DNA of 64,000 nucleotides from Chloroflexota bacterium (GTDB lineage: Bacteria; Chloroflexota; UBA11872; VXOZ01): assembly GCA_965221905.1 (NCBI GenBank), contig OZ244922.1:1152001-1216000 (forward strand). The letters run 5' to 3'. Positions 1 to 64,000 of this stretch are shown piece by piece. A program made the position numbers and the translations under genes. Positions within the stretch are counted from its first letter, which is position 1. Each line of letters begins with the position of its first letter. The notes beneath the pieces are model-generated. The model searched no databases and was not told where the DNA came from. It was given only the letters and a program-made list of their open reading frames with translations.

Positions 1-28
1 TTGGATGTAAAGACACAGGAGAGCAATC

Positions 29-946
29 ATGTATCCGAACGGCGCAAAGTTCTGCTTGAGCCTGACCTACGACGTGGAGATGTGCACCAACTTCCCGTAC
101 TGGACCTCGGTGTGGGACCATCGCAAGGGCGCGATAGATGCGGATAGCAAGCAGTACATCCTCAAGCTAAACGCAGTGGCGGAGAAATACGGCGTTAAGC
201 TGCATTACTTTATAGTGGGCAGCGCGCTGGAGGACCCCGACCTCGACTACTTGAAAGCAACTGTGGATGCCGGGCACGCGCTCGGCAATCACACCTACAC
301 CCACGTCAACGTACGGGCCCAGGACATTCCGCAGCTTCAGGTGACCTACGCGGCTGCGCCGTGGCGCGCGCACGGACGCTCTGCGCTGACGTGCATCCGC
401 GACGAACTGCAGCAAACCAGCAGCGCCATGCGGGAGACGCTAGGTGTGGACCCGGTGGGCTTTCGCACGCCCGGCGGGTTTGTAAACGGCCTGGACGACA
501 TGCCTGCGGTGCAAGACCTGTTGAAAGATGAGGGGTTTGGCTACGTCAACTCGCACTACCGCTTTCCGGTTGATCCGACTCGCAAGCGGCCGCCGCGTGA
601 GCGACTGGAATCAGCCATGCGCGAGAGTATCGACAGCTTGCAGCCGTACCGCTATGCCAACGGTCTGCCGGAAATCCCGCTCCCGGGAATTACCGATATT
701 TGGGGATTCCGGAACCTTGATCTGGATCGCTGGGAGTTCATTAACCTGCTCAAGACCGGCATCGACCACGCCCACGACAACGGGCAGGTGTTGACGATGG
801 CATTCCATCCACCGTGTCTGGTTGCCAGAGACCCGCATTGCGACATGCTGGAAACGGTCTTATCCTACGCGCAGCAAAAGCCCGGCGGGTGCTGGTTCGC
901 GACGAACGATGAGATAAACGACTACGTGGTGCCGAATATCGCGTAG
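29..946 (+). CDS. Polysaccharide deacetylase (NodB/CE4) family protein
   Basis: LTYDVE, GNHTYTH, GFRTPG and FHP motifs; GGAG RBS upstream. Confidence 0.85.
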   Translation: MYPNGAKFCLSLTYDVEMCTNFPYWTSVWDHRKGAIDADSKQYILKLNAVAEKYGVKLHYFIVGSALEDPDLDYLKATVDAGHALGNHTYTHVNVRAQDIPQLQVTYAAAPWRAHGRSALTCIRDELQQTSSAMRETLGVDPVGFRTPGGFVNGLDDMPAVQDLLKDEGFGYVNSHYRFPVDPTRKRPPRERLESAMRESIDSLQPYRYANGLPEIPLPGITDIWGFRNLDLDRWEFINLLKTGIDHAHDNGQVLTMAFHPPCLVARDPHCDMLETVLSYAQQKPGGCWFATNDEINDYVVPNIA

Positions 947-1156
947 TCATCACGGCGCAAGGGGGCCCATTGCAGCCGTCATTCGGCGTATCAGTATTGA
1001 TGATACAGTAGAGTGAGGGTTTGTCCCCGCAATGAGCCTTTGGAAACAATCGTGAAAGGCAGCGAAGAGTCCTATTCCTAAACGGAGGGGTTTGCGTGAG
1101 GAGGAGTCCCTTTTCCGAGGGAAAGGGCGACGCCCTTCTACCGGAAGCGCAAAGGT

Positions 1157-1184
1157 GTAGGGGCACGACATGTCGTGCCCCTAC
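1157..1184. repeat. GTAG-tagged perfect 28-bp palindrome GTAGGGGCACGACATGTCGTGCCCCTAC (family A)
   Basis: Identical copy at 5765-5792, near-identical at 32518-32545, related at 32140-32164. Confidence 0.9.
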
Positions 1185-1274
1185 TAGGGTGCAGGCCCGG
1201 CGGGAGGGTGAACTCCATGCAATGTTGCCTAAACGGGAAATCCAAAAATACGAGCACTTTAAGGAGGAAACCTC

Positions 1275-2483
1275 GTGAAACGGACGATTGAGGAATTGGG
1301 CGTAACCTTTGACACGGAATTCGAGGCGGCCGCGGCTGAAGACGTGTCCTTGGACGAAGACGGCACCGCACATCTCTACACGCGCGTTGATCCCAAGCCC
1401 ACGGGCTTCGATGAGCACTTCAAAGGCGTGCCCACGCAGTACCGCTACAGCGTGCGTATTACGGCGCATCGGGATACTCCCGCGCTGCGCATCCACGTCC
1501 ACACGAGTAGAGAGTTGGGCGGTTGGTACATTCAATTCGGCGGCTTCGTCAAGCGTGGCGGAGAATGGGCGCCGATACCGTTGGAGCATGCCACCAACGT
1601 GCCGGAGACCAGCGACGTGCTCGTCACGCTCTCGTTGCGGGAAGGAGAATCCGTGCTGCTCGGCAGCATGCCGTTCATTGCACCCTCGGAGTTGGAGACG
1701 CAAATCGCGGCTTTGGAGAGAACCGAGAGTCATAACTGGTCGACTCGGGTCTTGGGAGAAACGGCGAAAGGACGGAAGATCTGGGCTCTTGAAACCGCGC
1801 CGCGGGCCAAGCGCATCGTGATGGCGGGCACGTCTCAGGGGGCGGAACCGGTGGCGGAACGGTTGGTGGAGCTGGCGCGGCGGCTCACGGTTGATCTGAC
1901 GGATTCCCGCTGGCTCCTCGATAACTACCAGGTCTGCCTGGTGCCGATGATCAATCCCGACGGCGCGGCGGAGGGGCATAGCCTCCTCAACGGCAATGGC
2001 GAGGTGGTTGCCGGCGGCTACAAGGCGGCGGTGAGCGGCGAACCGTGTCCGGTCGAGAGTAAGGCCTTGGCGGACTACGTCGGGCTCGCGCCCACGCAGG
2101 CCTATCTGGAATTCCACGCCCACTATCGCACGATCCCGCCGGGGGAAGAAGACCACCTGGGGGTGCGCAAGCAGCACTTGCTCAATCCCGGCATGGCGGA
2201 TATCTACCCGCCTGAAACGGACCCCGATTACGTCGAGCGTTTCAATGCGGTCATGCGCCAGCGGCTCGGCACGCACAACGACCACCGACCCATCGGCACA
2301 TGGTGGAAACCGGCAGCGTTCTTTACGACCAACCTCGCGCGGCTCCACCCCAACTGCATGTTCTACGCCGTGCAGTCGTGGAACTACGATCTTCAATCCA
2401 CTACAGCCTGGGCGGAGCGCTACCTCTACGCCGCGGCAGAAGGAATCGCCACCGCCAGCGGCGAGCCCTCGTGGCGGGACTGA
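1275..2483 (+). CDS. M14 zinc carboxypeptidase-like protein with a degenerate zinc motif
   Basis: LGETAKGRKIW and VPMINPDG motifs, EFHA; HxxE appears as QGAE; AGGAGG RBS before the GTG start. Confidence 0.7.
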   Translation: MKRTIEELGVTFDTEFEAAAAEDVSLDEDGTAHLYTRVDPKPTGFDEHFKGVPTQYRYSVRITAHRDTPALRIHVHTSRELGGWYIQFGGFVKRGGEWAPIPLEHATNVPETSDVLVTLSLREGESVLLGSMPFIAPSELETQIAALERTESHNWSTRVLGETAKGRKIWALETAPRAKRIVMAGTSQGAEPVAERLVELARRLTVDLTDSRWLLDNYQVCLVPMINPDGAAEGHSLLNGNGEVVAGGYKAAVSGEPCPVESKALADYVGLAPTQAYLEFHAHYRTIPPGEEDHLGVRKQHLLNPGMADIYPPETDPDYVERFNAVMRQRLGTHNDHRPIGTWWKPAAFFTTNLARLHPNCMFYAVQSWNYDLQSTTAWAERYLYAAAEGIATASGEPSWRD

Positions 2484-2605
2484 AACCGAATTGCTGGCTC
2501 TCCCATCAAAGCAACCAGGAGTGGAGCAATGGTGGGTAGGGCAAATGGCGGCACAGATTATCCGTGTTGCTGTTGTGCACGAAGCTAGGGCGGATCAGGA
2601 GGCAG

Positions 2606-3763
2606 TCACCGAGTAGCTTCCATCGCCAGCGATTTCACTAGGTCGTAGTGACTATCGGTTATGCCGCCGCGCAGTTCCGGATGAGCAAGCAGCTCTGGAA
2701 GAGCATTTACATTGGACACTAGCACCTCAAAGAGAGTAGCCAGTATCCCACTGTCTCTGAAAGTTATGGAATCGAGGAAGGGCATTCCCACGAGTTGCAA
2801 CGCTAAGTACGCGTCATTTTGGCTTATTTGGCTGAGTCGTACAATCGACTGAGTCTCCCATCTTTCCAATTCGTCTTGAAGCCAGGGCTTGCCTACCAAA
2901 GCCAACGCCGCGTCCTGAGTTTCCTCAGCAATTGTCGCCAAAGATATTACTACCCACTCCTCCTGAGTCTTTGGGTCTGCTCGGTCAACAGACTGATAGT
3001 TGAAGGGAGCCCTGCCAACTCCGTCTTGCACCCACGGCAAGGACTGTATCGCTGCCGCTGCTTCCGCGCGTGTTTCTCCTAGCACGAGCAACACAAAGGT
3101 TGCGACATGGTCGTCCGTAATGCCGCCATCTAGCTCAGAGTGAGATAGGATTCGGTGCAGGGCGGCTAGGTCTGACCTCGCCAGATCGATCGCATAACGG
3201 ATCACAATAAAATCAGACCCTTGGCCGCGGGTGCGCATGAACGGCATCCGCATGAGTTGCAGAGTGACTTCCTTATTAAGTCGGGCTAAGTTCAGAACCA
3301 TCCGGACCTCGATACTGCTTAGCGATTTGTCTCCGGCTCGTTCCAAAAAGGCCAGGAAAACAGGCGATGATATCTGCCCGATTTGGCGCAAGTCTTCGAC
3401 AGGGGTCGGATCTCTGGGGTTGTGCGGGAGCGCCGCAATCATGTTTTCCACCTCCCAGTCGAAGCGCTCGGTGTTTAGGCGTTGCTCTAGTCCGTTCGGG
3501 CCGTTGATCCAGGTGCGGTAGCCGTCGGTGAAGGCGGTCCAGTTGTCGGCTTTGCGCCAGACCAGCAGGCCGCCGGTGGTCTGCTGCAAGCTGTCGCCGT
3601 TGGCTTCGTAGTGCTCGATTTCCAAGCACTCGCCGACGATCTCATGGCCGATGAGATCGCGCAGAGTCTGGAAGCCGAGAACGAACCGGCACTCCGCCGC
3701 CGAGACAGGAGTGGGCATGAGCAGGAATAGAGCGAAGCCGAGCAGTGCTACGAGTCTCTTCAC
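2606..3763 (-). CDS. Secreted protein with a Chloroflexota-type N-terminal surface domain and helical internal repeats
   Basis: Signal peptide MKRLVALLGFALFLL..SAA; CRFVLGF..QQTTGGLLVWRKADNWTAFTDG domain; repeated MPF..HxELxGGITD. Confidence 0.7.
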   Translation of the reverse strand: MKRLVALLGFALFLLMPTPVSAAECRFVLGFQTLRDLIGHEIVGECLEIEHYEANGDSLQQTTGGLLVWRKADNWTAFTDGYRTWINGPNGLEQRLNTERFDWEVENMIAALPHNPRDPTPVEDLRQIGQISSPVFLAFLERAGDKSLSSIEVRMVLNLARLNKEVTLQLMRMPFMRTRGQGSDFIVIRYAIDLARSDLAALHRILSHSELDGGITDDHVATFVLLVLGETRAEAAAAIQSLPWVQDGVGRAPFNYQSVDRADPKTQEEWVVISLATIAEETQDAALALVGKPWLQDELERWETQSIVRLSQISQNDAYLALQLVGMPFLDSITFRDSGILATLFEVLVSNVNALPELLAHPELRGGITDSHYDLVKSLAMEATR

Positions 3764-4177
3764 GGGTGCCCCTTTTGTACTTTCCCAATAAGGAAGTTAT
3801 TTACTTCTGTGGCTTGTACAGTATACATGCGCAAGATTTTAAACTGTGTTAACGCAATTGACTATTTTGGCAATACTGAACGACCCCTCGCACAGTTGGC
3901 ATGAGCCACAGTATCCCCATCGAGTCTGCGTCGGCTTGCGTATGGTCTACACGCTGGTATACTACTTTCAGCGACATACCCAATTGATCGGGCAACGAAC
4001 GGTGCGTTGATGGCGTTTGGTGCTAAGGCGTGTATTGAAGGAGAAGAGAAAGGAGAGTAGCCAGTCCCATTAGTGTGAAGTGGCAGCGTACGCACGTGCC
4101 CGTGAGCGCACCATCTACGCGGTGTGCATACTATTAACGGTGATGACTCTAGTTTGATGTACCCGGAGGAAGAGAAC

Positions 4178-5569
4178 GTGAAAGCGACAGTAACTCGACG
4201 AACTTTACTTGGCGGCAGCTTGGTGGCCGGAGCGGGCATGCTCATGGCCGCATGTGGGCAGGCCATGCCTGCGGCTATGCCGGAAGAGGGAGCAGCACCG
4301 GCGAAGGAAGAGGCCAAGCCGGCAGAGGAAACCAAGGTCATGGAGCCGAAGACGGTGCGCTATCTCCACTACACCACCACGCAGGCGGTGTGGGAGGACA
4401 ACTTCGGCCAGATTTTTGATAATTATCGGGCCAAGTTTCCCGAGGCTATCCTTGAGGTGGACCCGGTGACCGGCGGCTTTGCAGTGCTTATTGAGAAAGC
4501 CGTGAGCTCGTTTGCGGGCAACGTACCGATCGACATGTACTACGGCCACTTCTCCTACATCAGCCAGTTTGCCCAGAATGAGATGATCCAGCCGCTGGAT
4601 CCGTTCATTGCAAAAGACGCCGACGTGGCGCGGGACGATTTCTACGATCACGCGCTGGAGAAGATTGCCGGCCAGATTTATGGAATTGCCTGGTTCAACC
4701 AAGGCAAGGAGTTTTGGTACAACGCGGACCAGGTGACCGAGGCCGGTCTAACCTCGCCGAGCGAACTGGTGGCGGAGGGCAAGTGGACGTGGGACGCCGC
4801 ACTTGAGTTTGCGCAGAAGCTCACCAAGAAGGAAGGCCCGAATACGACGCGCTGGGGCTTCTACTATGCTTACTATTCCACCGGCTGGTTTGGGCATCAC
4901 CTACGCGCCTGGGGCGCTGACTGGTGGAACGCCGACATTAGTGCGCCGACGATGAATACTCCGGAATTCGCGGCTGCGGTGCAGGCCGCGCAGGACTTGG
5001 TCACTAAGCACGAGGTCTCGCCTCGTCGCAGCGCGCCGCGTGAGAACGATGCCAAGGCGTCCTTCGAAGAGGAGACCCTCTCCGCGCGCTTGGCGAGCGG
5101 CGCGAATACACGCAGCTTCCAAGCGACGATCATGACCAAGGACAAGCCCTTCAACATCGGGCACACCCTGCTGCCCGAGGGGCCGGGCGGGCGCAATACG
5201 ATCCAGGCGATCAATGCGAACTACATTAGTTCGTCGTCGCCGGAACCCGATCTGGCCTGGGAACTCTATAAAATTCTCATTGGGCCGGAGTCCGACCAGC
5301 AGATTGCCCGGCTCGGCGGCCGCCGCTACACGGCAAGCCGCAAGCAGAGCCCGGTGACCCTGTGGCCCTACGAGAATGCCGACGTATACGCCCAGATGGC
5401 GGAACTGAGCGAGCCGGCCAAGCAGATTGTGAAGCAATCTGAAGTCAGTGGGGCCTGGGGCGCGGGCTGGAACGACATGGAGGACGGCGCGCGCACCGTC
5501 CAAGAGGTACAGGACGAGTTGCAGCAAGTGGCTACGATTGCCCTGGAAGAGGGTGGCTGCATCTGCTAG
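4178..5569 (+). CDS. ABC transporter sugar-binding lipoprotein (Tat-exported)
   Basis: TRRTLL twin-arginine motif, MAAC lipobox, PLDPFI, YGI, YN and WTWD family-1 SBP motifs; GTG start after GGAGG. Confidence 0.85.
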   Translation: MKATVTRRTLLGGSLVAGAGMLMAACGQAMPAAMPEEGAAPAKEEAKPAEETKVMEPKTVRYLHYTTTQAVWEDNFGQIFDNYRAKFPEAILEVDPVTGGFAVLIEKAVSSFAGNVPIDMYYGHFSYISQFAQNEMIQPLDPFIAKDADVARDDFYDHALEKIAGQIYGIAWFNQGKEFWYNADQVTEAGLTSPSELVAEGKWTWDAALEFAQKLTKKEGPNTTRWGFYYAYYSTGWFGHHLRAWGADWWNADISAPTMNTPEFAAAVQAAQDLVTKHEVSPRRSAPRENDAKASFEEETLSARLASGANTRSFQATIMTKDKPFNIGHTLLPEGPGGRNTIQAINANYISSSSPEPDLAWELYKILIGPESDQQIARLGGRRYTASRKQSPVTLWPYENADVYAQMAELSEPAKQIVKQSEVSGAWGAGWNDMEDGARTVQEVQDELQQVATIALEEGGCIC

Positions 5570-5647
5570 GGTGCGATTTGCGCTCTAGACCACTGTCAGG
5601 AAGAGAGGGGCACGGTTATCCGTGTCCCTCTTTGTTTGTAAGTTGAT

Positions 5648-5673
5648 GGGCGCAGGCTGCAAACCTGCGCTAC
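5648..5673. repeat. GTAG-tagged hairpin GCGCAGG(N)AACCTGCGCTAC (family B)
   Basis: Further copies at 25765-25790 (inside a CDS), 29972-30020 (interrupted), 32439-32463, 36993-37017, 61600-61624. Confidence 0.85.
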
Positions 5674-5764
5674 CCATTGACGGGGCTATGCTTTGCAAGG
5701 TACCCTTCCCCTGTTTGCCTTGTGGACACGCTAGAATACGCCCCCTTGGAGCGATAATTGAACT

Positions 5765-5792
5765 GTAGGGGCACGACATGTCGTGCCCCTAC
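5765..5792. repeat. Family A palindrome, copy 2
   Basis: Identical to 1157-1184. Confidence 0.9.
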
Positions 5793-6019
5793 CCTTGTGA
5801 AAGGGCTAGAGATCGGACCAAGACTCGTCACGTTGTGGCGGTGACAGCGAGGGACCCGCCCCCGCGTTCCATGGCTCGGCTGAATGCTTCCATGCGCCGG
5901 AGCCACGCGTGCGGTACTATCTCATTCATGGATAGCTGCCGTGAAAAGGCGCTTCTCAATTTAAACGGGTAGAATTGCGTTCAGGAACTCCCGATATAAG
6001 GAAAGGATAGCGGAGCCCG

Positions 6020-7012
6020 ATGGCATACAGAGTTGGATTGGTGGGTGTGGAGCAGCATGTACCGCACGTATTTGCGGGTATTGATGAATCGGATGAGATT
6101 GAGCTTGTGGCGGTTGCCCAGGCGGGTGCGCGCGCCGATGAGCTAGAGGAAAAGTATGGCGCGCGAGTTTACGACGACCACACGGCCATGTTCGCGCAGG
6201 AGCAACTTGACGTGGCGGCAGTCTGTCTGATTCCCGCCGACCAGGGTCGGGTCGTGATCGATGCGCTTGAGGCCGGTTTGCACGTCACGGCGGACAAGCC
6301 GCTTGTGATTACGCAGGAAGAGCTTGATGCCATCGTGGCACTGGTGCGCCGGCAGCCGGACCGCAAGGTCGGGCAGATCTTTACCCTGCGGGGCACACCG
6401 GGTTATACGAAACTGCGCGAAATTGTGCAAAGCGGCGCCATTGGCGACGTGGCCCAAAGTTACGGCCTGCGTTCGGCGATGGAGAAGCGCGAGACCCGTG
6501 CGCCGTGGTTCTTCGACGAACGGCTCTCCGGCGGCCCAATTCCCGACTTGCTCATCCACGACATCGATGCGCTCCGCTGGATTACGGGACTTGAGTACAC
6601 CCACGTGGTAAGCCGGGAGACCAACTTCGCCCGGCCCGACGACCCCTACTACCGCAATGCCGGACAGCTCTTCTTCCTGCAGGAGCAGCATGCGACGGCC
6701 ATTATGGAGCATCACCGTCTGGTGAGCCCGGCATTTGCGGGCATGGACTGCCGCATGAAGATCGTGGGTACCGACGGACAGGTGGAGATCACCGCGAAGG
6801 GTGAGGTCTACCTTTATAACAGCAAGCATGCCGGGCAGGTGACACCGCTGGCCGCAGCACAGAATGTATTTGCCGATTTTGCGGTCAAGGCCTGTTCCGG
6901 CGAGGAGCCGTTGGTGGATACGGCCAGCGCGTTGCAATCAATGCAAGTGGCGCTCACCGCCAAGACAGCATCGGAGACCGAAGCACTGGTGCCGATCCCG
7001 CGAATTCTGTAG
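6020..7012 (+). CDS. Gfo/Idh/MocA family oxidoreductase
   Basis: YRVGLVG, HVTADKP, SGG..DLLIHDID motifs. Confidence 0.9.
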   Translation: MAYRVGLVGVEQHVPHVFAGIDESDEIELVAVAQAGARADELEEKYGARVYDDHTAMFAQEQLDVAAVCLIPADQGRVVIDALEAGLHVTADKPLVITQEELDAIVALVRRQPDRKVGQIFTLRGTPGYTKLREIVQSGAIGDVAQSYGLRSAMEKRETRAPWFFDERLSGGPIPDLLIHDIDALRWITGLEYTHVVSRETNFARPDDPYYRNAGQLFFLQEQHATAIMEHHRLVSPAFAGMDCRMKIVGTDGQVEITAKGEVYLYNSKHAGQVTPLAAAQNVFADFAVKACSGEEPLVDTASALQSMQVALTAKTASETEALVPIPRIL

Positions 7013-7102
7013 TGCAAATGGCTTGTGGGAGTGCGCGCGGTCCAGGACGTGTGGAACGGTCTCAGGGAACTTGCCAAGATTCCAGGGCTCTCAGTAACCA
7101 AA

Positions 7103-7316
7103 TGAACGGGATGGCCTTCGACAGGCTCAGGCCGAACGGTATACTGGGTCTCTCTGCTGGTTGTGCAAGTGTGCGAGGGGTTCGTGCAAATGGGGAGACT
7201 TAGTCTTTCCGTTGCTAGTCTAGGAGATTGAGATCGAAAAGGAGATGCGCGTCTTGACGTTTGTGTAGGAGAGACGGCTCTTGCCGTTCGTGGTGAGCCG
7301 GTCGAACCATGAACGG
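7103..7316. repeat. Inverted pair of family C hairpins (CCGTTCG..TGAGC..GTCGAA..GAACGG)
   Basis: Copies at 7103-7139 and 7284-7316; others at 27861-27895, 29062-29087 (inside a CDS), 42082-42112, 45622-45669, 55398-55482, 57922-57954, 58184-58216. Confidence 0.85.
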
Positions 7317-7445
7317 CAAGACCGGTAGTTTTCTTATGCGATTTCAGCGGAAACACACGAAGCGTCCTAGAATTGGCCTGGGGCGCGTGTCAATTGCCGC
7401 GCAACTGTGTATAATCCCTAAATAAACTTTGGAAAGGAGTGTTTC

Positions 7446-8729
7446 ATGGCTATCAAGAGTCCTGCGGATGTAAGCCTAGCGGTCGATGGAGGTGCACCGG
7501 TACGGGGATCGGAGAATCCGCTGCCGCGAGTCTTTCCCCGCTACGTCCCGGACAGCGCCTACGACAACGTGCGTGAGGTGCTGGATGGCGGTGTTGCAAG
7601 CAACTTTCTCAGCCGGTTCGAGGATGCGTTTGCCGAGGCTACCGGCACGAAGTATTGCGTCTCCATTGCGAACTGCACGGCTGCGCTCCACTCCCTCTAT
7701 GCCGGACTGGGAGTCGGGCCCGGGGATGAAGTCGCCGTGAGTCCCATTACCGACTTCGGCACAATCGCTGGCATCATTGCCCAGGGCGCAATCCCGATCT
7801 TTCCCGATGTGGACGTGCGCACGGGCAACGTCACTGCCGAGACCATCGAAAAAGTGCTGTCGCCGCGCACGGCGGCCATCGTTGCCGTGCACTTCTACGG
7901 ATTGCTCTGCCCGATGGAAGAGATCGTGGCGCTGGGGAAGAGCAGAAACATCACAGTCGCAGAGGATGTCTGCCAAGCGCCGCTGGCGAACTATTCAGGA
8001 CAGAACGTGAAAGGCAAGGCGGGATCGCTGGGCGATGTCGGCGGCTTTTCGTTTGATGCGGAAAAGCATCTGACAGCAGACCACGGCGGCGCCGTTACCA
8101 CGGACGATAAGGACATCGCCGATAGGGTGAGGAGCTTTGCGCTCACGCGCGGCGCCGTTACGTACCCGAATTACGGGCGCAAGCACGAATCGTTCGGCCT
8201 GAATTATCGCTTCGGTCAGTTCCAAGCGGGGCTGGCGTTGGCCGAACTTGAGGTGCTCGAGGAGCAGAACGAGCGGCGCCGGCAGGGAGCCGCCCACCTG
8301 AACTCTCTGATTGATGAGATTGACGGTCTCACGCCGCCATACACTCCTCCGGGCAGCGACCATATTCACTGGCTCTACCACCTACGTCTCGATCTTGACC
8401 AGTTCCGCTGCTCGATCTGGGACTTTGCTAACGCACTGTTGGCGGAGGGCCTGACCCCTGGCGCCGGCCCGGCACCATACTATCTCGTGCCCGACAGCCA
8501 TAAATTCATGCAAGACAAGGCGCACGTGGCGGGTAGGTCCGGCTGGCCGTGGGACCATCCGATGAACGAGTTTGCCAAAGACATCGAATACAGCGCGGCA
8601 ATGTGCCCCCAGGGCAAGGAGCACCTGGACACCACCATCCGCTGGACGTGGACCGATAAGCACTCCGCCGAGGACATTGAGGACATGGCCACGATGTTCG
8701 CCAAAGTGGCGGACTTTTATCGCGTATAG
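7446..8729 (+). CDS. DegT/DnrJ/EryC1/StrS PLP-dependent aminotransferase
   Basis: NCTAALH, GPGDEV, EDVCQA and FSFDAEKHL (PLP lysine) motifs; AAGGAG RBS. Confidence 0.9.
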   Translation: MAIKSPADVSLAVDGGAPVRGSENPLPRVFPRYVPDSAYDNVREVLDGGVASNFLSRFEDAFAEATGTKYCVSIANCTAALHSLYAGLGVGPGDEVAVSPITDFGTIAGIIAQGAIPIFPDVDVRTGNVTAETIEKVLSPRTAAIVAVHFYGLLCPMEEIVALGKSRNITVAEDVCQAPLANYSGQNVKGKAGSLGDVGGFSFDAEKHLTADHGGAVTTDDKDIADRVRSFALTRGAVTYPNYGRKHESFGLNYRFGQFQAGLALAELEVLEEQNERRRQGAAHLNSLIDEIDGLTPPYTPPGSDHIHWLYHLRLDLDQFRCSIWDFANALLAEGLTPGAGPAPYYLVPDSHKFMQDKAHVAGRSGWPWDHPMNEFAKDIEYSAAMCPQGKEHLDTTIRWTWTDKHSAEDIEDMATMFAKVADFYRV

Positions 8730-8824
8730 CGCCGAATGGGGGCAACAGCGGAGTTGGGATGCGCGTGAAGTTGTGCTGCTTGGGATGCCGTGAGTCATGC
8801 CGTTAGGCTAATTGGCCGAAAAAT

Positions 8825-8866
8825 AGAGCCATTGCAGGATCAGACAAGCGATCTTGCAGTGGCTCT
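8825..8866. terminator. Long hairpin between convergent genes, probable terminator
   Basis: AGAGCCATTGCAGGATC / GATCTTGCAGTGGCTCT inverted repeat between the aminotransferase and sulfatase stops. Confidence 0.55.
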
Positions 8867-9053
8867 TCTACAATCTTGAGAGCGCTCCTTGGTCCTCATG
8901 CCATCGTCTGCGATTATGGTCAGGTAAGTCGCCGTAGAGCGGCGCATCCACAGGTCAATTGCTGTCTGTTATACCTCGACGCAAGAACCCATGGGGAAGT
9001 GGCGGGCGTGACACTTCACCTCATCTCCAGCGTGGTCGCATTGAATTGGCCGA

Positions 9054-10646
9054 CTACGCATGGCTTTGGCGTCTGGGCAGCCGGTTGTCGGTGCGGATGA
9101 GTTCTTCCATGAGGCGCACCTTTAGGTCGCGTTTCAGGCCTTGGGCGGCGGGATCGTGCCAAAGGTTGTGGATCTGTCCGGGGTCTTGTTCCCTGTCGAA
9201 TAGCTCGCCGTACTCCTGCTCGCCGTCATCGCCAACGTACACGGTGAGTTGGTGGGTATCGGTGACGAGGGTGCGCAGGCGCAGCCCGATGTAGTCCTCG
9301 TCGTTCTCGATGATGATAGCGTCCTGTACGGAATCCGCCGCGCCGGTGAGCAGGGGCGTGAGCAACCGACCCGGCCATGACGCCATCTGCCGCTCAGCTT
9401 CCGGCTGCGGCACGCCCTGCATGAACGGCGGCCCGTACTCCGGCGCCGGTACGCCCGCCAAGTCGAGCAGCGTGGGTGGGATGTCCAAGTGCGACACCAG
9501 GCTCTGGGAGACTTTGCCCGCTGGGAACCGCGCCGGCCAGCGCCAGATTGAGGGAATGTTGAGCATGCCGTCGAAATGGAACGGTCCTTTGTTCAAGAGC
9601 CAGTGGTCGCCTAGCAAATCGCCGTGGTCTGCAGTGAAGACGACGACCGTATTATCGGCGAGGCCCAGTTCGTCGAGCTCATCCAGGATTCGTCCCACTT
9701 GCTCGTCGATGAATGAGACCATGCCGTAGGTAATGGCAGTAATCTCGCGCATCTGCTCGTCCGGCATCTTCGTGGCGAACCGGCGACCGGAGGTCCACTG
9801 GTCGGTTTCATACATCAGGCGCATGTGGGGAGCCAGATCATCGAGCTCATTGTCGCGCCGGGTCGGCGTGGGGATCGAGGCCCGGTCATACATGGAGAAC
9901 CAGGGATCCGGCGCGGCATACGGGTGGTGCGGATCGGGAAACGAGGCCCACAACATGAACGGCTGCTCCTGATCGGCTGCATCTTTCATATAGGCAATCG
10001 AGCGGTCGGCGATCCAGGTGTTGTAGTGCAACTCGGGCGGCACGTTGATGCGGTAGGACTGTTCCGCGCCGCTCGCGGCGGGGGTAGAGGCTTCACGGTT
10101 CCAGAAGGGGAGCACATCCGGATGCTCGCGCTCGAGCCAGTGGTAGTGTTCGCCCGGTAAGCCGGCGCCATGGCCGATGGTCAACTCGGTGCTCTCGAAA
10201 CCGTAGTAGGGCGAAGGTAACTTTGCAATCTTGCGGTTGTGCCACATCCAGCGGGTTTCCGGGAAGTCGAGGGGGTCGAGTGTTTCCGGGTCAAGACCCA
10301 AGGGCTCGCCCGCCACACGCACGTGGATCTTACCAATACTGTGGGTTCGATAGCCGACATTGGAAAGGGTGCCGGTAACTGTGGGGAAGGCGGGATCGAG
10401 GTCGATTCCGTTAGTGCGCACGTTGTGTCCGCGCGGCGTCAGGCCTGTGAGCAGCGTGGAGCGCGAGGGCATGCAGAGCGGATTGTTGACATAAGCACGA
10501 GTCAGCAGCGCACCGCCGGCCGCCAGCTTATCGAGATTGGGCGTCTGCAGCGGCGTATCGTCGCGCCAGTCGCGCCACGCGCAGGTCATGCAGTCGCCGC
10601 GCATCTGGTCGGTAAGGATGATGAGGAAATTCGGTCGCTCGTTCAT
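9054..10646 (-). CDS. Sulfatase (formylglycine-dependent)
   Basis: RPNFLIILTDQ, CMPSR (CxPxR), GKIH, DPHHPY, ADHGD motifs; start set to MNERPN after AAGGAG. Confidence 0.92.
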   Translation of the reverse strand: MNERPNFLIILTDQMRGDCMTCAWRDWRDDTPLQTPNLDKLAAGGALLTRAYVNNPLCMPSRSTLLTGLTPRGHNVRTNGIDLDPAFPTVTGTLSNVGYRTHSIGKIHVRVAGEPLGLDPETLDPLDFPETRWMWHNRKIAKLPSPYYGFESTELTIGHGAGLPGEHYHWLEREHPDVLPFWNREASTPAASGAEQSYRINVPPELHYNTWIADRSIAYMKDAADQEQPFMLWASFPDPHHPYAAPDPWFSMYDRASIPTPTRRDNELDDLAPHMRLMYETDQWTSGRRFATKMPDEQMREITAITYGMVSFIDEQVGRILDELDELGLADNTVVVFTADHGDLLGDHWLLNKGPFHFDGMLNIPSIWRWPARFPAGKVSQSLVSHLDIPPTLLDLAGVPAPEYGPPFMQGVPQPEAERQMASWPGRLLTPLLTGAADSVQDAIIIENDEDYIGLRLRTLVTDTHQLTVYVGDDGEQEYGELFDREQDPGQIHNLWHDPAAQGLKRDLKVRLMEELIRTDNRLPRRQSHA

Positions 10647-10868
10647 GTGGTGCTCCTTCGTCTCTAACTTTGATGTCACGCGTGCCCCGTTCTGGATGCG
10701 ATGGGAGGCGGCATCCTTCAGGTTGACGCCAGGCCGTGAATATAAGAGTTTACTTAGTACAGAGTATACCCGCTGCGTGTCGGCCTCCGTCCGCATTGTT
10801 TTGAGGAAAGGAAAAAACTGCGTATGCGTTCTCGATCTCTTGGAAGAGGCCGCGTGACGACGGAGCTC

Positions 10869-10894
10869 TGGATTCCGGCTTTCACCAGAATGAC
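10869..10894 (-). repeat. GTC-tagged palindrome GTCATTCC(N)GGAATCCA (family D)
   Basis: Copies at 12317-12340, 12406-12431, 22244-22269, 25587-25612, 26231-26256, 27778-27803, 40615-40640, 54063-54088, 54965-55014. Confidence 0.9.
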
Positions 10895-10954
10895 GGGCCG
10901 TTCTCTGTCCCTAAGTCCAGCCTCACGTAGGGCAGCTAGCTAAATTGCGCGTCA

Positions 10955-10983
10955 TTGATGCTCATTCCAAGTAGGAATATAAT
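10955..10983 (+). promoter_or_regulatory. Sigma70-type promoter TTGATG-N17-TATAAT
   Basis: Near-consensus boxes with a 17-bp spacer, conserved in the duplicate at 12587-12615. Confidence 0.75.
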
Positions 10984-11079
10984 TGCCGTAATACACTTCT
11001 CGGCGTGGACTGGCAGCCAAAGACAGCCGCACCGCAATCTAGCTGCACCACGACCCAATGCAAGGAGCAAATTTCCCCC

Positions 11080-12120
11080 ATGAGTACCGAGCGTCGGGCC
11101 AGACTTGCCTTCATCGGTTGTGGCTCCTTTGCTACTGCCTCGATATTTCCGCAGATTCCGCTGATTCCCGAGATCGATCTCGTCGCCGTCTGCGACATCG
11201 ATGAGGAGAAAGCGCAGCGCAACGCCCGCAACTTCGGCGCGCGACGCGTTTACACCGACATGGTAAAGATGCTTGATACGGAGGAACTTGATGGTGTGTT
11301 CACCATCGGACCGGCGCCGCAGCAGTACGAGCTAGCGCCGGTGGTGCTTAGTCGCGGTCTGCCGGTATACACCGAAAAGCCGTCTGCCAACACCTCGGCG
11401 GAAGCCAAGGAACTGGCCGAACTGGCCGAGGCCAACGGCACATGGGGACAGGTGGGATTCATGAAGCGGTTCGCCGATGTTTATCGGATTGCCAAGGAAG
11501 TTATCGCCCGTCCCGAATTTGGGGGTCTGCACGTGCTCAAGGTCAAGTTCGGGCAGGGGAAGTATCCGCAAATTTGGGGCATCGACTCCGCCAAACGGGC
11601 GTTTCTCATCGGCCAGTGCGTGCATATCTTCGACCTGGTGCGATTCTTTGGCGGCGACGTGCGCGCCGTGAATGCGCTTTACTACGAGGTGGGCCCGCAG
11701 AATTTCTCGTATCTCATCAACCTGGAGTTCGTGAACGGCACCGTGGGGCACATGGACATCAATACGCTTGATTCCAAGGTGGGGACCCGCGACATCATCG
11801 AGACGCTGGAACTCATCGGCATGGAGACCCACGTGGTCTGCGAAGACATGATGAAGGTCAAGTACCAGCCCCAAGAGGCGTGGTCGGCAGAGGCGCCGCG
11901 TCTCGGACGGTACAACTTCACCTTGGAGCCCTCGTGGACCGGCCTGGCGATCAGCAAGCGCAACTTCGGCTACACTGGCGAGGTGGAAAACTTCGCCCGC
12001 CGCTGCCTGGGCGAGGTGAGCACCGGCCCCGACCTCTGGGATAGCTACAAAGCGCTCACGTTCGGAGAAGCGGTCTACCAGAGCTCCCACGGCGGCGGCC
12101 GGGTGCTGGTGGAACAGTAG
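11080..12120 (+). CDS. Gfo/Idh/MocA family oxidoreductase, paralog 1
   Basis: FIGCG, EKP, GFMKRF, HIFD motifs; AAGGAG RBS. Confidence 0.9.
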   Translation: MSTERRARLAFIGCGSFATASIFPQIPLIPEIDLVAVCDIDEEKAQRNARNFGARRVYTDMVKMLDTEELDGVFTIGPAPQQYELAPVVLSRGLPVYTEKPSANTSAEAKELAELAEANGTWGQVGFMKRFADVYRIAKEVIARPEFGGLHVLKVKFGQGKYPQIWGIDSAKRAFLIGQCVHIFDLVRFFGGDVRAVNALYYEVGPQNFSYLINLEFVNGTVGHMDINTLDSKVGTRDIIETLELIGMETHVVCEDMMKVKYQPQEAWSAEAPRLGRYNFTLEPSWTGLAISKRNFGYTGEVENFARRCLGEVSTGPDLWDSYKALTFGEAVYQSSHGGGRVLVEQ

Positions 12121-12228
12121 GCGCCATCGCTCGACAAGGTGTTTTCCCGCGCAGGTGAATTCCTGGCATTGCAGAATCTGGATGGTTTCACTGTGCACTG
12201 AGCAAGCCGGCCTAGGATCGCGCAAGAG

Positions 12229-12252
12229 GCGGGGGACAAGCCCCCGCGCTAC
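12229..12252. repeat. GTAG-tagged hairpin GCGGGGGACAAGCCCCCGCGCTAC (family E)
   Basis: Identical at 13862-13885 and 41991-42014; inverted near-identical copy at 61512-61535. Confidence 0.9.
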
Positions 12253-12501
12253 GGCAGGAAGTGCCGCACATTCCGTTATGCCCGCGATCTCTGTCCGTCA
12301 CTCGCGTCATCAATCCGTCATTCCCGCTCGCGCGGGAATTAATCTTCCCATTAGCGCAAGTAGCGCAAGTTTACGCACCCTTCTTGGCTAGAGCTTAGGA
12401 ATTCCTGGATTCCGGCTTGCACCGGAATTACGGGATGAGCGCATGAGTTAAGGAGCAGTCGGTGACACTTTAGACAAAGCAAGCCGAGGGCGATCGGAAA
12501 G

Positions 12502-12539
12502 CCCTCTACTGGGGGAGAGGGTTTGGGTGAGGGCGACTG
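12502..12539. repeat. CCCTCT..GGGAGAGGGTT(T/A)GGGTGAGGG repeat (family F)
   Basis: Near-identical at 15017-15054, related at 43540-43571, degenerate near 27700-27737. Confidence 0.8.
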
Positions 12540-12586
12540 ATCGCTAATGCTGCCATGCCCGGGCAAATAAAAGGGACAGCCCGGCA

Positions 12587-12615
12587 TTGATGCTCGCGCA
12601 GCCTGGGAATATAAT
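12587..12615 (+). promoter_or_regulatory. Sigma70-type promoter TTGATG-N17-TATAAT (duplicate)
   Basis: Same -35/-10 boxes as 10955-10983 with a partly diverged spacer. Confidence 0.75.
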
Positions 12616-12710
12616 TGCCGTAATACACTTCTCGGCGTGGACTGGTAGCCAAAGACAGCCGCACCGCAAACTGGCTGCACTACGCCACAACGCTAGGAGC
12701 AAATTTCCCC

Positions 12711-13751
12711 ATGAGTACTGAACGCCGAGCCAGACTTGCCTTCATCGGTTGTGGCTCATTTGCCACCGCCTCGATTTTTCCGCAGATCCCGCTCTTACCG
12801 GAGATAGATCTCGTTGCCGTGTGCGACATCGATGAGGAGAAAGCGCAGCGCAATGCCCGCAATTTTGGCGCGCGCCGCGTCTATACCGACATGAACAAAA
12901 TGCTCGATACCGAAGAGCTCGACGGCGTGTTCACCATCGGCCCGGCGCCGCAGCAATACCAACTCGCGCCGGTGGTGCTCAGTCGCGGCCTGCCGGTCTA
13001 CACGGAGAAGCCGTCGGCCAACACCTCTGCTGAGGCCAAGGAGCTGGCCGAATTAGCGGAGGCAAATAACACGTGGGGTCAGGTCGGTTTCATGAAGCGC
13101 TTTGCCGACGTGTACACCATCGCCAAGGAGATCGTGGCGCGGCCGGAGTTTGGCGGCCTGCACGTGCTCAAGGTGAAGTTCGGGCAGGGTAAGTACCCGC
13201 AGATTTGGGGCATCGATTCCGCCAAGCGGGCGTTCCTTATCGGCCAGTGCGTGCACATCTTCGATTTGGTGCGTTTCTTTGGCGGCGACGTGAGAGCCGT
13301 AAACGCGCTCTATTACGAGGTGGGCCCGCAAAATTTCTCCTACCTCATCAACCTGGAATTCACCAACGGTACCGTGGGACACATGGACATCAATACGCTC
13401 GATTCAAAGGTGGCGTTCCGCGACATCATCGAGACGCTGGAGCTTATTGGGTTTGAGAACCACGTGGTGTGCGAGGACATGATGAAGGTCACGTACCAGC
13501 CGCATGAGGAGTGGACGAACGAGACGCCGCGCTTTGGCCGCTACAATTACACGGTTGACCCCTCTTGGACCGGACTAGGGCGCAGCCAGATGAACTGGGG
13601 TTATACCGGCGAGGTGCGCAACTTCGCCCGCCGCTGCTTGGGGCTGGAGACCACCGGCCCCGACCTGTGGGACAGCTACAAGGCGCTCACGTTCGGCGAG
13701 GCGGTCTACAAGAGTTCCCACGGCGGCGGCCGGGTGCTGGTGGAGCAGTAG
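12711..13751 (+). CDS. Gfo/Idh/MocA family oxidoreductase, paralog 2
   Basis: Same length as 11080-12120 and highly similar to it. Confidence 0.9.
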   Translation: MSTERRARLAFIGCGSFATASIFPQIPLLPEIDLVAVCDIDEEKAQRNARNFGARRVYTDMNKMLDTEELDGVFTIGPAPQQYQLAPVVLSRGLPVYTEKPSANTSAEAKELAELAEANNTWGQVGFMKRFADVYTIAKEIVARPEFGGLHVLKVKFGQGKYPQIWGIDSAKRAFLIGQCVHIFDLVRFFGGDVRAVNALYYEVGPQNFSYLINLEFTNGTVGHMDINTLDSKVAFRDIIETLELIGFENHVVCEDMMKVTYQPHEEWTNETPRFGRYNYTVDPSWTGLGRSQMNWGYTGEVRNFARRCLGLETTGPDLWDSYKALTFGEAVYKSSHGGGRVLVEQ

Positions 13752-14068
13752 ACAATCGCTGCGCCACACAAAGAAATGTGCAATTCAGTTAGCGGGTATG
13801 TCCTATTGTCTGTTGGGCTTGCGGGAGCGCCCTGAGAGTGGAGGGCCTGGTTGCCCAACAGGCGGGGGACAAGCCCCCGCGCTACGATACTGTCTGCTGC
13901 AACATTGGAGGTCATGGAGTACGTGGTATGGCTATAGGTACCTGGTAGCGCAGGTTCGCACGGGTCGTGCGCGTAACCTGCGCCTGCCTGGCGGAAAAGA
14001 TTGTATAATAACCGGAGATGTGTTTGTCTTCGACGATTCTTGGCAAGACTTGAGAAGGAGAGAGCCTG

Positions 14069-14848
14069 ATGGCGACCGCGCAACTGGTGACACTGGCGCC
14101 GGAGCAGAAGCAGTTCTTCGATGATAACGGCTATCTGGTGATGGAGGGCTTGTATGACGCCGCTGAGATGGCGGTCATGCGGCGGGAGTTTCACGACCTG
14201 ATCACGAATACCGATGACCGTCCTGAAGTCCTGCGCTACAACTTCATGGAGCAGGTGGAGGGGTATCCCATCGACCCCTATAACCCCAAGAACGTGCAGG
14301 GCATCATGGACCAGCCGCTGGCGAGCGATTACTGGTTCAACAACGTCACCGATCCTCGCATTGTAAACGTCTTCATCGATCTTTTTGGCCCGGACATCGA
14401 CTTTCACAACGGCAAGGTGCGCAACAATCCGCCCGGGTTCACCAACACCCAAGGCTGGCACCAGGACTGGCCCTACGAGCGTCACAGTACGTCGGACTTG
14501 GCCGCGGCGATTATCTACCTGGACGCGAACGACGTTGACCAGGGTTCGACCACGGTCCTGCCCGGCAGCCACTTGATGGGCGAGTGGGAGACGTCACATG
14601 GTCATACGGTGGCCGACGAGAAGGTGGAAGGCTACGACCCGGTGCCGATGATTGCCAAACCCGGCGACGTGCTCTTCATCCACGTGATGGTGCTGCACAC
14701 GGCAGGCAACAATTTTTCCCACACGTCGCGCCATAAGATTATTAACGAATATAAGTCCAAAGCGGCTATCGACAGGCATGGCAACCGCTGCGCACTTGCC
14801 GGTCTGCCCGTGGCGCGCAACGGCAGGCCCTGCGTGCCGCAGCTCTAG
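14069..14848 (+). CDS. Phytanoyl-CoA dioxygenase (PhyH) family Fe(II)/2OG dioxygenase
   Basis: FDDNGYL, WHQD, PGSH, PGDVLF..H motifs. Confidence 0.9.
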   Translation: MATAQLVTLAPEQKQFFDDNGYLVMEGLYDAAEMAVMRREFHDLITNTDDRPEVLRYNFMEQVEGYPIDPYNPKNVQGIMDQPLASDYWFNNVTDPRIVNVFIDLFGPDIDFHNGKVRNNPPGFTNTQGWHQDWPYERHSTSDLAAAIIYLDANDVDQGSTTVLPGSHLMGEWETSHGHTVADEKVEGYDPVPMIAKPGDVLFIHVMVLHTAGNNFSHTSRHKIINEYKSKAAIDRHGNRCALAGLPVARNGRPCVPQL

Positions 14849-15108
14849 TATTGGGAGCCGCGCTACCCGGCAGGTAGTTCCGCGCCGGCTACTACTCGTT
14901 AATTGGAACTAAACTGAGTGCTACGCCTCGCTGGCACATAGCCAACGTTGCTGTGAAGGTTTGCTGCGAGTTTCAACATCGTAAACACTGGAATGACCGT
15001 GGGCTTGACCGAAAATCCCTCTCCCGGGGGAGAGGGTTTGGGTGAGGGCGACTGCCCATTGGACTCGCCCAGTCCTACCAACTCTGCTTAGTGACGCAAG
15101 GGCCTTTC

Positions 15109-17028
15109 ATGCCAAACAAACCGCCAACGCCGCGTCTCTTTGACAACACCTCCGATTGGTTCCCCATCAACCGCTCATGGCAATTCGAACCGCCGGCCGA
15201 TCTTCATGGGGCGATGTCGCCGCATGAGGTCGAAGCCGCCAGTGGACACACGTTCGTAGCCACGCTCATCTTGGGGCCGAAACTTACGCTGCCTACCGGC
15301 GCGCACATCACGCTGGAGGTACCGAGCACGTGGGAGTGTCACCTTGGGAACCCTTACCCGCGCGGTTTGAAGACCGTCGGCAGCCGCGAGCCCGGGCAGA
15401 TTCGCAAAGTAGGCTACGGGGCATTCACTGACGTGGAATGCTCGCGGCCTGACGTGATTCTAGCCCTTGCCGCATCTTGGGGACGGCACATGGACCTGGT
15501 GGACGTGGTGGTGCAGGAGGGAGAGCTCGAACCGGGAGACTCGGTGCGTATTATCCTGGGGCCGCCGGACGGCAATCTGGTGCAGGCGCAACGCTACGCG
15601 CAGGTGGCAATCTTCACGGTGGGCGTGGACCGCGAGGGCGATGGGACGTATCGCCGCGCCGCTGCGCACCCCACAGTGCGTGTGGTGGGCGCACACGCTG
15701 AACGCTTCAAGGTGTTCGCGCCTGCCGTCGTCCAACCCGGCGAGGATTTCTCGATTCGCGTGCTGCCGGTGGACGGTTACAGTTACAATGCGGCGACCGG
15801 TTATCGGGGAGAAGCGCAAACAATTGCCACTAATGGCCTTGACGTGCCGAACAGCGTGGCGCTTGACCAAGCGGCATCGCCCACGGGCGCTTCCATCTCC
15901 GCCCAAGCCACGCAAACAGGCATTCACCGCGTTACGGTAGTTGACCCCGCCACCGGCATCGCGGGCAAGAGCAACCCCATTGGCGCGGGGTTCTTTCCCG
16001 ACCGGTGCGTGTACTTTGGCGAGATGCACAGCCAGATGTGGCACAGCCAGGGGACCGGCACCACGGCAGAGTTCTTTCAGTGGGGGCGCGACGTGGCCGG
16101 TCTCGACTTCTGCGCACCGGCCAACCACTACAAGATGCGCTTCGAGATCGTCGACGACGTCTGGCAGGAAGTGGTGGATACCTCAAACGTTTTCAACGAT
16201 CCTCACCGGTTCGCCACGCTGGTAAGCCATGAGTGGGGCACGGGCAATCCCAACGGTCACAAGAACATCTACCACCGCGGCGATAGCGCCGAGTTCATTT
16301 GTTCGTTTGGCCCGGGCGGCATGACCCCGAATGAGCTTTGGGACATTTTACAAGGCCGTGATGCGCTGACCATTCCCCACCACACCAAGTTCGGCAACGT
16401 CACCAATTGGGAATACCGCAACGATACGCACCAGCGGTTGGTGGAGATTTGCTCAAGCTGGGGTATCTCTGAGACGGGCGGGCCGAAGAGTGTGCAGCGG
16501 GCGCTGGCTATGGGGCATCGCCTCGGCTTCATCGGCGGCACCGATTCTCATCACGGGTTGGCGAACCAGGGCAGCTTCTTCGTGGACGACGGCAACGGTC
16601 TTGCCTGCGTGATCGCACCCACTTTGACTCGTGATTCCATTTGGCAGGCTCTCTACAAGCGCCGGTGCTACGCCACCACCGGTGACCGCATTTTGTTGGA
16701 CTTCTCAATGAACAACGCGCCCATGGGTACCGACCTTGCGGTGGACTTGGCGGATTACGGCTCCCGCCATTTTGCCATGCGCGTCGCGGGCACTTACCGG
16801 ATTGACCGTATCGAATTGCTACGCAACAACGAGGTGGTTTTCAATACCTGTCCGAACAGCGACGTTTGGGAGGGCACATGGGCCGACGCCGAGCCCCTGG
16901 CGGCGCTTTCGCTCACGCCCACGTATTCGTACGACCGACCTTTTGTCTTTTACTACCTGCGGGTCACACAGGGAAACCGTCAGATGGCATGGGCAAGTCC
17001 GATCTGGCTGACTGGCCGGGAGAACTGA
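15109..17028 (+). CDS. DUF3604-like PHP-fold metallohydrolase
   Basis: FGEMHSQ, TIPHHT, VEICS.WG, GGTDSH, CYATTG, YYLRV.Q..AWASPIW. Confidence 0.8.
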   Translation: MPNKPPTPRLFDNTSDWFPINRSWQFEPPADLHGAMSPHEVEAASGHTFVATLILGPKLTLPTGAHITLEVPSTWECHLGNPYPRGLKTVGSREPGQIRKVGYGAFTDVECSRPDVILALAASWGRHMDLVDVVVQEGELEPGDSVRIILGPPDGNLVQAQRYAQVAIFTVGVDREGDGTYRRAAAHPTVRVVGAHAERFKVFAPAVVQPGEDFSIRVLPVDGYSYNAATGYRGEAQTIATNGLDVPNSVALDQAASPTGASISAQATQTGIHRVTVVDPATGIAGKSNPIGAGFFPDRCVYFGEMHSQMWHSQGTGTTAEFFQWGRDVAGLDFCAPANHYKMRFEIVDDVWQEVVDTSNVFNDPHRFATLVSHEWGTGNPNGHKNIYHRGDSAEFICSFGPGGMTPNELWDILQGRDALTIPHHTKFGNVTNWEYRNDTHQRLVEICSSWGISETGGPKSVQRALAMGHRLGFIGGTDSHHGLANQGSFFVDDGNGLACVIAPTLTRDSIWQALYKRRCYATTGDRILLDFSMNNAPMGTDLAVDLADYGSRHFAMRVAGTYRIDRIELLRNNEVVFNTCPNSDVWEGTWADAEPLAALSLTPTYSYDRPFVFYYLRVTQGNRQMAWASPIWLTGREN

Positions 17029-17119
17029 CTCCGCAGCCATAGCTGACGAAGCAGGCGGCATCGGTATATTCTGGAAGTAAGCGGCTTTCTCTAAACGGGA
17101 AATATCTTCCAGGAGAATC

Positions 17120-18724
17120 GTGTTGCGAGACCTGCGACCATTTAGCGGCAGTTCCCATTCCACGGTGATGCCTTGGCTTGGCCCAGGGATCGCACGGTGG
17201 GCGGCGGCATTCGTGCTGGCAGCCGTGAGCGCCCTATGGGTGCCGGTCGCGCCTATTCATGCTGCGGACGCCAGTCCCCAGGAGCAAGCGATCGCTCGCC
17301 TGAACGAATTGCGCGCGCACGCGCAATCGCCTCCCGTGCAGGTCGATTCTGCTCTGCAGCAGGCAGCGGAGGCGCACGCGGCATACTACGCGGTGAATGG
17401 GTTTACGGGGCACCAGCAGGATCCCTTGAAATCCGGCTTTACCGGCGCGACACCAGCCGACCGCATGCAAGCCGCCGGGTTTGCCGGAAAGTGTTCCGGC
17501 GAGTCCGCCTCCTCGATTGGTGATGATCCGGTCGCGGCAGTAGACGCCCTGGTGAATAGCGTTTATCATCGCACGGTCATGTTGCATCCGGCGTTGACTT
17601 TCGTGGGGTACGGGCAGAGCGCCGGCGGGAGCGTGTTCAACTTTGGCGGCTGTCTAGAGGGCGCGCAGGATGTTGATCGACTGTACATCTATCCCGGTGA
17701 AGGGCAAGCGGACGTACCGACCGGCTTCTTGCCGAAAACCGAGCAGCCGAACCCGCTGCCGGACAGCGCAGGCTTCGTTGGCAGTCCCATCAGCGTTGGC
17801 GTGTCGCCTTGGTTGGAAGAATCCCTTGCGATCACGAATGTGCAGATCGTCGATCAGGGCGGGGTAACCTTGCCATACCGCCGTGTTGACGACGGAAGCT
17901 GGGCCTACTTCATCACCGATCTTCCCTTGGGCGCCGGTCAGACATTCACGGTGAATATCACAGGAAATGCCGCGGAAAGTGAGGTAGGCGCCTTTGTCCG
18001 CACCTGGTCGTTCACGACCGAATCCGCTTACTTGCCGTATACAATCCGTCTGCGCTTTAGGGAAGGACCTCCGCGTCTGCTAACGGAATATGAAAACGAA
18101 GATTTTGCTTGCTACGGCCAGACCACAGGACAAACCCCCACGCTGGCTGATGCGGTGGTCACGTTGCCCTGTTACGACGTTGTGAATGACTCGGATTGGT
18201 ACGACGCAGTGCCGTTTCTCACCGAATTTCAACGGGTAGGAGGTGTCGGGGCGCTCGGCTATCCGCTCACTCGCGCCATAACCTTTGAAGGCAGGCCGAC
18301 GCAATTCTTTCAGAAGGGCATATTGCAATGGCAGCCGGCCGCCCAGTCCTTTACTTACCTCAACGTCTTCGACATTCTTAGCGAAAAGGGATTTGACCCG
18401 GTGCTCGCGGCCCAGCACCTCATTCCCCCGCCATTTGATACCTCAGTGGACGATGGGCTCAATTGGGACCAAGTGATGGCGCGGCACATTGCCATCATGG
18501 CTGAGGTACCCGCTATCGCCAGCCACGTCTTGGGAACGCCCAATTGGCTGGACCGCTACGGTCTGCCCATGAGCGTCCAGGACTACGGAGACGTGGTGGT
18601 TGTCCGAGCGCAGCGGGCGGCGTTTCAGTGGTGGCGGATCGATACGACCTTCGCCAAGGCAGGGGAGGTAACGGTCGTGAATAGTGGGGACATCGCCAAG
18701 GCGTTGGGGGCCTTTGTCCGATAG
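17120..18724 (+). CDS. Secreted CAP/SCP-domain protein with a C-terminal Chloroflexota-type surface domain
   Basis: Signal peptide; LNELRA, AAEAHA, SVYHRTVML CAP motifs; GG..LGYPLT..QFFQKG and YGLPMS repeats; start uncertain. Confidence 0.8.
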   Translation: MLRDLRPFSGSSHSTVMPWLGPGIARWAAAFVLAAVSALWVPVAPIHAADASPQEQAIARLNELRAHAQSPPVQVDSALQQAAEAHAAYYAVNGFTGHQQDPLKSGFTGATPADRMQAAGFAGKCSGESASSIGDDPVAAVDALVNSVYHRTVMLHPALTFVGYGQSAGGSVFNFGGCLEGAQDVDRLYIYPGEGQADVPTGFLPKTEQPNPLPDSAGFVGSPISVGVSPWLEESLAITNVQIVDQGGVTLPYRRVDDGSWAYFITDLPLGAGQTFTVNITGNAAESEVGAFVRTWSFTTESAYLPYTIRLRFREGPPRLLTEYENEDFACYGQTTGQTPTLADAVVTLPCYDVVNDSDWYDAVPFLTEFQRVGGVGALGYPLTRAITFEGRPTQFFQKGILQWQPAAQSFTYLNVFDILSEKGFDPVLAAQHLIPPPFDTSVDDGLNWDQVMARHIAIMAEVPAIASHVLGTPNWLDRYGLPMSVQDYGDVVVVRAQRAAFQWWRIDTTFAKAGEVTVVNSGDIAKALGAFVR

Positions 18725-18822
18725 ACTTGGCGCATGGGGCAGTTTGTAGCCGCTCATGCCCGTTAGGTACACTGAATGTAGAAACCCAAGCAGGGCCATG
18801 CAGCGAAATAAATGATTAACCC

Positions 18823-29894: not shown

Positions 29895-30364
29895 AGTAGT
29901 AACCTTAATTCAGATTTGAACACTGTGATTATAGCGACATGTGATAGTGCGGGGCGAGAATGGTTACTCCGGTAGCGCAGGCCCTTCGACAGGCTCAGGA
30001 CACGTTTGCAACCTGCGTTCGATGGCGGGCGCCATTGAGCACAGTTGCAATCGGAGATTAGCTTGATCCGTAATGCCTATGACCAGGGGACACTTGGCCT
30101 GCGGTAAATTGCTTGCCTGATAGGCTGTAGTGCGGCATCCTGCACAGTGGGGTGGTATCCTTCTACCATATAGTTGCAAGTCGCTGTGAGGCCCATTACG
30201 TGTTAGCAGCCCGTCCTTGCTGAGATACGTTGTACTATTGGGATAGATTTCAGAGATTTCCGATCGCGCATGCCGGCAGACTGTCCCCGTTTCCAACTCT
30301 TTTGGGAATTGGAAACAGTCTTGTACTGAGCGCTACACAGTCCAAAAAGAGGAGAGCGAGACCA

Positions 30365-32053
30365 ATGAGTGACGATGCGAACGTGGACGTCAAACGGTTT
30401 AGCAAAGACATAACTGTAGGGCCGAAAAGCGCGCCCGCGCGATCTATGTTTCACGCTATGGGATTCAGCAGCGAGGATCTGGCGAAGCCCCTCATCGGCG
30501 TCGCGAGCACGTGGAATGAGGTCACGCCCTGCAACTACCACTTGGATCGCCTGGCCCAGAAGGTGAAGGAAGGTGTCCGCGCAGCCGGAGGCACGCCGAT
30601 TGAGTTCGTTGCGATCACCGTAAGCGACGGCATTGCCATGGGCACGGAGGGTATGCGCACAAGCCTGGTGACGCGCGAGATCATAGCGGATTCGATTGAG
30701 GCGGTGGCAATTGGCGAGCGGTTGGATGGTGTGGTTTGCATTGCCGGCTGCGATAAGAGCTTGCCGGGCTGCGCGATGGCCATGGCACGTCTCAACATCC
30801 CCAGCGTCTTCGTGTACGGCGGCAGCATCATGCCGGGGCGCTGGCAGGGCAAGGACGTAACCATCCAGGACGTCTTCGAGGCCGTGGGTGCCCACGCCGC
30901 CGGAAACTTGAGCGAAGACGAACTGACCGACCTTGAGTTGCACGCCTGCCCCGGCCCGGGCTCGTGCGGCGGTATGTACACGGCAAATACCATGTCGAGC
31001 GCGCTGGAAGCTATGGGGCTCTCGGTACCCGGCAGTGCTTCACCCCCGGCAATGGACGAACGCCGCGATCAGGTGTGCGTGGATGCCGGACATCTGGTGA
31101 TGGATTGCGTGCGAAACAACCGTCGCCCGTCTGACATCATTACAAAAGAGTCGTTAGAGAATGCCGTTTCCGTCGCGCTCGCTGCCGGTGGCTCCACCAA
31201 CGCAGCGCTCCACTTGCCCGCCATCGCCTGGGAAGCGGACATTCCGTTCGATCTCGACGACATTGACCGCGTGAGCAAGCGCGTGCCCCACATCGCTGAC
31301 ATGCGTCCCGGCGGCAGATACGTGATGGCCGACTTGGACAGGGTGGGCGGCGTGCCGCTCATCATGCAGAACCTGCTGCGGGCCGGACTGCTGCACGGCG
31401 ATTGCCTCACGGTCACGGGAAATACGCTCGCAACCGACGTGGCAGGCGCGCAAGTCAACGCGAACGGTCAGGACATCGTGCGGTCGGTGGACGATCCGAT
31501 CTATGCTGGCGGCACCATGGTCATTTTGCGCGGGAACCTAGCGCCGGAGGGCGCGGTGGTAAAGGTAGCGGGAGTGGCCAATCGCGTGCATTCCGGCCCG
31601 GCGCGGGTGTACGAAATCGAGGACGACGCCTTCAATGCCGTAGTGAAAGGCCACATCAACCCGGGCGACGTGATCGTGATTCGAAATGAGGGCCCGAAAG
31701 GCGGGCCGGGCATGCGCGAGATGCTGGCCGTGACCGGCGCGGTCTTTGGCTGCGGCCTGGGCGATTCCGTGGGTCTCATCACCGATGGACGTTTCTCCGG
31801 CGCGACCCACGGCATGATGGTGGGCCACGTCGCGCCCGAGGCCGCCATGGGCGGCCCCATCGGCCTGATCCAGGAAGGCGACAAGATTACGATAGACGGC
31901 GACAACCAAGAATTGACGCTGCACGTTGACGATGCCGAGTTGGCAGAACGCCGCAAGCACTGGCAGCCCCTCGAACCGCGCTACAAGAGAGGCGTGCTAG
32001 CAAAATACGCCAAGCTAGTCACCTCCGCCGCGAGAGGCGCGGTGTGTGAATAA
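30365..32053 (+). CDS. ilvD: Dihydroxy-acid dehydratase
   Basis: [40 protein letters not shown]; start set to MSDDAN after GAGGAG. Confidence 0.97.
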
Positions 32054-32224
32054 ACGGCCCAAGGTGTCAATATCGCGCTATGCTGGCCCATTCCTTGTGG
32101 AGTAAGTCATCGCTTACGTAGAATTGCAGAACCATCCGTGTAGGGGTACCCCTTGTGGGTACCCAATGCGCTTGGAGCTAGAAGCAATCACCCACTTAGG
32201 CAAGGCGCTTAGTTGGTGTGAGAG

Positions 32225-32398
32225 ATGAAGAACTGCGACCTCGTTAGTCAGGCAAGTCTGCGGACGGAACTGCAGGCGCTAGAATTACGCTTGCGCGCCG
32301 AACTTGAACAGCGCCTCAACCGCCAGACCATGCAACTGGCAATGATCTTCGTTGCGGCGCTAGGGGTTGCGGTGGCGATCCTGAAGTGGATTCCGTGA
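32225..32398 (+). CDS. 57-aa coiled-coil protein with a C-terminal TM helix (DUF1640/CCDC90-like tail), absent from the ORF track
   Basis: Translates as MKNCDLVSQASLRTELQALELRLRAELEQRLNRQTMQLAMIFVAALGVAVAILKWIP. Confidence 0.55.
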   Translation: MKNCDLVSQASLRTELQALELRLRAELEQRLNRQTMQLAMIFVAALGVAVAILKWIP

Positions 32399-32769
32399 GC
32401 GCGCCTTACCCGCTAAGCTCAGTTTTCTTTCTCTGATTGGCGCAGGTTTCAAACCTGCGCTACCGTTTTTGCTGGCGGCAGCGCGCAGCATCGAATCCTC
32501 CGTTGCAGGCAAGTCATGTAGGGGCACGACATGTCGTGCCTTTACATCGCGCGGACAGCCAACGCACGACCTTGTCTTTCCTGCGTAAAGTGGCTCTTGG
32601 GCATACTTGAGCAGAAGAAAGTGACTCTCTCACTCAGGTGAGAAAGCTAGGATGATGGGGTATTCCTTCAATCCTGTCTAGCCTCAGAGGATTGTTGGAC
32701 GTACGCAAAAACTGCCCTATACCTGAATGAGGGTTCTCCGCAAACGGGTGCACATCTTTGCCCCACGCG

Positions 32770-33012
32770 TCAGGCGCGAGTGCAACGGTACCGGTTGGGG
32801 TTATCGTAGAAAGCAGACTCCGCTGTCTCGTAGGCAGCCTTAATGTAGAGTTTTAGCAGGCTGTCCGGCCCTGACCACGAGGCGAGAGCAATGCTGGCGG
32901 CCAGTGTGCCCGGCGCCCTTTCTTCAACTGCTATAGCCCAGGCGCGCTCCTCCGCCGAGGCGGCGTTCAAGTACAACACCCGGCGCTCAGAGACGCCTTG
33001 GGATGACTTCAT
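32770..33012 (-). pseudogene. Fragment paralogous to the C-terminus of the upstream lipoprotein
   Basis: RAWAIAVEERAPGTL..YETAESAFYDNPNRYRC matches RSWVIEAEERSPGTL..YEQAEEALYENPNLYRC. Confidence 0.65.
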
Positions 33013-33331
33013 GCAAAGAGCCGTAGGAGTGGCCTAGTGCTGCCCCGCAGTCTTCCAACACGGTGGATGACTCTCTCCATGTCGCAGATGATGCACAAGT
33101 GCTTGTGTTCGCGCCTAAAGACGTTCCAGATGAAGGCAAAGGGGGGCATGCGCTCATTATATTGTTGCCTGGCTTGCGTTACTTCGCACCCAGTGTGCCC
33201 CTTGGCGCGATCGTGGGGACAGTCTAAGATAACATCAGACATGTCTAACAAACTCCTTGTCATGTTGGAGAAAGCCGCCAGGTATGAACTGGCGGCTTTC
33301 CCTTTTGTATTATTCCTATTCTAGCAGAGAA

Positions 33332-35026
33332 TCAACCTACGCAGCGATAGAGATTCGGGTTCTCGTAGAGCGCCTCCTCCGCTTGCTCATAGATCGTGGG
33401 CAAGACGTACTGCACAATTTCTTGTGGGGTTACTGCCGCACGTATATTGGCGCGCAGTGTTCCCGGAGACCTTTCCTCAGCTTCTATAACCCAGGAGCGC
33501 GCATCCTCGGAAACGCTGCAAGGATCAGCCAGGTAGTTGGTAAGCCACGTGTCAGCGAGTTGGAGGTAGTGCCTGGGTTCTCTGAAGTACGCCTGCCCGA
33601 ATGCGTCTATGCCGGCAAGTGCATGGTCACTCTCAGGGCCGCCCACTGCCCACAAGTGAATTATGTATACTGTGGGCAGTGCGTCGATGTTGCGAGCGTA
33701 CGCGGCCACCAGCATTCCCGCTACACTACCGCCAGGATTCACTTCGTGGATTTCCGCCAGCACCCTTTTCGCAAATATGTCGAGGAAGCGGAAGACGTGC
33801 TCCATTCTCGCAGAGTCGAAGCCCCCTGGCGCTGGTGTCGGTGTAGGCGTAAGCGTTGGCGCCGGGGTCGGAGTAGGGTGCAGCGCTATGGGCGTAGGCG
33901 TCGGCGTGGACGGCGCACCGAATTGCCCGCAGAATTGCCGAAAGTAGAGAATGCCCCGCACCCAATGGGGTAAGGCGCCACTCAGCAGGCGTTGCAGGAT
34001 TTGGTTGAGAAACGCTTCTTGGAGATTTGGGCTCGGCTTGCCACTACTGCCAAAGAATTCTTGCCAAAGGGCGGCCCGCGCGTGATAGGCGGCTTGTATC
34101 TCCTGGTAACAGGCATCCTCAGAATCCGGATCCCCTCCTAGCCTAAACTGAAGGCTAGTGACCAAGGTCCCCGTCAACAACGCGGCAAGCGTCTCCGCAT
34201 TTTCACTGCGATGGGCAGTGCCAACGTAAATGTGGTTTTCTTGCACATCCAAGACAGTATCAAACGGTATATCGGAAACGTCGGGCAGGTTCTGAAATGG
34301 CGCGTCGTCGAACGTTACCGTACCTCCTGCCTCCAAGAAATCCGTGGCCAAGAAACCTCCTCCCTCGGAAGAATGTACTAATCGCAAAGCTTCCGCGATG
34401 AGAGCAGCGTCAACATGAGCGTGGAAATTGGCTGCGACTTGACCGGCCGGTGTCTCGGCGATTAAGTGCCATGCGTTGTCAGTCAACCGGAAAGTAACCA
34501 CGACCTCTTTCGTCGGGCAGCAAGTCGGGTCGTTAGGGCCGAGTTGCTTTGTTTGCAGCGTAACGACCCCGTCTGCGATTGCGACCGAGTCAATCCCTAT
34601 GTTGAGTCCTAAGAAGGCGGAGGCAACGTGCCCCGGCGCGCCGTTTTCATTAAGGACTGCGGCGAGGTAGCGAAGCCCGGCGTTACCATCTACCAGCAAC
34701 AGCACCACCACAGCGTCGTCTGTCCCGTCGCCATCGAGGTCGCCGAAGGCGAGCGGGTCCTGTGCGTCAATCCGCTCTTTTTGTAATGATCCGTAAGTTG
34801 GAAGGCCGATCACGTACTCAGCACTTCGCAACGCGTCACGGGTGAGTTTGGGCGTTGCCACCGATGGGGTAGCAGTAGCTTGGGTGGTTTCTTGGTCTTT
34901 GCGCTCGGTATCTTGGCGAGGTTGTGAACCACTGACCTGGGTGCCATTGCCTTCGGCACAAGAGGTCAGTACAACACAGAATGCCAGGCATGCGCCTAGC
35001 ATTACTGTTGCAAGTCTCTTTTTCAT
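33332..35026 (-). CDS. Multidomain lipoprotein
   Basis: MKKRL..LTSC lipobox; AFGDLDGDGTDDA motif, DPTCCPT, PT-rich linker. Confidence 0.75.
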   Translation of the reverse strand: MKKRLATVMLGACLAFCVVLTSCAEGNGTQVSGSQPRQDTERKDQETTQATATPSVATPKLTRDALRSAEYVIGLPTYGSLQKERIDAQDPLAFGDLDGDGTDDAVVVLLLVDGNAGLRYLAAVLNENGAPGHVASAFLGLNIGIDSVAIADGVVTLQTKQLGPNDPTCCPTKEVVVTFRLTDNAWHLIAETPAGQVAANFHAHVDAALIAEALRLVHSSEGGGFLATDFLEAGGTVTFDDAPFQNLPDVSDIPFDTVLDVQENHIYVGTAHRSENAETLAALLTGTLVTSLQFRLGGDPDSEDACYQEIQAAYHARAALWQEFFGSSGKPSPNLQEAFLNQILQRLLSGALPHWVRGILYFRQFCGQFGAPSTPTPTPIALHPTPTPAPTLTPTPTPAPGGFDSARMEHVFRFLDIFAKRVLAEIHEVNPGGSVAGMLVAAYARNIDALPTVYIIHLWAVGGPESDHALAGIDAFGQAYFREPRHYLQLADTWLTNYLADPCSVSEDARSWVIEAEERSPGTLRANIRAAVTPQEIVQYVLPTIYEQAEEALYENPNLYRCVG

Positions 35027-35030
35027 CCGC

Positions 35031-36083
35031 CTACTCAATACTCACCATTTCGCCGGTTTCGGCAGACTTGTACGCGGCAAACACCGTGTGCATGACCTTT
35101 TCGGCGGCGTCGGCGCCGAGGAAGGGTGTGCCGCCGGTTTGGACAGCCCAAACGAAGTTGTCGATGACAGCATCGAAATGCGCCTGTGAACCGCGGAGTT
35201 CGCGGTAGCGGCGTTCGGTGTATCCGGTAGTTGCACCGAAGAGCACTGCGTCAGGTTCCAGTTCATCGGCGACCAAAGTGCCGCGCGTGCCGGTTACTTC
35301 CAGCCAGAGATCGCCGTTGTGCAGATTGCCCGGCACGTGCGCTCGACCGACGCAGACCGAAGCGATGATGCCACTCTCCATCTGTAGATTGAGCAGCGCC
35401 ATGTCCTCAAGGTCGAGTTCGCGATGGGCGCGGTTGTAGTACGCACCGGTGACGCAGTGCACGGCGGTGGCGGCCAGTCCGGTGACATCCAATATGGCCG
35501 AGAGGGGATAAAGCCCGAAATTCAGGAGTTCGCCGCCGCCGTTGGCGACGGGGTCGAAGAAAGTGCGCTCCTCGTCGTCCCACTTCTCGCCGTTGCCGTA
35601 GGTGACCAGGAAGTGGGCGTGCACGTTCACAATATCGCCAAGTTCACCGGCCGCTACGGCGTCGCGCGCTCGCTGGAGCGAGGGGTGACCGATGCGGGCG
35701 ATCCAGGCGAAGGTGCGCGTGCTCCGACGCGCTGCCGCGATCAGTGCGTCGCACTGCTCCAGCGTAATGCCAACGGGTTTGTCCACCAGCACGTGCTTGC
35801 CGGCCGCGAGCGCGCGTAGGGCGAGCGGTGTGTGCCGCGCGTACTCCGGCGCCACGCACACCGCGTCAACGTCGTCGCGGGCGAGAAACGCATTGAGGTC
35901 TGTCGAGTACTCCAGTCCTTGTTCTGATGCAATGGCGCGGTTGAGATCGTGGTAATCCTCCGGGATGTCGGCGTCGTCGGCTATGCCAACCAGAGTTACG
36001 TCAGGGTGGCGCGCAAAGACCGTGGCGTAGTCTTCTTGATGGCGGACGCCGCTTACCAAGCCCACCCGCAGTTTCTCAGCCAT
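35031..36083 (-). CDS. Gfo/Idh/MocA family oxidoreductase
   Basis: LRVGLV, GKHVLVDKP, GGGELLNFG.Y; start set to MAEKLR after GGAGG. Confidence 0.88.
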   Translation of the reverse strand: MAEKLRVGLVSGVRHQEDYATVFARHPDVTLVGIADDADIPEDYHDLNRAIASEQGLEYSTDLNAFLARDDVDAVCVAPEYARHTPLALRALAAGKHVLVDKPVGITLEQCDALIAAARRSTRTFAWIARIGHPSLQRARDAVAAGELGDIVNVHAHFLVTYGNGEKWDDEERTFFDPVANGGGELLNFGLYPLSAILDVTGLAATAVHCVTGAYYNRAHRELDLEDMALLNLQMESGIIASVCVGRAHVPGNLHNGDLWLEVTGTRGTLVADELEPDAVLFGATTGYTERRYRELRGSQAHFDAVIDNFVWAVQTGGTPFLGADAAEKVMHTVFAAYKSAETGEMVSIE

Positions 36084-36900
36084 TTGCCACCTCCTGCCAC
36101 GCCACACGGCGTCGTTCTTGAAGCGAGCGGTCGATTGCTTGGGCAAGGCGCTCGGCGGTAAGGGTTTGTTCTGCGCACATGAGTGGTTCGTCACGCCCGC
36201 TGCGCACGCTCAGCCAGTGGTCCAAGAGATGGGCGGCGAGCGTGTGGTCGGCGGCCTCGTCGCGTTGGTGCAGCATACCTTTTGTGCCGTACACCATCCA
36301 ATCATCGTGCACCGGGCCGTCCGGTACCTGCACCCAGGTTGCCATCACCTCGGCAGACGGGTAGTGAAGGTTGACGATGATGGTGGTGGTCTCTTTGTAC
36401 TCGGCGCGACTGGCAAAGACCCACTCCGGAGTGTCGTCTATCAATGTGGCTGCAGTAACGAGGGCAACCGTTAACGGCGCAAAGTGCGGGGCCGTGGGGG
36501 CGGATCGGGTTAGCCGTCTCACGGCAACGTAACGCGCCGGGCCTGTTCTCTCTGGGTCGAGCGCCAGTTTCATCGCGCGTACGGCAGGCAACACGAGGCT
36601 CGCAGCGCCAAGGAATGGTGAAGACGAAGAGGACTGGAGAAGCTGCAGTTCGTCCGGCGTCAGCGGTCCGGGGAGACACAGGGGCCGATTAGTTGCCAAC
36701 ACGCGCTGAGCTAGGGTGAGCCGATCAGCGAGGTTCCAGTACAGTATGACGCTGTCGAGCGTCGGATCTGCCAATGCTCCTTCAAGCTCACATGTTTGAA
36801 TCGTGCGGGGCACTCGCTGGTAGCGGTCGCGCCACCGTGTACTAGGGCGAAGCGCCTTTGGGAATGGGCCCACCAGTGCGACCCATGGATAATCGTCCAC
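36076..36900 (-). CDS. Degenerate Gfo/Idh/MocA-like protein
   Basis: LADPTLDSV, PEWVFA, VYGTKGML and a Gfo-like C-terminus; canonical NAD-binding and EKP motifs are missing. Confidence 0.55.
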   Translation of the reverse strand: MDDYPWVALVGPFPKALRPSTRWRDRYQRVPRTIQTCELEGALADPTLDSVILYWNLADRLTLAQRVLATNRPLCLPGPLTPDELQLLQSSSSSPFLGAASLVLPAVRAMKLALDPERTGPARYVAVRRLTRSAPTAPHFAPLTVALVTAATLIDDTPEWVFASRAEYKETTTIIVNLHYPSAEVMATWVQVPDGPVHDDWMVYGTKGMLHQRDEAADHTLAAHLLDHWLSVRSGRDEPLMCAEQTLTAERLAQAIDRSLQERRRVAWQEVANG

Positions 36901-37330
36901 CGCTTGCCTCTCTTGCGCTGTAGGAGTACATAGTTTGTATTAGCCTATCACAAGATGATCGTTAGCGGCAGGCAGCTTGGTCTTGGGCTGCAGGCACAGG
37001 TTTCAATCCCGCGCTACGCGGGTGGGGCCGCGAATGTCATTTGACCAACGCGCGTTTCAGAGGAGCTGACTGCTATTACGGGATGCACTCCCCTGCTCTT
37101 CCAGGAAATGGGGAAAGCGGAAACAATGCAGAAGAGATTGTCTTCCGCTTGCGCGGAAACGAGGTTGAGTGGGATGAAGGCCTTGCTTTGAGCGCAACAC
37201 ATTTTGAAAATGCGATCCCAATCCGATTGCGGACCAGGACTTTCGTAAGTAGAATCCAGCCGCGCACATGAGATTCCAAGTGAGGCCCACCGCGATGGGT
37301 TAACAGCACATGAGACTGCCTGGCAGCGGG

Positions 37331-38125
37331 CTACACGATCAGCCAGCCGCCGTCCACGACCACAGTGTGTCCGACCATGAAGTTGGAGGCCTGGGAGGCG
37401 AGGAACACCGCGACTCCGGCGTAGTCTTCCGGTTCGGCGAGCCGTCCGGCGGGGCAGCGCGCCTGCACTGATTCGACGAAGGCGGCAGTCTCCGGCGTTT
37501 CAGCCAGGTAGCGTCCGCCGCCGATTTGCGTACGGGTATAACCGGGGGCGAAGCCGTTAACTTGGATGTTGTGGGGCGCAAGCTCGACGGCTACCGAACG
37601 GATGAGATTGATCACGCCGCCTTTCGCAGAACCGTAGGCGCGAGAAAGGCCGTGGTGAAACGAAGCGACGAAGCCCACCGCGCTGGCGGTAACGATGATC
37701 TTTCCTTGTTGGCGCGGAATCATTACTTTGGCCGCTTCGCGCACGGTAAGGAACGCGCCGGTTAGGTCAACATCCAGCACGTGTTGCCACTCTTCCAGCG
37801 AAGCATCTATCAGATTGCTGCGTCGTTCGGCCACGCCCGCATTGGCAAAGCAGATGGCAAGCGGGCCGAGTTGTGCTTCGGTGGTAGCCACCATCTGCCG
37901 CATGGCGTCCTCGCTGGTAATGTCCGCCTGGATGGCAAGCGCCGTGTGCCCTGCTTGGGCAAGCTGGCGCGCAGTCTCGTCGGCGCGTTCCGCGAGACTA
38001 TCCACACAGGCGACGCGGGCGCCCGCCTCAGCCAATGCGGCGGCAATTGCTCTGCCGATTCCGCTGCCCGCGCCCGTCACAATGGCGACCTGGTCGTCTA
38101 AATGGAACTGCGCCAAGATGTCCAC
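37331..38125 (-). CDS. Short-chain dehydrogenase/reductase
   Basis: TGAGSGIG, NAG, YGSAK, VDGG. Confidence 0.92.
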   Translation of the reverse strand: MDILAQFHLDDQVAIVTGAGSGIGRAIAAALAEAGARVACVDSLAERADETARQLAQAGHTALAIQADITSEDAMRQMVATTEAQLGPLAICFANAGVAERRSNLIDASLEEWQHVLDVDLTGAFLTVREAAKVMIPRQQGKIIVTASAVGFVASFHHGLSRAYGSAKGGVINLIRSVAVELAPHNIQVNGFAPGYTRTQIGGGRYLAETPETAAFVESVQARCPAGRLAEPEDYAGVAVFLASQASNFMVGHTVVVDGGWLIV

Positions 38126-38409
38126 TACTCTGTTCTCCTTCCGCCTACCGAGTATACACGCTTAAGTGTTCAATGCGGTCTCATTCTCGCGGTTCGCCCG
38201 TCCGCGCCGCAGATTGCTGCCGTCGCATGCAGTGACTTTGGTGGGCTCGTCAATTCACGTAAACGGTGTTCAGGCCGATAGCTCTTCGGGGTGAACCGAA
38301 GTTTGTTCCAGCGCATTCTGGGTGGCATAATTAGAGAGATTGGCAACTCTTGCAAATAGTTAGCAAAAGTGGCTCACCCGGCAAAGAAGGGAAACAACCG
38401 AGGCCGTAT

Positions 38410-39522
38410 ATGCAGAGACGGGTTCATTATTCTCCTCGTTCTCCTCGCCGCGTGCCATGGTGGCGTGTGGTTATTGGCTTGGGCGTGGCAGTACTTCTCT
38501 TGCTCTCGTTTCTTGGGGGCGCGGCGTGGTTCCTGAATCGGGAAGGAGGCTCAACGGCGAGCCCTACGGCAACAAGCGGAGCTCCGCTAGGGGAGAATCC
38601 CGATGATAACTCCGGCGTGAAGAAGAAGATCCTGGAGGACACATCCACTATCGATGATCCCCAAATTCCTGATTGGCCCGAAACGGAAGCCTTCAGCGTT
38701 GTAATTATAGGGGTAGATACGCGCGCAAATGACGTAGGCCGCGCGGATACCATCATTGTGGTGACCGTTGATCCAGAGAAGAAAGCCGCGATGTTGGTCT
38801 CCATTCCCCGCGACGTGGTTTCGATGGTTCCCGGGTATCAAAACCTGCGCATCAATGAACTCTTCGGATACGGCGGCGCGGACCTCGTGATGGAATCGGC
38901 AGAGATTCTGCTCGGCATCCCAATTCAATACTATCTTACAATTGACTTTGAAGGATTTAGGCGTATTATCGATGAATTGGGCGGCGTGGAGATCAACGTA
39001 ATATGTGACATCAACGACTATCGCTTTCCAAACGAAGACGATACAGGTTTCGATCCCTTTATCATCAAGAGCGGTGTGCACCATATGGGCGGCGATACAT
39101 TGCTCCGCTACGTGCGGACGCGATTCGACGATCCACGCGGCGACTTCGGCCGTATCGACCGGCAGCAGCAGGCAGTGGTGGCCCTCAAGCAATTGCTTAC
39201 CTTCCAGAGTCTCGTGAAGGCGCCTCTGCTCGTCGACGAGCTTCACGCGATGGTGGATACCAACTTTCCTATCGCTTCCCAGCGTGTGGTTGGATTGGCA
39301 AGGCTCGGCCTGGCGATCCCGCTGGAGCGTGTGTATAGCGAAGTAATCGACTATGAAGGAAACTTGGTAGACGACGATGAACTAGAATCGGGAGCAAAGG
39401 TACTGAGGCCGAACCTGCCTGCCGTGCGCAGTATGATGCAGGAGAGCCTTGCGACCATGGGCCAGCTCCAACCTCTTGCCGGTCAAGAAGCTACCGTCCA
39501 GCAAGCGGATGTTGAACCCTAG
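38410..39522 (+). CDS. LytR-CpsA-Psr (LCP) family protein
   Basis: N-terminal TM; GVD, RADTII, SIPRD, YVRTR..DFGR..RQQ. Confidence 0.92.
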   Translation: MQRRVHYSPRSPRRVPWWRVVIGLGVAVLLLLSFLGGAAWFLNREGGSTASPTATSGAPLGENPDDNSGVKKKILEDTSTIDDPQIPDWPETEAFSVVIIGVDTRANDVGRADTIIVVTVDPEKKAAMLVSIPRDVVSMVPGYQNLRINELFGYGGADLVMESAEILLGIPIQYYLTIDFEGFRRIIDELGGVEINVICDINDYRFPNEDDTGFDPFIIKSGVHHMGGDTLLRYVRTRFDDPRGDFGRIDRQQQAVVALKQLLTFQSLVKAPLLVDELHAMVDTNFPIASQRVVGLARLGLAIPLERVYSEVIDYEGNLVDDDELESGAKVLRPNLPAVRSMMQESLATMGQLQPLAGQEATVQQADVEP

Positions 39523-39619
39523 GCAGTGCCGTAGCAGCGTGGCAGCTTCGCTTGGCCGCCGTATTCCACTGATCGATACCATTGATTTGCGCTAGATTCA
39601 CGTGAATAGAGGGAATAAG

Positions 39620-40558
39620 ATGTCCGAAACGCCCGCTCTGCCGCCCATGATATACAACGATGTGCTGCAACTGATCGGGCGCACGCCGCTGGTTCGTCTC
39701 AATCGCTTGCCGGAGCCTGATTCGGCAAAGGTGCTCGCCAAGATCGAGTCGCGGAATCCGGGCGGAAGCGTGAAAGACCGCATCGGCCTTGCCATGATCG
39801 AAACGGCGGAACGAGAGGGCAAGATCAATCCCGGTGACACGATTGTAGAGCCAACCAGCGGCAATACGGGCATCGGCCTGGCGGTTGTCTGCGCGGTAAA
39901 GGGCTACCGGCTCTTGCTCACGATGCCGGAAGACATGAGCGTGGAACGGCGCAAACTCCTCGCTTTGCTCGGCGCTGAACTCGTACTTACACCGGCCATC
40001 GAGGGCATGTCGGGCGCGGTATACGCGGCCCAGGAACTCGTGAGAGAGCATGGCTACTTCATGCCGCAGCAATTCATGAATCCGGCCAATCCGACCGTTC
40101 ACCGCGAAACCACCGCCCGCGAAATCCTGCACGATACTGCCGGCAATCTCGATGCAGTCGTAGCCATGGTAGGCACCGGCGGTACGATCACCGGCATCGG
40201 GCAGGCCATGCAAGAGGAAGCGCCGCACGTGCGCGTGATTGCGGTAGAGCCGTCAAAATCGGCAGTGCTATCCGGGGGGCGGCCGGGCATTACGCGCATT
40301 CAGGGCACGGGCGCCGGTTTTGTGCCGGGCATTCTCGATCTCAGTGTGATCGCCGAGGTAGTGACCGTGGGAGATGAAGAGGCGATTGCAATGGCAGAAC
40401 GTCTGGCAAAAGTGGAAGGCATCCTGGCCGGCATCTCCGCCGGTGGAGCCGTGGTCGCCGCACTAACGGTGGCGCAACAATTGGGCTCAGGCAAGACTGT
40501 GGTTACGGTCATGCCGGATTCCGGCGAACGCTATCTCTCGATGTGGGATATGGAGTAG
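39620..40558 (+). CDS. cysK: Cysteine synthase A
   Basis: NPGGSVKDR, PTSGNTG, GTGGT, PDSGERYLS. Confidence 0.95.
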   Translation: MSETPALPPMIYNDVLQLIGRTPLVRLNRLPEPDSAKVLAKIESRNPGGSVKDRIGLAMIETAEREGKINPGDTIVEPTSGNTGIGLAVVCAVKGYRLLLTMPEDMSVERRKLLALLGAELVLTPAIEGMSGAVYAAQELVREHGYFMPQQFMNPANPTVHRETTAREILHDTAGNLDAVVAMVGTGGTITGIGQAMQEEAPHVRVIAVEPSKSAVLSGGRPGITRIQGTGAGFVPGILDLSVIAEVVTVGDEEAIAMAERLAKVEGILAGISAGGAVVAALTVAQQLGSGKTVVTVMPDSGERYLSMWDME

Positions 40559-40772
40559 CGGCCCGCGGCGCACTCGCTGCTACTCGGAATCCCACGCAGT
40601 ACCGACGTCAGCCCGTCATTCCGGCGCAGGCCGGAATCCATATCTTTGTGTCAATGATGCTTGACGCGATTTTTCGCTGGCTATTTAGGCGGATGTCTCG
40701 AACGTATGCCCCGTCCGCTTTGCCGCGCAATTCCCGATAAACAGCAGCTCCTGTTCCGCCCCGACCGAACGA

Positions 40773-41807
40773 CTATTCCGTCGGATGCAGCAGCATCTTG
40801 CCAAATTGCGCCCGCGCAGCCATGCGTCGGTGGGCTTCTTGGGCTTGATCCAGTGGGTAGACCGTGTCGAGCACTGGGTTCAGAATTCCCCGGTCGGCGA
40901 GCGCGAGCACATGCTGCAAGTCGAGGCGATTGCCGCCCATACTGCCGAGAAGACTCAGTTGCCGTGTATAGAGATGCCCTATGTCCACCGTGCCGCCGCG
41001 GCCTGTGGTCGCGCCGCAGGTGACTAGCCGTCCGTTGCGCGCCAGGGAGCGGACGCTTTGCTCCCACGTATCTTCGCCCACGTGCTCGAAGACGACGTCT
41101 ACTCCTCGCCCGTTCGTGATGCGCTTGACTTCGCTTACCACATCCGATTCGCTGTAGTTGATCGTTGCCTCTGCGCCAAGCTCTTGTGCACGGTCGAGTT
41201 TTTCCTTGCTGCCGGCGGTGGCAATGACGTGCGCACCAAGGAAGCGCGCAATCTGCACGGCATAGACGCCCACGCCACTGCCGGCCGCTTGCACGAGCAC
41301 CCATTCGCCCGGTTCCACGCGGGTGCGCCGGTAGAGCATGTGCCAGGAGGTGATAGCGGCGAGGGTGAGCGCGGCAGCGGCGTCGTACGAAAGAGAGTCC
41401 GGAATGGGCACGGCAACTGACGCCGGTACCGTGATGTACTCGGCATAGCCGCCCTGGTTTGGAGCCGTGCCGATGATGTGACCGTTGGCGCAGAGACTCT
41501 CCTCGCCCCGCAAGCAAAACTCGCAGACCCCACAGAAGGCCCAGGGAGAGACCGCAACGCGTTGCCCTTCGGCGACGTTTCGCACGGCCTCGCCTGCCTG
41601 CACGATCTCTCCGGCAACCTCTGAGCCCGGTGTGTGCGGCGGCTCGAGGCCCGGCCGCGCGCCGGTACGCAGCCATATGTCGAGATGGTTCACGCCCGAG
41701 GCATGAATCTTGACGAGGACCTCATCTGCCCCGGGTTCCTGCGTCGGAACAGTATCGAGTTGCAGAGTCTCAGGGCCCCCAAACGAATGAAAGCGTATTG
41801 CGCGCAT
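40773..41807 (-). CDS. Zinc-binding alcohol dehydrogenase/MDR family protein
   Basis: GVNHLD, PGSEVAG, CGVCEFC..C, AAGSGVG, FGKMLL. Confidence 0.9.
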   Translation of the reverse strand: MRAIRFHSFGGPETLQLDTVPTQEPGADEVLVKIHASGVNHLDIWLRTGARPGLEPPHTPGSEVAGEIVQAGEAVRNVAEGQRVAVSPWAFCGVCEFCLRGEESLCANGHIIGTAPNQGGYAEYITVPASVAVPIPDSLSYDAAAALTLAAITSWHMLYRRTRVEPGEWVLVQAAGSGVGVYAVQIARFLGAHVIATAGSKEKLDRAQELGAEATINYSESDVVSEVKRITNGRGVDVVFEHVGEDTWEQSVRSLARNGRLVTCGATTGRGGTVDIGHLYTRQLSLLGSMGGNRLDLQHVLALADRGILNPVLDTVYPLDQAQEAHRRMAARAQFGKMLLHPTE

Positions 41808-42200
41808 AGAGTATTCTCCTCAACCAGGTTCACGCTTTTGTATTCATGACAATGTACTTAGCGGTTTGCACCCGTAGTGTACAGCGCACATGGTACCGCG
41901 TGTGCGGCCAGTCCGCATCCCGCCGGATGGACGGCATAGATCCCAAGAATCCCAGGTGCGTGGCACAAGGGTACGCGCTACAGTGGAAGAGCGGGGGACA
42001 AGCCCCCGCGCTACACAAGAGCCCCACCATGTGCCCATGGCCATATTGGTCGTGAGAGTATTGTGGTGGCAATTCAAACCACCGTTCGTGCTGCGTGTGT
42101 CGAAGCATGAACTAGGTCATTTGCAGTCGCGAACAGAACAGGATTCAAACCGATTCTGCCAGTCTTTGGATCTGCAGAGGTAGATATAAGCCGGGAGTAG

Positions 42201-43379
<1,179 letters not shown>

Positions 43380-43630
43380 GCTGCAATAGGGTGACTTTCC
43401 CAGCTTCCCCTGTCTCGGTGGTTTCGTTAAACGCGCGAGTGAGATTCTCTCACCCATTGTAAGATCGTCCGGAATCTTGCAACACAAGCAGATGCCACTA
43501 CCCAAGGGCAGAAAGTTTCCTTTCGCACGGTCAGTGCTTCCCCCTCCAGAGGGAGAGGGTTAGGGTGAGGGGATCCGAGATCTGGGCCACATGCTCGACC
43601 GATCTGCTAGGACCTACTTCCTCACGAACA

Positions 43631-43662
43631 ACCCTAGATTTCTCGCTTCGCTCGAAATGACA
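43631..43662 (-). repeat. Solo copy of the GIY-YIG-flanking repeat
   Basis: Reverse complement TGTCATTTCGAGCGAAGCGAGAAATCTAGGGT vs TGTCATTCCGAGCGCAGCGAGGAATCTAGGGT at 48889-48920. Confidence 0.85.
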
Positions 43663-43770
43663 GTTGATCGCAACATACAATTGGCAGCAGTTTCCGATAC
43701 AACAGCGACTGCACGAGTCAACGAATTTTAGCCTCACTTTCCTCCCGGGCTAGGGCTTGCACCGTCTTCC

Positions 43771-44061
43771 TCAATCATATGGTGGAAACTTGCGCTGAAC
43801 ACCCGTGGGACGCAGGCCATGGGGATCATTAGGTTCGCGCACCCAGTCGTGATCAATCGTTATCACCGCATCGGGCCCCCATTCCTCCCACACCCGGTCA
43901 AGCACGCTAACGTCGTGCAACTCATCACAGTCGAAGCATTTAATCTGCCGCCCATAGTGTGAGCGAAACGCCGCTACCGTCAGCTTTGACATATAAACGT
44001 ACCCACGCTCTGACGTTCGCTCTTGCGGAAGGCGCCTCACGATGAACTCATGCCTCGGCAT
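43771..44061 (-). CDS. Hypothetical H-CxxC-H protein B1 (96 aa)
   Basis: Starts MPRHEF after GGAGGAGG; paralog of 44644-44979. Confidence 0.75.
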   Translation of the reverse strand: MPRHEFIVRRLPQERTSERGYVYMSKLTVAAFRSHYGRQIKCFDCDELHDVSVLDRVWEEWGPDAVITIDHDWVREPNDPHGLRPTGVQRKFPPYD

Positions 44062-44521
44062 CTCCCACCTCCTCCGATGTGCGGAATTCGTAGGTCGGAT
44101 ACCAAATTTCACGGTAGGGCCGCTCCGGTTTCGCCGATTCGCGGTAGACGATGCCGAAGAGCCGCTCGTGTCGTCCGTCGCCATTGAGGACGTACGTCTC
44201 ACGCGTGCCCTCTTCATAGAGGATCGCGTGGATTGGCGGGGGAGCCTCCGCGGCGGGACCGTAGTCCTCGGGACGCTCATTGTCCCGATAGTAATTGTGC
44301 GTGAGCTGTATGGTAATTTTGGTGTCCGGCTCGTACTCTTCTTCCAAGTATTCGAACCCGTGCCCCGGCGGCATTAATTCGCCACAACCCCCGCAAGCAA
44401 ATCGACCTGAAGGAGGGGTGTTGCGGTATTCCGCTACCGTAAATGTGGGCACGCCGGGGTGGAGCAGCAGGGCCTTTATCCCACTCTCAATGGGGATAAC
44501 GCCGAAACTGTGCTTGGGCAT
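44048..44521 (-). CDS. Hypothetical H-CxxC-H protein A1 (157 aa)
   Basis: Paralog of 44966-45442; shares ERLFGIVYRE and PERPYR..WYPT. Confidence 0.78.
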   Translation of the reverse strand: MPKHSFGVIPIESGIKALLLHPGVPTFTVAEYRNTPPSGRFACGGCGELMPPGHGFEYLEEEYEPDTKITIQLTHNYYRDNERPEDYGPAAEAPPPIHAILYEEGTRETYVLNGDGRHERLFGIVYRESAKPERPYREIWYPTYEFRTSEEVGDAEA

Positions 44522-44643
44522 TGCGAGACCCCTTTGCAGTGCAGGGCCGCAGGCCTCTCCTACCGGAGTGACAAACTACCAATGCACATGTGTGGCAGCA
44601 AGACTGACAAGAATATGACTACACGAGTCAACAGATACTAGCT

Positions 44644-44979
44644 TCACTTTCCTGCCGGACCGGAACCAGTACCATTTTCCCCATATTCTCGCGGAAGTAT
44701 GCTCTTTACCATCTCCGCCCAATTTGGCGGTGGCTCACGAGGGTCGCCAGGCTCAAGACTCCAATGGTGAGACACCGTGATCACGGTGTCGGGCCCCCAT
44801 CTTTTCCACAGCCGGTCAAGACCGGTCGCGTCGATCATCTCGTCGCAATAAGCGCACTTGATCTGCTGTCCCCAGCGGGCCTGATACGCCGCTACCGTCC
44901 GGTCGGACATGTCGATGTGCCCAAACATATCCAGTTTTTCTTGTGGAACCCGCTTTAAAATGGTCTCATGCCTCGCCAT
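44644..44979 (-). CDS. Hypothetical H-CxxC-H protein B2 (111 aa)
   Basis: Starts MARHET after GGAGG; QIKCxxCDE and WGPD.VIT shared with B1. Confidence 0.75.
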   Translation of the reverse strand: MARHETILKRVPQEKLDMFGHIDMSDRTVAAYQARWGQQIKCAYCDEMIDATGLDRLWKRWGPDTVITVSHHWSLEPGDPREPPPNWAEMVKSILPREYGENGTGSGPAGK

Positions 44980-45442
44980 CCTGTACCTCCAAGGGAGCGC
45001 GAAAGTCGCCGGTGGGGTACCAGACATCACGGTACGGCCGCTCCGGCGCCGCGACTTCGCGATAGACGATGCCGAAGAGCCGCTCCTCACGATGGCCGCC
45101 ATCCGAGACATACCGCTCACATGCGTCATCTTCATATAAAAGCACGTGTGTTGTCGCGGGAGTCTCTGCGTCAGGGGCAACATCTGCGGCACCCACATCA
45201 TCGGCGTAGTGGTTGTGCGTGAGCGTTACGGTAATCAGGGTTTCCGGCCCGTATTCTCGATCCATGTGCTTGAACCCATCTCGCGTCGATTGCGGCTCGC
45301 CGCAACTTCCGCAGCGAATCGCTCCCAATGGATGAGCCTCACGAAACTCCGCCAGCGTATACGTTGGAGCTCCGGGATGAAGCCACGGGGCCAACTTGTA
45401 CTTGTCACCGAGAATCGAAGGTCCGATACCGTGCTTCAGCAT
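44966..45442 (-). CDS. Hypothetical H-CxxC-H protein A2 (158 aa)
   Basis: Starts MLKHGI after GGAG; paralog of A1. Confidence 0.78.
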   Translation of the reverse strand: MLKHGIGPSILGDKYKLAPWLHPGAPTYTLAEFREAHPLGAIRCGSCGEPQSTRDGFKHMDREYGPETLITVTLTHNHYADDVGAADVAPDAETPATTHVLLYEDDACERYVSDGGHREERLFGIVYREVAAPERPYRDVWYPTGDFRAPLEVQDGEA

Positions 45443-45773
45443 GGGTAGACTCCAGAATGCGCAGGCGGTAAGACATCCTCTATACATTCTTGAGATTAAG
45501 GCACATTGGATGAATGGTCAATAGCTTCGGCAGGGAGATGTGCCTTGATTTCGAATTCTCCGGTTGCACAAGATCCGTGGCCCAAGAACTGCAATTGGCA
45601 GCAGGAGTGCAATATGTCCATCCGTTCGTGCTGAGTGGGCTTCGCGGAGCCCTTGTCAAAGCATGAACGAATGGCCAGAACAGGCAGCAAGCTTACCCGC
45701 AGCCGTTTGACAATGCCGAACCCTTGCAGGAGAGACTTCCGCAGTTCACGCGAACTTCGATAAAGCGCCTAGC

Positions 45774-47228
45774 CTATTCAGGCGGTTGCCAGCGCAGGTT
45801 GGGACGGCGGGCGGCAGTGGTCTCGTCGAGACGGCGTACGGGAGCGGAGATGGGAGCCTCTTTGAGTTTCTCCGGAGCCGTTTGCGCTTCCTCGGCGATG
45901 GCGAGGAGGGCGTCTATGAAGGTGTCGAGGGTGTCTTTGTTTTCGGTTTCCGTCGGCTCGATCATCAGGGCCTCCGGCACGATGAGCGGAAAATAGACCG
46001 TGGAGGGATGAAAGCCGTAGTCAATCATGCGCTTGGCGACGTCCAGCGTGCGCACGCCCTCGGCCTTCTCCTTCAAACCGGCAAAGACGACCTCGTGCAT
46101 GCACGTACGGTCGTAGCGCAGGGCGTAAGCGTCGCGCAGGCGCTCTTTCAAGTAGTTTGCATTGAGCACGGCGTACTCCCCCGCGCGCTTGATACCCTCG
46201 GCCCCCAGCGTGCAGATGTAGGTGTAGGCGCGCACCTGGTTGAGGAAATTTCCGTAGAACGAATGGATGCGACCGATACTATCGGGGCGGTCGTAGTCCC
46301 AGGCGTACACGCCGTCTTCCTCCTTGACGAGCGGCACCGGCAGGTACGGCTCCAGCGTTTCGTTGACGCAGATCGCGCCCGCGCCGGGTCCACCGCCGCC
46401 GTGGGGCGTGGTGAAGGTCTTGTGTAGGTTGAGGTGGAGCACGTCCAGCCCCAACGCGGCGGGCTGCACCGTGCCCAGCAGCGCGTTCATGTTGGCCCCG
46501 TCGCAGTAGACGAGCGCGCCGACCTCGTGCGCCATGCGGCAGATTTCCACGATGTCCTGCTCGAAGAGGCCGAGCGTGTTCGGCACCGTAAGCATCAAGC
46601 CCGCGACATCCTCATCGAGCAACGCAGCCAGCGCGTCCATGTCCACGGTGCCGCGTGCGCTGGAAGGCACTTCGATTGCGGCATAACCGCACATGGCGGC
46701 CGTAGCCGGATTCGTGCCGTGGGCGGAATCGGGAATGATCATCTTGCGGCGCGGATTTCCCTGCTTGACGTGGTACGCCCGGATCATCAGCACGCCGCAG
46801 AGTTCGCCGTGAGCGCCCGCGGCCGGCTGCAGCGAACAGTTGGCGTAGCCGGTAATTTCCATAAGCGCCCGGGAGAGATTGTGCATGAGGGCGAGTGCAC
46901 CCTGAATCGTGTTCTCCGGCTGATGTGGATGGATGAACGAAAAGCCCGGTAGGCCCGCGACAGCGTCGTTCACCTTGGGATTGTACTTCATGGTGCAGGA
47001 ACCCAGCGGATAGAAGTCGTGCTCAATGCTGTAGTTGCGCTGTGAGAGTCGGGTAAAGTGTCGCACAACGTCGAGCTCAGACACTTCCGGCAGGGGAAGT
47101 GCGGCCCGCTGCCAGTGCTCGGGAATATCTGCTTCGCTATCGAGCGCAGGCACGTCGCTTTCCGGTAACGAATACCCACGGCGTCCGGGAGAACTACGCT
47201 CGAAGATCAAGGGTTCTGCGTTTTGCAT
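45774..47228 (-). CDS. gcvPB: Glycine dehydrogenase (decarboxylating) subunit 2
   Basis: PLGSCTMKYNP, HLNLHKTF..PHGGGGPG, EPTETE. Confidence 0.97.
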   Translation of the reverse strand: MQNAEPLIFERSSPGRRGYSLPESDVPALDSEADIPEHWQRAALPLPEVSELDVVRHFTRLSQRNYSIEHDFYPLGSCTMKYNPKVNDAVAGLPGFSFIHPHQPENTIQGALALMHNLSRALMEITGYANCSLQPAAGAHGELCGVLMIRAYHVKQGNPRRKMIIPDSAHGTNPATAAMCGYAAIEVPSSARGTVDMDALAALLDEDVAGLMLTVPNTLGLFEQDIVEICRMAHEVGALVYCDGANMNALLGTVQPAALGLDVLHLNLHKTFTTPHGGGGPGAGAICVNETLEPYLPVPLVKEEDGVYAWDYDRPDSIGRIHSFYGNFLNQVRAYTYICTLGAEGIKRAGEYAVLNANYLKERLRDAYALRYDRTCMHEVVFAGLKEKAEGVRTLDVAKRMIDYGFHPSTVYFPLIVPEALMIEPTETENKDTLDTFIDALLAIAEEAQTAPEKLKEAPISAPVRRLDETTAARRPNLRWQPPE

Positions 47229-47319
47229 CTTTAGCTTGTCCTAATTCTTTGAATGCTCTTGTGACTGTAGCGGGGCGGCGTCTAAGTGACTGTCCAACGT
47301 GTTACTCTCTTCGGGATAT

Positions 47320-48675
47320 CTAGCCAAACCCACCCAGCGCTGTCACGAGGCGGTCTATATCCTCCCGTGTACTCAACTCGGTAACGCAGACCAGCATGTG
47401 ATGATCGAGCTCATCACGCACCCGCCCAAGGTCGTAGCCGCCCAGCACGCCGTGTTCGAGCAAGTGCTCGTTGACGCTGCTCACCGGAGCGGGACAATGT
47501 ACTACAAACTCTTTGATATAGGGCCCGGGCGACGTAACGGAGAAGCTGGCCAGCGCGTCTATCTCCGCAGCGGCATAGTGCGACTTCGCAAGGCAGAGAT
47601 CGGCTTTCTTGCGCATGCCCGCCGGGCCGAGCCAACTGACGTTGATCGTGAACGCCAGAGCTGCCAGCGCTTCATTGGTGCAGATATTTGAGGTGGCCTT
47701 TTCACGGCGGATGTGTTGCTCACGGGCTTGGAGGGTCATCACGAATCCGCGCTTGCCTTCCAGGTCTTTGGTCATGCCGGAGACCCTGCCGGGCATCTGG
47801 CGCATGTACCGTTTGCGTGTCGCGTAGAGGCCCAGCCGGGGGCCGCCAAAGGCGGGCGGCAGCGCCAGACTGTGTCCCTCGCCGGTGACAATGTCGGCGC
47901 CGTACTCACCGGGCGGCGTCAGGATGCCGAGGGCGACCGGATCGGCGCTTACGACCAGCATGGCGCCGTGGGCGTGAACGTCTTCCGCGACCTGTTGGCA
48001 CTCATGTACCCAGCCGAGGAAATTTGGCACCTGCACGGCAACGCAGGCTGTATCCTCATCGATGGCGGCGCTCAACGCCTCCCAGCGATCATGGAACATG
48101 CCGTCATCGTCCAGGGCAAACACCGGTACGCGCACGAGGGTGAGTTCGCGACCCTCGGCGTAGGTCTCCAACACCTCGAGGGTGGTTGGATGGAACGTGT
48201 CCGGTACAACAACCTTGGAACGCTTTGTGATGCTGCAAGCGGTCAGCACCGCTTCCGCGGTGGCGGTTGCCTCGTCGTACATGCTGGCGTTCGCCACGTC
48301 CATACCGGTGAGCACGCAGACCATACTCTGAAATTCGTACATGGCCTGCAGAGTGCCCTGGGAGAGTTCGGGCTGGTAGGGCGTATAGCTTGTCAGGAAC
48401 TCGCCCCGCAGAATCAAGGCATTTACGATGCTGGGAACAAAGTGATTATAGCTGCCGGCGCCCAGAAAGCTGGGCATTTCCTGCACATTGCGGTTCAGCC
48501 CGGCGAGTGATTGCATGTGTCGGATGACTTCCGGCTCGGCCATGCCGGGCGGCAGGTCCAGGGTCGGATGGCGTACATCCTCGGGGATATCGTGAAAGAG
48601 GTCTGCGCTGCTGGCTACGCCAATCGCACGCAACATTGCCTCTTTGTCTTCGCTACTGTGTGGTACGTAGTCCAT
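47320..48675 (-). CDS. gcvPA: Glycine dehydrogenase (decarboxylating) subunit 1
   Basis: YTPYQPELSQG, NASMYD, REQHIRREKATSNICTN; start set to MDYVPH. Confidence 0.97.
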   Translation of the reverse strand: MDYVPHSSEDKEAMLRAIGVASSADLFHDIPEDVRHPTLDLPPGMAEPEVIRHMQSLAGLNRNVQEMPSFLGAGSYNHFVPSIVNALILRGEFLTSYTPYQPELSQGTLQAMYEFQSMVCVLTGMDVANASMYDEATATAEAVLTACSITKRSKVVVPDTFHPTTLEVLETYAEGRELTLVRVPVFALDDDGMFHDRWEALSAAIDEDTACVAVQVPNFLGWVHECQQVAEDVHAHGAMLVVSADPVALGILTPPGEYGADIVTGEGHSLALPPAFGGPRLGLYATRKRYMRQMPGRVSGMTKDLEGKRGFVMTLQAREQHIRREKATSNICTNEALAALAFTINVSWLGPAGMRKKADLCLAKSHYAAAEIDALASFSVTSPGPYIKEFVVHCPAPVSSVNEHLLEHGVLGGYDLGRVRDELDHHMLVCVTELSTREDIDRLVTALGGFG

Positions 48676-48887
48676 AGCACCTTCTTCATTAAAGCAAGAA
48701 TTGTCAGACTTCCTAAAACTCGCGCTTGTAAACAAACTACCTAAAGTAATTCTGCATCCTTGTCCAACCCGTAAGCTCTGCGCAATTCAGTTGCGAGGCA
48801 ATGCAGTGGCACGCGGTCTAAGAGAACTTTCTGAGTGAACAGTAGTTTGGTCTCACGTCGCCGAAATCGCGTGGAGTTTCGCTTCAT

Positions 48888-49279
48888 ATGTCATTCCGAG
48901 CGCAGCGAGGAATCTAGGGTCAAATTGCGCACTCTCCAAACCAGTCCAGCGCCAAATCCTTCCATCGGGGATTTGCAGACTCGACGAGCGCGATCTTCTT
49001 GCTCCTTCGCCACTTCTTGATCTGCTTCTCTCGCGCTATCGCCGATTCTACGTCTGACGTCTCTTCATAGTAAGCTAGCCACGTCAAATTGTACTTCCTT
49101 GTGAAACCCGGAACGAGTCTCTGCCTGTGCTCATGTATTCGACGAAAGAGATCGCTGGTGACACCTAAATAGAGCGTTCGGACACTATTGGTCAGGATGT
49201 ACACGTAGTAAGACCTGTCTTGACTCTTGGCCAAGTTCTTTAGATTCCTCTCTCCGCTTCGCTCCGTTCGGAATGACAT
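48888..49279 (-). mobile_element. Putative ~390-bp element: GIY-YIG nuclease gene bounded by inverted palindromic repeats
   Basis: ATGTCATTCCGA..GAGGAATCTA at both ends in inverted orientation, abutting the CDS, located between gcvH and gcvPA. Confidence 0.65.
48920..49234 (-). CDS. Stand-alone GIY-YIG nuclease
   Basis: YYVYIL..LYLGVT.DL.RR..EH, FTRKY, AIAREKQIKKW.R..K, NP.W.DL; TTG start at 49234 or in-frame ATG at 49279. Confidence 0.92.
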   Translation of the reverse strand: MAKSQDRSYYVYILTNSVRTLYLGVTSDLFRRIHEHRQRLVPGFTRKYNLTWLAYYEETSDVESAIAREKQIKKWRRSKKIALVESANPRWKDLALDWFGECAI

Positions 49280-49444
49280 GGGGAAAGTAGCTCTCTTACT
49301 TTCGCCAACTCGGTTCAATCTAGGCGCCGTGACGGATCTATGATCTTGGTATTTCACTTAAGGACCACAAGTTTCGCGCAAGCCCTGTAAACTCGCGGGC
49401 TTTAGAAACTTCCTGGGGCCGCACTTTCAACAACCAACCCTGCC

Positions 49445-49840
49445 CTAGTGCGCGCCGGACTCTGCCAGCACTTCCTTGTATCCCGCGGCGTCGAGCAGCG
49501 TTGCCCATTCTTCATCCAGGTTTGAAGGTCGGATCTTGAGCATCCATCCTTCATCGTACGGGGAATCGTTGACCAACTCCGGATTATCGGTAAGCCCCTC
49601 ATTCACCTCCACAATCTCGCCTGCAATCGGCGAGTAGAGATCGGAGGCAGTCTTCACGGACTCTACGACGCCGAATTCTCCCATTATCTCCACCTGGGTG
49701 CCGGGCTGCGGCAACTCCACGTAGACAATGTCGCCGAGTTCGCCCTGGGCGTAATCGGTGATGCCAACTACGCAGAGGTCGCCCTCCATGCGCGCCCATT
49801 CGTGTTCTTTGGTATAGCACAACTCATCCGGTATGTTCAT
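49445..49840 (-). CDS. gcvH: Glycine cleavage system H protein
   Basis: HEW, GITDYAQ, VESVKT (lipoyl Lys), PY..GW. Confidence 0.97.
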   Translation of the reverse strand: MNIPDELCYTKEHEWARMEGDLCVVGITDYAQGELGDIVYVELPQPGTQVEIMGEFGVVESVKTASDLYSPIAGEIVEVNEGLTDNPELVNDSPYDEGWMLKIRPSNLDEEWATLLDAAGYKEVLAESGAH

Positions 49841-50052
49841 ATGCTTCTCCGTTGCAATTCACTGAAAGCAGCTTGGCAGCGCATGTATTCCCTTTATGCC
49901 GCCCCGATGATACCGCAGTGCTTCCGATGGCTTCTAGTAGTCTCCCGGACTTGCGGGTGCTCCGGTCCGGTGTCATCGTCTACGCTTGCGTTCCGCTCGA
50001 TCTTCGCGCAAGAGTGTGCGCGATGCGTCTGCTTGCGATAGCAACAAGCCAA

Positions 50053-51156
50053 TCACCGCGGGCGTTGATAGAACGGCATTGCGACCACTCTGGCTTCGCG
50101 CAAGTCCGCACGAATGCGCATGTGGACCGTAGCACCCACCAACGCAGTTCCTGTCTCTACATTCGCTATAGCAATCGCCTTCTGCAGTGTTGGGCTGAAC
50201 GTGCCGCTTGTAACGAGGCCGACGTCTTCACCATCCACGACGATGAGACATCCCTCTCGTGCGATGCCGCGATCTATGAGTTCCAGGCCGATCAACTCCC
50301 TGTCAGGGCCCAATAGCCGCACGTCTACAAGAGCCTCTCTGCCAATGAATTGACGGTCCTTGAAGCGCACGAACTTCTGCAGTCCCGCGTCAAAGGGAGA
50401 CGTCGCGTCATCCAACTCGTGCCCGTACAGCGGTAGCCCAGCTTCCAGCCGCAGGGTATCGCGTGCGCCGAGCCCTACGGGCTTTATGCCGTGCGCGGCT
50501 CCCTGTCCCAGTATTGTGCGCCAAGCCTCTTCCGCGTCCATGGCAGGCACGAAGAGCTCGAAGCCGTCCTCGCCGGTGTATCCGGTGCGGGTGATTGTAA
50601 TTGTGTTGCCCAGAAACGGAGCCTGCGTGCCACGGTAATAGCGCACTGCGCCGAGGTCGGCGGCACTACCCACCATGCTCTGCAGGAGAGCGAGCGCTTT
50701 CGGTCCCTGTACGGCCAGCAGCGCAAGCGCGCCATTCTGGACAGTAATGTCAATTGTCCAATGCTGGCTTGAGATCTGGTGCTCCAGCCAGTCGACGATT
50801 GTGTCGGTGTTAGAGGCGTTTACGACCAACCGATAGTGGGTAGGCAGCCGATAGATCAGCACATCATCCAGTATCCCGCCATCCGGACGACACACAAGAC
50901 TATAGCGAATCTGGTTTTCGGCAAGGTCGGTTACCTTGTTTGTCAGGATACCGTCCAAGAAGGCGGGGACGGCGTCGCCGGCAAAGTCGAGGATGCCCAT
51001 GTGGCTGATGTCGAAGAGCCCGATCGCGCTGCGCACCGCCCGGTGTTCCGCAATCACGCCTTCGTACTGGACCGGCATTTCCCAGCCCGCAAAGGGCACT
51101 ATCCGCGCGCCTGCCTCGACGTGGGACTCAAAGAGGGGTGTACGCTTGAGTTGCAT
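50053..51156 (-). CDS. gcvT: Glycine cleavage aminomethyltransferase
   Basis: FAGWEMP, FDISHMG, RTGYTGEDGFE, GARDTLRLEAG; start set to MQLKRT. Confidence 0.97.
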   Translation of the reverse strand: MQLKRTPLFESHVEAGARIVPFAGWEMPVQYEGVIAEHRAVRSAIGLFDISHMGILDFAGDAVPAFLDGILTNKVTDLAENQIRYSLVCRPDGGILDDVLIYRLPTHYRLVVNASNTDTIVDWLEHQISSQHWTIDITVQNGALALLAVQGPKALALLQSMVGSAADLGAVRYYRGTQAPFLGNTITITRTGYTGEDGFELFVPAMDAEEAWRTILGQGAAHGIKPVGLGARDTLRLEAGLPLYGHELDDATSPFDAGLQKFVRFKDRQFIGREALVDVRLLGPDRELIGLELIDRGIAREGCLIVVDGEDVGLVTSGTFSPTLQKAIAIANVETGTALVGATVHMRIRADLREARVVAMPFYQRPR

Positions 51157-51384
51157 AGTTTCCTGACGTTGAGTACTAGAGTGTTTACCTAAGCTTGGAC
51201 TAACCACCACTGTGTTTATTCTACCCAGTCAAAGCAGTGGCTTCAACGTATGCAGCGCATGCGCCCTGGTGTGCAGTCGCTCGCTGAGATGCTCTCTTTC
51301 CGCCCCGCTGCTTTGGTGGGCGCTTAGCGTCGCAAAGCGGCAAGGACGGCGTGATACAATGGCGCACAAGGAAAGGAACTACCC

Positions 51385-52779
51385 ATGCCTCAGTTGCTCC
51401 TGTTTGGCATGAATGCGGGCGACGCATCTGCTGAATCCACTGCTGCATCCGCTTTCATGACAGGGCCTGCGTCGATTCTTGCCGGCAATCCCCGGCATCC
51501 ATTGCTCCGGCAGCACTTTGGGGTGCGCATGCGAGAAGCGACTGCGTCGCGAGTCCGCGCGGCACTGGAGGGACAGGGCGACGTGGCCTATGTGTCTGTA
51601 GGGCACCCGCTCCTCGATGACGGATCGGCGCGCGCACTGCACAACCAGGCTGCGGCGATGGGGTGGGAGGTGCAAGTCTTTGCTGCACCCAGTCTGCTGG
51701 AGCCGGCATACTCGTCACTCACGGTCGGCAGCACTCCTCACTTGGTTGTAGGCGGGGCAGCGCCTAAAGACATGGCAACAGATACGGCACTTCTTGTATT
51801 GGCGGCGAATGTATCGCCGCGTACGCTGCGTGAGCTAGCTCGAAATTACCCCGCAGCTCATCAGGTTGACGCACTTGTGCTCCATGGCGAGCAAGTGTCG
51901 GCGGTGCACACGTTGCCCCTTCGCGAAGCGATCACACAGCACCCCGACGTGCTCTACATTCCACCACTAACGCCCCTTGAGCGGCTGGACACACCTGACT
52001 CTCTCCGTTGGATCATGGCGCGCTTGCGCGCGCCGGACGGCTGCCCGTGGGACCAGGAACAGACCCATCAAACGCTCAAAAAGCACCTTATGGAAGAGAC
52101 TGCTGAGGTGCTCGACGCGCTCGATGAAGAAGATATGGCAGCACTCCGCGAAGAACTGGGCGACCTTCTCCTCCAGGTGTACTTTCAAGCACAAGTTGCT
52201 GAAGAACAGGGGGATTTTACGTTCGACGACGTGGTGCGCGGGATTAACGAGAAGCTCGTGCGCCGCCATCCCCACGTATTTGGCGACGGTGCGGCGGGCA
52301 GTGCCGCGCAAGCCTTGGCCAATTGGGAGCAGATCAAGCAAGAAGAGCATTCAGCGCAGGGCAAGGAGCGGCACTCCGTGCTCGATCGGGTACCGCGCTC
52401 GCTGTCCGGCTTGGCGGCGGCGCAGGCGATTGGCAACACAGTAGCTAAGGTGGGATTTGATTGGCCGGACATACAGGATGTCTTGGAAAAGCTGCGTGAA
52501 GAGATCGACGAATTGGTTGCCGCCGAGACGCCCGAGCATCGTTTTGAAGAATTCGGCGACGTGCTTTTCGTGTTGGCGCAGGTCGCGAAGTGGCTGCAGG
52601 TAGATGCAGAGGAGTCGTTGCGTGCCTCCAACAGCAAGTTCCGGCGCCGCTTTGCCTATATGGAAGACGTTGCACGAGACGCGGGTAGCACCCTAAGCGA
52701 CTACTCGCCCGAGAAGCTTGACTCTCTTTGGGAAGAGGCCAAGCTGGCCACGAACGATCCTTGGGGATGCCCCCGCTAG
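51385..52779 (+). CDS. mazG: MazG nucleoside triphosphate pyrophosphohydrolase with a YabN-like N-terminal domain
   Basis: LRAPDGCPWD, EELGDLL, RRHPHVFG, GFDW, EFGD. Confidence 0.92.
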   Translation: MPQLLLFGMNAGDASAESTAASAFMTGPASILAGNPRHPLLRQHFGVRMREATASRVRAALEGQGDVAYVSVGHPLLDDGSARALHNQAAAMGWEVQVFAAPSLLEPAYSSLTVGSTPHLVVGGAAPKDMATDTALLVLAANVSPRTLRELARNYPAAHQVDALVLHGEQVSAVHTLPLREAITQHPDVLYIPPLTPLERLDTPDSLRWIMARLRAPDGCPWDQEQTHQTLKKHLMEETAEVLDALDEEDMAALREELGDLLLQVYFQAQVAEEQGDFTFDDVVRGINEKLVRRHPHVFGDGAAGSAAQALANWEQIKQEEHSAQGKERHSVLDRVPRSLSGLAAAQAIGNTVAKVGFDWPDIQDVLEKLREEIDELVAAETPEHRFEEFGDVLFVLAQVAKWLQVDAEESLRASNSKFRRRFAYMEDVARDAGSTLSDYSPEKLDSLWEEAKLATNDPWGCPR

Positions 52780-53984
52780 TGACACCCTGGCAGCGGCGTC
52801 TCCTTCCCGTACTTATCGCGGCATTCACTGCCCAACTCGGGGTGCCGGCATTTCTGCCGTTTATGCCGCTCTACATGGCAGAGCTGGGCATTGACGACAT
52901 CGGCTTGGCTGCGCGCTGGAGCGGCGTGTTGGTTGCGATAACCCCGCTTACTTCCACCGTGTCAGTACCGTACCTCGGCTTGATCGGCGACCGCATTGGG
53001 TTAAAACCCCTCGCCCTCATCGGCCTTGGGGCCGGAGGGTTTACCATAGTAGCTCTGGCGCTGGCTACGAACCCCTGGCAACTGCTCGTCGGTCGGTTGC
53101 TCTTTGGCATTTGCGGGGTGTATTGGACGTTTTTTGCGGCTGCCATTGCCGAACACGCGCCGCGCGAACACATGGTGCGCGCGTTTGGCTGGCTGCAGAT
53201 GGCGAACTTCGGCGCTCTGATTGTCGCACCGGCGGTAGGAGGGGCAATCGCCTCGGTGCTGGGATTGAAGGCGGTCTTTGTGCTTGCCGGGGTGATGTTT
53301 TGGATTGCCACCGCGATGGTTGCGTTTTGGTATCCGAGCACGAAGCAACTCAAGCCGCAACGCTCAGGGACACACAATGGCTCGCCTTGGAAAATGATCC
53401 TCGCGCAGCCGCAGATGGGGATGCTTTCAATTGTGCTGCTGGTCTCGTTCTACGCCGAAGGAAGCACGCTCCCAATCATTCCGCTTTACCTGCAGTTTCT
53501 TGGCGTCGCATCGAGCCAAGTAGCGGCCATGGTCGGACTGATTACCGCCCTGAGCGCGCTGACGTATATCGCGGCCAACGCGTTTGTCGGGCGCGTTGTG
53601 CCGACCCGCCTTGCCCATCTTGCCGTGCTGCCGGGTCTCATAGGCGCCGCCATTGTGTGCGTGCCCCTCTTCTTTGCCAACCAACTCTGGCATCTGCTCG
53701 TCTTTCGTCCCCTGCTTTCGCTCTTCACCGGCACTATTCCGGCGTTGGTATATTCGGCGGCAGAGCCGTTCGTGCCGCCGGAGCGTCGCGGCGCGGGATT
53801 CGGACTCTTGACGAGCGTGGGCCTGGGCGGTACCGCCGTTGGGCGCGTCGCTAGCGGCATGGTAGCCTCGCTTTCACTCTCAGGCGTCTTCATCGTTGAC
53901 GGCATACTGCTTTTGGGTGGGTTCGGTCTCTACTCCGCGTTGCGGCGTCGTTTCCCCTATCCAATCGTGGAGGAAAAGCAGTGA
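52767..53984 (+). CDS. MFS transporter (DHA1-like)
   Basis: About 12 hydrophobic segments; GLIGDRIG motif A; ERRGAGFG. Confidence 0.88.
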   Translation: MPPLVTPWQRRLLPVLIAAFTAQLGVPAFLPFMPLYMAELGIDDIGLAARWSGVLVAITPLTSTVSVPYLGLIGDRIGLKPLALIGLGAGGFTIVALALATNPWQLLVGRLLFGICGVYWTFFAAAIAEHAPREHMVRAFGWLQMANFGALIVAPAVGGAIASVLGLKAVFVLAGVMFWIATAMVAFWYPSTKQLKPQRSGTHNGSPWKMILAQPQMGMLSIVLLVSFYAEGSTLPIIPLYLQFLGVASSQVAAMVGLITALSALTYIAANAFVGRVVPTRLAHLAVLPGLIGAAIVCVPLFFANQLWHLLVFRPLLSLFTGTIPALVYSAAEPFVPPERRGAGFGLLTSVGLGGTAVGRVASGMVASLSLSGVFIVDGILLLGGFGLYSALRRRFPYPIVEEKQ

Positions 53985-54252
53985 AGGACGAATTGCTGTT
54001 GGTTTGAACAGGGGGAGCAATTCACGCTAGCATTAAATCTAGAAGCCAGAGTACAAGCCACCGTCGTTCCGGCGGAAGCCGGAATCCAGGAAAGCTAAGT
54101 ACTGTGAACGCCTGAGAGCGCATGGGAGCGCATGGGAGCGCAACGCAACGGCCTCAGGTCGCGCTGACGGATAGCGCAGGGACTGAATCGAAGTAGATAA
54201 TTGGAACGTTGACTTCCAGTGAAACCAGTAGCTGTTACTGAAGGATGATTGA

Positions 54253-55353
54253 GTGAAAGTCTTTGTTACCGGAGGCGCGGGCTATATCGGCAGCGTTGTG
54301 TCCGAGGTGCTGCTGAATAGCGGTCATGAAGTGGTAGTATTCGATAGCTTTGAGACCGGTCACCGGGCGGCGGTTGATCCGCGCGCCGCGCTCATGGAAG
54401 GGGATACGGGTTATGCCGGGCCGGTGCGCGAGGCAATGCTGAGCGCCGCGCCCGACGTGGTTGTGCACATGGCGGCTTACATCCAAATGGGCGAATCGAT
54501 GCTCGACCCCGGCAAGTACTTCCGCAACAATACTGCAAATACACTGAATGTCCTCGATGCCATGCTCGCGGCGGGCGTGTCGCACATAGTATTCTCTTCC
54601 ACCGCCGGTGTTTACGGCACACCTGAGTCACTTCCCATCGAGGAAGACCATCCGATAGACCCGCTCAACCCCTATAGCGAAAGTAAGCGCCAGGTAGAGA
54701 GCATCATCCGGTGGTATGCACAGGCGCACGGCATTGCGGCGACGATCTTCCGCTTTTTCAACGCCGCGGGCGCCACGGTCAACTTTGGCGAAGACCACCG
54801 GCCGGAGAGTCACCTCATCCCCATCGTGCTGCAAGTGGCGCAGGGCAAGCGCGCGCACCTTGATCTCTACGGCACCGATTACGCCACCCGCGACGGCACA
54901 GCGAGCCGCGACTATATTCACGTGCGCGATCTTGCCCAAGCGCATCTGCTGGCGATACAGAAGATGGATTCCCGCCCCGTATCAGGTACGGGGCAGGCTT
55001 TTCGCGGGAATGACGAGGGAGATATCGAAAGTGAGGCGGGAACGGCCGGGAATGAGGGGAGGATAGCCGGGAATGACGGCGGTGGTAACGTTACCCTCTA
55101 CAACATCGGCAGCGAGCACGGCGCGACTAATCTGGAGGTCATCGAAATGGCGCGCCGTGTCACCGGCCGGCCGATACCCGTACGGGAATGTCCCCGCCGC
55201 CCCGGCGATGCGCCGGCGTCGCTCGCAAGCGCCGAGAAGATCCGCAGTGAGCTGGGTTGGGAGCCGGCAGCATCGGACCTGGAGACGATCATCGGCAGCG
55301 CGTGGGACTGGCTGCAGCGGCACCCGCATGGCTACGGACATTCGGCTGATTGA
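54253..55353 (+). CDS. galE: UDP-glucose 4-epimerase with a repeat-derived insertion
   Basis: TGGAGYIGS, FSST, YSESK, FNAAGA, RDYIHV.DLA, RRPGD. Confidence 0.95.
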   Translation: MKVFVTGGAGYIGSVVSEVLLNSGHEVVVFDSFETGHRAAVDPRAALMEGDTGYAGPVREAMLSAAPDVVVHMAAYIQMGESMLDPGKYFRNNTANTLNVLDAMLAAGVSHIVFSSTAGVYGTPESLPIEEDHPIDPLNPYSESKRQVESIIRWYAQAHGIAATIFRFFNAAGATVNFGEDHRPESHLIPIVLQVAQGKRAHLDLYGTDYATRDGTASRDYIHVRDLAQAHLLAIQKMDSRPVSGTGQAFRGNDEGDIESEAGTAGNEGRIAGNDGGGNVTLYNIGSEHGATNLEVIEMARRVTGRPIPVRECPRRPGDAPASLASAEKIRSELGWEPAASDLETIIGSAWDWLQRHPHGYGHSAD

Positions 55354-55524
55354 GCGAGAAGCTATCGCACTATTCGAATCGGCGTGCCGACATGTGTTTC
55401 GACCCTTCGTCACGCTCAGGACAGGCAAGCTCAGCACGAACGGGTGTCTCCTTTTCCGTTCGCCCTGAGCCTGTCTAAGGGCAGGTATATGGAGAGCAAT
55501 ACTTGACAAGCGTTTTGCTAGCTA

Positions 55525-56184
55525 GTGGGGAGCCACGCCGTGCGCATTGATCTACATACTCATACGGAATTCTCATCGGATTCCGAACTCCCGCTGGAAG
55601 ATGCCGTGCGCGGGTGGCAGCGCGCGGGCATTGATTGCGTGGCGGTTACGGATCACAACACTATCGCCGGGGGACTGGCCTTGCGAGAGTGGGCGCCGCT
55701 GCGCGTGATCGTGGCGAGCGAGGTCAGGACCTGTGAGGGCGAGATAATTGGCTTATTCCTTGAGGAAGAAATAGCGCGCGGCCAGACGCCGGAGGAGACA
55801 ATCCAACACATCCGCGCCCAGGGAGGCTTGGTGATGATCCCGCACCCGTTCGACCGCTTTCGCCGGTCGCGTCTCACGGAAGAAGCCCTCAAGCGCATAT
55901 TGCCGCAAGTGGACATTATGGAAGTCTTCAACGCGCGCACGGCTCTTGGATGGGACAATCGCCGCGCGGAAAAACTGGCGTCTGCGCACGGGCTGGCGGC
56001 AGCGGCGGGCAGCGATTCCCATACCACGCACGAGTTAGGCCGCGCCTACGTTGAAATGGCGGACTTCGATTCGCCGCAGACATTCCTCGACTCGCTGCGC
56101 GCAGGGCGTCTGGTCAAGAGGCAGAGTTCCTGGTTCGTGCACGCCTCCACCCGCTGGACAAAACTGCGCTCGAGGCTGCGTTAG
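55525..56184 (+). CDS. PHP-domain phosphoesterase
   Basis: DLHTHT, TDHN, PHPF, EVFN, GSDSH. Confidence 0.88.
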   Translation: MGSHAVRIDLHTHTEFSSDSELPLEDAVRGWQRAGIDCVAVTDHNTIAGGLALREWAPLRVIVASEVRTCEGEIIGLFLEEEIARGQTPEETIQHIRAQGGLVMIPHPFDRFRRSRLTEEALKRILPQVDIMEVFNARTALGWDNRRAEKLASAHGLAAAAGSDSHTTHELGRAYVEMADFDSPQTFLDSLRAGRLVKRQSSWFVHASTRWTKLRSRLR

Positions 56185-56252
56185 GCACATATGTCGCCTC
56201 AGCGGGATTCGCTGCTCTCCTGGGGTTCCGAAACTTGCTGAACGGTGAGGAG

Positions 56253-56720
56253 CTACTCTGCAGGAGGATCTTGGTCAGGGATGACCTCGATCGCCAGGTG
56301 GCCTGCCTCGAGATCGACGATGTCGATTTCGTAGGTGAACCGGTCCGCCCCAAAGTTTAGTGTCTGACCGGTAACCCTGTGTCCGTCCGCCTTGAATTCT
56401 AATGCTGCGTATCTGAAACTCAGTCTGACTTTCTTGTAGGCGCTGGTCTCGCCGACGGCAATGTCGCCATAGTCCCGGCCGGCGATGCTAACGTCGGTGA
56501 AGTCGAGCGTTGAGGCGTTGTGAATGCGAATCTCAATCTCGACCTCTCCCTCAGTTTCGCAGGCGCTCAGTGCGATCAGGCACCAAACGACGCATACCGC
56601 CAAACAAGCGATCCGCAGCGCGTCTCGAAATATACTGCCGGTAGGTGTGCAAACCCATTGATCTTGGCTCAACAAGGAACGCAAGCGCAGTAGGATCACG
56701 AGCCTACTGGTCCACGACAC
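56253..56720 (-). CDS. Small hypothetical lipoprotein
   Basis: LSAC lipobox followed by a beta-rich IRIHNAS domain; the true start is probably downstream of the ORF start. Confidence 0.6.
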   Translation of the reverse strand: MSWTSRLVILLRLRSLLSQDQWVCTPTGSIFRDALRIACLAVCVVWCLIALSACETEGEVEIEIRIHNASTLDFTDVSIAGRDYGDIAVGETSAYKKVRLSFRYAALEFKADGHRVTGQTLNFGADRFTYEIDIVDLEAGHLAIEVIPDQDPPAE

Positions 56721-57843
56721 TGCCGTCGACGTGCAGGCGGGCGCCGGTGGGACGCGGCACGGGCGGATGCTTTGCCACAGCGTCGGGCATCAGCTCAATT
56801 CCAATTCCCGGCGCGTCCGGGATGATGAGGAAGCCCTGTTCGCACTGCACGGGCGTCTGCACGATTTCGCTCTTTGGCGGCCGATCTTCGCCGATGGGGT
56901 ACTCCTGGATGGCAAAGTTGGGAATGCAAGCGGCAACCTGCAGGCAGGCGGCGGTGCTAACCGGCGATAGCGGATTGTGCGGCACCACGCCCACGTAGTG
57001 CGCCTCGGCCAACGCCGCAATCTTCTTGGTGCCTGAGATGCCACCAACCAGGCAGACGTCGGGGCGCACATACTGCACGGCGCCGCGCGTGAGGAGCATC
57101 TGGAACTCTTGCAATGTGTGCAGCCGCTCGCCGGTGGCGATAGGAATGCCGATCTTATCCGCGATCTGCGCCATGGCGTCGAAGCTGTCAGGAAGTGTAG
57201 GATCTTCGTAGAAATAGGGATGGTACGGTTCAATGCTGCGCGCCAGGACGACCGCTTCGGCGGGCGTCAACTGGCGGTGGATCTCAATACAGAGATCAAC
57301 GTCAGTGCCAACGGCTTCGCGATACTGCCGCACGTGGTCGGTAGCCTCGCCAATCCTGGCGGCGTGGGTCTTGAAGAAGGGCTCGTCGCGCCCTTCGTCG
57401 AGTAACGGGTTGAGGTGCCCTACGGCGGTAAAGCCTTTTTCGCGTGCTTCCGCGCAGCCGCGCACTTGCTCCGCAATGGTGCGACCGTAGACGTGGTAGT
57501 AGACCCGCGCTTTGTCACGGCATTTGCCACCCAGCAGATCGTAGACCGGTACGCCGTGCTCCTTGCCTTTGATGTCCCACAGCGCGATGTCTATGGCTGA
57601 GAGCGCGCCCATGATGGCAGACCCGCGAAAGTGGGCAGTGCGGTACATGACGTTCCAGTGATGCTCGATCCGGCTGGGGTCTTCGCCCACGAGATAGGCG
57701 GCGAATTTCTCCAGCGCCGCTTGCGAGGCTTCCAGGTGACCCCACGTCCCGGACTCTCCCAGACCGGTGATGCCGGCGTCGGTCTCGATCTGCACGAAGA
57801 GATAGCGGTCGATCGGTAACGCGTTTACGGCAGTAATCTTCAT
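56704..57843 (-). CDS. Galactonate dehydratase-like mandelate racemase/MLE family enzyme
   Basis: TDAGITGLGE, IDIALWDIKGK, YEDP, ATGER, RPD, PHNP; start set to MKITAV after GAGGAG. Confidence 0.88.
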   Translation of the reverse strand: MKITAVNALPIDRYLFVQIETDAGITGLGESGTWGHLEASQAALEKFAAYLVGEDPSRIEHHWNVMYRTAHFRGSAIMGALSAIDIALWDIKGKEHGVPVYDLLGGKCRDKARVYYHVYGRTIAEQVRGCAEAREKGFTAVGHLNPLLDEGRDEPFFKTHAARIGEATDHVRQYREAVGTDVDLCIEIHRQLTPAEAVVLARSIEPYHPYFYEDPTLPDSFDAMAQIADKIGIPIATGERLHTLQEFQMLLTRGAVQYVRPDVCLVGGISGTKKIAALAEAHYVGVVPHNPLSPVSTAACLQVAACIPNFAIQEYPIGEDRPPKSEIVQTPVQCEQGFLIIPDAPGIGIELMPDAVAKHPPVPRPTGARLHVDGSVVDQ

Positions 57844-58283
57844 GGCGGCGGTGCTCCTCTTCTTGTAGTGGGTTTGAGGAAGAATCACAGTAGGTGTCCA
57901 AGAACGTGGCGCGCGCAGCATCCATTCACACTGAGCCTGTCGAAGTGCGAGCGGATGCGCCGTCCGTCAACTGTATGGTATCGCCTTTGCGCCGGTGTAA
58001 CCAGGGGAACGCTTATAAAGGCCGGACAAAGCGTGTCACGCGATAGGATTGCCCCTAGATCCGTAGTTCGCGTGTGGTCGGCCAAATGCGGTAATCTTGC
58101 CAGTGGGTTTGTTGGGCACGAGCCAGTAGAATTCAGTTCGCCCCATATGAGCTCGGTTCACTTTTATTTGAATTCGTCCGTATCCGTTCACACTTCGACA
58201 GGCTCAGTGCGAACGGATACGGACATGCGAACAGGTACGCATGGGAGAGCAATGCCTCACCGCGTTGGAGAAGGGAGAATAGT

Positions 58284-59984
58284 ATGAACTCCGGAGACTT
58301 ACTCGCAGAACTGCTCATTGCCCACGGCGTAGAGTACGTCTTCGGGGCAATCGGCGGTCAGGGCTATCCGCTCAACGACGCGCTGCACCGCCGCCGGAGC
58401 AAGGCCCGCCATATCGCCGTGCGCGACGAGCGTTCCAGTGCCTACGCCGCGGACGGCTATGCGCGGGTGAGCGGCAAGGTGGGCGTCTGCGACGCCGCGT
58501 TTGGCGTGGGCGTGCTCAAGCTGCCCTCCGGCTTGGCTGAGGCCTATAATTCTTCCATCCCTGTGCTGGGCATTCTGAGTAATGCTCCGCGCGATTGGAT
58601 GGTGTGGAACGAGCGCGGCTGCACCGCGCAGGGCGTGGAGCAGGTCTCTCCGTTTACGCCCATCACGAAAGGGACGTTTCGCGTCACCACCCAGAGCACG
58701 TTGGCGGATACAATCCGCTACAGCTTCAATCTAGCTTCAGCGGGCCGCCCGGGACCGGTGGTATGCGATATACCCGCGGACGTGTTCAAAGCGGATTGGG
58801 ACGAAAGCGCGTCGGACGTGGTTAGCAGTCCGCGTGCCGGCCGCTTTCCCGCATGGCGCGCCCACCCGGACCCGGCAGATGTAAAAGCCGTAGTGACTGT
58901 GCTTGAAAACGCTGAACGCCCCGTCCTCGTGGCAGGCGGCGGCGTGGCGATTTCCCAAGCATGGGACGCCCTCCGCGTTTTCGCCGAGAGGATGCAGATG
59001 CCGGTTGCTACCACGATTTCAGGTAAAGGCGTTTTTCCAGACGACCATCCCCTCGCCATCGGCGTCATGGGCGGGCAGTACGGCTCGGAGGCCGCGAACC
59101 ACGTGGTCGCGGCAGCCGACGTGGTCTTCCTGGTGGGTATGAAATCATTCCAGCAGGTAACTTCCGCTTGGACCCAACCTTCACGGTCGCAGCGCGTGGT
59201 GCACTTGGATGTTGATCCGGCTGAGATCGGCAAGATATTTCCGGTCGAGGCGGGAATGGTAGCCGATGCGCAGGCCGGATTGGAAGCCTTACAGGCGGCG
59301 TGCGCAGACGTGCGGACGGAGCGGAGTGCCTGGCTCGGTCAGGTGGCGGAGTTCAAGGCGCAGTGGCAGGACGTGATTGGAGCGGAGATGAACGATACGG
59401 CCGCGCCGATTCGCCCGCAGCATCTCATGGCGCAGATTCAGGCGCGGCTCAATCCCGAAGACATCGTAGTTTCCGACGCAAGTTTCTCTGTCGGTTGGGT
59501 TGGCACGTATCTGCGCGCCCTGCGCGGCGGCCAGCGCTTTCTGTTTCCCCGCGGTCAGGCGACCATGGGTTTTGGCGTACCGGCGGCGATTGGCGCACGT
59601 TTCGCCCAGCCGGAAGGCAAAATTGTGGTCGTGGTCGGCGACGGCAGTGTCACCTACGCTATCGGCGAGTTGGCCGCGCTCGCTAAGTATGGCTTGGAAA
59701 TAGTCGTGGTGGTCTTGAACAATAGTTGCCTCGGTTACAGCAAGATTTCGGAGATGTTGAATTACAGCGGCGACTATGAGGAAGTTGACTTCCCCGATAC
59801 CGACTTTGCCCTTATTGCCCAGGGCTTTGGCTGCGAGGGACTAGCGGTGAAAGAGCCCAATGAGCTTGCCCCCGCGCTGGAAGCGGCGTTTGCCGCCCAG
59901 GGCCCGGTGCTGCTCGACGTGCGCGTCGACCCCTGGCAGACGCCGGAACTCGACCTGCGCAAGCGCTTGGCAGCACTGCAATAG
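58284..59984 (+). CDS. Thiamine pyrophosphate-dependent enzyme (acetolactate synthase-like)
   Basis: RDE..YAADGYAR, GRPGPV, MGFGVPAAIGA, GDGS..NN. Confidence 0.9.
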   Translation: MNSGDLLAELLIAHGVEYVFGAIGGQGYPLNDALHRRRSKARHIAVRDERSSAYAADGYARVSGKVGVCDAAFGVGVLKLPSGLAEAYNSSIPVLGILSNAPRDWMVWNERGCTAQGVEQVSPFTPITKGTFRVTTQSTLADTIRYSFNLASAGRPGPVVCDIPADVFKADWDESASDVVSSPRAGRFPAWRAHPDPADVKAVVTVLENAERPVLVAGGGVAISQAWDALRVFAERMQMPVATTISGKGVFPDDHPLAIGVMGGQYGSEAANHVVAAADVVFLVGMKSFQQVTSAWTQPSRSQRVVHLDVDPAEIGKIFPVEAGMVADAQAGLEALQAACADVRTERSAWLGQVAEFKAQWQDVIGAEMNDTAAPIRPQHLMAQIQARLNPEDIVVSDASFSVGWVGTYLRALRGGQRFLFPRGQATMGFGVPAAIGARFAQPEGKIVVVVGDGSVTYAIGELAALAKYGLEIVVVVLNNSCLGYSKISEMLNYSGDYEEVDFPDTDFALIAQGFGCEGLAVKEPNELAPALEAAFAAQGPVLLDVRVDPWQTPELDLRKRLAALQ

Positions 59985-60007
59985 GGGCAGGCAGGCAGCT
60001 TCTACGC

Positions 60008-60451
60008 ATGGGGGGCATGATGGCGAATACTGTCAAGAAAGTAGCTGCCTACATCACCCGGGGAGACGAACTCTTGGTCTTCACGCACCGTGACTTTCCT
60101 GAGGCCGGTGTGCAAGTTCCTGCCGGAACCGTGGAAATGGATGAGACGCCTGGCGCGGCAGTGCTGCGAGAAGTGCATGAGGAAACCGGCCTGACGCCTA
60201 CGGCGGGGCGCAATACGGCATTCTTGGGGCGCCGTCTTTGGAAAGCGGGACCCTACTGCCATGAACGTTATTTCTATCATCTCTTGCTCACCGCCGCTGT
60301 GCCGGACACGTGGCTCCACTACGAGACGAGCGGCGGGAAGAGTGAACCCATCGCGTTCTCTTTCTATTGGGTAGAGCGCAACGACCCGTGTTTGTGTCTT
60401 GCCGGCGAACAGGGCGCATTGATCTGGAAGCTCTCACGGCCTGCACAGTAG
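60008..60451 (+). CDS. NUDIX hydrolase
   Basis: PAGTVE..E...AVLREVHEETGL Nudix box. Confidence 0.9.
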   Translation: MGGMMANTVKKVAAYITRGDELLVFTHRDFPEAGVQVPAGTVEMDETPGAAVLREVHEETGLTPTAGRNTAFLGRRLWKAGPYCHERYFYHLLLTAAVPDTWLHYETSGGKSEPIAFSFYWVERNDPCLCLAGEQGALIWKLSRPAQ

Positions 60452-60526
60452 GGATGATTGCCTGGTCGGGACGGACTTACACATCGGTATGAGAGTGATA
60501 CGTGCCTAACGGAAGAGAGATCACGT

Positions 60527-61300
60527 ATGCGATTAGAGAACAAAGTTGCCATTGTCACCGGCGCGGCGGGTGGGCTGGGAGCGACGTATGCCCAAGCCAT
60601 TGCGCGTGAAGGGGGTCAGGTGGTTGTCGTAGACATGCTGGATGGTGAGGGCACGGCGCAGGAAATTAGCGCTCTCGGCAAGCCGGCCCTCGCGCTGCAG
60701 GCAGACCTGACAGATGAGGACGACGTGCGGCGAATGGTGGCGCGGGTGGTGGCGGAGTACGGCAATGTGGACATCCTCGTCAACAACGCGGGCGGCGCGG
60801 GGCAGCAAGCTGCCGAATCGGAGATAGAGAAGATCGACCGGGCGCACTGGGACGAGATAATTGCGATTAACCTCACCACAACTATGCTCTGCATCAAGCA
60901 CGCCGCCCCGCACATGAAGCGGCAGCAGAGCGGCAAGATCGTAAACGTCTCCTCTCGCGCCGCGCGCGGCACGTCGTGGTTCGGTCAGGTGACGCCGGAG
61001 TATATCTGCGCCAAGATCGGCGTTATCGGACTGACCCGGCAGCTTGCCAAAGAGCTGGGGCCGCATGGCATTAACGTCAACTGCCTCGTGCCGAGCTTTA
61101 CGGTCAGCGGCCCGGCGCTCCAGGCCGCCTGGGACCACATGACGGACGAGGAGCGCAGCCATATGATCGAGGCTACGCCGCTGCGCCGCCTGCCCGATCC
61201 GGAAGAATTGGCGAGCGTGGTAGTGTTTCTCGTAAGCGGCGATTCTAGCTACGTCACCGGTGCCTGCCTGGACGTCAACGGCGGATCGCTCATGGCGTGA
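60527..61300 (+). CDS. Short-chain dehydrogenase/reductase
   Basis: TGAAGGLG, NNAGG, YICAK, VNGG; start set to MRLENK. Confidence 0.92.
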   Translation: MRLENKVAIVTGAAGGLGATYAQAIAREGGQVVVVDMLDGEGTAQEISALGKPALALQADLTDEDDVRRMVARVVAEYGNVDILVNNAGGAGQQAAESEIEKIDRAHWDEIIAINLTTTMLCIKHAAPHMKRQQSGKIVNVSSRAARGTSWFGQVTPEYICAKIGVIGLTRQLAKELGPHGINVNCLVPSFTVSGPALQAAWDHMTDEERSHMIEATPLRRLPDPEELASVVVFLVSGDSSYVTGACLDVNGGSLMA

Positions 61301-61882
61301 AGGACGCGGAGATGAGGATTAGCAATAGGTCACACGTGTTACGGCGATTTGAGAATTCCCCGCTGCTGTTCCCAAACCTGTGAAGAAGGGATTGCCCACA
61401 GGTCACTCGCCTACCGTCCGTGCGAGTGTGTAAATCCTTGGTGAAACGACAAATAAGCACTTGGACTCGGATAGTATCTTTTTGTCAATGTGCGCTTGCC
61501 TTCTGCATACCGTAGCGTGGGGGCTTGTCCCCCGCTCGTCGTCGGACTCCCGTCACGTAAGCGACACGGTTCAGACTTTGCGTTGGGCCCACCGCAGCGG
61601 ACGCAGGTTGCAAATCTGCGCTACCGGGCATGCAGACTCTGACTACTGCCCGAGCTCCTCAAGTAATCAGTAAATGCGACAGAATTAGGTTCTTTCCTCA
61701 ATTCCTGGCGTCAGCAGTGAACACCTTATCGGGCAAGGCGCTCCATAATCCGTTGGCGTTCTGCTGGAACCCATCGCGGCAGAGCGGTGTAGTATAAGTA
61801 GTAGGAACAGCGAATAGCGTGTCGTCTTTGAATTCTGCCTAGCGCCTTGGTGGCGTATCAGCACTTTGCACAGGCCGTAGCA

Positions 61883-64000: not shown

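Follow-up and report, generated by a model that had tools for sequence, protein, structure and literature searches.

What is a small nuclease gene doing when it lies, within a few base pairs on either side, between two inverted copies of a repeat that is dispersed through the same genome? This question is raised by a locus in a 64,000-nucleotide stretch of a Chloroflexota bacterium genome (GCA_965221905.1, contig OZ244922.1, positions 1,152,001 to 1,216,000; hereafter the window, whose own numbering is used below). A preliminary description of the window had proposed a REPtron-like autonomous element, in which a GIY-YIG enzyme rather than a RAYT maintains or spreads the repeats.

The gene itself is as had been described, an intact GIY-YIG gene between gcvH and gcvPA. 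It runs on the minus strand from a TTG at 49234 to a TGA at 48920 (48920..49234) and encodes 104 residues, with Pfam GIY-YIG (PF01541, E 3.6e-14) as the sole domain and with all residues that are near-invariant in the alignment of homologues (Y12, Y22, G24, R32, H36, E69, K73, and N88). Its neighbors on the same strand match Pfam GCV_H (gcvH, upstream, 49445..49840) and GDC-P (gcvPA, downstream, 47320..48735). Homologue alignments favor the TTG as the predicted start over an in-frame ATG at 49279, inside the upstream hairpin, which would lengthen the nuclease by 15 residues. This ATG stands at the beginning of that hairpin (49241-49279), whose 3' arm has a purine-rich run about 11 bases upstream of the TTG. 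The hairpin may therefore either hide a ribosome-binding site or add the 15 residues. One contig from a public RNA-library run covers 48964-49329, which does not demonstrate transcription. The predicted structure of the nuclease (pLDDT 68) matches GIY-YIG folds, the best being UPF0213 BH0048 (E 6.5e-4); an NCBIfam search with the 104-residue protein assigned no family, and a search for a solved Ssn structure found none.

The closest published relatives are the Ssn nucleases. In the portions of Chenal et al. (2025, PMC11893778) drawn on here, these are single-domain cd10448 (GIY-YIG_unchar_3) proteins whose genes are flanked by GTC-tagged hairpins (NTS/SRM)—on both sides in 42% of homologues—and which cleave single-stranded DNA alone, on the strand with the tag and a few bases 5' of the hairpin. 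Chenal et al. present them as the first site-specific nucleases restricted to single-stranded DNA; four enzymes were tested, all from Neisseria or Wolbachia. The same portions already raise the likeness of Ssn to IS200/IS605 transposases and REPs and the hypothesis of a domesticated mobile element. Gene–hairpin pairing, hairpin-specific cleavage of single-stranded DNA, and the analogy with REP/RAYT systems are therefore already in print. Across 99 columns, our protein shares 48% of its residues (pairwise E 4e-31) with an NTS-flanked N. gonorrhoeae homologue, which served as a stand-in for N. meningitidis SsnA. Its similarity lies within the limit used for the family (E<1e-10 over >75% of the SsnA length), as does its size (<150 aa with one GIY-YIG domain, here 104 aa with PF01541 alone), and its gene lies between oriented GTC-tagged hairpins. 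Y12, Y22, and E69 align with the catalytic Y6, Y17, and E64 of SsnA, and the 47-residue spacing from Y22 to E69 is that from Y17 to E64. On sequence grounds, the nuclease gene with its hairpins is a member of the Ssn family. What it shares with published members is a single GIY-YIG domain of about 100 residues, the catalytic Tyr/Tyr/Glu, two inward GTC-tagged hairpins, and many dispersed hairpin copies. It differs from them in its hairpins, which are tagged TGTC and in which a tandem G.A mismatch follows the 5-bp arm, and in its protein, in which the loop between the two tyrosines is one residue shorter and K79 replaces a tryptophan. The published SRM pattern, which is a degenerate search aid and not the definition of the family, matches neither flanking repeat at 0-1 mismatches, the left repeat at 2, and the right repeat not even at 3.

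The build of the hairpins deserves a closer description. The upstream copy (49241..49279, minus strand) is a long form that ends 6 bp before the start codon, and the downstream copy (48888..48916, plus strand) is a short form with a GCGCAGC core, placed 3 bp after the stop codon. Both point inward, their positions and gaps are exactly those given in the preliminary description, and their outer 12 bp do form a perfect inverted repeat. The upstream hairpin consists of a GTC tag, a 5-bp arm, GA/GA, an inner stem, GGA/GGA, and a GCGAAGC mini-hairpin core. Tandem GA and GGA/GGA can form sheared pairs in DNA. The motif GCG(N/NN)AGC is present in 47 of the 58 GA-bulged copies of the genome; according to the part of PMC13037366 used here, it folds in DNA into a mini-hairpin of high stability whose closing pair is a sheared G-A. 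ViennaRNA found no stability beyond shuffles in the two flanking hairpins (z +0.7 and +1.0), so their folding would rest on non-canonical G.A pairs, which that model does not score.

Similar hairpins recur in the window and throughout the genome, in two sub-types. A strict scaffold occurs six times in the window, against 0.00 expected from 100 shuffles, and 163 times in the 3.52-Mb genome, while looser scans of the window found about eight hairpin copies away from the gene. The earlier count of about ten nuclease-less copies in the window is therefore roughly right in number, but the assumption that they are the same repeat holds for a single one, a gene-less GA-bulged hairpin with compensatory arm changes at 43661 (43636..43661, minus strand). 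All other window copies away from the gene are of a Watson-Crick (NTS-like) sub-type, three of them at 25588, 26232, and 27779 (25588..27803, minus strand) and further ones at 10868, 22243, 40615, and 55014. Genome-wide there are 58 GA-bulged and 156 Watson-Crick copies, and 10 gene-less inward heterodimers of a long and a short form resemble the nuclease unit. The statement that the window has no transposase agrees with our scan, which found none among 52 of the 67 window ORFs of at least 170 aa plus gcvT, gcvPA, and gcvPB; transposase genes are present elsewhere in the genome.

With more than 200 such hairpins in the genome, common REPs might simply have come to lie beside an unrelated repair nuclease. 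The flanks of homologues, which the preliminary description had singled out as the place to look, make this exceedingly improbable and indeed already refute it. From the best 80 of 585 related loci in a genome collection, six with short flanks were dropped, and in the remaining 74 a generic test for inward GTC-tagged hairpins found one on both sides in 50, versus 4 of 739 control windows of the same loci (at least two of the single-side matches in this test are chance matches in the gene start). The specific GA form—GTC, a 5-bp arm, GA...GA, the complementary arm, and C—was present in inward orientation on at least one side of the gene in 59 of the 74; 48 have it upstream, 48 downstream, and 37 in both places. 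The control rate was 21 of 2908 windows. The published SRM pattern was found on both sides in 1 and on either side in 3 of these 74 relatives, again drawn from the best 80 of 585. These counts support a gene–hairpin pairing that is real and general. Two further points speak against coincidence: the type of hairpin follows the protein clade, and in the same genome a RAYT-like gene and a second small GIY-YIG gene (both described below) are each flanked by their own, different repeats.

The GA-bulged hairpins of relatives have 11 distinct arms, and the arm pairs are complementary in 122 of 132 cases in which complementarity was not imposed, versus a shuffle mean of 28 and maximum of 42, with the qualification that the copies are not independent. 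Loci of this type span 16 named phyla. On a protein tree from a quick search (149 proteins, 96 columns, few firm branches, with a sample drawn by a GA-type query), hairpin type is clustered, requiring 13 changes for the GA type versus 49.1 when shuffled and 5 versus 23.5 for the Watson-Crick type. Since the branches that place the Watson-Crick group within the GA group are unstarred, the tree gives no direction of change. The best protein marker is position 79, with K in the GA type (76 of 82 proteins) and W in the Watson-Crick type (23 of 25). Related loci also occur in a viral collection (four, of which one is full length) and in a plasmid collection (32 records, 31 of them typed as non-mobilizable). 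Among the matches listed for the GA-type hairpin strings in open-licence text, no paper was evidently related by title. As far as sequence comparison defines it, this is a new and widespread Ssn sub-type, with a differently built, GA-bulged hairpin that the SRM pattern misses.

How the unit has behaved over time can be read in the genus. Ssn homologues were found in 13 of 16 congeners, and among the 15 in which gcvH was found, 10 have the unit at gcvH-gcvPA, each time with the upstream hairpin at the orthologous place (10/10). Three of the 10 have a stop codon in the gene, and in G006 the catalytic glycine is changed and an IS481-like element (L005:404-1405) has inserted into the downstream hairpin, duplicating 5 bp. 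The unit is absent from the site in the other five congeners, two of which have a 9-bp junction there. The search for an empty gcvH-gcvPA site suggested by the preliminary description yielded none at base level in these five genomes, whose GcvH proteins are 81-89% identical and whose spacers are unalignable. The alternative offered there for the terminal AT, a 2-bp target duplication, has to be abandoned because this dinucleotide reads alike on both strands and the bases that flank orthologous units are different ones. More generally, a flanking direct repeat is absent in 43 of 55 units, and eight have 2 bp only, mostly the self-complementary AT. Of the marks expected of an insertion sequence or autonomous transposon, neither a target-site duplication nor a precise empty site was seen. 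Contig joints that skip the gene and keep both hairpins occur in four public runs. We rejected the reading of these joints as excisions because the intervening letters resemble the spacers of gene-less dimers elsewhere, and none of the joints listed in the public runs removes the whole unit.

Close relatives share the hairpins, yet the DNA directly outside them differs sharply from one genome to the next. For example, G004 has a GcvH identical to that of our genome and a different upstream spacer, which the more distant G003 shares (L001-L004, from G000, G005, G004, and G003, respectively). These mosaic flanks suggest that recombination occurred at the hairpin edge. Outside the genus, the unit is found in other genomic contexts, with different loci in G023 and G026, and in G026 the sole two strict copies of the genome are the pair that flanks the gene. 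Congeners also have a second, Watson-Crick-flanked Ssn paralogue at several loci, which was not found in our genome. At the sites of the Watson-Crick units of G005 and G015, our genome has other DNA or is too diverged, with no precise empty site. By eye, such a gene adjoins an IS30-like element at a rearrangement breakpoint relative to our genome (L193-L194 in G004, L192 in G005), and in G004 it lies between two inverted IS30-like copies, across the contig origin. Tandem duplicates of Watson-Crick-type Ssn genes are seen in four genomes (L021, L022, L028, and L200).

Recent movement of the hairpins was traced by comparing filled and empty sites with our genome at 55 dimer loci (20/20 in G005, 25 loci with 26 of 27 dimers in G004, and 10/16 in G003) and at all 28 single sites of G005. 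Clean empty sites numbered five among the dimer loci and three among the single sites, the others being filled, replaced, or not colinear. Seven of these eight lie inside MITEs and one is an indel between tandem copies; none of the eight is the insertion of a bare hairpin, dimer, or gene unit. Two are in elements of 264-265 bp with TGTA...TACA ends. Five are in elements of 206-267 bp with CGG..TTAG-type ends and duplications of about 8 bp, which we take to be IS1595-like and which form a second MITE family with GA-hairpin dimers (L100, L106, L209, L221, L055; G000:C1:3053408-3053625). The autonomous form of the TGTA...TACA MITE is a 1061-bp IS481-like element with TGT...ACA ends and a single integrase-core ORF (NF033577, 206 bits, below the cut-off of 224). 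This element inserts right after the GTC tag and duplicates the 5-bp arm. Ends of the element or of its MITEs—which are 240-320 bp long, have hairpin dimers inside, and account for 35 ends in G000 (e.g., C1:3454481-3454722)—abut a GTC-tag motif in 32 of 35 cases in our genome and 55 of 58 in congener loci, where chance predicts 1.5%. No close copy of the IS481-like transposase was found in G000, G004, or G005, and nothing evidently on point for IS481/REP targeting appeared among the matches listed in open-licence text. IS481-family elements are thus both passenger carriers of hairpin dimers and neighbors that target hairpins, and are distinct from the nuclease unit. In G011, several hairpin dimers share longer flanks (L301, L305, L312, L318, and L321), hinting at a third MITE family in this 318-copy genome. 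Recent spread of the hairpins in the genus is at least partly passive, inside MITEs.

Does the nuclease nevertheless spread the repeats? The claim of an autonomous element that does so is unproven and partly contradicted: it is left unsupported because the unit is a syntenic resident of the genus, shows no target duplication, and was not found in the two most repeat-rich congeners, and because those recent repeat insertions that could be resolved lie inside MITEs of ordinary DDE transposases. A less demanding version gives the nuclease the part that a RAYT plays, here for CGTC/TGTC REPs: it would nick next to hairpins, and host repair would copy dimers, and occasionally the unit as a whole, elsewhere. 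We regard this as possible, if somewhat doubtful. The correlation of repeat copy number with the nuclease that had been proposed as a check is indeed seen across the phylum: in a tally by hand of 151 genomes, an Ssn match (some of Watson-Crick type) occurs in 16 of 25 genomes with at least 10 GA-type copies versus 7 of 126 with fewer, for which the Fisher p of 2e-10 is an overstatement because kin are not independent. In the genus, G010 and G011, with 300 and 318 copies the highest there, gave no Ssn to either a protein query or PF01541; nine of the 25 repeat-rich genomes likewise have no Ssn match. Copies are few (17, 20, and 30) in the three congeners whose gene is interrupted by a stop, compared with 49-96 where the gene at the locus is open, which again fits a nuclease that seeds hairpins. 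So do the gene-less heterodimers that mimic the unit, 10 in our genome and, in a sample of 30 of the 40 exact copies of G011, 22 (of which four lie near the two MITE ends tested, and two loci gave the same context), mostly away from those ends, as well as the occurrence of units at different loci in G023 and G026 and of the Watson-Crick paralogue at several congener loci. Against it stand the eight clean sites without a bare hairpin, dimer, or unit, the 43 units without a flanking direct repeat, and the chemistry of the enzyme. To our knowledge, GIY-YIG enzymes hydrolyse DNA and have no strand-transfer step.

Several of these observations would fit a different role, in which the nuclease is kept by the host as a restriction or clean-up factor acting on hairpin-bearing single-stranded DNA, whether incoming or a MITE/IS intermediate, while hitch-hiking and recombination alone would spread the repeats. 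In keeping with this, G010 and G011, where no gene was found, have the two highest copy numbers of the genus, and 19 of the 58 GA-bulged copies of our genome lie within 250 bp of MITE ends. Furthermore, SsnA reduces the integration of NTS-bearing transforming DNA, in the part of PMC11893778 relied on here. Such a role leaves unexplained why the gene is tightly bracketed in many phyla and why the G026 pair exists at the gene only, and the low counts in broken-gene genomes point the other way; it too is only tentatively put forward. Seeding of hairpins and restriction are not mutually exclusive.

The parallel with REP systems is instructive on both sides. In the sections of Di Nocera et al. (2013, PMC3733652) at hand, CGTC-tagged REPs have stems of 8-9 bp and loops of 4-5 nt, and no enzyme or transposase was found for them, which would leave room for a nuclease as RAYT equivalent. 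As characterized there, they have in common with our repeats a CGTC/TGTC tag, AT at the stem base, a short tail, and head-to-head heterodimers with conserved spacers. The families CGTC-2 to -4 may include some GA-type repeats. As in REPIN/RAYT systems (10.1101/2021.07.10.451892, in the part used), a non-jumping, vertically inherited enzyme gene is flanked by its own repeats and gene-less inverted dimers are dispersed. RAYTs differ in being HUH/Y1 transposases with a covalent intermediate and GTAG repeats, whereas our nuclease is a GIY-YIG enzyme. Measured against a REPtron, the locus has the shared position (one locus in 10 of 15 congeners) and the 10 gene-less inverted dimers in our genome; it lacks the HUH/Y1 enzyme, the Y1 gene of this genome being elsewhere. 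That gene is RAYT-like and lies between arrays of GTAG-tagged REPs (G000:C1:3327899-3328216, L188), the 12-base start of which has 77 copies in the genome. A second small GIY-YIG gene, 32% identical to the Ssn nuclease (G000:C1:490559-490861; L040, L202; relatives L203-L207 and L244-L279), is bracketed by an inward CCGTTCG..CTGAG..TGTCGAAG repeat, also with tandem GA, of which there are 166 exact copies in the genome. This repeat is found upstream in 6/6 and downstream in 5/6 genus loci. In metagenomes, 36 loci (25 distinct) gave 20 proteins with full flanks, 12 of which have the repeat on both sides, versus 3 of 378 controls. The second GIY-YIG clade is a branch separate from Ssn (SH-aLRT 100), UPF0213-like by resemblance only, and four strings of its repeat retrieved no paper in open-licence text. 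With the Ssn gene and its GA hairpin, this makes three enzyme–repeat pairs in one genome. A broader proposal would be that small GIY-YIG nucleases are the long-missing partners of non-GTAG REPs, with at least three clades each having its own hairpin code (Watson-Crick NTS, GA-bulged, and CCGTTCG-type), dimers being seeded by nick-and-repair without transposase chemistry and IS481-like elements parasitising the hairpins as landing sites. As a whole we consider this unlikely and offer it as speculation.

In our preferred reading, which builds on the observed family membership, pairing, covariation, synteny, and MITE carriage, the nuclease most probably acts on its GA-bulged hairpin as SsnA does on its target, with a cut in the tagged single strand immediately beyond the unit, and its gene persists by vertical inheritance despite frequent loss. 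That the nuclease cleaves, where and on which strand it does so, and what role it has are here inferred by analogy. A hairpin copy that becomes single stranded during replication or repair or in incoming DNA would be read only on its GTC-tagged strand. The hairpin recognized by the GA sub-group would consist of the 5-bp arm, the tandem G.A mismatch, and usually a GCG(N/NN)AGC cap. The enzyme would then cut a few bases 5' of the tag, as SsnA does, and since the two hairpins point inward each strand would be cut once, immediately beyond the ends of the unit. A single arrival at gcvH-gcvPA in the genus (or a single arrival followed by several losses) would account for the unit's place there. Transmission since then would have been vertical, as for RAYT genes, while the DNA beyond the hairpins turned over quickly and the unit was lost time and again. 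In the longer run, such units would move to other loci and other hosts.

These findings matter in three ways. First, published counts of SRMs and of flanked genes understate the system. Second, the question of who spreads CGTC REPs can be put more precisely, because carriage by MITEs must be subtracted before the nuclease is credited. Third, the GA-type sub-group offers new specificities and, in the swap between K79 and W, a way into how a domain of 100 residues reads a hairpin.
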